Assembly: GCA_049512075.1 (NCBI GenBank)
Contig: JBEKXL010000001.1
Location: forward strand, 96,001 to 160,000
Origin: Candidatus Bathyarchaeia archaeon
GTDB lineage: Archaea > Thermoproteota > Bathyarchaeia > Bathyarchaeales > Bathycorpusculaceae
DNA length: 64,000 bases
Reading direction: 5' to 3'
The notes beneath the pieces are model-generated. The model ran no database searches and was not told the origin of the DNA. It worked only from the letters and a program-made list of their open reading frames with translations. The stretch's first letter is position 1. Each line of letters opens with the position of its first letter. Made by a program: the position numbers and the translations under genes. Positions 1 to 64,000 of the stretch are shown here, piece after piece.

Positions 1-9
1 TATGGCACC

Positions 10-1017
10 GTGAACTCTTCGGTAACGACTTTTGATATGGTGAACGGAACCGCAACTTTTGCTTCACAAGTGAACCTTCAGGGCGATTTCGAGGCTGAGC
101 TGAACCTTGAAAAAGCTCTTCTAATAGCATCCTTCAACGCGACGCTTCCGTCATCGTTACCTCCCACATGGGAGCTGAGCGTTCTTAACGAGACCGACAT
201 AAACATCAACAACTTCGAAGCAGAGCTTCAGTCGGGACGAGACTGGATGTACGCGAACTTCAGCGGCCTGATTCTCAAACCTCAACCCGACGATATCAGC
301 GCGATAACGTTTAGACTCAAGAATTGGTTGAACATGACAAACAGTCCCAACGCGCCACCGCAGGACTTCGACAAATTCAGCATCACGATAACTGGGGCGT
401 CGAGTGAAAACCAGACGGTCCTGCTATCACAGCAGCCTAACCTGCCTTCACCCGATCAGCTCTCCCCTGACGGCAGAAGCATGGTCTGGAACAATGCCTC
501 TCTCAGCAGCCTACAGGACGTGACTTTTCTCATAGCTTACCAGAGTCGAATCAATTACGCGGGAGGAAGCTATGATGTTCCAATATTCACGAACTCCACG
601 GTAACGGCCTTTGCCTTCGATCCAAATGCCAAGCAAATAGCCTTCAACGTCACGGGACCGCCGGGCACTGGCTTCAGCAACGTGACCATCCCTAAAGCGC
701 TGCTCAACGCGAGCGCACTCAGTGATTGGACTGTGACGTTTGACGGACAAAACTTGACTCCGCAACAGTTTAATATAACACAAAACGCCGAGTACGTGTT
801 CGTGTACCTGAACTACACACATTCAGCGCACGTGATAACAATCAGGGGCACTCAGCTCGTCCCGGAGTTTCAACCCGACATCCTGCCAGTAGCCCTCGCA
901 ATCCTGCTCATCATCGTAGCCATAGTAGCCGTGAGACAGAGAAGAAAACTCGAGCCCGTGAAAACCAGGTTCCTTCGGACTGTGGCACGCCTTAGGTCCC
1001 CTCAGAAACCAAGCTGA
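10..1017 (+). CDS. Secreted/cell-surface protein with PEF-type C-terminal sorting signal (5' end probably upstream of window)
   Basis: N/T/S-rich sequence with many N-x-S/T sequons; ends VPEF + hydrophobic helix + RQRRK. Confidence 0.75.
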   Translation: MNSSVTTFDMVNGTATFASQVNLQGDFEAELNLEKALLIASFNATLPSSLPPTWELSVLNETDININNFEAELQSGRDWMYANFSGLILKPQPDDISAITFRLKNWLNMTNSPNAPPQDFDKFSITITGASSENQTVLLSQQPNLPSPDQLSPDGRSMVWNNASLSSLQDVTFLIAYQSRINYAGGSYDVPIFTNSTVTAFAFDPNAKQIAFNVTGPPGTGFSNVTIPKALLNASALSDWTVTFDGQNLTPQQFNITQNAEYVFVYLNYTHSAHVITIRGTQLVPEFQPDILPVALAILLIIVAIVAVRQRRKLEPVKTRFLRTVARLRSPQKPS

Positions 1018-1145
1018 GCGCGCGCGCCACATCCCCATCCGAACCCAAGCGCCTCATCCCCACCACTTTTTTCCCCACTCCGCCACCTTTTTGTATTGCA
1101 CGCGCTACTTGTACAGGCATCAGTCAAACCGGAAAAGGCGTCTCC

Positions 1146-2255
1146 ATGAAGTACGAAATCAAATGCTCAGCATGCAACAAGCCTTCTTCCAATTTGCTTG
1201 CGTTCAAATGTCCGTCATGCGGCCATCCGTTGGACGTTCAACTGGATTTCAATTTTGAACCTGACAAGATACGCACTAGTAACTACAGCGTCTGGAGATA
1301 CGAACAATTTTTCCCTTACGCTCAAGAGAAGAAAATCGTAACTCTTTCAGAAGGTTGGACCCCGTTGGTCAAGTTATCAGACAATGCGTACGTGAAGCTT
1401 GAAAGTGCGAATCCTACTGGTTCTTTCAAGGACAGGGGCTCAACTGTTCTGGTTTCCGCCTTGCGCGACCTCATAGAAGAGGCGGGCGGTTACATTTCTG
1501 AAGATTCTTCGGGCAACGCTGGAGCTTCGATGGCCGCCTACGCTGCCCGTGCAGGCTTGAAGGCTAGGATCTACGTTCCGGAGACTGTTGCGGGTCCAAA
1601 GTTCAATCAAATCCAGTTTTACGGGGCGCAGGTCACGAAGGTTTCGGGCAGCCGCAGCAGAGTCGCGGAAGAAGCCCAGAGTGTGGAGAAGGGAAAATTC
1701 TATGTTGGCCACATACTTCATCCGCTCTTCAGAGACGGAATAAGAAGCCTTGCATACGAAATATTCGAACAGTTCGGATGGAATGTTCCTGAACGCATCT
1801 ACCTACCCGTTTCGGCCGGGACTCTGCTATTGGGCTTGATAAGCGGTTTCAAGCACCTGTCAGATTCAGGGGGCATAGAAGCCTTTCCGAGGACTGTAGC
1901 TTGCCAAACACGGCAGATCTCACCGCTCTACCACCGATTCAAAGGCTTGAAGTATGATCCGCCAGAAAAGGTGACATCCATCGCCGATGCGTTGGTAAGC
2001 ACAAAACCTCCGCTGCTAGATCTTATGGTCAAGGGTTTGAAGGAGGTTAAGGGCGACGCGGTTATGGTTGATGAGGAGGAGATAATGGAGGCGTTCTTGG
2101 AGCTGGCGAGGAGGGGTTTCTTTGTTGAGCCGAGCTCAGCTGTTGCCTACGCTGGTTACAAGAAGCAACTGGCGAACAATGAAGTGTCACGGGAAAGCAG
2201 AGTTGTGATAGTCCTGACTGGGAACGGTTTGAAAACGGCGATTAAGCCAAACTGA
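1146..2255 (+). CDS. thrC: Threonine synthase-like PLP enzyme
   Basis: N-terminal CxxC..CxxC, NPTGSFKDRG PLP-lysine motif, DSSGNAG, EPSSA, LTGNGLK. Confidence 0.85.
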   Translation: MKYEIKCSACNKPSSNLLAFKCPSCGHPLDVQLDFNFEPDKIRTSNYSVWRYEQFFPYAQEKKIVTLSEGWTPLVKLSDNAYVKLESANPTGSFKDRGSTVLVSALRDLIEEAGGYISEDSSGNAGASMAAYAARAGLKARIYVPETVAGPKFNQIQFYGAQVTKVSGSRSRVAEEAQSVEKGKFYVGHILHPLFRDGIRSLAYEIFEQFGWNVPERIYLPVSAGTLLLGLISGFKHLSDSGGIEAFPRTVACQTRQISPLYHRFKGLKYDPPEKVTSIADALVSTKPPLLDLMVKGLKEVKGDAVMVDEEEIMEAFLELARRGFFVEPSSAVAYAGYKKQLANNEVSRESRVVIVLTGNGLKTAIKPN

Positions 2256-2367
2256 CACTGGGCCTCATGGGTTAATGCTTGAAAATCTTGTTTTCGGCTG
2301 ATTTTTTTAGAAAAACTTATATGTTGAAGCTGTTTCTGTTTGTGACGCATTGAGGAGGTTATAGGAT

Positions 2368-4038
2368 TTGTCATCACAACAATCAGCTGGCGGTGTTCCA
2401 GTTTTAGTGCTGAAAGAAGGTTCAAACCGCTCAAGAGGAAAGGAAGCGCAGAACTCAAACATAGAAGCAGCAAAAATCGTTGCTGAAGTAATCAAGAGCT
2501 CTCTCGGACCTAAGGGCATGGACAAAATGCTTGTCGACAGTTTCGGCGACGTGACGATAACGAGTGACGGGCGCACAATCTTGGATGAGATGGACATTCA
2601 GCATCCAGCAGCGAAGATGATGGTGGAAGTTGCTAAGACACAGGACAACGAAGCTGGAGACGGAACGACAACGGCCGTGATAATATCCGGTGAGCTTCTG
2701 AACAGGGCTCAGGAACTGATTGAGAAAAGCGTTCATCCCACGATAATAATCGACGGATACAGGAAAGCTTCAGAAAAAGCATTGGAAATCCTAGAGAAAA
2801 TCGCGATACCGGTAGACCTGAACTCTCAGGATTACTTGAAGAAGGCTGCAATGACTTCGATGGCCAGCAAACTGGTCGCCGAACACAAGGAATACCTGGC
2901 AGACTTGGCTGTAAAATCGATTCTTGCGGTTGCGGAGAAGGAAGGCGAGAAGTACAAGGCAGACGTGGACGATGTCAAGGTTGAGAAGAAACCCGGCGAA
3001 TCCGTGAGGGACACGAAGCTCATCCAGGGCATAGTATTGGACAAGGACGTCGCGCATTCTGGGATGCCTAAACGCGTGGAGAAGGCAAAGATTCTGTTGT
3101 TGGATGCGGTGCTTGAGATTGAAAAAACCGAGTTCGACGCAAAGATTAACATCGAAAGCCCTGAGCAGATGGAGGCGTTCATAAAACAGGAAGAAGACAT
3201 GCTGCGCGACATGGTTGACAAGGTCGTCAAGACGGGCGCAAACGTCGTTCTCACCGAGAAAGGCATCGACGACATGGTCCAGCATTTCATGGCGAGAAAA
3301 GGAATCCTTGCGGTTAGACGAAACAAGAAGTCAGACATGGAGAAACTTGCAAAGGCCACTGGAGGAAAAATAGTTTCAAACCTGGATTCCATGACTTCGG
3401 AGGATTTGGGTTACGCGGCTCTTGTGGAAGAACGGAAGATAGGCGACGATAAGATGACTTTCATAGAAGGGTGCAAGCACCCGAAGGCCGTCACGATTCT
3501 CATCAGAGGCGGAACACAGCGCATAGTCGACGAAGCTGAAAGATCATTGCACGACGCGTTGTGCGTGGTCAGAGACATAGTTCAGGAACCCAAAGTGCTT
3601 GCCGGCGGCGGCGCGTCTGAACTGGAAGTTTCCCGCGGACTGAAAAAGTATGCTGAGACGCTTCCGGGAAGGGAGCAGCTGGCAGTCGTAGCTTTTGCAG
3701 AGGCTCTTGAAGCGATTCCGACGACACTGACAGAAAACGCTGGTCTGGACCCGATTGACATACTCTCGGATCTAAGGTCAAGACACGAGAAAGGCGAAGT
3801 GTGGGCTGGAATAGAAGTTAACACTGGAAAAACTCAGGACATGAGCAAAGCCGGAGTTATTGAACCCATTTCCGTCAAGAAACAGATAATCAAATCGGCC
3901 ACTGAAGCCTCGACGATGCTGTTGAAAATCGACGATGTGATTGCTTCCGGAAAGATGAGAACTCCTCCAGGACCCCCAGGAGGCGGCGGCCCACCAGGCG
4001 GGATGGGCGGCGGTTACCCTAGTATGGGGGAGTACTAG
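2368..4038 (+). CDS. ths: Thermosome (group II chaperonin) subunit
   Basis: [32 protein letters not shown], Gly/Pro/Met tail. Confidence 0.97.
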
Positions 4039-4042
4039 AACT

Positions 4043-4300
4043 ACGTCAGAGAAAAAGAAAATCACGATTGGACCGCCAAAAATCACCCGGTTTGAAAAGG
4101 CAAGGATAGTGGGGGCTAGAGCCCTTCAGATATCCATGGGAGCCCCCATACTTGTCGACGTGTCAGAAGGCTTCACAGGACCTATAGACATAGCGTTAAA
4201 AGAGTTCGCAGCCGACATACTGCCCATAACCGTTAGAAGGACATTGCCAGACGGTAGCTTCCAAGACATTCCCTTGAAATGGCTTCTCGCGGAGCACTAA
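4043..4300 (+). CDS. rpoK: DNA-directed RNA polymerase subunit K (Rpo6); start codon atypical (ACG at 4043)
   Basis: Frame reads [34 protein letters not shown]...LPITVRR; the conserved TRFEKAR lies upstream of the GTG at 4109 called by the ORF track. Confidence 0.9.
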
Positions 4301-4788
4301 ACGCTCCCCTTTTTTAGTTTCTGCAGACTCTGTGCTGAGAGTCTTAGCGTTTCTCTGATTTTCGTCCAGTGTGCGCCTTGCCAGTAGACTTGGCCGCACT
4401 TAGGGCATTCCCAGAACTCGGTGTAATGTTCAAGAGTGTTTTTCTCAACTCGGCCTGCCACTTTTTCTATTGGAACGGGCTTGACTTGAGTGTTGCACTT
4501 TGGGCATCTGGACGTTGCCATGTCTATTTCAAAGCTGATGCCGAATCTTGTGGCGAGCTCGGCCAGTCTCTCCTGTTCTGTTTGTCCTTCAACGTAGAAG
4601 GCTTCGACTTCTTTGGCGACGGCATGCTGGTAGAGTGCGAAATCTCTTGTGAGCAGGATCCTGTGCTCTTTCTTGGCGATTGTTAACAGTTCAGAGTCAT
4701 CCATGCTGTTCGAGTATTCTACGTCGTGTCCCATCATTCGAAGCCAGCGAGCCAGTTTGCCGAGCATTCCGTCGATGACAAACTTCAA
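4297..4788 (-). CDS. Mut7-C RNase (PIN-like) domain protein, DUF82 family
   Basis: [45 protein letters not shown]. Confidence 0.9.
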
Positions 4789-4792
4789 GAGG

Positions 4793-6133
4793 CTACTCTC
4801 TCCGGATTATTCTTCCGCTTCCAGCTTTCGCCACTATCTCGCCGTCATCCATGACCAGTTGACCCGCAACGATGGTTTTAACTGGTTTTCCCTGAACCTC
4901 GCGGCCTTCGAAGGGTGAGAACTTTGCTTTTGAATGGAACTTTGACGCGTCAATCTTGTATTTTCTGTTGAGATCCACGACTGTCAGGTCAGCGTCGTTT
5001 CCTTCTTTCAAACGGCCCTTGTTTTTCAGCTTGAAGATCTCCGCGGGGTTTTCAGACATCAGTCTAACCACGTCGCCGATTGATATTCGACCGCGCCGAA
5101 CTTCAGTGAGCAGAAGCGGAAGCGTCGTCTCTAAGCCGGGTATTCCGACTTTCACGTCCCAAACAGACTCTGCTTCCTTTTCTTTCAGAGTGTGCGGCGC
5201 ATGATCAGAGCCTATAACGTCAACCCAACCGTTCTTGACAGCCTCCCACAAACCGTCAACGTCACGCCTATCACGCAAAGGTGGCATAGTCAAGGCCAAA
5301 CTTCCAATTCGTTTCAAATCCCTAACGGACAGGAACAGGTGATGAGGCGTTGCTTCACACGTTACCTGCAGTTCGGACTTCTTGGCTTCGATTATTTTCG
5401 TCATCCCTGCTTCTGTGCTCACGTGACAAAAATGCAGATGCATGCCAGTTTGCTTTGCTAGTTTCAGCAAACGTTCGATAGCCTTCACTTCGACGTCTTC
5501 AGAGTGTGCCTTCAAAAAAGCGTTTATGTCATTTCGACCGATGCTCTTGAACTTGTCTTCATTTCTTTTCAAAGTCTGCTCATCTTCAGCGTGAGTAGCC
5601 GTTAGAATCCCTAAGCTGCCCGCAACCTTGAACGCTTCCATAATAGCTTGGTCGTTGCGAATGTCCAGCCCGCCGACTTGTTCAGCCATGTAAAGTTTGA
5701 AGCCGACTGCGCCCTCTCTCACAATTGCTTGGATTTCCGACTTGTCTTTTGGAAATTCAGAATAGAATCCTACGTTCACCAAAACTTTCCTTTCAGCAAG
5801 TCCCATTCTGTTTCTCAGAGTTTCAACACTCATGGTCACTGGGTTGTTGTTGGGCATGTCAAGAGCTGTTGTCATCCCGCCAGCCGCTGCAGCTGCCGTG
5901 CCGCTATAGAAATCTTCCTTGTAAGCCTTTTCCTCATCTCGAAGGTGCACGTGCACGTCTATCAGACCCGGCAACACAAGGAGATTCTTCAAATCGAGCC
6001 TTACGTCTGACTTAGGCATGTTGGTTTCCCTGCCTATTTTGAGAATCCTGCTATCGTCGATTGCCACGCTGCAATCTACTATTGCCAGGTTCATGTAGGC
6101 CTTCGTGTTCACCAAGACCACGTCCGCGATCAA
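4793..6133 (-). CDS. pyrC: Dihydroorotase (amidohydrolase family)
   Basis: PGLIDVHVHLRD, DMPNN, EATPHHL, GSDHAPH, GIPGLET. Confidence 0.85.
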   Translation of the reverse strand: MIADVVLVNTKAYMNLAIVDCSVAIDDSRILKIGRETNMPKSDVRLDLKNLLVLPGLIDVHVHLRDEEKAYKEDFYSGTAAAAAGGMTTALDMPNNNPVTMSVETLRNRMGLAERKVLVNVGFYSEFPKDKSEIQAIVREGAVGFKLYMAEQVGGLDIRNDQAIMEAFKVAGSLGILTATHAEDEQTLKRNEDKFKSIGRNDINAFLKAHSEDVEVKAIERLLKLAKQTGMHLHFCHVSTEAGMTKIIEAKKSELQVTCEATPHHLFLSVRDLKRIGSLALTMPPLRDRRDVDGLWEAVKNGWVDVIGSDHAPHTLKEKEAESVWDVKVGIPGLETTLPLLLTEVRRGRISIGDVVRLMSENPAEIFKLKNKGRLKEGNDADLTVVDLNRKYKIDASKFHSKAKFSPFEGREVQGKPVKTIVAGQLVMDDGEIVAKAGSGRIIRRE

Positions 6134-6290
6134 ACTGCTATCGCCTCTCTCACTTCAATAACGTCCAGCAACGCGTTAAAAGTTTGCTTGTCAACTGCCG
6201 TCATGTTCAATTCGTATCAGTTTGGCCACGACTCAACGCGCGCGCTAAAATCGAAAACGCGCGAAATAAGATTGCGCACGGGCGAGATTT

Positions 6291-8351
6291 TCAAAGCCTG
6301 CGAGGGGAGTGCCAAAAACTCTCCATTTTTTCACTACAATCAGATGGATTTCGCACGGTTATCATCTCTTTTTGATAGTAGCTTGGAAGTTGTCGTTTGA
6401 TGTGAGGCTGGGTGACGCGTTCGTCCAGCATCGCTATACATCCTCTGTCTTCTGCTGACCTGTGAACGCGCCCACAAGCCTGAACAAGTCGCAGTATGGC
6501 TGGAGCGAAATAGGCGTAGGTTCTCCCTTTCCCCGGAAACTGCTGTTCAAGATAATCGATGAGCGATTCTTCATAGGCATTCCATGTTGCCAACGGTAAT
6601 CCCATAGCCACGACGCACTTGAGGATGTTTCCGGGGTAGTCCATTCCTTCACTCAGTTTGGCCCCCATGACTCCATAAAGAATGTTGTTGGACGAGCTTC
6701 TCAGCTTCTCAATCACCTCATCTCTTCTCGTGTTCTGCTCTTCCATAATCGTCCTTCTATTTGTCTTAATCAACCTTGCAACTTCATGCATCAGCCCGTA
6801 GCTCGTGAAGAAAACCGCCAAATTGCCTGGAGTAGCCCGCGCAATGGCTTCAACGTAGCTCTTCCATTTTTCAAGCATCACGTCCGTTCTCTTCTTAAAC
6901 TCTGATGACACATCCTCAGCTGCCAGTATGAGCCTGTTCTCCCGCGGAAAGGGAGAGTCAAACTCTTTCAGACAAACATTGCCTGAACTAGAAAGCATCA
7001 GATCTCTGTAAACGGTTAGCGGAGACAGAAAACCGCTCATGAGAATGGCTCCTCTTGCTTCTCTCAGAACTGGATCGACAATTTCTCTTCCGTCGAGGCT
7101 TCTGACCTCCAACGCAACCCGACTATTCCGATCTCTTTCAATCAGATGCACATATTTTGATCCAACATTGCTGAAAAAACTCTCCATGAACGTGCCGATT
7201 CGATAGTTGTAGCTCGAAATCCTATCGGAACCAGACTCAAGCCTCTTCTTTTTTACATATTCCCCATATTCCTGAAGGAGGCCCGCAACTTCAGGACCCG
7301 ACGCACCATTGTTAGCTACAAATATATCGCTGAGTTCTTGAGGGTTAAGCAGCCTTAAATCATTAGCCTTCAAATTGGATTGCGCACGTTGAAAAACCTC
7401 TTTCCTGAAAACCCGCAGATGCTCTTTGACTGACCCAGACGATTCATGTTCGAAAGTCTCAGTTTCTTTCAAGGCTCTTTCAACCGTGCCCTCCGTCAAC
7501 TGGTCGGAAAGCAATTCTCTGGCGAAGGTTGGCAGGTTGTGAGCCTCATCAACGATTAAGAAGACTTTAGAAAGGCCGACTCCGAAGCTCTTCAGTATCG
7601 ATTCCCTAATCGCGGGATCGAAGGCGTAATGATACGTTCCCAGAAAGATATTGGCCTTGGGCAGAACCCTCTTCAAGGCTTCATAGACGCAGAATCCTCT
7701 TCTGGACATGAACTCGACCGACTCTTCAGGCGTAAGAATTCTTCGCGCACAATCCAGAGCCAAATCCTCCGCCTCCCTTCTCCCTCTCAGAATGCTCATG
7801 TAGAATTTGCAGTAAGGCTTGGCGGAAGATTCGCAGTTCTCCTTCAGTCTCTTGCATTCTTCGAAAAAGTCAAAATAGGACAGATCACCCCTTGTCTTCA
7901 ACGGACACATGTCTTGTTTGCTGAAGAAGGAAATGCAGTAAAGATCTCTCGAGAGTGCCCTCAGCTCCTTGAGGTATATGTGCAGTTGGCTTCTGGTTCT
8001 GAAACAGATCATCAGTCTGTTTTCTCCGAGCTCAGGCAAAATCGCAAGCAGTGATGCAAGGGATTTGCCGATTCCACAAGGGGCGCTTCCAACAAAAATC
8101 TCTCTGCTTTTGACGGCTTTTGCGGCCTCTTGAATGAACTCCGTCTGACTGTTTCGCATTTCATAGTTTTCAGGAAGCATGCCGCTCTTCGGAATCTTGG
8201 GCTTCACACTGTAGCCACTTCTTCTGGGAAGACTCGAAGCCTTACTCTTGGGCATCAAGAATGTCCCACAGTCGCTACAAAACCGATTATTCTCGTACTC
8301 TTCCGAAGAGTATATCTTGCCGCAGGTGCGGCAGGCATAAGTCTGAGGCAA
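6291..8351 (-). CDS. xpd: XPD/Rad3/DinG-family Fe-S DNA helicase with N-terminal Zn ribbon
   Basis: Q motif (RNSQ), APCGIGKS, Cys cluster, DEAH, SEGMD, QACGRVHR. Confidence 0.8.
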   Translation of the reverse strand: MPQTYACRTCGKIYSSEEYENNRFCSDCGTFLMPKSKASSLPRRSGYSVKPKIPKSGMLPENYEMRNSQTEFIQEAAKAVKSREIFVGSAPCGIGKSLASLLAILPELGENRLMICFRTRSQLHIYLKELRALSRDLYCISFFSKQDMCPLKTRGDLSYFDFFEECKRLKENCESSAKPYCKFYMSILRGRREAEDLALDCARRILTPEESVEFMSRRGFCVYEALKRVLPKANIFLGTYHYAFDPAIRESILKSFGVGLSKVFLIVDEAHNLPTFARELLSDQLTEGTVERALKETETFEHESSGSVKEHLRVFRKEVFQRAQSNLKANDLRLLNPQELSDIFVANNGASGPEVAGLLQEYGEYVKKKRLESGSDRISSYNYRIGTFMESFFSNVGSKYVHLIERDRNSRVALEVRSLDGREIVDPVLREARGAILMSGFLSPLTVYRDLMLSSSGNVCLKEFDSPFPRENRLILAAEDVSSEFKKRTDVMLEKWKSYVEAIARATPGNLAVFFTSYGLMHEVARLIKTNRRTIMEEQNTRRDEVIEKLRSSSNNILYGVMGAKLSEGMDYPGNILKCVVAMGLPLATWNAYEESLIDYLEQQFPGKGRTYAYFAPAILRLVQACGRVHRSAEDRGCIAMLDERVTQPHIKRQLPSYYQKEMITVRNPSDCSEKMESFWHSPRRL

Positions 8352-8873
8352 CTATTTCACGACAACACATACTTCAAATTGTCAACTTATACCTTGTTGG
8401 CATCTCAGATAGCCGAATGCATGATCCATGACGCCCGACTTAACGCGTGAGGGTATAAGGAGTGTTTTGAGTTAGAGGCGCTAGCGCGCACTACCGCACA
8501 CCCAAACCCAACAAATCATATTTAACTGCAATAGAAATAGACTTTATACTATATGTTATTGGTATTTTATCTAGGTATGTTCTAAGGGGTACATCACAGA
8601 AAAAGAGGGGAAGGAATGGCTAGTCATTGTCAACTAGCTATCAGCATTATGTCGAAACCGTAGAACAGAAAAACACGGAATAAGAGGTCATTTCTCTTAA
8701 TTCTTCCTTTTTACAGAACACCATAAGATTGCAATTATAGAGAAAACAAAACTGAATGAAACATCAACAAGTGTAAGCGCGCGCGCTGACACTCAAACAT
8801 CGAATTCAGGAACACGCATGAGAGCTAAGCCAAGAGGACTTCCATGGTCTTTTGCGTGTCTGGTGGGCAGAGG

Positions 8874-9431
8874 TTATTCGTAGAATATCAGTTGCTGTTC
8901 CTCGAGTATCACGTGAAGCTTGTGCACGGCGTCATGGACGTCCTGTTCTCTTCTGGCTCCGGTGCAGACAAGGTTCCCGCTCGCAAACAGCAGTATGACC
9001 ACTTTGGGCTCGTCCATCCTGTAGATCAAGCCTGGAAACTGCTCCGGCTCATACATCGTTTTTCCAAGTGTGGAAACTGCTTCCAAATCTATCTTTCCGC
9101 CTAGGCTTGCAGAAGCAACGATGTTCACAACCTTCAAGTCCGGCTTGCTGATGATGATTATTCCGCCCTTTTTCAGTTCTTTGACAACTGTCATAACAGC
9201 CCTGCGGGATTCCTTCTCCGATTTTGCCCCTGTGCAAACCATTTTACCAGAGCTAAAAATCAGCGTAGCCGTCTTCGGCCTCTTCAGCCTAAACACCAAG
9301 CCCGGAAACTGCTCCGGCCGATACTCCACCCCAGGATAACCCTTCACGACAGCGTTCAAGTCAACTTTCTGATTCAGAGTAGCAGACGCAACGACATTCT
9401 GAATATTAACGACAGCCTTGCTCTTCGGCAT
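8874..9431 (-). CDS. tbp: TATA-box binding protein
   Basis: Two repeats NVVAS..YxPEQFPGL..LIFSSGKMVCTGA; ATG at 9431 preferred over the TTG at 9440. Confidence 0.98.
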   Translation of the reverse strand: MPKSKAVVNIQNVVASATLNQKVDLNAVVKGYPGVEYRPEQFPGLVFRLKRPKTATLIFSSGKMVCTGAKSEKESRRAVMTVVKELKKGGIIIISKPDLKVVNIVASASLGGKIDLEAVSTLGKTMYEPEQFPGLIYRMDEPKVVILLFASGNLVCTGARREQDVHDAVHKLHVILEEQQLIFYE

Positions 9432-9467
9432 AAAACACAACTTCTTATAGTGAAGTGTTTGAACACC

Positions 9468-9480
9468 TATTATAAAGCCT
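9468..9480 (-). promoter_or_regulatory. TATA box of tbp
   Basis: Minus strand reads AGGCTTTATAATA about 40 nt upstream of the ATG. Confidence 0.55.
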
Positions 9481-9686
9481 TAGATTCAGTAGGTGGAGAC
9501 TTCTCCCTGGAAACCACAGTATTAAGCGCGCGCCGCGTGGAAAACATCAAGAAAACTACTAAAATTTGCCTGAATCAGTTTTGCTTTTTACTGAAATTCT
9601 AGCGAGATACCCGAGAACCCGAATGTCACCGTACGAGTGAACCCTGCCAGGATTCGCGTAATCCACACTTGTTTCGCAGGGTCTTC

Positions 9687-9974
9687 CTACTCTTTCGCAA
9701 GGGTTATTTCCACGGTTGAAACCATTCTCGCTCTGTTTTCTCCTTCTCTCGGTGGCATTTCCTCTGTTCCTATGGAGATTTTGCTTACTTTTAGGTCCTT
9801 TAGGAAGCGCCTTCTGGTTATTTCAGCCGCGTCAACAGCTGTGGCAATTGCTCGGCCTCTGGCCTTCAAGGTTATTTCTTTAGCATTGCTCGCGGATAGG
9901 CTTGTAATAATCGCCAGAACATAGTCCATTGGTGTTTTGCTTCCTATGAAAACGATTCCCGATTTTTCCGACAT
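9687..9974 (-). CDS. albA: DNA/RNA-binding protein Alba
   Basis: FIGSKTPMDYV, KARGRAIATAVDAAE, VSTVEITL. Confidence 0.96.
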   Translation of the reverse strand: MSEKSGIVFIGSKTPMDYVLAIITSLSASNAKEITLKARGRAIATAVDAAEITRRRFLKDLKVSKISIGTEEMPPREGENRARMVSTVEITLAKE

Positions 9975-10479
9975 TTTCCATCACTCTTTTCATCATAGAT
10001 TGTAACGTTGCCGTGTTCTTCTCGTCCTTCAACAACAAAACGCTACTGCCCTATACTACGCATACTTCCTTATAAACCAATTAAACAAAAGAGCATCGTG
10101 AGAGTATTTTCGCGCTTTTGGGTGAGGAGATAGCCTTCCAGTGGGGCTGGGTGAAATCTCAAGCTGAAGAGAAGCGCGCGCTTCTGATGAACCATTTTGG
10201 CGACAGCCTGTAACTTATGAACCGAATGACAACCCAAAAAACTTGAAGGTTTACGAACCGAAATAGCAGCGCGCGCAAATTCTACTGCATCATCGAAAGC
10301 GCCAGTCAAACCGACATAGACGTGGACGTCTCTCTGCACGTCAAAAAAACCTAACGCCAACCCAGCCTCTTCCTACATCAACACGCGCAAAACAAGTAAA
10401 CGTTAATAGAGAAAGATAAAACCAGAAAATACAACTAAAACCCACCTAAAGGAATATCTGAGCATTGCAGAGGGCTAAG

Positions 10480-10758
10480 ATGAACCATCCCTGCATTGAA
10501 ACAGACAAGAAGATCTGCGGCGGCTTCCCGGTGATAAAGGGAACCAGAACGAGAGTCGTCAGCATAGCAATTGAATACGAATACATCAACCGTACACACG
10601 GCGAAATAATCAGCGCACGTCCCCACCTCAAGCTGGGACAAGTACACGACGCCATATCCTACTACTACGAAAACCGAAACGAACTGGACGAAAAGATAGA
10701 CAAGGACGAGCAATTCATCCAAGAACTTTCAAAGACCCTAGGAACGGATGGAAATTAA
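10480..10758 (+). CDS. DUF433-family antitoxin-like protein
   Basis: ICGGFPVIKGTRTRV, PHLKLGQVHDAISYYYEN; ATG at 10480. Confidence 0.85.
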   Translation: MNHPCIETDKKICGGFPVIKGTRTRVVSIAIEYEYINRTHGEIISARPHLKLGQVHDAISYYYENRNELDEKIDKDEQFIQELSKTLGTDGN

Positions 10759-10857
10759 CCAAGCGCATCCCAACCAAAGCGTGCGCCGAGAAAAGTGGCA
10801 CCGAAATGTAAGAAAGTATAGATAAAAGTAATACAAGTTTACTAAGTGGTAACCAAA

Positions 10858-11109
10858 ATGCCCACAAAGAACGTTGGCCCAAAAGGACAAGTTGTGATTC
10901 CTAAACGCATAAGAAATGCCCTAGGTCTAAAGCCAGGTGTCGACGTGACCATAGAACTCAGAGGAGACGAAATAGTGATAAGCAAACCAAAAATTGAAGG
11001 CAGCTACACCGAGTACTATACTTCCACACAGTCTGCAAAGCTAAAGGAGCCGGCGGATATCAAAAAGATAATAACCGAAGAGGTAACCCAGAGACATGCC
11101 CTACATTGA
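10858..11109 (+). CDS. vapB: AbrB/MazE/SpoVT-type antitoxin (VapB)
   Basis: VGPKGQVVIPKRIRNALGLKPG; overlaps the downstream PIN gene. Confidence 0.88.
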   Translation: MPTKNVGPKGQVVIPKRIRNALGLKPGVDVTIELRGDEIVISKPKIEGSYTEYYTSTQSAKLKEPADIKKIITEEVTQRHALH

Positions 11110-11504
11110 TTCCAACGTGTTTATATACCCCGCCATATACCAAACAGAATCGCAACAAAAGGCAAAAAAAGCCAAAGAAATACTCCTAAAGATAGAAAAA
11201 GGAGATATCAGCACACACGTCAACGCTGACATGGGATGAAGTCGTATGGGTTGTCGGCAAGCTATTAAGCAGAGATGACGGAATAAACTAGGGCAAAAAA
11301 CTACTCGGCTTCCCAAACCTGGAAGTCATAAACGTAGACGAAGGGATACTGACCCTAGCCCAAAACCTATTAAACAAATACAAGCTCAGCCCGCGCGATT
11401 CCATACACGCAGCCTCGGCAGTCAGCAGAAAGATAAAAGCAGTTATCAGCGACGACAAAGACTTTGACCAAGTCAAAGAAATAACTAGAGCTCCGCTAGG
11501 ATAA
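11096..11504 (+). pseudogene. vapC: VapC/PIN toxin with a frameshift (~11207) and a premature TAG (11289-11291)
   Basis: MPYIDSNVFIY in one frame; TSTLTWDEVVW...LSPRDSIHAASA..ISDDKDFD in the next frame. Confidence 0.85.
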
Positions 11505-11783
11505 CACCCACGCGCGCTTCCCTCCAGTGCCAGAGTCGCCATCAAACAAAGGTTTCTCCCAGCAAACTGTTCAGACTTGCCTACCTAAAACCGCACACGC
11601 AGACACAACAAATCAGATTTGCTCCGAATGGAGGGGCCTACACCCATTGCACGCACACACAAACTACAGAACGACGTTGCCATACCAGAAAACTCGACAC
11701 GAAACATGACCCCTTGCAAAATCATCTAGGTCATATCGGGGACCCGGGGTAGGCCGTGAGAGCGCAAGCAATTCTAGGATGGT

Positions 11784-12692
11784 TTATACGATTATTTTGA
11801 AGAAGTCTCTTTCCGTTATAATGCCCACAAGCTTCTCATTCTTCACGACGGGCATAGCGCCTATGTTCTTCTCCCGCATAACCTTCGCCGCCTGCCCCAC
11901 ATCCACATCTGGCTCAATCGTCGTCACCGCCTTTGAAGCTATCTCCAAAGCAGGATTATTCAACACTTGGATAATCGTTCCAGACCGCAAATACGCAAAC
12001 GCCTCCCCACACCCGAAGAACCGAATAATATCCATAGCCGTAATTATGCCCACAATCTTCCCATCCGACACAATCGGCAGCCTCCTGAAACCCTCCGTAG
12101 CCATCGTCTTCTCCGCCTCGAAAATCGTCGTCTTCGGCAAAGCGGTTATCACCTTCTCCGACATAAGCTGAGACACTTTCACGCCGCTTGTCCTGTCAGC
12201 GAAAAGGTTTGCAATGTCCCTTTCAGTGATTATCGCCTTCACGCTGCCTTTTTCGTCGACAACGGGCAGACCGCCCAGGTTCGACTCCTTCATCTTTCCT
12301 ATCGCTTCACTTATCTTCGCAGACGTCTTCACCGATACAACGTTCTGCGTCATCACCAGCTTTATCGGCTCGTTAATCGCCTTGAAAAAGTTGCCACCAA
12401 ACCTCTGCCGAACCATCTCAAACTTCTCGCCCCCGCCCAAATAGTCAACCACGTCCGTAGCAGTCACTATCCCTTCCAGATGCTTGGTTCCAGCGTTGAC
12501 GATGGGCAACCGACGAAAACCCTTGTCCGCCATCAAGTGGATGGCATCGTAAATCGGCGTGGTCGGAGCCACCATGACAACTGGACTCTTCGCTACGGTC
12601 AAGATTTCGCCGTCACGCTTCTTCGCCCCGTGAACTTTTAAGTCAACGGGACCCCTTCCCCTGATTCTTCTCCTGAAACCTTCTTTGCTCAA
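11784..12692 (-). CDS. CBS-domain protein (4 CBS)
   Basis: Repeated RRLPIV/GIVTxxD CBS motifs. Confidence 0.9.
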   Translation of the reverse strand: MSKEGFRRRIRGRGPVDLKVHGAKKRDGEILTVAKSPVVMVAPTTPIYDAIHLMADKGFRRLPIVNAGTKHLEGIVTATDVVDYLGGGEKFEMVRQRFGGNFFKAINEPIKLVMTQNVVSVKTSAKISEAIGKMKESNLGGLPVVDEKGSVKAIITERDIANLFADRTSGVKVSQLMSEKVITALPKTTIFEAEKTMATEGFRRLPIVSDGKIVGIITAMDIIRFFGCGEAFAYLRSGTIIQVLNNPALEIASKAVTTIEPDVDVGQAAKVMREKNIGAMPVVKNEKLVGIITERDFFKIIV

Positions 12693-12702
12693 CTGTTTTC
12701 CC

Positions 12703-13497
12703 TCACTTCACGGTCAGCCTAACAATGTCTTCGCGGTCAACTATGCCGATGAGCCTGCCGCCTTTGTCCTTAACCGGAACCCTGCCTATGTCCTTTGAAA
12801 CCATGACCTTGGCAACTCTTATCGCCTTTACCGAAGGCTCCACGGCCACGACCTCCGTCTTCATCACAGAAGAGATTTTGGGCGAACCGCGAATCTTTTG
12901 AGACTCAAACGTCGGCAGATAGGCGCCGCTCTGCAGCAGATCCTTGTGCGTCACGATGCCTACAAGTTTACCGTTCTTAACCACTGGAAGGCCGGCGAAA
13001 CGCCTCTCCTGCATCAGACGCCAAATGTGTTCAACCTCGTCATCCGGCGAACACGTCACAACGTCCTTGGTCATTATTTCCGAGACGTCTTTCGCGAATT
13101 TTTCTGGGTTTGTTTCGATTTGCTGTTCTATGAACGTTTCCAGTCCTAAGACTCCTTGGTAGGTTCCGTCTTGAGGCGACGTGACAACTGGCGCGCACCA
13201 CACGTCCACTTTGAGCATGGTTTTAACGGTTGACGTCACGTCATCGTCGACCGTTGCAACGTGCTTTGCAGGGGTCATTATACCCTTGACAAGAATCGAA
13301 GATTTGGATGACGATATGGCCATAACGTCGCGTCTGGACACTTTTCCTAGAAGCTTTTTGTTCCCGTCCGTTACGGGCAGAATCCTGAGGTTGAAGTCCC
13401 GTATCATTGCACGGGCTTTTGTGGCGAGCTCATCCAAGTAAATGGAAGGGTGTTTTCCATCCATGATTTCTTTGACACGCAAGCGAGCCCCTCTCAC
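12703..13497 (-). CDS. CBS-domain protein (4 CBS)
   Basis: IMTKDVVT, GLPVVKNGKLVGIVT, GRVPV..GIVDRED. Confidence 0.9.
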   Translation of the reverse strand: MRGARLRVKEIMDGKHPSIYLDELATKARAMIRDFNLRILPVTDGNKKLLGKVSRRDVMAISSSKSSILVKGIMTPAKHVATVDDDVTSTVKTMLKVDVWCAPVVTSPQDGTYQGVLGLETFIEQQIETNPEKFAKDVSEIMTKDVVTCSPDDEVEHIWRLMQERRFAGLPVVKNGKLVGIVTHKDLLQSGAYLPTFESQKIRGSPKISSVMKTEVVAVEPSVKAIRVAKVMVSKDIGRVPVKDKGGRLIGIVDREDIVRLTVK

Positions 13498-14099
13498 TCT
13501 TCGGTTTCTTCCAGTTCAACCCTGCAGTCTTCACAGTGGTATTCGCCGTTGACTTCTGTCAGGGTGTCAGACCAGACGCCGCAGTGGTCGCAGTACCCTG
13601 CCAGCGGGGCCGGTTCGTCGTGTTCCTCTTCAGCCATGTTTTCGCCTTCAATCATGGCTTTTTCCTGGATTATTTCGAGGAGTTCAGGCATGACGCCAAG
13701 GACGTCTTTGCTCGAGATTATGCCGACGAGCCGTCCCTTGTACACGACGCCCAGCCTTCCTATGTTCAACCTGCTCATCCTTCGGGCAGTCTCCGTGATC
13801 GTAGCGTCCGGCTCTATCGTGATAAGCGGCGACGTCATGACTTCCTCGGCTTTAAGCGCGTCTGGTTTGGCGTTCTTGGCCAGCACTCTCAGGACGAGGT
13901 CTCTTTCGGTTATTACGCCGATTGGTTTTTCCTCTTTAGTCGTCACTATTATGCAGCCCACATCGTGCTTGTCCATAAGCTCCGCAACACGGTTCGCCAG
14001 CGCGTTTTCCTCCACAGTAATGACTGGGCTACTCATGACATCCTTGACCAGCATCTTAGGCCTTAACCCCAAATCAGACATTTTGTTCAGCCACACCAA
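13494..14099 (-). CDS. CBS-pair protein with C-terminal Zn ribbon
   Basis: GVITERD CBS motifs; GYCDHCG...YHCEDC; start may be the ATG at 14081. Confidence 0.88.
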   Translation of the reverse strand: MVWLNKMSDLGLRPKMLVKDVMSSPVITVEENALANRVAELMDKHDVGCIIVTTKEEKPIGVITERDLVLRVLAKNAKPDALKAEEVMTSPLITIEPDATITETARRMSRLNIGRLGVVYKGRLVGIISSKDVLGVMPELLEIIQEKAMIEGENMAEEEHDEPAPLAGYCDHCGVWSDTLTEVNGEYHCEDCRVELEETEE

Positions 14100-14261
14100 C
14101 TCGTGCTTCGAAACGCTTTGACTTTACTCAACTGAAAAGATACGCTGTAATTTAAGACTTGCTAACGCAGGATAAGGAACCGATTGAAACCCTTTTTTGC
14201 CATGCGCCAAGTTTTATATGCCTCCACTTATAGAGACAGTTCCCCGAAGAGAGGAATGCCC

Positions 14262-15161
14262 ATGCTGAGGACTAACGTTGACAAGTTGGTGAGGCTTTCT
14301 GTATTCGGAGAGGCCGCCAGCCCAGTTTTCGGGAGAGGTGTTTACAGGATTTCAGCGCAAGGCAACCCTATGGTTTTGCCGGGCGTGGGCGGTATCACTT
14401 ACAACGTCAGGGTTGGCGATCCAGCTTGCGGCTGGGAGGCTGATCACGTGGAGCCAGGCGTGAGTGTCGAGAACAAGGAGAATGACGTGCGGTTTGGGCA
14501 GGGCGCGAACGCCGCGTTCAACGTACTTTCATGCGTCGGAAACGAGGCTGTCGTAGTTACTGGCGAGGCAAAAGGCGCGAAGGGCGTTGTCACGGGCAAA
14601 CACGGCGGAATAGAGCACGTTCTGGTGGACGTTCAGCCCGAGGTCATGGAGAAACTCATGCTCGGCGACAAGTTCCTAGTGAAAGCCTTCGGCGTGGGCT
14701 TGAAGCTTCTGGATTGTCCAGACATAATCGTCATGAACATAGACCCACGATTTCTTGAAGCGCTCAATCCAAAGGCGAAGGGTGACAAACTGGAGGTACC
14801 CGTGACACATGTAGTTCCCGCGGCCATCATGGGTTCAGGACTCGGCTCAGACAACACGTATTCGGGAGATTATGACATCCAACTCTTCGACGAGAAAGCA
14901 AGAAAGCAATACAAACTTGACAGTCTGAGGCTCGGCGACCTAGTCGCCATAACCGATGCGGACCACTCGTTCGGAAGGATTTACAGGCAGGGCGCGATTT
15001 CAGTAGGCATCGTCGTACACACGAACTGCGTGTCAGCAGGCCACGGGCCGGGAGTAACAACTCTGTTCACATCTCGCACTGGAAAAATCACCCCGAAGAT
15101 AGACGCGAAAGCAAACATTGCGACCATCCTGAAGCTGAGAAACACCAAGCCAAAGCGTTGA
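14262..15161 (+). CDS. DUF4438-family protein
   Basis: LPGVGGITYN, DHVEPGVS, GKHGGIEHV, GSGLGS, GHGPGVT; start MLRTN at 14262. Confidence 0.8.
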   Translation: MLRTNVDKLVRLSVFGEAASPVFGRGVYRISAQGNPMVLPGVGGITYNVRVGDPACGWEADHVEPGVSVENKENDVRFGQGANAAFNVLSCVGNEAVVVTGEAKGAKGVVTGKHGGIEHVLVDVQPEVMEKLMLGDKFLVKAFGVGLKLLDCPDIIVMNIDPRFLEALNPKAKGDKLEVPVTHVVPAAIMGSGLGSDNTYSGDYDIQLFDEKARKQYKLDSLRLGDLVAITDADHSFGRIYRQGAISVGIVVHTNCVSAGHGPGVTTLFTSRTGKITPKIDAKANIATILKLRNTKPKR

Positions 15162-15698
15162 ACAGGCACGCTAAGGTTCCAGCCCCTGCCTGCGAGTGCT
15201 TAATTCTTAAATAAGACTTAGCGCGCTGAAGCCTACAATAGGAGTTGCATCAAGCATGTAACTACTAGCAGGTGTGCTCGCACGTATAGATTGGAGCTCG
15301 AAGTCGTTTAGGCCATGCAAAAATGTGCCGCAAACTACGCGCGCGGCAACGAACATAAGGCTCACGGGCGGCGAATACGCGCGAACCTATACATTCGCGC
15401 CTGAGTTGGAAGGAAAATATAACGTTGAAGTAACCTTCGCCTATGATTCCACCGTAGACACCTTTAACGGACAATCGTAAATAGTTGCCTAGAAACTCCG
15501 CGGGCGCTAGGGCTAGTGTTCACAATTAACGTGAAGATCTTAAATGGAGTGCCAATACTAGGCATTGCAAGCTCAATTCTCCCTTTCTTCATTGCGCAGG
15601 ATTTCGATGAAAAACAAGTGAGCGGCACCAGCGTGAGAATAGATATATAAACCTACATGTTCATTTGTGTGTTGAAGGATGATTTAGGAGTAATCAGG

Positions 15699-15995
15699 TT
15701 GCCTTTTAAGCGTAAGAGCCGTGGTAGATCTAAAGGTGGCAAAGGCAGTAGCGGTTCTATTCAGTGTGCCAGTTGCGGAGCTATGGTGCCGCGGGATAAG
15801 GCCAAGAAGGTTACTAAGAGGCTTTCTTTCGTCGATTATGCCTTGGCCAAGGAGCTTCGGCAGAAGGGCACGTACATTGCCGTGCCATCCGACACGAAGT
15901 ACTACTGCGTTTCATGCGCGGTCCATCGAGGAGTAGTGAAGGTTAGAGCTGAGAGCGAGCGTCACATGCGCACGCGACCGGGAAGAAGATACTGA
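15699..15995 (+). CDS. rps26e: 30S ribosomal protein S26e
   Basis: PFKRKSRGRSK, CASCGAMVPRDKAKK, YCVSCAVH; TTG start after the SD-like AGGAG. Confidence 0.95.
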   Translation: MPFKRKSRGRSKGGKGSSGSIQCASCGAMVPRDKAKKVTKRLSFVDYALAKELRQKGTYIAVPSDTKYYCVSCAVHRGVVKVRAESERHMRTRPGRRY

Positions 15996-15998
15996 AGT

Positions 15999-16610
15999 TC
16001 AGACAGTTTCCTTTTTCTTTGATTTTCCGTGAACGTACAGGCCTCTCTGCAAGACCGTCAAGTTTGAGAGTATTGCAAGCAGGATGACACCGACGTTCAT
16101 CACCGTCGTCGGCTGCCAAAAAACTGCTATCAGGGTTGCCACGAGCAGTATGATCATGCGCTCCGCTCTCTCTGCCAGGCCGACTGACTCCATTTTGATT
16201 CCAGCCGCTTCTGCCCTTGCACGACTGTAACTCACGAGGAGGGAACCGACTGTCGCGATCAAGCCCCACAGAACGTTGCACAGGCCCCCCACGATTATAC
16301 CGAAGTAAACTGCGGCGTCAGCGTACCTGTCTAGCACAGAATCCAAAAAACCGCCCAAAACCGTTGCCTGCCCGTACAGCCTCGCGACTATTCCGTCCAA
16401 CGCGTCGCAGAAACCTGAGAGCAAGAGCAGAACAAACGCGAGCAGAAGAAAAAACGTGCGGTTCTGCCATTCTGCATAAGCGAAGGCTGATAGAAAAGCC
16501 AATAGCATGCCTGTGCCGGTTATCATGTTAGGCGTCAAGCCTATTCTGTGAGCCGCTCTTGCCTCAGCTGCAAGCGCCTGCTGGACCTTCTGCTTCAGTC
16601 TCGTGAGCAT
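15999..16610 (-). CDS. pgsA: CDP-alcohol phosphatidyltransferase (archaetidylinositol-phosphate synthase-like)
   Basis: TPN, DALDGIVAR...GGFLDSVLDRYAD, SYSRARAE. Confidence 0.88.
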   Translation of the reverse strand: MLTRLKQKVQQALAAEARAAHRIGLTPNMITGTGMLLAFLSAFAYAEWQNRTFFLLLAFVLLLLSGFCDALDGIVARLYGQATVLGGFLDSVLDRYADAAVYFGIIVGGLCNVLWGLIATVGSLLVSYSRARAEAAGIKMESVGLAERAERMIILLVATLIAVFWQPTTVMNVGVILLAILSNLTVLQRGLYVHGKSKKKETV

Positions 16611-16677
16611 TTACGGTTGCTTCTCCAGCAATTCTTAATTAAGCTTGGATATGTAAAGAGCTTGAGTTAAAAGGTGT

Positions 16678-16977
16678 TTGGAGATGATTAACGTCACTAC
16701 TGTTAAGGTTGACGGCAAAGCTTGTCTGGGCTTGAGAGTCGATTTGCCCGAGAGCCCACCCCTGCTTCTTATGGTCGCGGACAAAGGCTTCGTGATGTGC
16801 GGCTTCCTAAACATTGACGCAGCTGAAAAACTGGGCGTGGCGGCAGCCATGGTCAGCGGAGTGAAAACCTTCGAAGACGTACTCAACGCACAAGTCAAGG
16901 CTACAACGACCAAAGCGAAAAACTCGGGCGTCGATGCCGGGATGAAAGGATCTGAAGCCTTGAAGCACATGTCCTAG
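16678..16977 (+). CDS. YunC/DUF1805-family protein
   Basis: KGFVMCGFLN, AAMVSGVKTFEDVL, GMKGSEAL. Confidence 0.85.
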   Translation: MEMINVTTVKVDGKACLGLRVDLPESPPLLLMVADKGFVMCGFLNIDAAEKLGVAAAMVSGVKTFEDVLNAQVKATTTKAKNSGVDAGMKGSEALKHMS

Positions 16978-17118
16978 AACCTGGCCTTCAGCAGCTTTAC
17001 TGCGCATGAGAGGGCAACTCCCTATTTCGGGTTCTTGCGAGCATTTCAAGGCTCTCAGTGCGCGTGTGTTATGTTCTTATAGGTGCGAACTAGTCTGTAG
17101 CCTACTGGGTGTTAGGAG

Positions 17119-18090
17119 TTGGCGGGGCTTCTTGATCCTCTGGAAGTGAAGGGGCTGACTCTTAGGAATCGCATAGTTATGCCTCCCATGCAGACAGGTC
17201 GGGCCACGGTTAAAGGCGCGGTCACGGATAGGCTAATTGGCTTTTACGTGAGGCGTTCGGCGGCCTTGGGCTTGTTGATCGTTGAGCACGCATACGTTTC
17301 TCCGGGTGGAAAGTTGAGTCCAAAGCAGCTGGGGATCTATGATGACGAGTTGATCGGCGGGTTGGAGAAGCTTGCGGGCAGCGTTCACGCGCTAGGCACT
17401 CCTGTTGTCGTGCAGATTACGCATGCTGGAGGAGTTGGGAACAGCAAAGTCATAGGCGGGGAGCCTGCCGGTCCTTCTGCAACTGGGAAAGCTCGTGAGT
17501 TGGCCAGAAGCGAGATTGAAGCTCTGGTTAAAGAGTTTGCCGTGGCCGCCGAACGTGCGGTTAAAGCGGGTTTTGACGGGGTTGAGCTTCACGGTGCGCA
17601 TGGTTTCCTGCTTAACCAGTTCTTTTCGCCTTTGCTTAACAAGCGTGAGGACGAGTATGGCGGTTCCTTGGAGAACAGGATGCGTTTCCCCCTCATGGTT
17701 GTCGAGAAGGTCCGTGAAAGTGTCAGGGGGAGGCTTCTGCTTTACCGGTTAGGCTCGGACGATTTGGCCACAAACGGCACGCACGTAGAGGACTCGGCTG
17801 CTTTTGCTGCGAAGCTCGAGCAGTGCGGTGTTGACGTTGTTGACGTGTCGGGCGGCTTGTGCGGAAGCGAGCCTAAACAGCTTCGAGGCGTCAAAGGTTA
17901 CTTTGTTCCTCAAGCTTATGAGATAAAGAAGGCTGTTAAGGTCCCCGTTATCGGTGTTGGGGGAATCACTGAGGCTGAGTACGCTGATAGGCTGATTCGA
18001 GACGGAAAGGTTGACCTGGTGGCCGTGGGCAGAGCGCTCTGGAAGGATCCGAAATGGGCCGAAAAAGCCGTTGAAGCACTGAAAGCCTGA
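17119..18090 (+). CDS. NADH:flavin oxidoreductase (Old Yellow Enzyme family)
   Basis: LRNRIVMPPM, GFDGVELHGAHGFLLNQF, DEYGGSLENRMRF. Confidence 0.92.
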   Translation: MAGLLDPLEVKGLTLRNRIVMPPMQTGRATVKGAVTDRLIGFYVRRSAALGLLIVEHAYVSPGGKLSPKQLGIYDDELIGGLEKLAGSVHALGTPVVVQITHAGGVGNSKVIGGEPAGPSATGKARELARSEIEALVKEFAVAAERAVKAGFDGVELHGAHGFLLNQFFSPLLNKREDEYGGSLENRMRFPLMVVEKVRESVRGRLLLYRLGSDDLATNGTHVEDSAAFAAKLEQCGVDVVDVSGGLCGSEPKQLRGVKGYFVPQAYEIKKAVKVPVIGVGGITEAEYADRLIRDGKVDLVAVGRALWKDPKWAEKAVEALKA

Positions 18091-18307
18091 CGACCTTGCA
18101 GAGTATTCATCGAGATTCTAATGATGTTGCCGCGCTATTGCGCCTGCTATCAGCAGTCACTTGTTTACCGAAAGGTCATATTTCACGTTTTTCAGTATCG
18201 GGTCATAGAAGAAAGCTCTACCTCAATTGTTGCAGTTATTGACGCGCGGTAATAAGAGAATAGAAAAAAGGGGTCTGCCAGTGACGTCTCCGCTGTGGTG
18301 GGCGTTG

Positions 18308-19447
18308 CTACTGTCTGTCTTTTGGTTCCTGTCTTTTGATTCTCGCCGCGACCGCTAGGCTCAGAGCCGCCACTGCAAGCGCCGCAAAGGCTACGATGGT
18401 TGGAGGCAACGCGCTTCCAGTGAAGAGGCCCGACTCGGTGGACGATGTTGGTTGAGGGTTCGCTGGTGTTGTTGAGGTTGGATTCGTTGGGGCCTGGTAG
18501 TTCTTTAACAGTGGGTTTCCTTGTTGTTGCTGGTACACTGTGGCTGGGATTGAGCTGGAGCTGGAGGACGCGGTCGCTTCGCCTCCTATTGTTGACGTTG
18601 TTTGGACTCCGTACGGCATCACCCAGTAGTTAGGCTGCTGAACATGCAAAGTTATCAAGGCACTGGTCTGGGGAGGAACTATCAGCGTTGAACCCGCCAG
18701 TCCGACGTACGTTGGCTGCCAGTAGACGGTCACGTTCACCTCTTCACCTGCGACGATGACCTGAACCGTTGTCTGGTCTTTCGGCATGTTCACGGGTATC
18801 CAGCTCCAAGCGTCGACCTGAACAGGTGCCTGAGGCGTCACAAGGGTAGCCATGCCATCAGCTTGTGTGGTATTCCACATTATGGCGTTGCTTTCATAAC
18901 CCCAATAGTACCAAGATCCTACGACTGATGCAGAGACGGAAGCGCCCTCAGCGGCGGTTCCGTTGGCGTAGACAACTTTGATCGTGAGTATGGTTGTGGG
19001 GAAGGATGTAACGTTCTGTGTCGAGATTGTGAAGGTTGCCGAACCAGAGACCTGCTGCACCGAGTAACCGTACTCTGCCACTGGCGCTTCGTAGTAGGGC
19101 ATCGCCAGGTTGCCTTGAGCAACATTGGCACCTACCATTGGCGAAGGTGAATAATAGATCTGATTGCTCGATTGATCGGCTGTGGCTGTGAATATATACT
19201 CTCCGTTTGGAAGCTCGAAGGAGGCCGCTGGATACTGAGTTTGAGAAGAAGCAACCATGTAACCGCTCATGTTAAAGGCGGAGACGGTGAAGTAGTCGGG
19301 AAGGCTGCTGACGGTCTGGACGAAAACCTGCACGTTATTGTACGAAGCTGCGCTGGCGAACGACAGTGAGCTGAAACCCAACGCGACGGTAAAACCTAGT
19401 ATGGCAGTTAGTGCGAAAATCAGAGACTTAGTCTTTGCCTTATTCAT
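18308..19447 (-). CDS. Secreted, C-terminally membrane-anchored protein
   Basis: Signal peptide, S/T/Q-rich body, P/T linker, TM helix + RIKR. Confidence 0.75.
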   Translation of the reverse strand: MNKAKTKSLIFALTAILGFTVALGFSSLSFASAASYNNVQVFVQTVSSLPDYFTVSAFNMSGYMVASSQTQYPAASFELPNGEYIFTATADQSSNQIYYSPSPMVGANVAQGNLAMPYYEAPVAEYGYSVQQVSGSATFTISTQNVTSFPTTILTIKVVYANGTAAEGASVSASVVGSWYYWGYESNAIMWNTTQADGMATLVTPQAPVQVDAWSWIPVNMPKDQTTVQVIVAGEEVNVTVYWQPTYVGLAGSTLIVPPQTSALITLHVQQPNYWVMPYGVQTTSTIGGEATASSSSSSIPATVYQQQQGNPLLKNYQAPTNPTSTTPANPQPTSSTESGLFTGSALPPTIVAFAALAVAALSLAVAARIKRQEPKDRQ

Positions 19448-19808
19448 ATAATTCTACTCCACTACTCCTAGCCTGAATCCGCTAGTTAAGCCTAGTTGTT
19501 AGTACAGCACCGTTCCAGATGTTGGTACAACATCATTGAACCTCCTAGAACGTTGGCGAATAGCATGCGTGATATAACTTGATCCCCCATAACAGACAAC
19601 CTGATAAAAAGCTCCTCTTTCCTTTTTTGCGTTCATTTCCAAGAAAGATACACACTTCTTTCTCGCTCGGCTACGCGCTTCGTCAGGAATGACTAGCGCA
19701 TTTTCTCTTACCACCGTAGCACTCCAACCGTTAAAACTTCGGATTTTGATGAAAACACAGAAGAGTTTGTAGAACTCTTGAATTTAGCACAAGAACTCCC
19801 GCGTCTCC

Positions 19809-20471
19809 ATGGCTGTGAGGTTTATAAGAACCGAAATCGAGAGGAACCTATGTCAAGAGAGTGTTGCCTTGTCCAAGAAAGAACTGGACGTTGTGGCCTC
19901 AGAGGTCAGAGTTTGCACGAAGTGTCCGCTCTGGAAGTCCCGCAAGAACGCGGTTCCTGGCGTTGGAAACCCTGAAACCCGAACAATGCTCATCGGAGAA
20001 GCCCCAGGCAGGTCAGAAGACGTCAAGGGTGAACCCTTCGTGGGGACGGCGGGCAAACTCCTCGACACACTCCTGTCACAAATCGGCCTTTCAAGAGAAC
20101 AAGTCTTCATAACAAACGTCGTGAAGTGCAGGCCGCCCGGAAACCGTCAGCCCAAGCCCCTGGAAATCGAAACCTGCACGCCATACCTGAACAGACAAAT
20201 ACTAATCATTCAGCCAGAGTTCATCGTCACGCTCGGCAGCCACTCCACAGCCTACGTTTTCTCAAAAACAACGCTGCCCTTCAGTAGCATAACACAAGTC
20301 CGCGGAAAGCCGCATAAAGCAACCATTCTAGGCGTGCCGCGGACAATCTTTCCAACATATCATCCAGCATCAGCCCTCTACAACCAAGAACACAAGAAAA
20401 TACTGGAACAAGATTTTCAACTGTTGAAAACTGAGCTGCGAAAAACTCACTCAAACCTTAGCGATCGTTAA
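19809..20471 (+). CDS. udg: Family 4 uracil-DNA glycosylase (true start probably TTG ~19869)
   Basis: CTKCPL, IGEAPG, PFVGTAG, NVVKCRPPGNR, TYHPAS. Confidence 0.93.
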   Translation: MAVRFIRTEIERNLCQESVALSKKELDVVASEVRVCTKCPLWKSRKNAVPGVGNPETRTMLIGEAPGRSEDVKGEPFVGTAGKLLDTLLSQIGLSREQVFITNVVKCRPPGNRQPKPLEIETCTPYLNRQILIIQPEFIVTLGSHSTAYVFSKTTLPFSSITQVRGKPHKATILGVPRTIFPTYHPASALYNQEHKKILEQDFQLLKTELRKTHSNLSDR

Positions 20472-20647
20472 CCTGTCAAAGTTTGACGTACCACCGACCT
20501 CTGTAACGTCTGCGCGGACGCAAATTCTCGACATAGCCGAATCTGATGCATAATACTCAAATGCCCAAGGGCGTTGCCCTCGCTGCAGCTTCCCAGTCTC
20601 ACGCAAAAGCGCGCTAGCAGCGCTGGAAAATTCACCAACGCACGCCG

Positions 20648-21418
20648 TTATGCGCTCACCTGCGGCGGCGGTTGAACAGGTCTGCCCAGTTTCTTGCGAA
20701 GCGCAATACGATACAGTTTTCTCAAGGATTTCACAAGCCGCTCGAGGCTGGGCAAGCCAGAGTATATTATGGGAATGCGATCATACTCCGCCAATCGTAT
20801 CGAGTACTCGTCCGGCTGAGCACCGTGAAAGACGACCACACGCGGTTTCAAGTTGCTTATACGCACGATAAGCATGGGAGGTATGCCGTCTTCTATGTTC
20901 GTGAATATCAACGCACGCTCGGTCGTCGCCCCGAAAACCTGCGAAAACTCCGAGCCCGAAAGTGTTTCCACGGCCCTCTTGCTGTCGACGACGGTGTAAC
21001 CGTTAACCTCCTTAACATAAGCGTCCAGACACGCGACTGTTTTGCCTTCTATGGCTTTGCAGAGATACTCCACCCTGACAGGTATTGGGAACTCGCGGAG
21101 GTCCACGATGGCGTTGCTCGGTGAACTCGTGAGCTTGGCGAACTCATGGATGAAACGGCCGCCCCTCTCCTCGTCGATTTTGAGCAGAGCCCACACGAAC
21201 CTGCGCACGAACTTTGTGCCGGGACTCGGCCGCCTGCCGCTTTCATAATCGCTAATCACCGATGACGAAACCAACATCTTGTCCGAAAGCCTCATCTGCG
21301 AAACAGCGAAAAGCTCACGCCACTTCCTCATAGTCGCCCATGGCTTGCTCGAGAGAATTATCTCCCCCGCAATCCTCCTCGCCAGAACGGAATCACGAAG
21401 ACTCGGAGACGCGGCCAT
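20648..21418 (-). CDS. XRE-type HTH transcriptional regulator (COG1709-like)
   Basis: IAGEIILS..MRKWRELF..SSVISDYESGRR.SPG; ERALIFTN. Confidence 0.8.
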   Translation of the reverse strand: MAASPSLRDSVLARRIAGEIILSSKPWATMRKWRELFAVSQMRLSDKMLVSSSVISDYESGRRPSPGTKFVRRFVWALLKIDEERGGRFIHEFAKLTSSPSNAIVDLREFPIPVRVEYLCKAIEGKTVACLDAYVKEVNGYTVVDSKRAVETLSGSEFSQVFGATTERALIFTNIEDGIPPMLIVRISNLKPRVVVFHGAQPDEYSIRLAEYDRIPIIYSGLPSLERLVKSLRKLYRIALRKKLGRPVQPPPQVSA

Positions 21419-21883
21419 CAGAGCTCGACCCTTCCAACTCAGCACGTTTCCGTAAGAATAACGTGCCCTATAAAAACCTATGCACGCACCGTAGCGCGCA
21501 TGCGTGTTCCTAAAATGGTGAAAAATGGTTTTAATTCCGTTTCTGCATGCTTCTGCAGGTTCGAGGGGACGAGACAGTGTGAAGAATTCAAGAGCAGATG
21601 CTAAGCCTAAAACTTCCCAAAATCACAAAGGACGAATAAAAACCATTTAAAACCAATTTAGGAACAAGCATGCGCGCTAAACCTATGGGATTATCTCGCA
21701 ACCGTTTATAGTGGCGATGTCACCCGCGCATCCTCCTCTTTTTTCTCTTTGTTCAATTTTTCAACGTCGAGTTCTCAATTTTGCCCTGTTTCTGACATTT
21801 GACTTGTCTCAACTTCGCCGATTCTTCTTCTGGTATTACACGAGGCGCTCGCTGTTCTCAGACGCAAAGCAGAAGGCGACCGC

Positions 21884-22621
21884 ATGACGCGGGTCAGGAA
21901 CAGCTCTTTTAGGGAACGCCGCGAAACAGTCATAGGAGATACCGAACTGAGCAAAGCATTGGAACAAGCTAATGCCATAGATAACGAGTATTTCCGGCTG
22001 CGAGCTCTCGCCGTTCTCTCTTTGTTGCGGCTTTCTGGAAAGCGGAGAACTGAAATCTCTTGGGTCCAGCTTGAAAACTTCAAAGCGGAAAACGATTTGT
22101 TGACTGTCACGTTTACGCTGGAAAAGAAGAAGCGGAAACACAAGAAATGCCCAAACTGCAACACCAAAAACTCGAGCACCGCCTCTTTCTGCAAGAACTG
22201 TGGTTCAGATACCTCAAGGATTCCCGTTGCCTTCACATCCAAACAAGCCAAAGCGCTCAAGGCTTTTCCACTCACGGACCCATTAACCCAGAATATCCTG
22301 AAATATCTAAGCTATCTGCACTCCCTAAAACCTTTTCCCAAGTTCTGGTTGCCTTCAGGCAAAAACGTGTTCGGAAACTACATCATCATTCCAAATCAGC
22401 ATTTGAGCGACCGGGAAGTCTTCAACATAGTGAGAGATTCAAGCGAAACTATATGGCCGCACTTGTTCCGTGAGACTGTTGCCAGTGACATAGTCAAACA
22501 AGATAACAGTATAATAGCAGCCTTCAAGGTTCAAAAACGGTTGGATCTCGAAGACATGAGAACCGGCTTCAATTATATGCAGAGGTTCGCGAAGGATATT
22601 ATCAATCGCGAAACAAGATAA
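21884..22621 (+). CDS. Short tyrosine recombinase/integrase with inserted Zn ribbon
   Basis: SGKRRTEI (catalytic R), EKK, CPNC..CKNC insert, HLFR (HxxR), GFNY (catalytic Y). Confidence 0.75.
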   Translation: MTRVRNSSFRERRETVIGDTELSKALEQANAIDNEYFRLRALAVLSLLRLSGKRRTEISWVQLENFKAENDLLTVTFTLEKKKRKHKKCPNCNTKNSSTASFCKNCGSDTSRIPVAFTSKQAKALKAFPLTDPLTQNILKYLSYLHSLKPFPKFWLPSGKNVFGNYIIIPNQHLSDREVFNIVRDSSETIWPHLFRETVASDIVKQDNSIIAAFKVQKRLDLEDMRTGFNYMQRFAKDIINRETR

Positions 22622-22667
22622 CCCTATAACGACGATATCTCCCGCAACTCCCTTTTTCCAATGAACT

Positions 22668-25600
22668 CTATTTCCCAAGCGGAAGGTCGAGCTTGGTTTC
22701 TTCGATTTTCACGCTAGAGTCCTGCATGGCTACCACCTTTTCAAGATAATGCAGAAGTGGTTGTCTAGTTATCACAGGCATCTTCTGATTCTTCAGTGTT
22801 GAAACTAGGACTCGAATCAACCTATGTGCGGCGACAGCGTCTCCACCAGAGGGTAATGAGTCTATGAGATATTCCCACGCTAGTGCTTCTTCCTGACTTC
22901 CACACTTCTCCATCTCCCGGATAATCCAATCGACGTCTTCTGTGTTGAGCTTTGAAAACCTTAGCATTCTGATTCCAGCGATCCTCATTTTCGGATTTGT
23001 CTCAATCAGTCGCTTCATCGTGACTTGCCCAACAGTCAAATGAACACTAGCGAGCACCGAAAAGATATCTTGTTGGGATTTGGCTAATGCGCTGATGATC
23101 TTGACCGCTCCCAGAATCGTATTTGAATCGCCATACGTGTAATCACAATTAACGATTTCCTCAATAAGTGGGAGATAATCGAGTCCGGCTTGAGGAACTG
23201 GTAACTCGATTTCAGCTCTACCTATTGTTTCCAAGATCAACTGCGTCTTCTCCCGCACTGATCTGTTCTCTCTTTTGAGCATCATGAACAAGAAGATGAG
23301 GATATGGATTTGAGTTTGGACATCTTGAACACGAATCGATGCTATTGACTCTATCATCTTGTTCAGCAATTGAGAGATTTGTCTATCTGTCTCCCATCGT
23401 TCGTACAGGAGGCTCTTGGTGAGTGCGAAGGCTTCTGAACAATTCTTCGCCTCCACAATCTGTTTTTCTATCGTGCGAAGGATTTTTAGAACATTTTTTC
23501 CCTCAAGTACTCCAGCGTGCGTTTTGGACATGATTCGTGCTGCTTCAACTGGCTTTGCTCTCGAGAGCTCAGTAACCCAGCGAATGATATCATTGGTATC
23601 TTGTAACGAGGTGCATCTCTCGAGTCTAGCGAGAAAAGTCAGCAAGAACGGTTTCACGTTAGATATGCGTCTTGTCCAATCCAGTATGAAATCCGCAGCC
23701 CAACTCGCGTCTTTGTTTGATTGCTTGAAGAATTCAGCAAAGCTAGGGAGCAGTTTATACGAGTCAGGAAGCGACGTCAGGGTTAGAACCCACAAACACA
23801 CTCGCAAGTCAAGCAGGACATCTTGTTGATTGATAACAGAAGAGATAGTTGCGATTTTGGTGTTCATTCTGGACAACGTCTTCTCGATCACAGGGTTGTT
23901 CTGATAGCGTTCCTGAAATGGCTCACTTGATTGTCCAGAAGTCATCATTGAGTTGACAGTGTTTAGGATAAGAGCAAAAGATCTCAGCAAAGATAATGCT
24001 GTCCACATCTGCTCCTTCCTGGTGCCCAAGATGATGGAAATGCCTTCAGGGTGGCGGGTGCCATCGCCTAGGGTAACAGACCAGCGGAAGAAACTCGAGA
24101 ACACAATGTGAAGCAGGGCTTCTATCTGCTGATCGCTAATGATGGATTGCAAAAGGCAGGATTTCATGTATTCTGGGTCATCGAAACAGTATCTCGCGAA
24201 GATTTGGGCGAAAGCCATGGGAGTAAGTTTTGGCACTATTTTTGGAAGCCGTTGAGAGAGCCATGGAGGTGGTGCCCTGAATTGCAGGCATTTTTCAACT
24301 GCCCATATTGCCTGCTGCAAATCCTCTGATTGAAGGCTAGAATCTAGTCTGTCAAGTAGTTCATCATTAATATGCGCAGCAAGGAAGTACATGTCCATAA
24401 CTGATTCTAATGAGGCGGGCTGTGCTTTGAGTAGTTTTTCTTTGAGTACTGGTTGAAGATGATCGATTATATCTTCAGCTGGGAGTTTCTGAATGGCGCT
24501 GATCGTGCCATATCTAGCGATGCTGAAGTCATCATCTAGTATTGACATGCAGAATTCGATCATAGTTCTCTGAAGGTTACGGTTAGGGCCAAAGCTGCGA
24601 TCAGCTGCCAGTTCCAGTCCCAAACGTGCACCTCTGCGCAGAAAACAGTCAGGAGGATGTCTATCTATATTCCTACAGACCTCAATGATGTTTGCTGCTT
24701 CGCCACTATATAGACGCCCTACTCGTCCTGCAAAGAACAACGCTACGTTATGCCAGTAGGGCAAAGGGGCTATCGCTTCGAAACGTTCAAATCGTTGCGT
24801 ACTGTCTTCGGCCGTGTCAGTCAAGTGACCGGCCGCGAAAAATTCTTGAAGAGATCTGAGTTCAAAACCAAAAAACCCTGGTTCCATTTCCACAATTAGC
24901 ACAAGCCTCTCCCTAGCCTCGCTTACTATTTGTTCCAGAATAGGATCGAGTTTACTTTGAGCAGAGAATGGGTCCTTGGACTTCAGATAAAGGAGAACTT
25001 GGTTCTTGAATTCTTTTTCGTTCAGAGCTGCCCGGATGTTCTGATTGCCTGTGGCTCTGCTTTGCATGATGTATCCCAAGTACCTGTGCAGGCCAAAAAG
25101 CAGTTGCTTCTCGGTCTGGATAATCCATTTTGCCTTGGCTTTCTCTCTTTTGTATATTACTTCAAGATACTCATCAAAGAGAGCCTCTCGCTGCCTAGGA
25201 GGTGTTCCTCCAGACAGAATAATCAAAATCAGTATCGTTACTTGGAGTGGCGTATTCATTAGAAACTGAATCCGAGGGTCATCTAGGCATTCCTCGATAG
25301 TTTTTTCTAGCATCTTTGCCTTTTCTTCCTCTAGGAGTTTAGCAGTCACCCATCGCTGAGTGTATTCGACGGCTCTTGCCCTGCTTATGTTTGCCAAATG
25401 AACGTGCAGGAATTCGGTCGGATCGAAATAACCAGAGTAGCCTGTCGGCCGTGACGTTCCTAGCACTTGAATATCTGCCTTCAAAGCTTGTTCAGAACGC
25501 GACAGGAACTCCTTGATTCGGTCAAGAATTCTTGTTCGTAATTGGCGATCTGTGACTTCATCAAGTCCATCAAGAATCAGAAGACATGGATTTGTCTTCA

Positions 25601-26849
25601 GGATTGTCTGTACATCCTGTCCGGTAACTTCTCTTCCTGTCCTTTCGGTAATTTTGTGGGCCAGGTAAAACTCAAAGGCATCTTGTTCTTTGTCGACCAA
25701 GTCCATTATCCATTGGGCATATTCTCTCAAGATGACGCGAAATGGTACCCTCACGACGAGTGGTGTTAGTTTCGGGTCTTTTTGAATGCGACCTTGTTCA
25801 CCCAGCAACGTTGCTCGGTGGATTTGTGCGAGATATTGCCCTAAAGTTGACTTGCCTTGTCCAGGGCCACCAAGCAAAACGATCTTCTTCTTTTTTTCTG
25901 AAAGTATTATTTCCATAGCTGAAAGCGCTCTCATGGGCTCAGATACAATTCTGGGTAACTCCCAGATTATTGGGAAATTTCTGGTTTTCTGGACCGTGAT
26001 AATCGACCATAATGGTTCCAGGGTCTTTGCCTTTTCCATGAGTTCTTTCCTCGACCAGAGGATTTCACCCTTGACCAGTTGATCTATGTCTGAAAACAGG
26101 ACGTTTTTGGAGTCGAAGTCGCTTGAAATAACGTCAAGGTCGATGAAGACTTTCTGCAGAAGCAATCTTTCCTCTCCCACTTCTCCAGCTTGATCTAACT
26201 GGGTATACTGTTCCCGATATAGACATGTGCTAATGTATAGTCTGATCACATCAGCAAGTTGGTTTGGCGCGGTGGTGCCTCCCCGCATTAATTGTCCAAT
26301 CAAATCCCCTGGCGTTATGAACTGCAGGTATGAACATCTAATTTCAGGATAAAATTCAAGAAAGCGGTAGATTTCGTCCGCACCCCAAACATGGATGTTT
26401 GAAGGAACATGGTAAACTCCTTGGCGAAGTCCCCGAAATCTGGAAATAACTTGCTCAATTAGATCATGGGTTCCCCGTTCTGATACAGATGATAGAGGAA
26501 CATTCGTGATGAGTATGTAATTGTCGCATTTTCGCTTGTATTTTATGACAATCTTGTTCAACTCATGTGCTAGATCGGCAAGCACTTTGTTCCGCGCTTC
26601 TTTGCCCGTTACTAGTCGTGTGTTGTGAAACTTCACTTGGAATATCCAGTTGCCATCCCATTGTTCATATGCAGATGGATACGGAGCCCTTCCGCGAAAA
26701 GTGGCTTCCCTTCCACCGTCAGGCCCTTCTCCAAACGTGGTCGTCCCATTGCCTATTATTCCCTTCAGCAGACTCTGACACATCCGCTCGAATTCCTTCT
26801 CGCCTAGACCGTCAAGATCGTATGTTGGCATTGATGCCCCCAGTTTCAA
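22668..26849 (-). CDS. NACHT/STAND NTPase with N-terminal restriction-endonuclease-like domain (Avs/NLR-like defence protein)
   Basis: FERMC..GPDGGRE..FQVK; GGPGQGKST; LLILDGLDEV; TSRP; TPL; RSLQEFFAA; long helical C-terminus. Confidence 0.85.
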   Translation of the reverse strand: MKLGASMPTYDLDGLGEKEFERMCQSLLKGIIGNGTTTFGEGPDGGREATFRGRAPYPSAYEQWDGNWIFQVKFHNTRLVTGKEARNKVLADLAHELNKIVIKYKRKCDNYILITNVPLSSVSERGTHDLIEQVISRFRGLRQGVYHVPSNIHVWGADEIYRFLEFYPEIRCSYLQFITPGDLIGQLMRGGTTAPNQLADVIRLYISTCLYREQYTQLDQAGEVGEERLLLQKVFIDLDVISSDFDSKNVLFSDIDQLVKGEILWSRKELMEKAKTLEPLWSIITVQKTRNFPIIWELPRIVSEPMRALSAMEIILSEKKKKIVLLGGPGQGKSTLGQYLAQIHRATLLGEQGRIQKDPKLTPLVVRVPFRVILREYAQWIMDLVDKEQDAFEFYLAHKITERTGREVTGQDVQTILKTNPCLLILDGLDEVTDRQLRTRILDRIKEFLSRSEQALKADIQVLGTSRPTGYSGYFDPTEFLHVHLANISRARAVEYTQRWVTAKLLEEEKAKMLEKTIEECLDDPRIQFLMNTPLQVTILILIILSGGTPPRQREALFDEYLEVIYKREKAKAKWIIQTEKQLLFGLHRYLGYIMQSRATGNQNIRAALNEKEFKNQVLLYLKSKDPFSAQSKLDPILEQIVSEARERLVLIVEMEPGFFGFELRSLQEFFAAGHLTDTAEDSTQRFERFEAIAPLPYWHNVALFFAGRVGRLYSGEAANIIEVCRNIDRHPPDCFLRRGARLGLELAADRSFGPNRNLQRTMIEFCMSILDDDFSIARYGTISAIQKLPAEDIIDHLQPVLKEKLLKAQPASLESVMDMYFLAAHINDELLDRLDSSLQSEDLQQAIWAVEKCLQFRAPPPWLSQRLPKIVPKLTPMAFAQIFARYCFDDPEYMKSCLLQSIISDQQIEALLHIVFSSFFRWSVTLGDGTRHPEGISIILGTRKEQMWTALSLLRSFALILNTVNSMMTSGQSSEPFQERYQNNPVIEKTLSRMNTKIATISSVINQQDVLLDLRVCLWVLTLTSLPDSYKLLPSFAEFFKQSNKDASWAADFILDWTRRISNVKPFLLTFLARLERCTSLQDTNDIIRWVTELSRAKPVEAARIMSKTHAGVLEGKNVLKILRTIEKQIVEAKNCSEAFALTKSLLYERWETDRQISQLLNKMIESIASIRVQDVQTQIHILIFLFMMLKRENRSVREKTQLILETIGRAEIELPVPQAGLDYLPLIEEIVNCDYTYGDSNTILGAVKIISALAKSQQDIFSVLASVHLTVGQVTMKRLIETNPKMRIAGIRMLRFSKLNTEDVDWIIREMEKCGSQEEALAWEYLIDSLPSGGDAVAAHRLIRVLVSTLKNQKMPVITRQPLLHYLEKVVAMQDSSVKIEETKLDLPLGK

Positions 26850-27534
26850 TACTCCCAGTTTGTTCTTAGATTTTTCTGTGGAATAATTAGCAATGACGGA
26901 GGAGTCCCATCATACACAATGAAAAGGTTCTTGGATTCGAAAGCATAGTGTATTCCCTTCATCCCGTTCTTAGTTTGCTTCTCAGTTTTTCAGACACGAA
27001 AGCTTTGTGGGGCAAGGTCATTCATCGCTGCTTACGTTGTTTTCGCCGTGCCTTCTGGGGGGCTAAGTTACTGAACCGAGAACCTGATGGTTCTCTTGGT
27101 CATCATTGACCTGCGAATGTGTTTGAAAGAACGGCGTGCACTAAGTCCTTCCAAAAGCGTGCGCATGCGCCACGGCAATTCTGGCCCAAACATAGCACAT
27201 TTCCTATTATCCTATTTTAGGAAATCAGAACATCAGTACTAGAAAAGAAGCTCAATTCTTTCCTGTTTTGTTCCTCATTTAATTAAAGTTACAATGAGAG
27301 AATTGTGACTCTTGAGATGAAGTATTATCGAGAGAGACAGCGTTGTAGGCGAAGATATTGCAGGTTGAATTTTAAACGGCGCGGGCGCTGTGGCTGAACC
27401 TTTCCGTGTCGACATTGACAGATTCAACAGAAGCTAAAACGATCCATCCAAGGCTGCAAGCCTGAAAAAGCCGGGGCTATGGGTAGTGTTGTCCGTATTG
27501 ATGGGCCAGTATGACAAGGTCTGAGAGGCGCGTG

Positions 27535-28425
27535 CTAAATAAGGAATATCATGAAGATTCCCGCAACGATCATCATTGAACCCAGGGCGATCTTGGCGTT
27601 AACCTTCTCATGCAGCAGCAGAACTCCCGCAAGAGTGGAAAAGAGAGGCGTCGCCGACGATATGGGAACAGCCCGTGACTGTGGAGTGTCTATGAAACTG
27701 TAGTTAAGGAGAAACCAGCCTAATCCGAGCGCCACGATTCCGCCGACAATCAGCGTAATCACGGTTCTTTTCCTCATCTTCAAAAAACCTAAACTCCTGT
27801 CCAGAAGCGGAGCAGACACCGCTAAGGAAATCGCGATCGTGAAAACTCTAACAGCGTTGATGGCGAACGCATCGTCCAAATTCGGCGTCTCTTTCACGGC
27901 CAGACCCATCATCGCTATACTCACAGACCACAACAAAGCCGTTCCGAGAGCCACAGCCAAGCCCTTACCCAACACCTTCCTCTGTACACCCGCTTCTCCT
28001 TTTTGTTCCAAGCTCAGCAGCCACACTCCTAAAACTATTACAACAGCCCCAAGAGCCACCGACCACGTGACAGGTTCGCCAGCGAAAAGGGCAACCCATA
28101 GAAGGTTGAAAAGCGGATACGTACACGTCACGGGCACCGCCCTTGCAACGCCAATCATTCTCAGGCTAACCATGTACAGAGTATCGCCCAAACCTAGGCC
28201 GATTACACCGCTAACACCAGCAAGAACAACGACGCTCATAGGCAGCCTGGTCAGAACTCCAATCAACCCTGCAGCAACTAAGAAGACAAGCAACACGACG
28301 CTGGTAAGCGTCAAACGAACGATGTTGGCCGAAACAGGCTTTGTCTCCATCAACGCTTTTCTGTAAAGCAGAGCCGATACCGTCCAACTGACAGCCGCTC
28401 CCAGAGCCGCAAACTCGCCCATCAT
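27535..28425 (-). CDS. DMT/EamA-family transporter
   Basis: About 10 TM helices in two repeats; PLFSTLAGVLLLHEK. Confidence 0.9.
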   Translation of the reverse strand: MMGEFAALGAAVSWTVSALLYRKALMETKPVSANIVRLTLTSVVLLVFLVAAGLIGVLTRLPMSVVVLAGVSGVIGLGLGDTLYMVSLRMIGVARAVPVTCTYPLFNLLWVALFAGEPVTWSVALGAVVIVLGVWLLSLEQKGEAGVQRKVLGKGLAVALGTALLWSVSIAMMGLAVKETPNLDDAFAINAVRVFTIAISLAVSAPLLDRSLGFLKMRKRTVITLIVGGIVALGLGWFLLNYSFIDTPQSRAVPISSATPLFSTLAGVLLLHEKVNAKIALGSMMIVAGIFMIFLI

Positions 28426-28495
28426 TTTCCATAGCCTTTAGGCAAGACTCTGGTTGAAGCTGTTAAATAGCTAACGCCCAGAATAAGCTTGAACG

Positions 28496-29189
28496 GTGCT
28501 TGCATCAATGCAAACAGACGTAGCCTGGAGTGCCGATGTCCTTGCCAGCTTTCCAGAACTCGCCATATGCATCGGAACAATCACCGGAATCCACAATCAG
28601 AAAGAGAATGACAGGCTGCGCCAGCTCAAGAAAACATTGTACGAAGAAGCCAAGGCCAAATACAGCGTTGAAGGACAACCCGACAGTCAGAGCCTACAGA
28701 GACTTCTACTGGAAGCTGGACATCGACCCTACGAAAACGAGGCCCTCAGGCGAGGCCCTGCTACGCAGGGTTCTCAACGGAAACGAGTTGCCAAACATAT
28801 CCACGGCAGTCGACGCCTACAATCTGGCCTCAATGCAAACAGTAATTCCCATCAGCGGTTTCGACATATACCGGCTGAACCCACCGTTTCACATACGTTT
28901 CGCAGAGAACGAGGCAGTCACGGGAATCGGAATGGACAAACCCATGCAGCTCACAGAGAAAATGCTCATCCTAACCGACGAAGAACAGGTCCTCTGCGTC
29001 TACCCCTACCGCGATTCTGACCAAACGAAGATCACTTTGTTGACGCAGAAAGCAGTAATAATTGGATATGGAGCCCCAAGAATAGGTCAAGAACGACTCA
29101 TGGCAGCCGTCGAAAGAGCACTCGAGTACATTGAACGCGTTTCCGGCGGAGAAATCGAAACGATAAAGGCTTTTGGAAGATGCACCTAG
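28496..29189 (+). pseudogene. B3/B4 (PheRS editing-like) domain protein, frameshifted at ~28664-28671
   Basis: N-half in the 28496 frame; KDNPTVRAYRDFYWKLDIDPTKTRPSGEALLRR...YPYRDS in the 28530 frame. Confidence 0.8.
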
Positions 29190-29284
29190 TTCCTGGTGGG
29201 CACTAGTTTGGTCGCTAATTATTGAGCAAGCGCTAAGCAGTCACGCGCGCCAGCCTGTTACTAAATCGCTCGATCGATCGATGC

Positions 29285-29593
29285 GGTAAGAAAATCGCTG
29301 AGTCTGCCTACGTTTCTCAAGAGCAGTTGAGAGACGTTTACCTGAAAGCCATGCCCGGCATAGTCGTTAACGGAGCCAACAAGAACCACGCCAAGTTGGA
29401 TGAGTTGGAAGAGCAGAACAGGAAGCTTCAGGAACAGATAGGCATGTTATGGCAGACGCTAGACTCAACAATGAAAGCCTTAGAAGAGAAAGACGAGAAA
29501 CGCAAAGCAAAGATGGACGAGATACGGAAAGTCATAATGCGTGAGCGAGCACGTCGACCTAAACTAGCAAACAGTGTGTCCGAAAGCAGATGA
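29285..29593 (+). pseudogene. C-terminal remnant of a tyrosine recombinase with coiled-coil tail
   Basis: Frame reads GKKIAESAYVSQEQLRDVYLKAMP then a coiled coil; the upstream catalytic core is missing. Confidence 0.5.
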
Positions 29594-29653
29594 AAGGAAG
29601 TAAAAGCAGGAGATTCAGAACAAACTTATTAGAAGAAAGAACGGATACTCAGA

Positions 29654-30427
29654 ATGGTTTCATCAATGAGAACCAGCTCGACCATTCTAGGAAGTATCGA
29701 GGCTAACCTGAAACACGAGTTTGAAAGAATACGGAATCTAAACTACAACCAAAACACGAAAGGCTATAGCTACGAGAAAATCCTGAAGGAGTTTTATACC
29801 CAGTATCTGGGAGGCATTTTCGATTTCTATACGAGAGTTCCTCTCATAGATGCGGGACTTGAATATGAAACGATATTCGCGCCTGGGGAAAACGAGTTTG
29901 ATGTGGTCGCAACATACAGAAATGCAATGCCTAGAATGGTCCTTGAGGTTCAAGGGACTTCATTTATTCCTTATGATGCAACTGCCTTTATCACAGAAGT
30001 CAAGCAAACACTCACCAAATCAAGTCTGAAAGAGGACTTGGAAAAACTAGGAAAACTGTCTAAGATGAAGCTTGGAGGAAACGTACATCTTCCTAATGTC
30101 GCAACCCCATATTCCATTGGCAGACCTATCAGAATTCTATTGTATTACCAGAGGGAAATAGACGAGGGTGTTCTTTGGAAAATGCTGGAAGAATCGAAGG
30201 ACGTTTGCGATTTTCTTGTTATGTTCGACCAGAACAAAGCTTTTCTAAACGGTAACCTCCCAATCACAAAGAGAATAGTTGCCGACCTGAAACAAACCGA
30301 AGGGCGCTCAGCTGTGGACCAGAGTTATCCTCTATTGAAACTAATGTATTTTCTGACTTTGTCAGTAGAATATCCCATGGTAGTTAATGCGTGGGGTGTG
30401 TTTGAGAACCTCTTCAGTCGTAAATAG
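29654..30427 (+). CDS. PD-(D/E)xK nuclease-like protein (DUF6602-like)
   Basis: KGYSYEKILKEF, EFDVV, IPYDA..ITEVKQTL. Confidence 0.65.
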   Translation: MVSSMRTSSTILGSIEANLKHEFERIRNLNYNQNTKGYSYEKILKEFYTQYLGGIFDFYTRVPLIDAGLEYETIFAPGENEFDVVATYRNAMPRMVLEVQGTSFIPYDATAFITEVKQTLTKSSLKEDLEKLGKLSKMKLGGNVHLPNVATPYSIGRPIRILLYYQREIDEGVLWKMLEESKDVCDFLVMFDQNKAFLNGNLPITKRIVADLKQTEGRSAVDQSYPLLKLMYFLTLSVEYPMVVNAWGVFENLFSRK

Positions 30428-30612
30428 AAAGCTGCTTCATAAACTATGATTTAACTAAATGAGGTAGGCCAGCGCCAGCGACCTAAAAAGGAAACTTGAC
30501 ACTAAAATTGACGGATAGTCGGTTAGTCGCTACGCTGCCGTTTGGGAAGTGCATAGTGAGTAACGATTGAGAACATTCTCCAACCTTTGTCCTGCGTATT
30601 CTGCAACTTGAA

Positions 30613-31323
30613 TTATAGCTTTGGTCCTGCAATGAAACGACTTATTGCAAGTAGTGAAACTCCAACGGAAATCAGTATTAGAAATGCAATAAATTGCCAG
30701 CCGAAGATGTTTGAAGGAGTTGTCATGGTAGGGAGAAAAATGAGAACACCGAGAATCACAAACGAAACTCCTAACTGAATCGTCCAATAGACCGTCCTTT
30801 CATGTCTATTTATTGCCTTAATTTCATCAACACCTACTATTCGAGCACGTATCGCTGTTGTCTGAGGGTAACTTCCTGTCAATATCTTCATGTCTATCCT
30901 GTCTCCATGATTCATAAGAACCGGAGTAAGGCTCACTAATTGCTTTTCAATTCTGAATTTCGGTTCGAGGCACCTCCTGGATGGTTTGGCGATTTCTGCT
31001 GAAAGTATTTCGACATCGGTTCCGAAATCCAGTTCAATCGGCTTTTCGTAGTCCTTAGGTTTTATCGGTTCATTGCCTGAACACAAAAGCGTAATGGTGT
31101 TGAGATATATTTGCCTGACCTCTTTTTCGTTGAAGAATATTTTCAGCTTCTTTTTCACTGTTTCCTCCACTTTTGGCAGTACAGCAGTGCAGGACGTCAA
31201 GAAAGATAGGCCTTTACGTCGCCGACCTTTGAACCATAGAACGACTGTAATTATTATCGCTGCGACAGGTATCAAGACAGAAATAAGAGCTTGCCAAAAT
31301 TGGTTGCCTATGTTCTCGGCCAT
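30613..31323 (-). CDS. Hypothetical membrane protein
   Basis: One N-terminal and two C-terminal TM helices around a soluble domain (SGNEPI..DY..PI). Confidence 0.7.
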   Translation of the reverse strand: MAENIGNQFWQALISVLIPVAAIIITVVLWFKGRRRKGLSFLTSCTAVLPKVEETVKKKLKIFFNEKEVRQIYLNTITLLCSGNEPIKPKDYEKPIELDFGTDVEILSAEIAKPSRRCLEPKFRIEKQLVSLTPVLMNHGDRIDMKILTGSYPQTTAIRARIVGVDEIKAINRHERTVYWTIQLGVSFVILGVLIFLPTMTTPSNIFGWQFIAFLILISVGVSLLAISRFIAGPKL

Positions 31324-31784
31324 GATTTCTCCGTTTTAACAACAGGTTGTTTTCTGTCTTATAATACTTGTGCGCGCTTTGGGGTCAGCTCTTGTAAAAG
31401 AGCTTTTAATTTGAACTAGCACATTATTGGATATGGCAAGCGTGCGCGCGCTTCCTCTTTATTCCTCAAACATTGCAGCGGAATCGATCGATCGAACAAC
31501 GTCAAAATCATGGCGTAAAAATGGCATTGCCGTTTGAAGCAGTGACCGACATCGAACTGTAAAAATCTTAAAGAGTTGAAACCAAAAAAGCGTCTTGCTT
31601 CGTCAGGTTCCCGCCAACTTTGTGCTTTTGTACTCTTTCCGTTCGAACCTCCGACCGTGTTCCCATCATTTTCCAATGCAGCGGACTTCGAGCGTCTTCG
31701 ACCGTTTTGATGGGAACTTCCCATGTAGCTGACTTTCGGATTTGCGCCTCGGATTGCCCATCAACATCGGAAAGCAGGCGTAAA

Positions 31785-33395
31785 TCACGGAGCTTGTTCC
31801 TCAAATTTCCATTTTTGCGCTAGGAATAATACTACTGCCGTCAGGAACATTTGGAATCCTAGAAGCACCGTGAGGGTTTTTTCCTTGGTAAGTATATTCC
31901 AGAACCAATCGCCAGCAATGGCGTACTCAGCAGCAATCAGACCAGGCCCAGTAAATAATGGGATGACGTAGGAAACCATTTTTCTAGCAGCATTTCCCAA
32001 ATGACGCTTTCGCAAAAAAGCCATTGCAATTCCTAATGCAGTAAGTGAGACTATCGAAGCGACTTCTGTCCAAAAGAAGTTGTAAAGACGAACAATGTAG
32101 AAATCAATTTGCCATATCCCACTTGTCAACTCCAAAGATGCGTTGACAAATCTAACAATGTATCTACCGTCTTCACCTGTATCAAGAGTATAGTCGCTGC
32201 GTTGGTATGGTTGTGTTCCTTGCGGCAGCAAGAATTCGACTATAGTGCCCTGAGTCATATTCAGTTTCCAGTCCCCAGATGCTTTTATGTTGACTACATT
32301 GAAGATAGATGAACAATCATAGGGCCACAGTTGCCCGAAGGTTACGTTGATGGGAACCTCATTGCCAAAGTCGAACGTCACACTCACATCGTAATCATAA
32401 TGGTCCTCGTATAGTTTTGCACGCGGATAGACGATGACTTCTGAATTGTTGTCGACGTAATAAGTACCGTAGTATGCATTATTGGGCTCCGAGAGGCGAT
32501 CATCAAGTTTCGTGTATTGCCCATCAGTGTCAAAAACAGACACAACTTGTATGTCCTTGCCACTAGCGGGAAATAAGACCGGCATTTCAAATATCTGTGG
32601 GACAGTGAGACCATTATACTCTGAGAGAGACTCGAACTCTTGAGTCGTTGTTGCCTTGACGTCGGTGGGTACTGGAAAAATCGATGAAATGTCCATCTTA
32701 AATGTGAAGGACTTGGTTTCAGGATTGTACGGGAACGGCAAGAAGATCGCCGTTATATTAAGTGTTGGTTGGAGTGGTGTGTTTCGCCAAGTCAAAACCT
32801 TGTAGTACTGATCTTTGCTATATTCTGCTCCAGCAGTATAAAAGGGGACGGAGAAATTACTGGGCAAAGTGATGCTTGCCTCGACGGGGATTTCACTGAT
32901 GATATCTGTACCAAAAGCCCATGCTTGAAACGGACTGAAGTATGATGCCCCCTGCATTAGAACCATAATCAAGGACAGATTATACATTGAATGCGGCTGT
33001 ATCGTCACTTCGTCGTATCGGTTCATGATTAAGCCGCTTTCGTTCAAGGGCATGGAGTTATTGCCCAGATTGTCGATAATGTTGGCAGATTGAACTGTCA
33101 GATTGTTAGTTTTCCATATGACAGTACCTTGGGAGATGTTTTTTTGGAAGGGCAAGTCTTCTTCATTAATGAAGAAGTACGAAAGTCTTAGGGTGTTTTG
33201 AATTTTGACATCGTCGACTCTCATCTCACTTGGGAGAGGGGCAGCAAGTTCTATCTTGGAAGCAAATTGATAACCTTCGAATAGGTTTGCAGCTCTACAT
33301 GGGGTTGGTGTTAAGAAAGCAAAGCAAATCAGGACAAATAACAGCAAGAGGGCAATGACATGACTATTAGAACCCACACTAAAGAACTTTTTCAC
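31785..33395 (-). CDS. Hypothetical secreted/membrane protein
   Basis: Signal peptide, beta-rich ectodomain, three C-terminal TM helices. Confidence 0.75.
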   Translation of the reverse strand: MKKFFSVGSNSHVIALLLLFVLICFAFLTPTPCRAANLFEGYQFASKIELAAPLPSEMRVDDVKIQNTLRLSYFFINEEDLPFQKNISQGTVIWKTNNLTVQSANIIDNLGNNSMPLNESGLIMNRYDEVTIQPHSMYNLSLIMVLMQGASYFSPFQAWAFGTDIISEIPVEASITLPSNFSVPFYTAGAEYSKDQYYKVLTWRNTPLQPTLNITAIFLPFPYNPETKSFTFKMDISSIFPVPTDVKATTTQEFESLSEYNGLTVPQIFEMPVLFPASGKDIQVVSVFDTDGQYTKLDDRLSEPNNAYYGTYYVDNNSEVIVYPRAKLYEDHYDYDVSVTFDFGNEVPINVTFGQLWPYDCSSIFNVVNIKASGDWKLNMTQGTIVEFLLPQGTQPYQRSDYTLDTGEDGRYIVRFVNASLELTSGIWQIDFYIVRLYNFFWTEVASIVSLTALGIAMAFLRKRHLGNAARKMVSYVIPLFTGPGLIAAEYAIAGDWFWNILTKEKTLTVLLGFQMFLTAVVLFLAQKWKFEEQAP

Positions 33396-33760
33396 GTATC
33401 GGACAGACCCTGATTGTTCCAGTAGTTACATTTGTGCGGAAGATAAAAAGCTTACGGATTATGGTTCTGGCGCGCTAATGTTTGAGCAATGCAACGATAA
33501 TTGCTAGACTATGGATGCAACTGACACAACGTATGTTACAATAGCGCGCGCAAAACTTTCACAGGGGGTCATATAATATTTTAACTGCATCGTCTAAACA
33601 CGATTCCAACTCGGTTTATTTACAGATTAAAGCGGACCTTACAAACGAAGAGATGGGGGTCAACTCAGAGCCCGCTTCCTCTAGAGCGTCCCCGTCACGC
33701 TCGGAGAATGCAACATTTTCAGGTGGTCAGAAGCTGGCACGCGCTGATGGTCAGAGAATG

Positions 33761-34195
33761 TCAGGCTAGGTTGCTGCTGGAATAGTACAGGAAAGGCAAT
33801 GCGAGCAGAATCGTGTTGCGCCCCCGCGTCGTGAGAGAGTACTTTACCCTCAGCGGTGGACCTTGCTCCACGGATCTCTTGATGTAACCGTACCGGTCTA
33901 GACCTTTCAGCTTGTCGGACAACGTGCGAGAATTCACTCCCAGAATCTTCTTCATCTCGCTGAAACCCGTCGTCTCCCTCAGGAACAATATGTAGAGAAT
34001 TTGGAGACTCCACTTCTGAGACAGCAAGCTGAAGCTCTCTTCGAGACTCTTTATGGTCTCCCTCATGTCCTCCAAACCCAGCTTTTGGTTCCGAAATATC
34101 TCGTCTAGCGTTTCCTCTATGCCCTTTAGGTTGACTCTCATACGAGATTCGACCAGTCTCCTGAGTTCTTCGCTCAGCACGGTTCGGGAGTTCAC
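33761..34195 (-). CDS. HxlR-family winged-helix regulator
   Basis: QKWSLQIL, SRTLSDKLK.L...GYIKR, PPLRVKYSLT. Confidence 0.88.
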   Translation of the reverse strand: MNSRTVLSEELRRLVESRMRVNLKGIEETLDEIFRNQKLGLEDMRETIKSLEESFSLLSQKWSLQILYILFLRETTGFSEMKKILGVNSRTLSDKLKGLDRYGYIKRSVEQGPPLRVKYSLTTRGRNTILLALPFLYYSSSNLA

Positions 34196-34291
34196 ACCTG
34201 CACACCCAGTGTGTGAGTAGTTACTTCACGGTTTATAAGGTTTAACTTTTAAATCTAGTGTGCAGGACACACCAAATCACCTGGTGCCACC

Positions 34292-34879
34292 ATGAAACCA
34301 CTCCCGAAGAAGCTGGAAGAAATCGTCAAAGAAACTATGTCCGTGCTAGACGGAACGGCTCACTCCTACGCGCACGTCGTCCGAGTCGCAAAGATCGCTA
34401 CCATTCTGGCTGAGAAAGAGAAAGCCGACCAAGAGCTTGTGCAGACAGCGGCCCTTCTACACGACATAGGACGCGCGGTCGGTGAACCCCACAACGAAAC
34501 AGGAGCAAAACTCGCACGCGAGATTCTAGAACAGTCAACAAACTATCCTAAGGAAAGAATCGAAAAAATCGTCAAAATAATACTGCTGCACCCTATTGCC
34601 TTCAGAGACAAATTGGAAACCCTAGAAGAAAAGATAGTGTGGGACGCAGACAAAATAGATTTGCTCGGAATAATAGGCATCGCCAGAGTCTTTCACTGGA
34701 TGGGCAAAAAACCCTTCGAGACCATGAGTAACACTTGCTTTAAAGAGTTGAAACCAATCTACAACCTACTGAACACACCCTCCGCCAGAAAAATCGCGAA
34801 AAAAAGACACCGAAGAACAATCGCCTCCCTGTCGGCTTTAGAAAAAGAGCTCTCGACTGAGGATCTGAGAACCGGCTGA
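34292..34879 (+). CDS. HD-domain phosphohydrolase
   Basis: AHSYAHVVRV, ALLHDIG, WDADKID. Confidence 0.9.
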   Translation: MKPLPKKLEEIVKETMSVLDGTAHSYAHVVRVAKIATILAEKEKADQELVQTAALLHDIGRAVGEPHNETGAKLAREILEQSTNYPKERIEKIVKIILLHPIAFRDKLETLEEKIVWDADKIDLLGIIGIARVFHWMGKKPFETMSNTCFKELKPIYNLLNTPSARKIAKKRHRRTIASLSALEKELSTEDLRTG

Positions 34880-34949
34880 AGTTACCATCAGAGTTGCCAG
34901 ATCAAAAGAGTTTTTAGCTCTGCACACGAGTAGGAAGAGGTGTTCAAAC

Positions 34950-35744
34950 TTGTCCTTCCGCGCCAATATAGCTGAGACAGAAAAGAAGAAAGAATCCAAC
35001 ATCGTACTGGCCCTTGACTTTCCCTTCGAAAAACCCGAAAACCGCAAAAACCTGTTCTCCAAAGCCGAGAACCTCCTTGAAGGCGTGCACCCATACCTTT
35101 GCGCTGTAAAATTCAACCATCACCTCATCCTCCCGCTGGGCACGTTTAACGGTGTTGAGAGGCTCGTGAAAAAAGCCCACGACGAGGGATTGATGACCAT
35201 CATGGACTGCAAGGTGAACGACATCGGCGCAACAAACCAAGTCATCGCAGAATACTATTATGCCGCAGGATTCGACGCGTTGATAGCCAACCCTTTCATA
35301 GGATGGGAAGAAGGACTAAAACCGATTTTTGACGTCGCAAGCAGACTGCGCCGCGGCGTAATTCTGCTCATCTACATGAGCCACAGAGCAGCGGCAGAAG
35401 GATACGGACAGACAATCCTCGACGCTGAAACTGGAGAGAAACTGCCTCAATACGTCTCCTTCGCAAAAAAAGCGCTAAAACACGGTGCAGACGGCGCCAT
35501 CGTAGGTGCCACATACCCTGAAAAAATAAGGGAAGTACACGAGATACTCGGCGAAAAAGTCCCAATATACTCGCCCGGAATAGGAGCCCAAGGCGGAACA
35601 GCCCAAGCCGCGCTGATGGCAGGTGCAACCTACCTCATCGTGGGCAGGGAGATAACGCTTGCCGAAAACCCCGCTGAAACAGCAAAGAAAACCAGAGACT
35701 CCGCAAAATCTGCCAAGTGGAGCACTCCGAGGCGTTTCTCATAA
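34950..35744 (+). CDS. pyrF: Orotidine-5'-phosphate decarboxylase
   Basis: LALD, DCKVNDIGAT, VGAT, SPGIGAQGG, IVGR. Confidence 0.95.
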   Translation: MSFRANIAETEKKKESNIVLALDFPFEKPENRKNLFSKAENLLEGVHPYLCAVKFNHHLILPLGTFNGVERLVKKAHDEGLMTIMDCKVNDIGATNQVIAEYYYAAGFDALIANPFIGWEEGLKPIFDVASRLRRGVILLIYMSHRAAAEGYGQTILDAETGEKLPQYVSFAKKALKHGADGAIVGATYPEKIREVHEILGEKVPIYSPGIGAQGGTAQAALMAGATYLIVGREITLAENPAETAKKTRDSAKSAKWSTPRRFS

Positions 35745-35940
35745 ATATCTGTAACACTAATCACAGTAGACTTTGTGTAGCATACCGTTATAGTGTTCCA
35801 TAGTTTATCTCAGTCTCAGATTTAAGACTCTAGACCGTTAAAAACTTTATCATGTTCTGGTCTATTTTGTTTTTTCATACTTTCCTTTGTTGAACGAATA
35901 AAAAAAAGAATATGTTGAAAGTGCAGAACAGAAAAACTTG

Positions 35941-36822
35941 TTACTTAGGAACGATAGGTATGTCCTTGAATATCTTTTCTCGAATTGTCTTTTTCCCGTC
36001 CCTAACAACCACTCTTGAATCTTCATTTTCGATTCCCTTTGGTATTCGCACGTTTCCCCCACTCATTGTGTTAATAAATTCTTCGTAGTGAGGCTCATCT
36101 AGTTTATCCCACCAAGGAAGCTTAACGCCGCCATAAGTGACTGAACATTTCTCTATTGGTCTGTCATTCTGCAAAATTCTAATGCTCCAGCTACTCTTGA
36201 TAGGCTTGTCACTCTCTTCTTGAAATCGTAAAAGCGAGAACTGGGACTTCAATGATTCTTTTGCTTCTTTTCGCTTCAATTCTTCAATATCCTTTTTCAG
36301 TTTTTCCAATTCTTTAGTTTTCTCTTTCTTTGTTGCTTTCTGTTTCTTTTTTATGCCTTCAAATTTCTTTGTCAATGAGTCCACAATTTCGGCTATAATC
36401 GAAACACCAACGAATGTAAAGGTGAGCCAACCGCCAGAGCAAAATAGAAAAATCGAGAATTCCATTAGAGAGGTGTGGTAGATGTCACTCCCAAGCCAGA
36501 ACATACTTAAAATGAATGAAAGCGAAAAGAGGGCGAATGCCACAACAATCCCAAAACCAAAAGACCAAGGAAGCACCCTTATCTTGTTTATTTCTTTCTG
36601 TTTTTGTCTGAGTTTTTTCCAATCATCATCAGGAGAGTCCCCTGTTAGCTTGCTATGGTCTTCGTCAAATTTCTTAATCAAGTCCTCTAGCGTTTCTGCC
36701 CTCTGTTCAAATATCTCGGTAGATATGGGCGTTAACAGAGCATAAACCGCCAATACGAGTCCCATTCCTGTAAGGCTTGCCTCAAGCAAGACTGAAATCA
36801 CGGTTTCAGATACCATGTTCAA
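35941..36822 (-). CDS. Hypothetical membrane protein with coiled coil
   Basis: Three TM helices, K/E-rich coiled coil, soluble C-terminal domain; low GC. Confidence 0.7.
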   Translation of the reverse strand: MNMVSETVISVLLEASLTGMGLVLAVYALLTPISTEIFEQRAETLEDLIKKFDEDHSKLTGDSPDDDWKKLRQKQKEINKIRVLPWSFGFGIVVAFALFSLSFILSMFWLGSDIYHTSLMEFSIFLFCSGGWLTFTFVGVSIIAEIVDSLTKKFEGIKKKQKATKKEKTKELEKLKKDIEELKRKEAKESLKSQFSLLRFQEESDKPIKSSWSIRILQNDRPIEKCSVTYGGVKLPWWDKLDEPHYEEFINTMSGGNVRIPKGIENEDSRVVVRDGKKTIREKIFKDIPIVPK

Positions 36823-36835
36823 CTATTCCTTTAAC

Positions 36836-37309
36836 CTATGAATTTACCGTCAAGCTTTGTGTCTCGCTGCCAAATTTCGTATCGTTTTCGTCATAGAAAT
36901 TAAGACGTATTTGATAGGTGCTCTTTGAGGCTCCGCCTGTAAGTGTTCCAATTACTTTAAAATTATAGGTTGATTGCTGGGAAGATTGAAGCTGTATATC
37001 GTAGTACTGCACTCCATTGTTATCTCGATACAAACCCACATTGTTTATGTAAAAAGTCACGTTAGTAACATTGAACCTCGCTGTGACGTTATGTTGATTT
37101 GATGCATCATTGTTTTTAATCGTAAAACTCAGAGTAGCATGGTCACTGACCATCATCTCGCTCGGATATAAGTTGACATTACTCACTTGAAGGGTTGGAA
37201 CTTGTGAACTCAGTATTATAACGTAAGCGGAAATGCTAATAAGAGCCAGAAAAAAAAGTACTACTGCTACGCCAAATCTACTTATTCCAGAGTTTGACCG
37301 AAAGTGCAT
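36836..37309 (-). CDS. Membrane-anchored Ig-like/CARDB-like exported protein
   Basis: N-terminal hydrophobic helix, beta-rich body with N-glycosylation sequons. Confidence 0.65.
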   Translation of the reverse strand: MHFRSNSGISRFGVAVVLFFLALISISAYVIILSSQVPTLQVSNVNLYPSEMMVSDHATLSFTIKNNDASNQHNVTARFNVTNVTFYINNVGLYRDNNGVQYYDIQLQSSQQSTYNFKVIGTLTGGASKSTYQIRLNFYDENDTKFGSETQSLTVNS

Positions 37310-37449
37310 ACTTTTGAATCTCCTGAATTCATCAATAGAATCAAAGGCTTTTAAGTTTAACTATTAGGCTTTATAGGAGAATTGCGAAAGCAAGAAAGAC
37401 AGAAATCTTGAATCTGCACAGCAACAGAAGACAAACTAGAGGTTCAAAA

Positions 37450-38148
37450 ATGAGTGAAAAGAAGGCTATTGCGTCGAACCTGGGTATTCCTGATTTGCAT
37501 CAGGTCAAGAACCCAGAGGCTTTAGGCGGTCAGGAAAAGAAGTTGTGGAAGAAAATTGAGCCAATTCTTGACGAGTTGCTTGAAGAGTTGAAGGCAAAAG
37601 GGAAAATTGAGACATCTTATGTCGAAAGCAAAGTGAACCATCTTAAGAGTATTATAGAGAATTTGAATATGATTAGCATCAACAACAATCTTCTGGTTCA
37701 TATAGCTGATAGCATTGGCAAGGCTCGACGTTTTGTTGAAGTCGTTTCTGAGTTTGGTTTTACAGACTCTAGTTCTACTCACCCATATGTGGAAGTAAGT
37801 GCATTATTATCTATACAAAACTTCGAATGTTTTAAGACACTTCTTCTTTTTCATCTCAGAGACGTTGATTTTCGTGCTGGCAATTTTAATAAAACAATGG
37901 AAAAGTTTGCTCAAAAGGCGTGGGAAAAACTAGAACCCTACCTAGACAACGAATTTCGAAATTCACTTTCTCATGGAACGTGGGCAATAGAAAACAAGAA
38001 AATCGTTCTTTTCAAAGATGCGGACCTCATACCTTTTGAGAAATTAGAATTGTTTCAGTTCACGATTAGAGCAAAGAAGCAAAACGTTCTTTATGCTTGT
38101 TTGTTTAACCTGATAGACAGAAAGAGAAAGGAAGGCTTCTTTGCATAG
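37450..38148 (+). CDS. Hypothetical helical protein with HEPN-like RxxxxH motif
   Basis: EFRNSLSHGTW near the C-terminus; ATG at 37450 after GAGG. Confidence 0.6.
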   Translation: MSEKKAIASNLGIPDLHQVKNPEALGGQEKKLWKKIEPILDELLEELKAKGKIETSYVESKVNHLKSIIENLNMISINNNLLVHIADSIGKARRFVEVVSEFGFTDSSSTHPYVEVSALLSIQNFECFKTLLLFHLRDVDFRAGNFNKTMEKFAQKAWEKLEPYLDNEFRNSLSHGTWAIENKKIVLFKDADLIPFEKLELFQFTIRAKKQNVLYACLFNLIDRKRKEGFFA

Positions 38149-38536
38149 TGAATTCGGGTCTATCAGTCACGGCATAGAAAAGGCTCTAGTCAAGCTGAAA
38201 GAATCCTATAAGAAGAGAGGATGATAGACAGTATATACCTAATTAAGAACCATTATTAATTAATACTTATTATTACTAGGACTAGACATCTAAACATACG
38301 GTAAATACCACTATGAATGATCATAGTGTCTGTCTCTGTATTTCTAGTTACTCAGTGAATTTGCTTTAGTATGGATACTGTTCTCTAGAGCCTAAAATTC
38401 TTTAGTTATGGGAGTATCAGAGTAGTTCATAGCAGAGTATCATTACCTGGTTTAACTAGAGTCCACATGAAAACTTAGCTGCATGGCCACTGAACTACAT
38501 AGACCATTATACTTAATGATAGTTTGACCCGGCGGG

Positions 38537-39213
38537 TTAGGATTCTGTGTGTCTTTTTTGTGCAAGAATGATGTACCCTCTCACCCAGTTCTTGTGATAG
38601 TAGCTCGTGAACACGTCTTCTTCAAAATCGATAATGCGGAAGTCTTTCAGAAGATTGAGGATTTCCCTCCGGGTGAAATGATGACTGAAATGTAGAATCC
38701 TCCCGGCTTCATCCTTGACCGTGACTGTGCCCAACTCACCCGTGTCTTTAACATCGTCTCTGTACCTCTTTGCATACACTGGATTTTCCCAAGTTCGACC
38801 AAACTCCTCGACCAAAACATAACCACGCGTCTTGAGAACCCTATCAACTTCACTGACTATTCTGGACATCTCAGGTTTCGAAGCCAGAGTGAGAACGCCC
38901 AGCATCGTAGCTCCATCGAAGCAAGAATCTGGGAAGCACAAGTTTTCAGCGTCGTTGAGCAGGAAGCCCGCTTCTTTGACTCCCGTGATTTTGTCGCTTC
39001 CTGAGCTAGTCGTATCTGAGCCCTATCAACGTCTACACCGAAAACTCTGAAGCCGTTTTCATGCAGGAAAAAACAGGCTCTTCCATAGCCACAACCAACT
39101 TCCAAAATGCTTTTTTTCGAATCACCTTTAATCGCGTCGACAAGCCTTGTGGGCAAGGGAATCGTGTAGGGTCTACTTTCACCGCAAATTTTCATCTTCC
39201 ACGTCTTTCCCAA
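38537..39213 (-). pseudogene. Class I SAM methyltransferase, frameshifted at ~38982-38984
   Basis: ILEVGCGYGR..GVD in one frame; GFLLNDAENLCFPDSCFD..RVLKTRG in the other; one extra G in the G-run restores the frame. Confidence 0.75.
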
Positions 39214-39507
39214 AGCTCTTTCTTCAGCAAATCCCTCACTGAAGACCTAATCGCCGAACTCCTGCTCGGATACATGTTCGCTCTGACAAGCTCATCTAAA
39301 CCCTCCAAATAAGCTTCCGGCAATAACACAGTTACAAGTTTCAAGCTGCACCCTCCCTGAACATGTTATGCATATAACATGCATCGAATATAAGATTTGA
39401 CCCGAGACTCAAAGGTAATTCTTCAGAAAGAGCACAGTCGAAAACAGCTGCTGAGCGGCGAATACGCAAATCATAAAAAACAAATCAACTAACAGTCTAC
39501 AAAGGTT

Positions 39508-40719
39508 GTGACCTCAGTGGAAGCTTTCTCTCCCAAGACATTTGTCGAAAACGCAATCGCGGAGATGAAGAAGAGCATCGGTGATGAGAAGGCGTTGGTA
39601 GCTGTTTCTGGAGGGGTTGACAGCACATCGTGCGCCGTGTTGACGCACAAGGCGATTGGCGAAAATCTTGTTTGTGTAATCTTGGACGACGCTTTCATGC
39701 GGCAAGGTGAACCGGAGCATGTTGCCGAAACACTGTCGAAATCGCCGTTCAGTGTGCCCGTGAAAATAGTCAACGTTCATGATCGTTTTATGCAGGCAAT
39801 GAAGGGGCTGAGGGACGCTGAAGAAAAACGCAAAGCCTTCCGCGAGACCTTCTACACGGTTTTGGGCGAAACAGCCAAAAACGAAGGCTGTAAGATTCTG
39901 GTTCAAGGCACCATACGCGCCGACGTGATCGAAACAGTGGGAGGCGTAAAGACTCGGCACAATGTTTTAGAACAGATGGGCATAAACCCGAATCAACGGT
40001 TCGGCTTCAAAGTTGTCGAACCCCTCGTGCGATTGTCAAAGGAACAGGTCAGGATGGCTGCAAGGCATTTGGGGCTGCCGACGGAGTTTTCTGAACGACA
40101 ACCTTTTCCAGGGCCCGGCCTGTCGGTGCGGGTGGTCGGAGAAATCCGTCCAGACAAGCTAGAGACCCTGAAGACGGCCACGACCATCGTTGAACATGAG
40201 CTTGCACTTCACAAGCCCGGACAGTATTTCGCGGTCATCGTCGACAACGAAGAGGCTTCGCAGACTTCGAAGGCCCTTCACGTTCAAGAGACCGTCGCGC
40301 ATCTTCTCAACGTTCCATCAAGGAACGTCCACATCAGAGTCTTCGCGGACAATGCCACTGGCGTTGAGGGTGGCAAAAGACGTTACGGCGAGATAGTCGG
40401 GATTAAAGTTCAAACAATGGATGGTAAGCTTCACCAGACTGGCATTCAGAACCTCGTTTCTGTTCAGGCAAGGATAATAACCGAAAACCCGCCCGTTGCG
40501 AGAGTTTTCTACGCAGTGAAAGATTCAGCTCAGAAAAGGTCCTACGTCATAGGCATAAGGTCTGTACAGACGAAAGACTTCTTGACAGCGGAAGTTTCGG
40601 AAATACCCTGGACGACGTTGGACAAGATTGGTGAAGAAATCGTTGAGCAGTGCACGGACGTGTCAACGGTCTATTATGATGTCACTCCTAAGCCGCCTGC
40701 AACAATCGAAATGGAATAG
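39508..40719 (+). CDS. guaAB: GMP synthase ATP-pyrophosphatase subunit (B)
   Basis: VSGGVDS, EEKRKAF, VQGTI, RQPFPGPGLSVR, YDVTPKPPATIEME. Confidence 0.9.
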   Translation: MTSVEAFSPKTFVENAIAEMKKSIGDEKALVAVSGGVDSTSCAVLTHKAIGENLVCVILDDAFMRQGEPEHVAETLSKSPFSVPVKIVNVHDRFMQAMKGLRDAEEKRKAFRETFYTVLGETAKNEGCKILVQGTIRADVIETVGGVKTRHNVLEQMGINPNQRFGFKVVEPLVRLSKEQVRMAARHLGLPTEFSERQPFPGPGLSVRVVGEIRPDKLETLKTATTIVEHELALHKPGQYFAVIVDNEEASQTSKALHVQETVAHLLNVPSRNVHIRVFADNATGVEGGKRRYGEIVGIKVQTMDGKLHQTGIQNLVSVQARIITENPPVARVFYAVKDSAQKRSYVIGIRSVQTKDFLTAEVSEIPWTTLDKIGEEIVEQCTDVSTVYYDVTPKPPATIEME

Positions 40720-40772
40720 GACACGCTAGAAAGGTATAAAACCTCTGGGACATTCTACTGTGATGAAAAGCC

Positions 40773-41099
40773 ATGTTCCGCGTAAGAGTGAACAAGATTG
40801 AATCCATTCGAGACATTGACGGCAACCTTGGAAAACGCATTGAGCTAATTGAAGACAGACAGATACCAAACTTTGTGGTTAGACCGCAAACCGAAGAAGC
40901 CAAGATGGTACAAGACGTAATGCAGGCTCTGCAACAGCAGATGCCGATGTTCCCAATGAGAACGGAGGTAGCGATTCCAAAAATAATCCTGTTCTTAACC
41001 GAGCAAGAGTACGAGAGCCTGGGAATCGAGTTCGACGTAAACCAAATCTACGAAATAACGCTCGAAAACCAGACGCTGAAGTTCATGAAAACTGCATGA
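40773..41099 (+). CDS. Arcadin-1-like protein
   Basis: Resembles Pyrobaculum arcadin-1 as recalled: GKRIELIEDR..P, PKIILFLTEQEYESLG..DVNQIYEI. Confidence 0.6.
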   Translation: MFRVRVNKIESIRDIDGNLGKRIELIEDRQIPNFVVRPQTEEAKMVQDVMQALQQQMPMFPMRTEVAIPKIILFLTEQEYESLGIEFDVNQIYEITLENQTLKFMKTA

Positions 41100-41433
41100 T
41101 CTCTTTTCTAACATGCCTCAGGGCCTGATGTCTTGGATGGAAAGACAGGACAAACATCATGTTCCTTAACGCCGCGCACACTTCTTCCATGTTGGACTTG
41201 CCGTTGCTGCTACAGTAGATGGGGATAGGCTCTTCGTCGCCTGTTTTATAGTAGACGTAGATCGGGGTGAAATTCTTCCTGAATGTCTTGATTTCAAAGT
41301 TCAGCTTCAGGAACCTGGCCATTTTTTCCGCAGCCATACTGACCGGCTTCAATCTTTTCTGACTGAAAGAAGAAGCGTAGACAAACAACTCTCCGCAGGA
41401 ACAATCCAACATCCTCGACACCTTACGAACCAA
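41083..41433 (-). CDS. Hypothetical protein
   Basis: 116-aa ORF filling the gap between neighbours; PIYVYYK..EPIPIYC, FVLSFHP. Confidence 0.65.
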   Translation of the reverse strand: MVRKVSRMLDCSCGELFVYASSFSQKRLKPVSMAAEKMARFLKLNFEIKTFRKNFTPIYVYYKTGDEEPIPIYCSSNGKSNMEEVCAALRNMMFVLSFHPRHQALRHVRKEIMQFS

Positions 41434-41528
41434 CGCGGCGCGAATAACATTTAAGACAGGTGTTGAAGCAACACGTTTACGCGGTGGAGAGAGATAAGTG
41501 AAAGTGAACGCTTGAGCAGTGAAAACCG

Positions 41529-41804
41529 ATGAAGGCCAGAGCGCACGTCTTCATTAGCGGCAGAGTTCAGGGGGTGTTCTTCAGATCTGAAACTAGGTAT
41601 GAAGCGAGAAAGCACGGCGTGACCGGTTGGGTGCGCAACCTGCCAGACGACAGGGTTGAGGCTGTTTTTGAGGGTGAAGAAGAAAACGTAAAGAAGCTTC
41701 TGGAATTCTGCGGGAGAGGACCACCTGGAGCTAAAGTCGCAAGCGCAGACGTGACCTGGGAAAACTATTATGGAGAGTTCAGAGACTTCGAAATACAACA
41801 CTAG
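41529..41804 (+). CDS. acyP: Acylphosphatase
   Basis: SGRVQGVFFR, GWVRNLPDDRVEAVFEG. Confidence 0.96.
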   Translation: MKARAHVFISGRVQGVFFRSETRYEARKHGVTGWVRNLPDDRVEAVFEGEEENVKKLLEFCGRGPPGAKVASADVTWENYYGEFRDFEIQH

Positions 41805-41835
41805 GAGAAGTCTCGGGCTTCCGCAGTTGCTACGC

Positions 41836-42258
41836 TCAGGTTCTATTCTTTGGCACCCTGAAGTGTGAAGCTTTTCCAGCGCTCACGTAGTCTCCCCCAG
41901 CACCACGTACGACTGAAGCTATTTTTGAAAAGTTGTCTGAACCGAGAAACTGCCGCGGTTTTATCATGATGTAATCGTCTTTCTCCTCGAAGCTCAGCAG
42001 GTTTTCTAGATCTTCTGGAAACATCATCTTCACGTCCTCTATCACTTTTGATTTTTCTAGAGACTGTGGCGCTCCAGGTACAGGCTGAGACAATGCTGGT
42101 GCTGGATGGGCCGCTATCGGCTGAGTTATCTGCGAGACAGCGAGAGACTTCAAGGATGCTGAAACCTGCCTCAAATCGTCCATGATGCCGTTCATAATCA
42201 GAACAAGCTCGTCAACTCTCTTGGTGAGAGCTTCAATTTTCTCTTTATCCGCGCTCAT
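41836..42258 (-). CDS. Hypothetical protein (coiled coil, Pro linker, small C-terminal domain)
   Basis: 140-aa ORF with SD-like GGAAG upstream. Confidence 0.7.
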   Translation of the reverse strand: MSADKEKIEALTKRVDELVLIMNGIMDDLRQVSASLKSLAVSQITQPIAAHPAPALSQPVPGAPQSLEKSKVIEDVKMMFPEDLENLLSFEEKDDYIMIKPRQFLGSDNFSKIASVVRGAGGDYVSAGKASHFRVPKNRT

Positions 42259-42351
42259 ACACTTCCTTCCTTACAAATCCTTAATACTCAACGCATTTAT
42301 TAATGGTTTTTGACTCTTCCAACAATTCGAAGACTGGAGCGAACCTCACGC

Positions 42352-43389
42352 TTGATAGAGATTGATGGGAGCGAAAAAAGTGGAAGCGGCACGATTCTGA
42401 GAATGGCCGTCGCCTTGTGCGCAATAATTGGGGAACCGTTGCACATTTACAACATCAGACAGAACCGTCCCCAGCCAGGTTTGAGGCCTCAACACTTGGA
42501 AGCCGTCCTGACAGCCGCCCAGCTGTGCGACGCTGAATTGGAAGGCGCGAAAGCCGATTCACGTGAGCTTTGGTTCAGGCCTAAAGAAATGAGAGGCGGC
42601 AAGATTGAAGCTCAAATCGGCACTGCCGGAAGCATCTCAATGCTTCTGATGACGGTGCTGCCCATGTGCGCCTACGCCGAAAACACCGTACACCTCCATA
42701 TTTCCAAAGGCGGAACCGACGTTTCCCATTCGCCCACCATAAATTACATGCGCTTCGTTCTCCTGCCAACCCTTCATCGCATGGGACTAAACGCTGTTCT
42801 GACCGTTCACAAGTACGGCTATTACCCCAAAGGAAACGGCGAAGTGACAATAGCTGTAGAGCCCTGCAAGCCTCTAACAGCTTTGAGCCTAGAGACTTTT
42901 GGCAACGTCAAATCGATAAGAGGAGTTTCAGTCTGCACATTCCTTGCCGAAAGAAAGGTTGCTGAACGCCAAGCGAAAGCGGCGAACGAGTACCTTGGCG
43001 AAAGAGGCTACAAGGCTGATATTCAAGTAGTAAATGACGCCTCGAACCCGCTGCAGAAGGGCAGTTCCATTGTCTTGTGGGCCGAATCTGACGCTGGAGC
43101 GATTCTAGGAGCAGACGCCATTGGCGAGCTGAGAAAAGCAAGCGAAACAGTCGGAATAGAAGCAGCCGAAAAACTCTACACAGAAATCATTGCGAAACCC
43201 ACGGTTGATGCGCACCTAGCAGACATACTTGTTCCATACATTGCTCTGGCCCACGGCAAGTCAGCCTATCTCACGCGGACATTAACCGAACATTTGCGGA
43301 CAAACATTGCGCTCGCCGAAAGAATACTGGATGTGAAATTCGTCTTAGAAAAGAAAGATGAACTACACAGACTGGAAAAAAAATTGTGA
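42352..43389 (+). CDS. rtcA: RNA 3'-terminal phosphate cyclase
   Basis: IEIDGS..GSGTILR, NIRQNRPQPGLRPQHL, GGTDV, GYYPKGNG, VDAHLAD; TTG start at 42352. Confidence 0.93.
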   Translation: MIEIDGSEKSGSGTILRMAVALCAIIGEPLHIYNIRQNRPQPGLRPQHLEAVLTAAQLCDAELEGAKADSRELWFRPKEMRGGKIEAQIGTAGSISMLLMTVLPMCAYAENTVHLHISKGGTDVSHSPTINYMRFVLLPTLHRMGLNAVLTVHKYGYYPKGNGEVTIAVEPCKPLTALSLETFGNVKSIRGVSVCTFLAERKVAERQAKAANEYLGERGYKADIQVVNDASNPLQKGSSIVLWAESDAGAILGADAIGELRKASETVGIEAAEKLYTEIIAKPTVDAHLADILVPYIALAHGKSAYLTRTLTEHLRTNIALAERILDVKFVLEKKDELHRLEKKL

Positions 43390-43414
43390 ATCAGTGCAGG
43401 GTCAAGGGCGGAGA

Positions 43415-43651
43415 TCAAGAGTGAGACTTCGGTGTAGGTTCCCTAACAAGAAAATAATGTACGAGCAAAAAGGTCAGTGACCCAAAACCGAGAATTGGCA
43501 AGATGGCAACCATGGGATTATCTACTAGCGTTATAAGTTGACCGCCTGTCCAAACCATGAGAAAACAGTTTAGAGCAATGATTTCGAGCGCACCGAACGA
43601 TCTGAGCAATAAATCTGGAATCTTGCGCAGATGCTCCTTTGTTATTCGCAC
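43415..43651 (-). CDS. Small two-TM membrane protein
   Basis: 78 aa with two hydrophobic segments. Confidence 0.5.
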   Translation of the reverse strand: MRITKEHLRKIPDLLLRSFGALEIIALNCFLMVWTGGQLITLVDNPMVAILPILGFGSLTFLLVHYFLVREPTPKSHS

Positions 43652-44026
43652 TTTTCTTCATAACTCATGATATTCAACTGATATTTCTCTTTTTCCATTC
43701 ATGACTCTAGAATGCTCGCAAGAGAAAAACAGACCGTCACATGTTGTAGCGCGAACGCTGCGCTTGGGATTGGTATTGCTGTAAGGCCTCGGTTGATTCC
43801 CCAATCACATTATGCCCGCTGATGTAGGCCTTTCCTTTCGTATGCCAGATTGGACTGACATAAAATTTCGATTGCGCGCGCATGCTGCATGTGTTTTTGT
43901 TTTTTTGGGTTTGCGCACGCTCTACCACATTTTTCGCGTGCGATGTCATCTAACACGATCCAATGAACAAGGCATGAAAAAAGCTTTTATTCTAAATAAG
44001 ATGACAAAAAACCAGAGGAAAAAACG

Positions 44027-44689
44027 ATGACTCTTGAATCAAGCAAGAACTTGGGCGGCATAGGCGCAATACTAATGTTCATCGGACTTATACCAGGGGC
44101 TCAACCTTATCTAGGAATAATTGCACTTGTCGGCTTGATTCTCGTTCTGGTTGCTCTGCATGGTTTTGCAAACTATTACAAGGAAAGCGGAATATTCAAC
44201 AATTCCATATCCGGTGTAGTCGCAGGCATAGTAGGCATCGTAATTGCAGGAGTAGTAATTGTTTATCTGTTTTTTTACACATCCATCGTAACGAATTTCC
44301 TACACAAAATCTATCCAGGTTGGAACGGTAACTGGTCAACACTCTCAGGGTTAACACCAACCATCTCGAATATAACCACACGTGACGTCTTACCCATACT
44401 TGGATCAATACTTTCAGTATTAGTTATTCTGTGGATTTTTGCTATAATTGCAGCTTTCTTTGCTAGACGATCACTAAAGACTCTTTCAGCAAAAGCAAGC
44501 GTAGGTTTATTCTCAACTGCAGCTCTACTGCTACTCATAGGTGCATTTCTAACAATACTTCTCATAGGTTTCCTTCTAATGTGGATCGCCACACTATTGA
44601 TTGCGATTGCCTTTTTCCAAATAAAACCTCAACCAGAACAACCCGTAGCAACAATGGCTCCTCCATCGTCAACACCAACACCGGTCTAA
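44027..44689 (+). CDS. DUF996-family membrane protein
   Basis: KNLGGIGAILM, GLILVLVALHG...IFNN, LFSTA..LLIGAFLTILLIG. Confidence 0.8.
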   Translation: MTLESSKNLGGIGAILMFIGLIPGAQPYLGIIALVGLILVLVALHGFANYYKESGIFNNSISGVVAGIVGIVIAGVVIVYLFFYTSIVTNFLHKIYPGWNGNWSTLSGLTPTISNITTRDVLPILGSILSVLVILWIFAIIAAFFARRSLKTLSAKASVGLFSTAALLLLIGAFLTILLIGFLLMWIATLLIAIAFFQIKPQPEQPVATMAPPSSTPTPV

Positions 44690-44793
44690 AAGCCAACAAT
44701 ATTTACGCGCGCTGGCTTGTCCCTAAATTAGCTAATGTTTATTTTTGGGTTGGGGTCTCGTATTCTTGAGTCACGTCCAAGCTTAGGAGGTGA

Positions 44794-45240
44794 ATCCTAG
44801 CGGGACAAGATGAACACGAGCGCGCGCGGCGAACTACAAAAGACGAGCTGGCACAACTGGAAGCCTTAACTAAGGAAGGACTGACAGCCAGAGACATAGC
44901 TCAAAAACTCGATAGGTCCCCGGCAGCCATTAGAAACCTTCGCTACAAGAAACAGTTAATTATCAAAGCACAAGACGAAACCAAAGCTCTGTTTCAACAA
45001 AGAGACGATCTGAGAAACGCATTGAAGACGTTGCAAGGACAGAAAACCGCGCTGGTCTACGAGATGGACCTTCTTAGGAAAGAGAAGCAGAAACTTGAAG
45101 GAATTATCGCATGGGACAAACTACTTCTAGAGCAGACCTTAGCTCAGGCCTTGGTAAACCTGAAACTACAGAGGCCAGACTTGTTCACTCTGTCCGGTCC
45201 AGAGCAAATAGCCATGCTGCTAAAAGCCATCTTAAGATGA
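44794..45240 (+). CDS. HTH + coiled-coil protein lacking a canonical start (possible pseudogene)
   Basis: Open frame RRTTKDELAQLEALTKEGLTARDIAQKLDRSPAAIRNLRY continues into the 45022 ORF; GGAGGTGA SD at 44786-44793. Confidence 0.55.
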   Translation: MLAGQDEHERARRTTKDELAQLEALTKEGLTARDIAQKLDRSPAAIRNLRYKKQLIIKAQDETKALFQQRDDLRNALKTLQGQKTALVYEMDLLRKEKQKLEGIIAWDKLLLEQTLAQALVNLKLQRPDLFTLSGPEQIAMLLKAILR

Positions 45241-45273
45241 GTGCAGTAGCCGTAGCTAGCGCGGGCCATACTT

Positions 45274-45873
45274 CTAACTGAGAGGCGGAGGTGGAAGAGG
45301 TGGAGGAGGTGGCGGAGGCAACTGAGCAGTTCTTGTCATGCGGGTTCCGATAAAACCAATCACAATGAAAAGGAAACCACCAACAAGAAAACTGGTTAGT
45401 GCCGTGCCTAACGACCAACTCACTTCCCCAGGTTTCGCGACTGAAACCACACCCGCAGGAATCGATGCCGTCCAAGCATCGTAGCGCGTTATAAAGGCGA
45501 CAGCAGCCGCAACTAAAGAGAGTACTATAACAAGAAGACCCAAGACAATCGTCAACTTGGCGTATTTCGCTGCAATCTGACCTGAAGACAACCAACCCCA
45601 TCTAAAACCAAGAAGCACAATGATAACGAATAACACTATGAAGCCGGCGGTAAGCGACCACATCGCAGCATTTAGATTATACATTTCACCTAACGTTTCA
45701 TAGCTGTAGTAAGTGTTCCCGGCATACAGGTTAGTATGGGTGAAACGAAACGTTTCATTGCCGAATTCAGCTGTGAACAACAGTACCAGACCCGCCACTG
45801 CCAGAACAATCTGGACGACCGATATTATCTTCACCAAACCACGCCACCTAAATGCAGACTGTATGCAAACCAC
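45274..45873 (-). CDS. Four-TM membrane protein with poly-Pro tail
   Basis: Hydrophobic helices; ends LPPPPPPPLPPPPLS. Confidence 0.7.
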   Translation of the reverse strand: MVCIQSAFRWRGLVKIISVVQIVLAVAGLVLLFTAEFGNETFRFTHTNLYAGNTYYSYETLGEMYNLNAAMWSLTAGFIVLFVIIVLLGFRWGWLSSGQIAAKYAKLTIVLGLLVIVLSLVAAAVAFITRYDAWTASIPAGVVSVAKPGEVSWSLGTALTSFLVGGFLFIVIGFIGTRMTRTAQLPPPPPPPLPPPPLS

Positions 45874-45884
45874 CCCAGCGCGCG

Positions 45885-47144
45885 CTAACTTTGGCTTGTT
45901 TTCACGCCTTTCTTTTTGTAGATTATGACTGTTAGTATTGTTGCTATCAAGAATAAGGGTAGAATGAGGAATGATGGAAACTCTGGAATTACATATTGAA
46001 CCGTAAGCGGGTAATAGTCAGTATTGTTTGCGTCAATGACATATGGAGTGTTCCAGACGCCTGAGCTGTCAACAAAAGTGGCATTTGGATATTTTGTTAG
46101 ATAATCGCTCCAGTAGTTACCCACGCTCCCATTATCCCAAACGTTAGTTGAGTTGTAAGAAGAAACTTGGCTGGTGTTGTTGTTGAAGTCGTTATGGTAG
46201 ATTGTATTGTTAGAAGAAGAGATGAGATAAATGCCATCGTTGCTGTTTGCGGTGACGTTGTTACCAGACAAAGCGTTGTTATCAGAAGAAGAGTCGAGCC
46301 AAATGCCATCCACGTTGTTTGCCGTGACGTTGTTGCCATACAAAGCGTTGTTATAAGAATTGCCGAGCACAATGCCATACCCGTTGTTTGCTGTGACGTT
46401 GTTGCCATACACAGTGCAATTAGAAGAATATTCGAGCCAAATACCAACATTGTTGCTGTTTGTGACATTGTTGCCCGACAAAGTGTTGTTATCAGAAGCA
46501 GAGTAGAGCACAATGCCATAGTTGCTGTTTGCCGTGAAGTTGTTGCCAGACAAGGTGTTGTTAGAAGAATTGCTGAGATAAATGCCATACCCATTGTTTG
46601 AAACGTTGTTGCCAGACAGGGTGTTGTTATCAGAAGAAGAGATGAGATAAATGCCATAAGAGTTGTTTGTGACGTTGTTGCCCGACAAGGTGTTGTTATC
46701 AGAAGAAGAGAGGACCACAATGCCATCAAAGTTGTTTGTCATGTTGTTTCTGCTGACACTGTTGTTAGAAGAAGATTCGATGCCAATGCCATAGCCGAAA
46801 TTTGTTATCCTCATGTCATTTATGGTCACGTTGCCCACGGTTCTGAGCATTATTCCGCTACCAGCAGCAGCGCTTCCGTTTCCAGTCACGGTGTAACCTG
46901 CTCCGTTCAAAACAATGTTGTATCTTTTAATCACAATTCCGTTGCCATTGGCGGCGATGTTGCCAGTTAAGGTGTATGTGATGTTATCTGCCGAATAAAT
47001 AGGAGCAGTTGACGGACTTATGCTTCCGTCAGCGTTAATGTAAATGGGTGCACCATCGGCCTTGACTACTTGAATCAAGCCCGTTATTGACGACATGGAA
47101 AGCAAAAACAGAGTTGTAATTGAAACCAAAACAAGCCTGTTCAT
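45885..47144 (-). CDS. Secreted right-handed beta-helix (NosD/CASH-repeat) protein with PEF sorting signal
   Basis: Signal peptide, repeated GIxL.SS.NNTLSGNNVT.N, GNYWSDY, IPEF + TM + KKK. Confidence 0.88.
   Translation of the reverse strand: MNRLVLVSITTLFLLSMSSITGLIQVVKADGAPIYINADGSISPSTAPIYSADNITYTLTGNIAANGNGIVIKRYNIVLNGAGYTVTGNGSAAAGSGIMLRTVGNVTINDMRITNFGYGIGIESSSNNSVSRNNMTNNFDGIVVLSSSDNNTLSGNNVTNNSYGIYLISSSDNNTLSGNNVSNNGYGIYLSNSSNNTLSGNNFTANSNYGIVLYSASDNNTLSGNNVTNSNNVGIWLEYSSNCTVYGNNVTANNGYGIVLGNSYNNALYGNNVTANNVDGIWLDSSSDNNALSGNNVTANSNDGIYLISSSNNTIYHNDFNNNTSQVSSYNSTNVWDNGSVGNYWSDYLTKYPNATFVDSSGVWNTPYVIDANNTDYYPLTVQYVIPEFPSFLILPLFLIATILTVIIYKKKGVKTSQS
46190..46795 (-). repeat. Intragenic tandem 66-69-nt repeats encoding beta-helix rungs
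   Basis: Recurrent gttgttatcagaagaagag / aatgccat / gtgacgttgttgcc blocks, about 8-9 units. Confidence 0.85.
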
Positions 47145-47274
47145 CCAATGTCACTTCCGCAAATAGTTTATGGTTTGATTGAATTAGTTCTTATGGTTTG
47201 TGGAAGAATCCTTACCCGCGCGCTAGAAATGCTTAAACCAACAACCTTGCAACTAAGATTAGGGAGAAAAAAGG

Positions 47275-47766
47275 ATGTCGGAATCAGAAACCATTCTCAA
47301 GAATGAATCAGGTGTGAAATGCGCTGAGGGAGATAGTAAAGGATACCTCGGTCTTGGCACAATTATACTTACTAATCTAAGGCTTGTTTACATTAACAAA
47401 CAAGGAAAGGGAGCCACCGCAGCAATGGAGCTTTTCGCTCCTATATTAGCGCGCAATGCGATTGAGAAAAAAGCGGGAAAAGCTGAATTAGACGACGCCA
47501 CAAAACTCCCCGGAAGTTTTTCCATCCCCCTTGAGGGAATCACTAGAGCTGAAAATGTGCGGCACTTTCTTGCAGCTTATCTTAGAGTTGACAGTCAAAG
47601 TCCTAACTTGAAGCCAGTGCACAATTTCTTTTTTTACGCGAACGCTAGCTCGCGCGATTGGGCTAATGCTATTAACTCAGCAATTGCTGCCCGTTCGCCT
47701 CAGACTAGTACGCAACCAACAACCTTCATGCCGCCTCCGCCACCGCCACCTCCTCCTCCAAGTTAA
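47275..47766 (+). CDS. PH/GRAM-like domain protein with poly-Pro tail
   Basis: GTIILTNLRLVY, FSIPLEGI, DWANAIN, ends MPPPPPPPPPPS. Confidence 0.65.
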   Translation: MSESETILKNESGVKCAEGDSKGYLGLGTIILTNLRLVYINKQGKGATAAMELFAPILARNAIEKKAGKAELDDATKLPGSFSIPLEGITRAENVRHFLAAYLRVDSQSPNLKPVHNFFFYANASSRDWANAINSAIAARSPQTSTQPTTFMPPPPPPPPPPS

Positions 47767-48364
47767 AAATCCCCTTTTCTTTTTTTCTAAAAAAATGATT
47801 TCTAAGTTAGCGTGCGCATTAACGCACTCTTGGAAAGATGGTTGGTTGTTGTGTTTTCTCTAGGTTCTGTCTAGCTTTGGCTTGTTTTAGCGCGCGAAAA
47901 TGAGAGAGAAAAGGGCAAGATATAATCCCAATTTGAGTTGTTCTTGTCAGCGCGACGCTATTCACTGATCTCCATTGCTTCATCTTGAGCTCCCTGATCA
48001 TATCCCAGATAAGCACGCAAATTTCTCTCATGGCTAGCGCGTTGATCTCCCATTCTTCATAAGGCTTATATTCATGATTGCCTACCTCTCATTGGGTATA
48101 TCAAAACTATCTTAAGGCCAACTATTTGTAAGGACTTCGGGAGATGTCGCTACAATGCCTAAGATAAAACTTTACCCCAACCAACAATGGACAGACGACG
48201 CCCTAGCGCGCGCTAACGGATTTTATGTTACCGACAATTTGTCGAGCGTACCATTTTTGACATTGCAAAGATAAGCATTCAAATCGCGGCTAGTGGACCA
48301 TGGAACATGTAAATGTTTATTTTCTGGTTAACAATAGCGTTTGCAGGTCAAAGGAAAAAATCAA

Positions 48365-49162
48365 ATGGACAGCATTGCCCGCAAGAAACTGATTCGAGAA
48401 TATTATTCAAGAAGATCCAAGGATTATGATCTGCAGAAAAGCAGAACGTGGAACACAAGAGAAGGTTTTGGAAATGAAGTTTTTGACGAACTGCTAACGG
48501 CTTTGGAAGGGTTTGGAAACAGACTCTTGTTGGAATTAGGAGTGGGAAGTGGCAGAAACGCGTTGCCGCTGCTTGAAAAAGGCAAATCGCAACTTGTAGG
48601 ATTGGATTTGTCAAGGGAAATGCTGAAACAGGCAAAAACAAAAATGCTCTCCTTTAAAGACGGTTTTGACTTGATACTGGCCGACGGGGAACACTTGCCT
48701 TTTGTAAGCCAAGCATTTGATGCGGTCATCATCATGAGCACGATGCACTATTTCGCGTTTCAAGGAAGAATCCTAAAGAGATTGAGAAAAACGCTCAAAG
48801 AAAACGGAACACTTGTATACGGGGATTTGACAGTTCCCGAAACGGATAACCAAGGATTCTTTGAAGGACTGGAGAGAACCCTGTCCAAAGCTCATGCAAG
48901 ATACTACAAACCGTCACGGATGAAGAGGCTCATGGAGAAACAAGGATTCCGTATCTCAAAGATGAAAACGATTGCCTACCGAAAAACCTACAGTGTCCTA
49001 ATGGAAGATAAGGGACGGTACTTTGGCGTCGCGCCAGAAACGCTTTACATGTACTTGGAACGAGCCCCTGCAGAGGCAAAGGAGCAGTATGCACTAACCA
49101 GCACGGAGATGACCCTTTTCTACACGGTGATTACAGCGAAAAAGAAGACTGAAACGACGTGA
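48365..49162 (+). CDS. Class I SAM methyltransferase (UbiE-like)
   Basis: LLELGVGSG, GLDLSREML, ADGEHLPF..FD. Confidence 0.88.
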   Translation: MDSIARKKLIREYYSRRSKDYDLQKSRTWNTREGFGNEVFDELLTALEGFGNRLLLELGVGSGRNALPLLEKGKSQLVGLDLSREMLKQAKTKMLSFKDGFDLILADGEHLPFVSQAFDAVIIMSTMHYFAFQGRILKRLRKTLKENGTLVYGDLTVPETDNQGFFEGLERTLSKAHARYYKPSRMKRLMEKQGFRISKMKTIAYRKTYSVLMEDKGRYFGVAPETLYMYLERAPAEAKEQYALTSTEMTLFYTVITAKKKTETT

Positions 49163-49166
49163 TCCC

Positions 49167-50234
49167 TTGAAAAAGGCAAGCTGCATCAAAACTCCCAGAC
49201 GAGAAGGCGAGAAAACCCTAATCCTGACCAGCAAACTCGGGTTGATCAACAAAGAATTGGAAATTCAACGAGACGAAGAATTCATCTACATTCCGCTGGC
49301 TAAGCGGCCATCAAAAGAAGAACTGAAAACTCTCAAGGAACAAGTGACAGACTGCAAAGTCTCAGTTCACTCTTTTCCAGAGAGGAAGAAACCGAGAACG
49401 TCACTTGCGCAACTTCTTGAGGATAAGCTTCCACCACATTTGTTGGCCAGCTTGCCCCGCGCCATAGACTTCATCGGCGACATAGCCATAGTCGAATTTC
49501 CCCCAGAGCTTGACGCATACAAAACTGCGATCGGCGAGGCAATCTTGAAAACGAACCAAAAGGTGCGCACGGTCCTCGCCAAGGCGGGCGCAGTAGGCGG
49601 AACCTACCGTTTGAGAAAGTTCACCATCGTGGCAGGCGAACCTAAGACCGACACCGTCCACAAAGAATACGGATGCCAATACCATGTGGACGTAACCAAA
49701 GCGTTTTTTTCTCCACGACTTTCGTTCGAACACCGCAGAGTCGCATCTCTGGTAGAGGAAGGCGACATCGTTATTGACTTGTTCGCAGGGGTCGGGCCTT
49801 TCTCGATACAAATCGCCAAAAACCATCAAAGCGCGACAGTCTATGCTGTCGATGTGAACCCAGACGCGGTGGAATATCTCAAGAAGAACATAAGGCTCAA
49901 CAGGGTTATAGGAAAGGTTCATCCCATTTCAGGAGACGCGAGGCAAGTTGTCAAAGACAAGCTTTCTGGTGTTGCTGACCGGACCATCATGAATTTGCCG
50001 GAAAAGGCCATCGATTTTGTTGATGTGGCTTGCGAAGCCATCAAACCTTCAGGAGGCATAGTTCACTTTTACAGCTTCGTAAACAAGCCTAACTCGTTAG
50101 AGAACCTTAAGGCTCGTTTCACGGAGGCCGTTGAAAAGTCTGAAAGAAGCGTGGAGAAAATCTTGTTTTCAAGATTTGTCCGTGAGACAGCTCCGTACGA
50201 GTGGCAAGCGGTTCTAGACGTTAGAATCCGCTAG
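49167..50234 (+). CDS. trm5: tRNA (guanine-37-N1)-methyltransferase Trm5 family
   Basis: IGDIAIV, FFSPRL..E..R, DLFAGVGPF, IMNLP. Confidence 0.88.
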   Translation: MKKASCIKTPRREGEKTLILTSKLGLINKELEIQRDEEFIYIPLAKRPSKEELKTLKEQVTDCKVSVHSFPERKKPRTSLAQLLEDKLPPHLLASLPRAIDFIGDIAIVEFPPELDAYKTAIGEAILKTNQKVRTVLAKAGAVGGTYRLRKFTIVAGEPKTDTVHKEYGCQYHVDVTKAFFSPRLSFEHRRVASLVEEGDIVIDLFAGVGPFSIQIAKNHQSATVYAVDVNPDAVEYLKKNIRLNRVIGKVHPISGDARQVVKDKLSGVADRTIMNLPEKAIDFVDVACEAIKPSGGIVHFYSFVNKPNSLENLKARFTEAVEKSERSVEKILFSRFVRETAPYEWQAVLDVRIR

Positions 50235-50674
50235 GCTTCGACTGTCAACGTGATTTTCACTTTCTGCGCAGGGTTCTTCAGTTTCTCGATGAGATCTCTC
50301 GACAAATCGGCTGAAGCTTTGTCTGCTTTGATTGCCAACGTTCGGCTGCAAATGTAGTTGCTTTTCCTCACGACCATTTCGGTCGGGTGAACCAAGGTAA
50401 GATGCGCGCTTCCATACGCGTTCACCGTTTCGGCTATCCCTCCTGCTTCGATTAGAATAGTCAGACTGGCGTTTTCTTCGAGTAGTCTTTCTTTAAACTC
50501 GGCACTTAGACCTGGCATAGCTTTGTCTGCTGATACTGCGATCATGCAGTCGCCTTTTTTTGACAGGTCATCTTCTTTTGTGAACTCCAAGGTTGTGGGA
50601 TGAATGGCCAGAATGTTCTTGTGCCCCTTGGCAAGTATGATTTCTTTCAATTCGGCAGATGGCAAATTATTCAA
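50231..50674 (-). CDS. DUF371-family protein
   Basis: AKGHKNI.A.HPTTLEFTKE..L...GDC, MVVRKS....RT. Confidence 0.88.
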   Translation of the reverse strand: MNNLPSAELKEIILAKGHKNILAIHPTTLEFTKEDDLSKKGDCMIAVSADKAMPGLSAEFKERLLEENASLTILIEAGGIAETVNAYGSAHLTLVHPTEMVVRKSNYICSRTLAIKADKASADLSRDLIEKLKNPAQKVKITLTVEA

Positions 50675-51632
50675 GAACCTCTATTGAGTCAACCTTTCCG
50701 TCGCCGTTCAGGTCAAAGCCCTGTATGATTTTTGCATAAGTCTCCTCGCCACTGTAGTCTTTCAGGGTTTTCTGCCAGTAGTCTGTGAGTGCCAGCACGC
50801 AGGCCTTTGTGCCCACCGCTTTGTTTCCGGCTAGAACTATAACCCGCTTGTTCTTGTCCCACGGGTTGACAACTTTCGCGACAACTCCAACTGCGTCTGC
50901 TGTGTAGACGCGCCCAGTTTTCTTGGAAACTAGACCGCCGAAAAGAAAGCCTTCCTCTGAGGGTCGCATGTCAAATTTAATGGGTAGACACTCGTTTACT
51001 TCTTCCGCAAGGAGGTTAGTTCCAGGTCCCCCTACGAGTATCAGGTGGTTCTTTTCCTCCTTCTCAGCCTTAACGTCCACATCGAGTTTTATCGCGAAGT
51101 CTTCAGGGGGTTTGACGAACTGCCCCAGGAAGAAGGCCAGATGAGAAGCATAATGTCCGTCCCTTGCGCTTGTTTTAAAGGGCCCGTGTGGCGTTGGGCT
51201 GCCCACAACTATTTTTCCGTCAAACGTTCCATCTTTCCTCACGAATTCTCTGAAGAATTTCCGGATTTGTTCTTCCATTCCCAGTAGGGAGAGATTCTTG
51301 ATGGTTCTGTACTCTTGCGGAAGCTCGATTCCAAACGCTGGCGCCGCTACTTTATAGTACTTGGCTATTGCCCCTTTCTTCTCCTCTTCTCTTGCAACGG
51401 TTATGGCTCCTGCCTTGCAGAGTTTTCTAATGTGGTAGTATACCTTCTGCTCATGGATGCCCAATTTTCTAGCTATTTCCAGAGGGTACATTTCCTTCTC
51501 AGAAAGCATGACCAGTATTTTCCAGCTTAACGCGTTCAGGATTAGCTTGAGCTTTTGCGGGTCGTTGATTAGCGCTATGTCTTTGACTTTCTGTGTCTTA
51601 TTTTCTTCGCGAAGCAGTAGTCTCTTTTCCAT
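50667..51632 (-). CDS. ArsR-like HTH regulator fused to a C-terminal alpha/beta domain
   Basis: YPLEIARKLGIHEQKVYYHIRKL; NHLILVGGPGTN; terminal DLNGDGKVD. Confidence 0.8.
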   Translation of the reverse strand: MEKRLLLREENKTQKVKDIALINDPQKLKLILNALSWKILVMLSEKEMYPLEIARKLGIHEQKVYYHIRKLCKAGAITVAREEEKKGAIAKYYKVAAPAFGIELPQEYRTIKNLSLLGMEEQIRKFFREFVRKDGTFDGKIVVGSPTPHGPFKTSARDGHYASHLAFFLGQFVKPPEDFAIKLDVDVKAEKEEKNHLILVGGPGTNLLAEEVNECLPIKFDMRPSEEGFLFGGLVSKKTGRVYTADAVGVVAKVVNPWDKNKRVIVLAGNKAVGTKACVLALTDYWQKTLKDYSGEETYAKIIQGFDLNGDGKVDSIEVLE

Positions 51633-51807
51633 GGTTATTCCTAATCATAAACGCGCATCTATTATTAAAAATTTTGTTACGGTAAGCAGGTTCGAACCTC
51701 AGCTGGGAGCCGCAACACTTCAAAAGACCATTATAAAATATCTTTTAGCACTGCCCGAGAATTCATGACAGTTGTTGAACTCGTCGATGGGAAAACCTTG
51801 GAAACCG

Positions 51808-51823
51808 TTTTTAGAACTAAAAA
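51808..51823. promoter_or_regulatory. Inverted repeat (candidate operator) upstream of glmS
   Basis: TTTTTAG-AA-CTAAAAA about 15 nt before the TATA-like CTTATTA. Confidence 0.4.
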
Positions 51824-51895
51824 TTTTCTCCTAAAAATGCTTATTAGAAGAGCAGTCCTTGAATTGCGGTCACTGGGAAGCAATGAGGTCTGGAA

Positions 51896-53725
51896 ATGTG
51901 TGGCATATTTGGTTGCGTCTTGAAGGAAGGGAACGCTGCACCACTGATACACGCTGCTCTGAAGAGACTCGAGTACCGTGGCTACGACTCAGTCGGCGTG
52001 GTAACCCTGCACGACGGCAAGCTCTACATGAAGAAAGACCAGGGAAAAATAGATGACGTCCACAAGCTCCACAATCTAGACGATTTGCCCGGCAGCCTGG
52101 GCATCGGGCACACAAGATGGGCAACACACGGTGCCCCCCTGCAAGTGAACGCTCACCCCCACGTTGACTGCAGCGGACGGATAGCTGTTGTTCACAACGG
52201 CATCATAGAGAATTTTGCCGACTTGAAAACGGAGCTTGAAAATCGTGGCCACGTTTTTAAATCCAGAACCGACACTGAAGTGATACCCCACCTCATCGAA
52301 GAAAACCTCAAAAACAACCCTAGCCTGAGCCTTGAGAAGGCGGTGCTAGAAGCAGTAAAAAGACTCGAAGGGTCATACGCAATAGCGGTCGTCTCCACGG
52401 CCGAGCCCAACAAGATAATCTGTGCAAGAAACGAAAGCCCACTAGTAGTCGGAGTCAATCAGGACGCGGCGTACTTTGGCTCCGACATCCCAGCGTTCCT
52501 ACCCTTGACAAACAAGGCAATCATCGTGGATGACGGCGAACTTGTCACGCTTTCAACGGAAGGAGTGGAAATTAAGAAGATTGCTGACTCGAAAACTGTC
52601 AAGCGCGAGCCGAAAATCATTGATTGGACCCCTGAAATGGCGGTCAAGCAGGGCTATCCACACTTCATGATTAAGGAGATTCATGAACAGGCCGAGTGCC
52701 TGAGAAACACGCTCAGGGTGCAGGAGCACTACGCTGATTTGATGGCCACCTTTCTCGACCGTGCACGAGAGGTGTACCTCGCCGCTTGCGGAACATCCTA
52801 CCATGCTTGTTGGGCAGCCTCGTACATGCTTTCAAAGCTTGCTTTCTTGCCAACCTACCCGGTCATCGCTTCCGAGTTCATAGAGCAGCACGGCAAATCC
52901 GTTAACATTGAGAGCACCATCTTGGCCGTGAGTCAATCAGGTGAAACCGCGGACACCCTGGCTGCGGTGAACGCCGCCAGACAGAGGGCAGCAACGATAC
53001 TGGGATTAACCAACACAATCGGTTCAACGTTGACGCGGGTTTCGCGAGTCTACATCGGCCAACAGTCAGGCCCAGAAATTGGAGTGGCGGCAACCAAAAC
53101 GTTCACCTCGCAGCTTTCAGTCATGGCCCAGCTGGCCTTGAGACTGGCAAAGAAGAGAGGCAAGGTTTCGCAGGACGAAATGGACTATTTGGCCGAGAGA
53201 CTGTGCAAGCTGCCGGACACGGTGCAAACGATAATCGACACGCAGGAGGAAAAGGCGAAGCAGATAGCGAAGAAATACAAGGACAAGAAAGACTTCTTCT
53301 TCCTTGGACGCGGAATCAGCACGGCAACGGCTTTTGAAGGCAGGCTTAAACTCATGGAAATAGCCTATGCGCCTGCAATAGCCTTTCCAGCCGGAGAGAG
53401 CAAACACGGCCCGATAAGCCTCATAGAGCCAGGTTTCCCCGTCGTCTTTGTGTGTCCAAAGGATGAGACGCATAAAACGTTGATAGGCAACATAATGGAA
53501 ATGAAAGCCCGAGGAGCCTCAATAATCGCGGTCCTAGAAGAAGATGATGAAGAAATCAAGAACCTTGTTGACGATTACATGGAAGTGCCCAAGGGCGTTC
53601 CCGAAGTTCTGTCACCAATAGCATTCATTATTCCGCTGCAATTATTCGCGTACTACATGGCTGTAGAGAGAGGGTACAACCCGGACATGCCCAGAAACCT
53701 GGCAAAATCAGTCACAGTGAAGTAA
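51896..53725 (+). CDS. glmS: Glutamine-fructose-6-phosphate transaminase
   Basis: MCGIFG, LEYRGYDS, GHTRWATHG, SQSGETADT, PRNLAKSVTV. Confidence 0.98.
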   Translation: MCGIFGCVLKEGNAAPLIHAALKRLEYRGYDSVGVVTLHDGKLYMKKDQGKIDDVHKLHNLDDLPGSLGIGHTRWATHGAPLQVNAHPHVDCSGRIAVVHNGIIENFADLKTELENRGHVFKSRTDTEVIPHLIEENLKNNPSLSLEKAVLEAVKRLEGSYAIAVVSTAEPNKIICARNESPLVVGVNQDAAYFGSDIPAFLPLTNKAIIVDDGELVTLSTEGVEIKKIADSKTVKREPKIIDWTPEMAVKQGYPHFMIKEIHEQAECLRNTLRVQEHYADLMATFLDRAREVYLAACGTSYHACWAASYMLSKLAFLPTYPVIASEFIEQHGKSVNIESTILAVSQSGETADTLAAVNAARQRAATILGLTNTIGSTLTRVSRVYIGQQSGPEIGVAATKTFTSQLSVMAQLALRLAKKRGKVSQDEMDYLAERLCKLPDTVQTIIDTQEEKAKQIAKKYKDKKDFFFLGRGISTATAFEGRLKLMEIAYAPAIAFPAGESKHGPISLIEPGFPVVFVCPKDETHKTLIGNIMEMKARGASIIAVLEEDDEEIKNLVDDYMEVPKGVPEVLSPIAFIIPLQLFAYYMAVERGYNPDMPRNLAKSVTVK

Positions 53726-53783
53726 ACAACCCAACATCGATATAGGCCTGCCAGCACAGCCTCATAGTCAACGGTGAGAAGGC

Positions 53784-54764
53784 TTGGAAGTATGGCAGAA
53801 ACTGTTGAGGTTTGATCCCCTCCCTCAGTTACTCTCCTCGAAAAACGATGCAATCGTGTTTTTTGCGAACCGCGACCTGCTAAGTGCGAGAAGAGGTTCC
53901 GTAGAGACGTTGTGGACACTCCCGCCTGCAGCAAAGATGCTAACGAAGCAACAGCAGGATGGTTCTTGGAAGTATCCCGGCGGTAACCTAAGCATTCGTT
54001 CGCGGGCCAACTACAATCAGCTCGAAACGTACCGGATACTAGGGGAACTCGTGGAGAAATACGGGTTCAACAAAAAACATTCCGTCGTGCGAAAGGCCGC
54101 TTCGTTCTTGTTCACATTTCAAACCGATGAAGGAGACTTCAGCGGAATCTATGGAAATCAGTACACTCCAAACTACACCGCAGGAATCATGGAACTTTTG
54201 ATAAAAGCAGGGTACGAGAGTGACTGGCGAATAGAGAAAGGGTTCCAGTGGCTCCTTGCAAAACGGCAGGATGATGGAGGATGGGCCATACCCATCCGAA
54301 CCAGAAACCTGAAGCTAAACGTCATAGCTATGGAAACCGAAACCGTGCAGCCTGACCAGTCAAAGCCCTTCTCCCACCTAGTCACGGGCGTCGTACTCCG
54401 CGCTTTCGCGGCTCACAAAACCTACCGGAGGTCAGATGAAGCGATGGCCGCGGGAAAGCTGCTGGCTTCACGTTTTTTCAGACGAGACTTCTACCCTGAC
54501 CGAGGCACGCCCCAGTACTGGACCAGATTCACCTATCCCTTTTGGTTCACGGATCTGCTGTCTTCACTTGATTCTCTATCGTTCTTTGGGTTCAATTTAT
54601 ACGACTCTCAAGTCAAGACAGCCGTACAGTGGTTTGCTGAAAAGCAGCAGAAAAACGGCCTATGGAACCTGTCCCTTCTGAAGAACGGAAAAAAGAAGGA
54701 TCTCAACACTTGGGTATGCGTGGCAATTTGTCGTGCGATCAAGCGTCTACACGGGGGAGTTTGA
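53784..54764 (+). CDS. Prenyltransferase/squalene-cyclase-repeat protein
   Basis: QW-like motifs QQQDGSW, QTDEGDF, RQDDGGW, QQKNGLW. Confidence 0.75.
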   Translation: MEVWQKLLRFDPLPQLLSSKNDAIVFFANRDLLSARRGSVETLWTLPPAAKMLTKQQQDGSWKYPGGNLSIRSRANYNQLETYRILGELVEKYGFNKKHSVVRKAASFLFTFQTDEGDFSGIYGNQYTPNYTAGIMELLIKAGYESDWRIEKGFQWLLAKRQDDGGWAIPIRTRNLKLNVIAMETETVQPDQSKPFSHLVTGVVLRAFAAHKTYRRSDEAMAAGKLLASRFFRRDFYPDRGTPQYWTRFTYPFWFTDLLSSLDSLSFFGFNLYDSQVKTAVQWFAEKQQKNGLWNLSLLKNGKKKDLNTWVCVAICRAIKRLHGGV

Positions 54765-54785
54765 GGCTGACAACGCATTCGTTGT

Positions 54786-55043
54786 TTATGGGCGTTCGAA
54801 GTTAAATGTTACTCCCCGTCGGAGCATGGTGGTTATGCTGTTTTTCAGCTCGTTGTAGCAAGCGCTCAGCCGTTTTGCGTCCTCCTTTGACATCCCTTGT
54901 GAGACTAGTTGTTGCTCAAAGGCTCTTCTGGCTTTTCGCACCCTCCATCCTAAGGTCAAGTACATCCAGAAAAGACTCGTGCCCATTATGGCCAAGTGTG
55001 GAGTTGCCTTGAACACCGCTTTAACCGTTGGCGCTACGCTCAT
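54786..55043 (-). CDS. Small hypothetical protein
   Basis: WRVRKARRAFEQQL...GMSKEDA.RL; SD upstream. Confidence 0.7.
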   Translation of the reverse strand: MSVAPTVKAVFKATPHLAIMGTSLFWMYLTLGWRVRKARRAFEQQLVSQGMSKEDAKRLSACYNELKNSITTMLRRGVTFNFERP

Positions 55044-55082
55044 CCTAATCAGCTCACTCCAAAGTTAGAGAAGACGGAGAGA

Positions 55083-55487
55083 TTATTCTTTCTCCTCTTC
55101 TCCGCTTTCCCTTCCTCGATCTATCGTACGATCGATTCTCTTGTCAAGCTTCTCGCGGATCCTTTTTTCAATTTCCTCGCCTATGTTCTCGCCAGATCTT
55201 TCGCCGTGTCTTCCTCCACCACTGCTTCTAAGCATGTCGCCTATACTGGTGAAGGTTCGCATGTAATCTTCGGTCAGTTTCACCGCTACCTGTTCAGGTA
55301 GCCCGCCGTTCTTCAGTTCTTTGTAGTATGCCGCCGCAGCCTTGCCCATGTTTCTTCCCGCTTCTTCTGAAAATACCGATGCCAAGAGGCTTTTTATTAG
55401 GGTCGGAACCTCAGAGGAGACGACACTGAGTATTTCTTTGATGTTTTCTGGGTCCATCTTTCTGTCCTTTCTTTCGTCATCAACCAT
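55083..55487 (-). CDS. Hypothetical protein
   Basis: AGGAGGTG SD; GRNMGKAAAAYYKELKNGGLPE. Confidence 0.75.
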   Translation of the reverse strand: MVDDERKDRKMDPENIKEILSVVSSEVPTLIKSLLASVFSEEAGRNMGKAAAAYYKELKNGGLPEQVAVKLTEDYMRTFTSIGDMLRSSGGGRHGERSGENIGEEIEKRIREKLDKRIDRTIDRGRESGEEEKE

Positions 55488-55759
55488 GTTTTCACCTCCT
55501 AAATCTCTTCACCCTAAATTCAGACGAAGTCTCTGCGAAACAGCCCCAGTTATGACCGCTTCCATTTGAACCCGTTCTGTTAACCGGCATGGGACTGCTT
55601 CAATTATCTTGGGTGAACTTGAATTATTCTCTCCCACAGAGACAAACAGGCTATGCTTTTTACGTGCGTCGTGCAAGTATCCAAACTTCATTTTTTCTCA
55701 GCTCAAACTATTAGAAGAGTGGTCACCAGAGTTAGGTGTTCTGTGCAATAGTGACCAGT

Positions 55760-56317
55760 CTAGTGGTCAGCCTTCTCTGCTAGCTCATAGGTGGGAATAC
55801 GTCCCTCAGCCTTCAACAGGACACCATGCTTCACCAGTTCTTTCACCCTGTCCCGCACTATGCGCCTGCTTGCTTTTCCTCGCATCGACGCCACTTGCCG
55901 CGTGATAGCCGAAATGTTCAAAGCTCCCTTTACAGCCAATGCTTGCACAACGCATCTTGAAATGTCGTCCTGAGCAATCGGCTTCTGGCGCAAGTATTTC
56001 TCAGCACTTTTCAAACGAGAAGCAATCTTCAACGGTTCACCGTACATTCCTATTCCCATCTTCGTCAACCTCAACGCGGCAGCCAGCCCCTCATACTCTG
56101 GCTTCTCAAGAATCAACTCTTCAAGAAGATCAAGTCTCCGAATTATTTGGTCGAGTTTCTTGCTCAATTCTTCCGCATTGGAAACGGAGGCCTCTTCCCC
56201 GCTCAAGTTCTCCCTGCCGCTCAAACGTGATTGAGTTACATAGTCACTCCATTGTTTAAATGGTTGACTACGCAAAAACCTCGGAGGCATAACAAACGTC
56301 CCCGACACAATCATCAA
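55760..56317 (-). CDS. Winged-HTH transcriptional regulator-like protein (start probably ~56241)
   Basis: [24 protein letters not shown]...[13 protein letters not shown]. Confidence 0.65.
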
Positions 56318-56433
56318 TTTACGTCTACAAAGGCGTCACCAATGAGAACGTCTGCCTGCCCACTCAACGTAGCATCGTTTCTTATTCTGTATCTTATCTT
56401 CAAATGCAAATGTGTTAATAACTCACTTTGTGA

Positions 56434-57161
56434 ATGTCTATTATGGTGCTTCGAGTGGAAGGAAGTGAGTGGGAGAAGCTCATCCAGAGCTTGATTAAGG
56501 ATGATATCCTCCGCTCTCCAAAGGTAATCCAGGCAATGCGCTCTGTTCCGAGGGAGAAATTCCTCCCCGAAAACATGCGATCCTACAGCGCTAAAGACAC
56601 GCCGCTTCCGATTGGTTTCGGGCAGACGGCTTCGGCGCCACATAGCCTCGGCTCAGCTCCGAGACTAGGCGAAACATGGTCTCAATCATGAATGAAGCCC
56701 TGCAGTTGGAATTAGGCAACAAAGTTCTCGAAGTCGGAGCGGGTTCAGGCTGGCACGCCGCCACAATAGCGGAGCTGGTTGCACCAAGCGGTGCTCCCCG
56801 GAGCGAATATGGCCATGTCTACACTGTGGAAATAGTTCAGGACTTGGCTGATTTCGCAAGAAAAAACATAATGAAAGCCGGATACGGCGACCGCGTCACA
56901 ATAATCAGCGGCGACGGCTCGCTCGGTTTCCCAGAAAAAGCCCCATATGACAAGATCCTAGTGACTGCAGCGGCGCCAGACATTCCGAAACCGCTAATCG
57001 ACCAGTTAAAATCGGGCGGCATCATGCTAATCCCTGTTGGAAGCGCATCTCTATTCCAAAACCTGATGAAAATAGAAAAAACAAACGGAAAAATCAAAGA
57101 AGAAAACCTCGGCGGAGTGGCGTTCGTACCTCTCACAGGAAAGCACGGCCACAGATTTTAA
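56434..57161 (+). CDS. pcm: Protein-L-isoaspartate O-methyltransferase, intron-containing: join(56434..56641,56674..57161), 231 aa
   Basis: [27 protein letters not shown] | [42 protein letters not shown]. Confidence 0.92.
56642..56673 (+). other. 32-nt bulge-helix-bulge pre-mRNA intron (predicted)
   Basis: CGCC/GGCG 4-bp helix, ACA and AAA 3-nt bulges, TAGCCTCGG/CCGAGACTA inner stem; canonical cuts restore CCA CAC ATG. Confidence 0.82.
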
Positions 57162-57199
57162 CTAATCTTCCCGGTTCTTTTCTCCTAGGCGACGTAGGA

Positions 57200-58501
57200 T
57201 TATTGGATATTAAGTTTATCCCTGTACGCTTCTAGATCCAGCCAGCCGTGTCCGCTGATGTTCATGCATATCGTTTTTTCCGCGCCCGCTCTCTCAGCCT
57301 TAAGCGCTTCGTCTATTCCTGCTCGAACAGCGTAGCTGGACTCGGGGGCGGGCAGCCATCCTTCAGTCTGCACGAACATTCTTGCAGCTTCGAAAATCGA
57401 TTTCTCGTCCACCGGATAACTCACTGCCTTGACGATGTTGTGTTTTTTCAATAGGCTTATGATTGGCCCGGCTGCGTGATAGCGTAAACCGTCAGCCCTA
57501 ATGGGCACCATGTCAGACTTGTGGCCTAAGGTGTACATTTTCAGAAGCGGAGTGTGTTCAGCCACGTCGGCGAAGTCATACCTGTACTCTCCCTTAACAA
57601 GGTTCGGCGCAGCCGCAGTCTGTGCTGCCAAGAATTCGCATTTCCGCTTGCCTTTTAAGACCTCGCCGATGAAGGGAAGAGCTATTCCGCCGAAGTTGGA
57701 GCCGCCGCCCAAGCAAGCGACGATCAAGTCAGGCTTCTCATCAATCATGTCAAACTGTTTAATCGTTTCAAGTCCTATCACCGACTGCTGCATCATAACA
57801 TGATTCAAGACCGAACCCAGACAGTACACACTGTTCTCATGCGCCTCCGTGTACTCCAACCCTTCAGAAATCGCGATGCCCAGAGAACCAGGGCTCTTCG
57901 GATTCTTCGAAAGTATCTCTCTGCCCATCTTCGTTTCCTTGCTAGGGGAAGCAAAAACCTTCGCGCCCAGAAGCTGCATCAAAGTTTTCCTGTCAGTCTT
58001 CCAATCATATACAGATCTAACCCAGAAGACCACGCACTCGAGGTTCAGGAGCTTGGCAGCATACGCGAGCGCCGTCCCCCACTGTCCCGCACCCGTCTCG
58101 GTGCTCAACGTCGTCTTGCCCTCCTTCATCGCGTAGTAAGCCTGCGCAATCGCCGTGTTCGTTTTATGTGAACCCGTCGGAGACAAGTCCTCACGCTTGT
58201 AAAACAGCTTGACCTTCTTCAACCCCAAGCTCCTTTCTAGGCGTTTCGCGCGGTAGAGTGGCCTCGGCCGGCCCATGTGAATGTACAGTTCCCGAATGTC
58301 TTCAGGAATGGAAATCCAGCTTTGAGCTGACATCTCTTGCCCAAGAGACTCTTTAATCATGGTTCTGCCCAGGTACTCCATCCGTGAAGGCCCCGTCTCA
58401 GGCTCCTTCGGAGGGGGAAGCGGCTCGGGCAAGTCGGGCATGATGTTGTACCACTTGGTGGGAAACTCGTCTATCGGCAGCGCAATCTGATCAGGTTTCA
58501 T
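57200..58501 (-). CDS. trpB2: Tryptophan synthase beta chain, TrpB2 type
   Basis: WYNIMPDLPEPLPPP, SPTGSHKTN, TETGAGQWG, LGSVLNHV, GGGSNF, GLRYH. Confidence 0.93.
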   Translation of the reverse strand: MKPDQIALPIDEFPTKWYNIMPDLPEPLPPPKEPETGPSRMEYLGRTMIKESLGQEMSAQSWISIPEDIRELYIHMGRPRPLYRAKRLERSLGLKKVKLFYKREDLSPTGSHKTNTAIAQAYYAMKEGKTTLSTETGAGQWGTALAYAAKLLNLECVVFWVRSVYDWKTDRKTLMQLLGAKVFASPSKETKMGREILSKNPKSPGSLGIAISEGLEYTEAHENSVYCLGSVLNHVMMQQSVIGLETIKQFDMIDEKPDLIVACLGGGSNFGGIALPFIGEVLKGKRKCEFLAAQTAAAPNLVKGEYRYDFADVAEHTPLLKMYTLGHKSDMVPIRADGLRYHAAGPIISLLKKHNIVKAVSYPVDEKSIFEAARMFVQTEGWLPAPESSYAVRAGIDEALKAERAGAEKTICMNISGHGWLDLEAYRDKLNIQ

Positions 58502-58572
58502 AACCGTTCACTATGTTGGGAAGCCTATAGTATGATGGGTTACGAATTAAAGATTTCCGTTGGTCGCCGTAA

Positions 58573-59607
58573 CTATCCGAACCACTTGTCAAGCGTCGTC
58601 TTTCCCTTTTGACTGGTAATGCCCTTCTGCATCTTCTCCAACGCTTTGCGAACACGGTCTTCGGAAAAGTCTCTCCCCCGGCAGATGAAATCTATCACGC
58701 CTTCTACGTCTGGCGCGCGCCACTCCAGCCTGTAACTGTCCGTCACCTTCGGATGCAGAAAAATCTCCCTAATTCTTTGAGGTTCAACAGGAAACTCTGC
58801 GTTTTCAACATGAACAACGGCTTGCTCTAAGCTTCCATACTGCTTGACCAATTTTAAGGCAGTTTTAGGCCCTAAACCCTTGATCCCGTCAGGGTTGAAG
58901 TCCGTTCCAATCAGTATTCCCACGTCAACCAGCTGCTCATAGGTTATCCCGCACTCGTTCAAAACTTGCTGCAACTCAACCAATTCCGGGACAACGTCAA
59001 TGTACACGTTTTTGCTGGGAAGCTTCCTTCTACCTGAAATGGTGACGTTCCTAACAAACCTCGGAGCGCCGAAGAGCAGGCTGTCATAGTCCTGACTTGC
59101 ACAATAATCAGCGTCTCCACGCTTGGCTACGTGCGCAGCCTGAGCTTCTCCCTCACTGGGCGCCTGAATCCATGGAACACCCATAAAACCCAAAAGCCTC
59201 TTGCTGTCCTCCGCCATGTAATCCTTCAGGTGCGACGTGGCCTGAGCGTACACTCTCGCCTCTTCAGGCTTACCCTCCCTCAACGCCTGCTCGTACCTAA
59301 CCGCAGCCTCCTCCTTCACCCTCATTCGGCGCTTAATCTCCACCTCCTTAAGAGCAGGCGGCGCGCCGTCAAAAACGTAAACAGGCTTTATCCCCAACTC
59401 CACTAAATTGCTCGTCCGATAAAGCAACCCGCTCAGGTGGCTCGTGACCCTTCCACTGCTGTCCTTCAACGGCGTACCGTCAGGCTGACGAATGATGGCC
59501 AAAAACTGGTACAAAGCGTTGTAGGCGTCTATGGCAATGGATTTGCCGCCAAAATCCTCAAGCTTGACAACTGTTTTGGGAACGAGGTCGCGGAGGTTTA
59601 CGCCCAA
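58573..59607 (-). CDS. fen: Flap endonuclease 1
   Basis: GVNLRDL, IDAYNALYQFL..IRQPDG, APSEGEAQAA, SQDYDSLLFGAP, C-terminal TLDKWF; TTG start at 59607. Confidence 0.97.
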   Translation of the reverse strand: MGVNLRDLVPKTVVKLEDFGGKSIAIDAYNALYQFLAIIRQPDGTPLKDSSGRVTSHLSGLLYRTSNLVELGIKPVYVFDGAPPALKEVEIKRRMRVKEEAAVRYEQALREGKPEEARVYAQATSHLKDYMAEDSKRLLGFMGVPWIQAPSEGEAQAAHVAKRGDADYCASQDYDSLLFGAPRFVRNVTISGRRKLPSKNVYIDVVPELVELQQVLNECGITYEQLVDVGILIGTDFNPDGIKGLGPKTALKLVKQYGSLEQAVVHVENAEFPVEPQRIREIFLHPKVTDSYRLEWRAPDVEGVIDFICRGRDFSEDRVRKALEKMQKGITSQKGKTTLDKWFG

Positions 59608-59909
59608 AAGTGACCCCGCAGAACATAGCGTCAAATCGCAGTAATAAACTTGCGCGCCCCTGCGCATCGAGGTCCAAAAGGCTTGAGGACTGTCTCGACG
59701 TAGTTGACGTTTTTCGTAAAATCATGTTTGGATCATACAGCAGACCGGGGCAGGTTGTGCCAGAGAACACGCTAACACGGAAACTGGAGAACATTGAATG
59801 ATAGCGCGTGTCGTAGACGGCAACGGCGAAGCAAGCCTGCCAGACCTGACCGTTCTGGCTTTGTATCACGGGCAACACCACCTACAAGTCCCTGACTCAT
59901 ACATTGAAA

Positions 59910-60014
59910 ATTACATCTGACATTACAAATAAAAGGGCGAGTCAACTCTGAACAGTGGTCCAGACTGATTTTCTTCATGGTTTGTAACAATACACATTAC
60001 ATCGGACATTACAA
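59910..60014 (+). repeat. 19-bp direct repeat, two copies
   Basis: ATTACATCTGACATTACAA (59910-59928) and ATTACATCGGACATTACAA (59996-60014). Confidence 0.7.
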
Positions 60015-60275
60015 GTGAAAAAGAGGAGCGACTTCGCTGGGCTATGATGCAAAAGGTGTTTCAGCACACTTGGATTAGCAGCGCGCGCTGGGTTTTGGGG
60101 TTCTTTGAATAAGGACTCTTTTGCAGTGGCGTATGGGGAGAATCCTGCGGCATCGTTTAGCAGTTCTGACCATGACATCAGCAGAAGTGCATGTAAGTGC
60201 TTCCATGCGAATTGTGTCTCAAACGATTTATAAGGAAGAGTCACAATTACAGAACCGTCACCGAGGACGTTCACC

Positions 60276-60464
60276 ATGACTGAAAGAGCAGCAACGTTAA
60301 TACTGGTCACGTGTACAAGCTGCAACAAACCCATCCCGCCTGGAGGGGAGGCAACCAAGTTCATGTGCCCAAGCTGCGGAGAAATCCAGATAAAACGTTG
60401 CAGAAAATGCCGCAAATTCGGACGCCCCTACAAGTGCCCCAAGTGCGGTTTCATCGGCCCATAG
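60276..60464 (+). CDS. Zn-ribbon protein, DUF1610 family
   Basis: CTSC..F.CPSCGE..I.RCRKCR....[10 protein letters not shown]; typical neighbour of EF-1beta. Confidence 0.92.
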
Positions 60465-60479
60465 AATGAAGCGGAGGAC

Positions 60480-60764
60480 ATGTTGAAGATGGGTTCTGTA
60501 ATAGTAACGTACAAGGTTTTTCCAACAGACATAATAAACGATTTTGGCCCCATGAAAAAGAACCTGGAAACCATCCTGCCAGCTTCTTCGTCTGTCCACG
60601 GCTACGGCGAAGAACTCGTGGCCTACGGCTTGAAAGCCCTGCTGGTTCAAGTCAAGTTCCCAGAAGACCAGACAGGCCTCGTTGACGAGTTCGAAAAGAA
60701 GCTTGAAACCATGGAAGGCGTGAGCCAAGTGCAGACGCTCATGGTTCGCAGAACAAGCAGATAG
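60480..60764 (+). CDS. ef1b: Translation elongation factor 1-beta
   Basis: KVFPTD, EELVAYGLKAL, EGVSQVQ. Confidence 0.9.
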   Translation: MLKMGSVIVTYKVFPTDIINDFGPMKKNLETILPASSSVHGYGEELVAYGLKALLVQVKFPEDQTGLVDEFEKKLETMEGVSQVQTLMVRRTSR

Positions 60765-60843
60765 CTCCTAACCTTTGGTTAAGACATTTATATCGGAACA
60801 CTCTTTTGTTTCGAAACGCAGAATTGTTGTGGAAGGATTCTAG

Positions 60844-63015
60844 TTGAGCGAAGTACAGTTGCGTGTTGGAGACGCGAGGCAGAGAGACGTTGGCAGAGGT
60901 ATAGCCCGCATAGATCAGAAGACGATGCAGAAACTGGAAATCTCAGCGGGCGACGTCATAGAGATATGCGGAAAAAGAACGACCTCGGCCATAGCATGGC
61001 CGGCCTACAGTGAAGATCAGAACCGAGACCTGCTCCGCATAGACGGTTTTTCACGCAAGAACGCCGGAGTGGCCATAAACGAGTACGTCATCGTGAGAGC
61101 CGCCAAGGTGAAAACGGCCCTAAGCCTCACGCTCGCCCCGGTTGACATGAGATTGAACGTGGACGAGGACTTCACCAATTTTGTCAGAAACCGCCTGATG
61201 GAAAGAACGCTAGTGGAAGGCGACACAACCCTGGTCATGATGCTTGGACACGCCATACCGTTCACAGTCACGAAAACGCGGCCCCACGGCATAGTAAAAA
61301 TCACGGCGGAAACAAAACTCACGATACTGAACGAACCGGCGCTTGAAGGGAAAGGCCTGCCCAGAACAACCTACGAAGACGTAGGCGGGCTTCGCGAAGA
61401 GATGCAAAGAGTAAGGGAGATGGTGGAACTTCCACTGAGGCACCCGGAACTGTTCCAGCGGCTCGGAATAGAACCCCCAAAAGGAGTGCTGCTGCACGGC
61501 CCGCCCGGATGTGGCAAAACCCTCCTGGCCAGAGCCGTGGCAAACGAGTCAGAAGCCAACTTCTTCTCGATAAACGGCCCTGAAATAATGAGCAAGTTCT
61601 ACGGTGAATCAGAAGCCAGGCTTCGAGAAATCTTTCAGCAAGCCCAGCAGAACGCTCCGAGCATAATATTCATAGATGAACTGGACGCCATAGCCCCAAA
61701 AAGAGAAGAAGTCACGGGCGAAGTGGAAAGACGCGTCGTTGCACAATTGTTAGCACTGATGGACGGATTGTCAGGCAGAGGAAACGTCATAGTCATAGGA
61801 GCCACGAATAGGCCGAGCGCCCTCGACCCGGCTCTTCGCAGACCCGGCAGGTTCGACAGGGAAATCGAGATAGGCGTATCAGACAAGCAGGGAAGGTACG
61901 AAATCCTGCAGATTCACACGCGAGGCATGCCGCTGGCAGAGGGCGTTGACCTCAAGAAACTGTCGGAAATGACGCATGGCTACACGGGCGCTGACGTCTC
62001 TGCGCTTGGAAGAGAAACAGCCATGAAAAGCCTTCGCCGATACCTGCCGCAGATAAACCTTGAGGAAGAACGCATACCGCCCAGCGTGCTGGAAAAAATG
62101 GAAGTAACCATGGAAGACTTCATCAACGCCTACAAGGAAATAACGCCCACGGCCATGCGCGAAGTGTACATAGAAATCCCCACGATACACTGGGAAGACA
62201 TAGGTGGACTGGAAGAAGTCAAACAGGACCTGAAAGAAGCGGTAGAGTGGCCCCTGAAAAACCCTGAAATCTTCACACGCCTCGGCATAAAACCGCCCAA
62301 GGGAATACTGCTCTACGGCCCCCCAGGCTGCGGAAAAACCCTCCTGGGAAAAGCAGTCGCAACAGAGAGCGAAGCCAACTTCATCACCATCAAGGGCCCA
62401 GAAATCTTCTCAAAATGGGTCGGCGAATCCGAAAAAGCCATAAAAGAAGTGTTCAGAAAAGCCAGAATGGCCGCGCCCGCCGTCATATTCTTCGACGAAA
62501 TCGACTCACTCCTGCCCCGCAGAGGCCTGGGATTCTCAGACAGCGGCGTCAGCGAAAGAGTCATCAGCCAACTCCTAACCGAAATGGACGGCATAGTCAC
62601 CCTGGAGGACGTGGTCGTCATAGCCGCCACAAACAGGCCGGACATAGTGGATCCGGCAGTGCTCAGACCTGGAAGGTTCGACCGACTCATCTACGTGCCA
62701 GAACCAGACGAACAGAGCAGAACCCAAATATTCAAAATCTACACGAAAGACATGCCACTTGCAAAAGACGTAGGCATGACGCAGCTGGCAACATTGGCCA
62801 AAAACTACTCGGGCGCCGACATATCAGCCCTTTGCCGAGAAGCAGCAATGTACGCCTTGAGAAAAGACGTGAACACGAAAGAAGTCAAGACGGCGGACTT
62901 CGAGGAAGCCAAAAAAAGAATCGGGCCGTCAGTCACGCCTGACATGGAAAAATGGTACAAGAGCTTCATGCAGCAGGCGAGACAAGTGCAAAAACCCGCC
63001 ACCCCTGTAGCCTAG
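60844..63015 (+). CDS. cdc48: CDC48/VCP-family AAA ATPase
   Basis: N-domain plus two AAA modules, GPPGCGKT with IDELD / FDEID, RPGRFDR. Confidence 0.97.
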
Positions 63016-63026
63016 GTGAAACGAAC

Positions 63027-63260
63027 ATGCCCATGCCCACAAAAACTTGGAAACCCCTTCCCGCCTACTTCACCCTGATGGAACTCCTGAAAAAGAAAGG
63101 CGCCTTAGCAGATACGGAGCTCTACGAAGCCTTGATTGACGAATTCGAGGACTTGGGCTACAAGGATTTCAGCGACCTGTTGATGCGACTGGAAATCAGC
63201 GGGAAAATACGCGTCACCTCCATGTCTCGCGGAAAAAGACGCGTTGAACTTCTCACGTGA
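63027..63260 (+). CDS. Small winged-helix-like hypothetical protein
   Basis: ELLKKKGALADTELY...LMRLEISGKIRV; AGGTGA SD before ATG 63027. Confidence 0.7.
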   Translation: MPMPTKTWKPLPAYFTLMELLKKKGALADTELYEALIDEFEDLGYKDFSDLLMRLEISGKIRVTSMSRGKRRVELLT

Positions 63261-63297
63261 GAAAAAGCAGGCCTCAAAAACTTCGCGCGTGCAACAC

Positions 63298-64000
63298 ATG
63301 AACGAAACTTCAGACGTCATAGTCGTCGGAGGAGGCCCATGCGGCTCCTTCACCGCCCTGAAACTCGCAAAACAGGGCAGGTCCGTAACGGTTTTCGAGG
63401 AACACAACCAGATAGGCGTTCCCTCACACTGCGCTGGACACCTAAGCATGAAAGGCCTGAAGCAGTTGAGACTGCACCCGCTTCCGCCTGAAATAGTTGA
63501 AAACACTTTCTACGGTGCAAACTTTTATTCCCCGAAAGGAAACAAGTTCTCAGTGCATCTTTCCCAACCAGTAACATGCGCCGTCGACCGTGCAATGTTT
63601 GACAAGTACATCTCCGAAAAAGCCAAAGATGCAGGTGCAAGCTACCGCCTGAACTCCCGGGTAGAAACATTAATCATGAAAAACGCCTTTGCAGAAGGAA
63701 CAGTCGTCAATCAAGAGGGAACAAGCGAGAACAGGCAGGCAAGACTTGTCGTGGACGCTGAAGGAATATCCTCGAGGATAACGAGGGAAGCAGGCCTGCC
63801 CAGACCCCGGAACCTTCTGAAGGGAGTAGAAGCAGAGGTTGAAAACGTCAAAGACGTGGAGTCGGACACAGTTGACGTTTATCTCGGAAACAGCTATGCC
63901 CCAGGCTTCTACGCGTGGTTAATACCAAAAAGAGAGGGAAGAGCAAAAGTCGGCTTAGCCGCAAGAACTGGAAACCCAAAAGATCTTCTGCAAAAACTCA
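63298..64000 (+). CDS. Geranylgeranyl reductase-family FAD oxidoreductase (runs off the window end)
   Basis: Read directly from sequence: MNETSDVIVVGGGPCGS..VFEEH..IG.P.HCAG, DR..FD, VDAEG, YAWLIP. Confidence 0.88.
   Translation, partial: MNETSDVIVVGGGPCGSFTALKLAKQGRSVTVFEEHNQIGVPSHCAGHLSMKGLKQLRLHPLPPEIVENTFYGANFYSPKGNKFSVHLSQPVTCAVDRAMFDKYISEKAKDAGASYRLNSRVETLIMKNAFAEGTVVNQEGTSENRQARLVVDAEGISSRITREAGLPRPRNLLKGVEAEVENVKDVESDTVDVYLGNSYAPGFYAWLIPKREGRAKVGLAARTGNPKDLLQKL

Follow-up and report, generated by a model that had tools for sequence, protein, structure and literature searches.

In archaea, introns of tRNA and rRNA are marked by a motif termed bulge-helix-bulge (BHB), in which a 4-bp helix separates two 3-nt bulges and the cuts fall within the bulges; at tRNA position 37/38, the end of the 5′ exon pairs with the 3′ end of the intron to make the central helix. 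An intron in the cbf5 pre-mRNA of Crenarchaeota was reportedly described by Watanabe in 2002. In the available part of a 2020 paper, cbf5 was stated to be the sole archaeal protein-coding gene with a BHB intron inside its reading frame (PMC7714728), and only the cbf5 papers were still cited in the available part of a 2025 paper (PMC12397907). According to Yokobori (2009; PMC2738675), the crenarchaeal cbf5 intron lies after the first codon letter of a key conserved residue, varies in length by lineage with in-frame lengths included, shows a patchy distribution suggesting gain and loss, and occurs in hosts with more than one subunit of the splicing endonuclease EndA, all of which it shares with the pcm insert described here. 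The two differ in the host gene (a protein-repair methyltransferase for pcm and an RNA pseudouridine synthase for cbf5) and in lineage, as the pcm lineage studied is Bathyarchaeia. Another mRNA substrate of archaeal splicing endonuclease is the 5′-UTR BHB intron of HVO_1309 in Haloferax volcanii, without whose removal expression seems to be inefficient (PMC7714728); that intron lies in the untranslated leader of a euryarchaeal gene and its splicing was shown experimentally, whereas the pcm insert lies in coding sequence and we infer its splicing.

HAC1/XBP1 splicing resembles the process proposed below for pcm in that a non-spliceosomal endonuclease cuts an mRNA at two stem-loop sites, a tRNA ligase rejoins it, and the resulting change of frame is required for the active protein, although the endonuclease and the structure of the sites differ. 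In HAC1/XBP1, IRE1 cuts and Trl1 or RtcB ligates. Participation of RtcB in XBP-1 splicing is also stated in the available portion of PMC8718801.

Here, we describe a 32-nt insert in the pcm gene of a Bathyarchaeia archaeon, which, judged from comparative sequence analysis, is very likely a BHB (tRNA-type) intron of the pcm pre-mRNA. After cbf5, pcm would thereby probably be the second archaeal protein gene that needs mRNA splicing by the tRNA-splicing enzymes. The initial annotation of this locus had supposed such an intron to be undescribed, and in our literature search no report of a pcm intron was found; subscription journals and supplementary files lay outside that search, and an earlier mention is possible. 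Likewise, nothing new was found in the literature from 2010/2012 on pre-mRNA or cbf5 BHB introns, and the literature on Bathyarchaeia introns and tRNA, judged by title or abstract, contained no mRNA introns.

Split pcm reading frame

The locus lies in a 64,000-nt stretch (hereafter, the window) of contig JBEKXL010000001.1 (GCA_049512075.1), and all coordinates are positions in that stretch (Table 1). Based on the sequence, the list of open reading frames (ORFs), and Pfam, the insert at 56642 to 56673 splits pcm (PF01135) within the SAPHMV motif. Residues 14 to 73 of ORF1 correspond to PF01135 profile positions 4 to 63 (E = 1.6e-13) and residues 1 to 157 of ORF2 to positions 61 to 209 (E = 6.5e-45), and thus the two halves of pcm abut. 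In addition, the exon 2 product matched the NCBIfam models for protein-L-isoaspartate O-methyltransferase. Taking out the insert yielded an in-frame ORF of 696 nt. Both the split and its repair by excision had been claimed in the initial annotation, and all of its coordinates held against the sequence and the ORF list.

Table 1. Features of the split pcm locus and of the predicted BHB motif (positions in the window)
Feature	Position	Strand	Basis or remark
ORF1	56434-56691	+	Final in-frame residues ...GQTASAPH; followed by 16 codons out of frame and TGA 56689-91
ORF2	56676-57161	+	Starts MVSIMNEAL
pcm exon 1	56434..56641	+	3′ end is letter 1 of the His codon; ORF list
pcm exon 1 start codon	ATG 56434 or ATG 56443		Uncertain
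pcm exon 2	56674..57161	+	Letters 2 and 3 of the His codon, MVSIMNE..., SAM-binding fold, stop TAA 57159-61
Predicted BHB intron, 32 nt	56642..56673	+	Same-site inserts in relatives; independent DNA contigs
Closing exon-exon pair G56635-C56675	G at 56635	+	G-C in 73/73 sequences
Central helix, 5′ strand CGCC (exon), 4 bp	56636..56639	+	Paired in 73/73
5′ bulge ACA	56640..56642	+	Three unpaired letters in 73/73; predicted cut after 56641
Intron hairpin	56643..56667	+	Stem 56643-51 with 56659-67, 9 positions, one C-A mismatch; loop 56652-58
Central helix, 3′ strand GGCG (intron)	56668..56671	+	Pairs with CGCC 56636-39
3′ bulge AAA	56672..56674	+	A-N-A in 73/73; predicted cut after 56673

In every insert-bearing case the pcm frame was broken by a frameshift or an in-frame stop, and the inserts of in-frame length (30 or 33 nt) carried an in-frame stop in 7 of 7 cases. 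Automatic gene calling on the ORF list would accordingly present pcm as two fragments, just as expected if an insertion had turned the gene into a pseudogene or if the insert had arisen through faulty assembly. Among 16 intron-bearing orthologues, however, dN/dS was ∼0.11 in exon 1 and ∼0.06 over the first 36 codons of exon 2, and purifying selection is acting on both exons. Together with the occurrence of the insert in contigs assembled independently and in most related loci, and with the precise intronless versions found in nested lineages (see below), these values led us to reject a dead gene or an artefact, the chance of which we regard as practically negligible.

Distribution of the insert among relatives

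Of 24 sequencing runs listed as containing this stretch, none is recorded as RNA; DNA contigs of runs X3 to X6 were examined for the insert. Those of X3, X4, and X5, which stem from three different other studies, contained it and showed neither a deletion nor a joint, and thus the insert is not an assembly artefact, a point that the initial annotation had left to be checked. Results revealed that 86 of 109 pcm loci of related genomes carried a 28- to 40-nt insert at the same phase-1 site, while the other 23 had none. Within the nearest 40 relatives, an insert of 29 to 40 nt occupied this site in 25 of 30 pcm loci. Members of other Bathyarchaeia families carried versions of 54 nt (G049), 22 nt (G104), 45 nt (G076), and 27 nt (G239), and a 23-nt version was present in a verified split pcm of G422, a genome that belongs to a different class of the phylum; a reversed control pattern gave no match in 401 genomes. 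The pcm intron therefore looks old, being spread over several Bathyarchaeia families and one genome of another class, and on the pcm tree, where precise intronless versions occur in nested lineages, it appears to have been cleanly lost several times. In two genomes that had been flagged with in-frame stops (G344 and G077), the gene is intronless, and the counted stops fell outside the coding part.

A scan of metagenome contigs for the 16-letter exon-exon junction returned at least 120 stretches. Of these, 23 matches, found with the 16-mer shifted by one letter, were compared with the joined exons of the window, and the best agreed in 53 of 80 letters. The compared matches are intact pcm genes of other organisms or chance occurrences.

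Structure and covariation of the motif

Covariation was analyzed in a set of 73 distinct insert-bearing sequences. Both bulges were exactly 3 nt long in all 73, and the central helix was paired in 100% of cells, its second pair being GC in 71 sequences, AU in 1, and GU in 1. The inner helix, that is, the intron stem, covaried and measured 5 to 11 bp, while the loop that it closes was variable in sequence and length. Two-sided changes were observed at 7 of 7 counted pairs of the intron stem and at 8 of 12 pairs in all. Cells changed on both sides numbered 54, compared with 17.7 ± 2.8 in shuffles, and the observed covariation score was reached by none of 500 shuffles, statistics that overstate independence, as the 73 sequences share ancestry. 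When the pairing partner was slid by 1 to 3 columns, pairing dropped from 90.8% to 17 to 44%. Thus, the same-site inserts of relatives preserve the BHB geometry with covarying stems, a check that had been proposed in the initial annotation.

The weakness of the exon-exon helix, also pointed out at that time, was borne out: this outer helix consisted of one invariant G-C pair, both letters of which are also under coding constraint and which has little value as proof of pairing, and a distal 3-bp helix, (G/A)AC:GU(U/C), without two-sided changes. RNAalifold, run unguided, predicted the central helix together with the intron stem and the bulge on the 5′ side. In its prediction the 3′ cut site fell into a loop of 7 nt, which the distal helix closes, and the motif is therefore relaxed rather than of the strict, canonical hBHBh′ form with flanking helices on both sides. 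When folded by minimum free energy (MFE) within 71 nt of context, 51 of the 73 sequences formed the motif; within the minimal context, all 73 did. For the window sequence, the 81-nt MFE structure was a competing fold (z = −1.14; 29 of 200 shuffles at least as stable), and single-sequence thermodynamics therefore neither supports nor refutes the motif. Its non-chance origin is established by the comparative data and not by the single sequence.

A nearly absent outer helix and a 3′ site that is not a textbook EndA substrate might point to removal of the insert from the RNA by some other nuclease and ligase or by self-cleavage. This route is highly improbable in our view, considering that EndA substrates have exactly this geometry, that hairpins of 28 to 40 nt are too small for a ribozyme, and that no Rfam family was matched (the sole weak match was at chance level, with E = 0.31, and linked the opposite strand to a miRNA model). 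Moreover, EndA of the (αβ)2 and ε2 types cuts non-canonical pre-tRNA introns, according to the available text of PMC5829648.

Constraint on exon codons and the predicted cut sites

The exon strand of the central helix doubles as coding sequence, and this is visible as a constraint on synonymous codons. The Ala codon was GCG in 72 of 73 intron-bearing genes, while in 21 intronless genes it was GCT (4), GCA (8), GCG (6), or GCC (3). An exon GCA was accompanied by GGTG in the intron in both L087 and G076. With cuts after the second letter of each bulge, Pro-His-Met comes back into frame in silico. In two sequences with a divergent bulge (TCT in L029 and TCA in G239), His is obtained only if the cut follows the second bulge letter, and a cut after the third letter is thus excluded in silico.

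These constraints bear on the view that the gene is simply split, with ORF1 (to TGA 56689-91) and ORF2 (from ATG 56676) being translated separately and the fragments assembling, while the hairpin and the AGGCGA ahead of the ATG serve to couple translation or to bind the ribosome. Exon 2 indeed opens with an ATG directly after the insert in 73 of 73 sequences; AGGCGA (AGGTGA in L030 and L087), located 4 nt upstream of that ATG, looks like a Shine-Dalgarno motif; and the entire SAM-binding fold resides in ORF2 alone. However, this ATG encodes the Met of the conserved HMV motif and is present in intronless genes too, and the helix strand is GGCG in 71 of 73 sequences rather than GGTG, the better Shine-Dalgarno match, which occurs only where pairing is kept (through an exon change in L087 and G076 and through a G-U pair in L030). 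Separate translation would also leave the fixed 3-4-3 geometry and the synonymous-site constraint on the exon unexplained, and the break falls within a conserved motif. In addition, the cbf5 gene of the same genome is cut within its catalytic Asp codon, and no start codon adjoins its exon 2. Taken together, we consider it very unlikely that the gene functions as two separately translated halves.

Translational recoding was also considered, in which the ribosome would bypass or frameshift over the 32 nt with no RNA processing, as in the hopping of T4 gene 60. A stable hairpin lies just downstream of the break, as it does at known bypass sites. However, no matched take-off and landing codons would restore His-Met-Val, and the only repeated CAT would land out of frame; the insert varies from 22 to 54 nt; and bypass would not require the base pairs that are conserved, those between exon letters and the insert's 3′ end. 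As the enzymes for endonucleolytic splicing are also encoded in the same genome, bypass was rejected as extremely unlikely.

Splicing enzymes, the cbf5 intron, and the genome-wide scan

Two EndA genes (PF01974) were found in the genome with the pcm intron, at C2:113994-114551 on the minus strand and at C15:23312-23899 on the plus strand. One paralogue could be aligned over its full length with the PDB chains 2cv8_A (E = 5.7e-42) and 3p1z_B (E = 2.3e-37) and has Tyr, His, and Lys all present, indicating a catalytic subunit, while in the other Thr replaces His, indicating a non-catalytic one; the two probably form a heteromer, which by analogy may be of the (αβ)2 type. RtcB is encoded in the same genome at C15:44496-45806 (597 bits), and ARAGORN flagged 21 of 44 tRNA genes as intron bearing.

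In the cbf5 gene of this genome, a canonical 23-nt BHB intron separates the first letter of the catalytic Asp codon from the second, as has been reported for Crenarchaeota (PMC2738675), and the intron was present in 25 of 30 cbf5 loci of relatives. Its outer helix has 4 bp (GGGA/TCCC), compared with which the 1-bp outer helix of pcm is much weaker. This gene emerged as the second BHB-split gene when, along a line suggested in the initial annotation, the whole 2.7-Mb genome was scanned for strict BHB motifs whose removal joins two open frames. A loose filter retained 28,234 candidates, mostly ordinary gene-to-gene junctions, and a strict filter 567, among which only cbf5 and pcm looked real; in only these two did a stable motif go together with coding scores that were positive on either side. 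Two mRNA introns is a lower bound, as relaxed motifs or, in the strict step, introns longer than 75 nt would be missed.

Proposed splicing of the pcm pre-mRNA

The reading of the insert as a spliced mRNA intron, put forward in the initial annotation, is thus supported in silico by the inserts of relatives, the covariation, the independent assemblies, the EndA and RtcB genes, and the cbf5 intron. In the transcript, exon CGCC ahead of the 5′ bulge would form base pairs with the GGCG that lies close to the insert's 3′ end. The two 3-nt bulges would thereby come to lie 4 bp from each other, one on each strand, flanked on the inside by the covarying intron hairpin and on the outside by the single G-C pair. 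As in archaeal tRNA and rRNA introns, the central helix would combine the 5′ exon end with the 3′ intron end, and the same enzymes are expected to act, although the pcm intron lies in an mRNA, requires that the frame be restored, and has no tRNA body aiding recognition. The splicing endonuclease, probably a heteromer of the catalytic and non-catalytic EndA paralogues, would cut after the second nucleotide of each bulge, and RtcB would then join the exons. Ligation would rebuild the His codon of SAPHMV (C + AC) and give a 231-amino-acid protein-L-isoaspartate O-methyltransferase; the excised 32-mer is probably circularized. Unspliced mRNA would stop at TGA 56689-91, and no enzyme would be made from it. 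On the strength of these genomic comparisons, we infer that the pcm pre-mRNA is cleaved and ligated in vivo.

Whether the intron also couples pcm expression to splicing capacity is a matter of speculation. It is conceivable, but rather unlikely, that the tRNA-splicing machinery gates the translation of a few mRNAs in Bathyarchaeia and allied Thermoproteota, a small set of ancient origin to which pcm and cbf5 would belong, with the pcm intron acting as a regulatory checkpoint and not as a neutral relic. If so, the checkpoint would tie the repair of protein damage to EndA/RtcB activity or RNA-repair stress and would be an archaeal counterpart of IRE1-HAC1/XBP1; stress regulation is established for HAC1/XBP1 and purely hypothetical for pcm. 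Persistence across many genera, repeated precise loss, and a site after codon letter 1 of a key residue in both genes are compatible with such a checkpoint.

In these genomes, pcm and cbf5 will come out of automatic gene calling as fragments or as pseudogenes, which would distort metabolic reconstructions. The natural series of substrates of 22 to 54 nt, with a relaxed 3′ site, would be useful for studying the specificity of EndA, and the position of both introns after the first codon letter of a key conserved residue poses a testable question about intron gain and retention. The pcm gene would be a second such case, conserved in many genera of an uncultured and abundant lineage, and the splicing of mRNAs by the tRNA machinery would cease to be a one-gene curiosity.

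A split pcm gene under purifying selection

Two open reading frames (ORFs) on the same strand of the window were both assigned by profile search to Pfam PF01135, protein-L-isoaspartate O-methyltransferase, and NCBIfam gave the second ORF the identical name (see the table). The protein breaks between GQTASAPH and MVSIMNE. The initial annotation had read a 32-nt insert at this point (56642 to 56673) as a bulge-helix-bulge (BHB) intron, and its letters and positions for the junction match the sequence exactly. Excision joins C to AC as a His codon and yields a single 696-nt frame, while the unspliced frame stops at TGA (56689 to 56691), both as had been claimed.

Coordinates of the split pcm gene, its insert, and the related genes of the same genome
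Feature	Location	Strand	Remark
pcm ORF1	56434-56691	same as ORF2	PF01135 profile positions 4-63
pcm ORF2	56676-57161	same as ORF1	PF01135 profile positions 61-209
Closing-pair letters	G56635 and C56675
Central helix, 5' strand	56636-39		CGCC
5' bulge	56640-42		ACA
Intron stem	56643-51 with 56659-67		one C-A mismatch
Intron loop	56652-58
Central helix, 3' strand	56668-71		GGCG
3' bulge	56672-74		AAA
EndA paralogue	C2:113994-114551	minus
EndA paralogue (second)	C15:23312-23899	plus
RtcB	C15:44496-45806		∼20 kb from second EndA paralogue, shared contig
cbf5 intron, 23 nt	C18, plus-strand letters 39489-39511 (locus L138, 1489-1511)	gene on minus	canonical BHB

The window's genome is 99.8% complete, its 2.73 Mb being spread over 86 contigs. 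An assembly artefact, in which the DNA itself would lack the insert, is excluded: Logan contigs of three sequencing runs (X3, X4, and X5) from separate studies, none of them the likely source sample, include the insert and span either 56596 to 56764 or the entire stretch, with no deletions or joints reported. The X5 contig carries six letter differences, one within the intron loop, and thus represents a different strain that retains the insert. The split pcm is a living gene, with dN/dS values among 16 diverse intron-bearing genes of 0.11 for exon 1 (82 pairs over 57 codons) and 0.06 for exon 2 (88 pairs over its first 36 codons); only pairs with dS from 0.05 to 3 were kept.

Distribution of the insert among relatives

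The initial annotation had proposed examining related pcm genes for same-site inserts with covarying stems, and both were found. pcm was detected in 39 of the 40 nearest genomes (40 of 41 including the window's own), and in 25 of the 30 loci returned from these 40, the stretch from the Pro codon to ATG contained an insert of 29 to 40 nt, the other five reading plain CCN-CAC-ATG. When these loci were combined with the 80 best loci of a species-level genome collection, both exons being required, the insert was present in 86 and absent in 23 of 109 loci; the two sets share some genomes, and one locus lacking exon 1 (L083) was left out. Insert lengths were 28 nt (4 loci), 29 (4), 30 (6), 31 (32), 32 (37), 33 (1), 35 (1), and 40 (1). 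All seven inserts with a length divisible by three contain an in-frame stop within 6 to 18 nt, and simple read-through is therefore impossible.

Outside the window's order, pcm inserts in other Bathyarchaeia families measured 54 nt (G049), 22 nt (G104), 45 nt in frame with TGA (G076), and 27 nt in frame with a stop (G239), while three genomes (G109, G168, and G230) had pcm without an insert. A search pattern fixed to the conserved insert ends matched 20 of 401 genomes sampled phylum-wide (reversed control, 0), counts that are lower bounds because exact ends were required; 19 matches fell within the window's own order, and the remaining one, in a genome of the same phylum (G422), was a 23-nt insert in a pcm split likewise. 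Separately, in one genus of the window's own family (g17), a pcm match (E ≤ 1e-5) was obtained in just 8 of 40 genomes, most of them >90% complete, and a loss of pcm from much of this genus is possible.

RNA structure and exon-intron coevolution

After identical junction stretches were dropped, 73 insert-bearing and 21 insert-free sequences remained, and the structure proposed initially was scored on the alignment of the former. No variation was seen in the closing G-C pair or in three of the central helix's four pairs; the second central pair was GC in 71 sequences, AU in one (L087), and GU in one (L030). Two-sided changes occurred in 7/7 alignable pairs of the intron stem. Over the whole structure, 90.8% of cells were paired, versus 17 to 44% when the 3' partner was shifted by 1 to 3 columns; 54 cells had changed on both sides versus 17.7 ± 2.8 in shuffles, and the covariation score was reached by 0/500 shuffles. 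The innermost counted pair was unpaired in 50/73 and badly aligned because loop lengths vary. Folded individually with anchored ends, the sequences had inner stems of 5 to 11 bp with no mismatch (43 sequences), one (26), or two (4). With 71 nt of context, the minimum free energy (MFE) fold included the central helix, with both bulges open, for 51/73 sequences; with the minimal context, it did so for 73/73. Without an input structure, RNAalifold predicted the intron stem and the central helix together with a 5' bulge of 3 nt. It also proposed a further, distal helix between the exons, (G/A)AC with GU(U/C), whose changes were one-sided only, and placed the 3' cut site inside a 7-nt loop. Therefore, the 5' site is canonical and the 3' site relaxed, which bears out the earlier suspicion of a relaxed BHB.

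On its exon side, the central helix is formed by the Ala-Pro codon pair of pcm. Where the intron is present, Ala is encoded by GCG in 72/73 genes and Pro by CCA in 72/73; the 21 intronless genes distribute Ala over GCT (4), GCA (8), GCG (6), and GCC (3) and Pro over all four of its codons. In L087, the sole intron-bearing gene of the 73 with GCA, the intron strand GGTG replaces GGCG, and GCA is matched by GGTG in G076, from another family, too. Alternatively, the conserved AGGCGA might be a ribosome-binding element, but such a role does not predict a match between exon codons and the intron; the codon bias and the GCA/GGTG match are what RNA pairing would predict. With the bulge ACA, cuts after the second or third letter give an identical product, and in L029 (bulge TCT) and G239 (bulge TCA) His arises only by cutting after the second letter, the position at which EndA cuts its substrates. 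We infer excision, ligation, and circularization of the pcm intron.

Splicing machinery

Two PF01974 genes encode EndA, the archaeal splicing endonuclease, in the window's genome. The 185-aa paralogue aligned over its full length with the catalytic EndA subunits from Sulfolobus tokodaii (PDB chain 2cv8_A) and Aeropyrum pernix (3p1z_B) and retains Tyr, His, and Lys, the residues of the catalytic triad. The 195-aa paralogue has Thr at the position of the catalytic His, matches the N-terminal, noncatalytic half of two-domain EndA models, and weakly matches "subunit beta" models. A heteromeric enzyme would be the natural reading. The genome also encodes the ligase RtcB. Across all contigs, ARAGORN called introns in 21 of 44 tRNA genes, several at noncanonical positions, although a few calls are dubious; two such "introns" (2,338 nt and 460 nt) look spurious.

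A second intron in cbf5 and the history of both

A whole-genome scan for strict BHB motifs whose excision fuses two open frames, also suggested initially, gave one other convincing case, cbf5. Its motif has a 4-bp outer helix and an energy equal to the MFE (-14.2 kcal/mol), and the intron interrupts the catalytic Asp codon between letters 1 and 2, the same site as in the crenarchaeal cbf5 intron according to PMC2738675. Of 30 cbf5 loci in relatives, 25 had same-site introns of 17 to 32 nt and five had none, with the exon strand (CTCT/CCCT/CCTT) covarying with the intron strand (AGAG/AGGG/GGGG/AAGG). The 17-nt cbf5 intron of G018 (L160) and the 22-nt pcm intron of G104 (C73, ∼1400-1450, L118; 4-bp inner stem) are very short and may lie near the lower size limit of BHB introns. 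In another genome (G032:C66:1843-4212), cbf5 matched in pieces (residues 1 to 102 and 93 to 253) ∼1.6 kb apart in one 873-aa open frame, which looks like an in-frame insertion, e.g., an intein, rather than a BHB intron.

A quickly built maximum-likelihood tree covered 93 distinct PCM proteins, 73 from insert-bearing and 20 from insert-free genes. On it, the insert trait needed at least 8 changes, the starred branches alone forcing only 2, versus a mean of 18.3 with shuffled labels (0/500 shuffles as low as 8). Insert-free genes were nested within insert-bearing ones, and the deep branches were all insert bearing. The pattern fits one ancient gain followed by several clean losses, on a tree that is unrooted and has many weak forks. 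Losses of the two introns are independent of each other: in G012 and G007 the cbf5 intron is kept and that of pcm is missing, G013 and G030 show the reverse, and G006 has neither.

Relation to known BHB introns

Beyond tRNA and rRNA, PMC7714728 (2020) names that in cbf5 mRNA as the sole reported BHB intron and adds the 5'-UTR intron of Haloferax HVO_1309; PMC2738675 (2009) mentions unconfirmed predictions in a Sulfolobus virus and in Sulfolobus genomes, and PMC12397907 (2025) still cites only cbf5 papers for protein-coding genes. An intron in pcm did not turn up in our literature searches, and the initial annotation had likewise known of none. The pcm intron would share the mechanism of the cbf5 intron in a gene new to it, and examples of it span an uncultured class. 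It might have a regulatory role.
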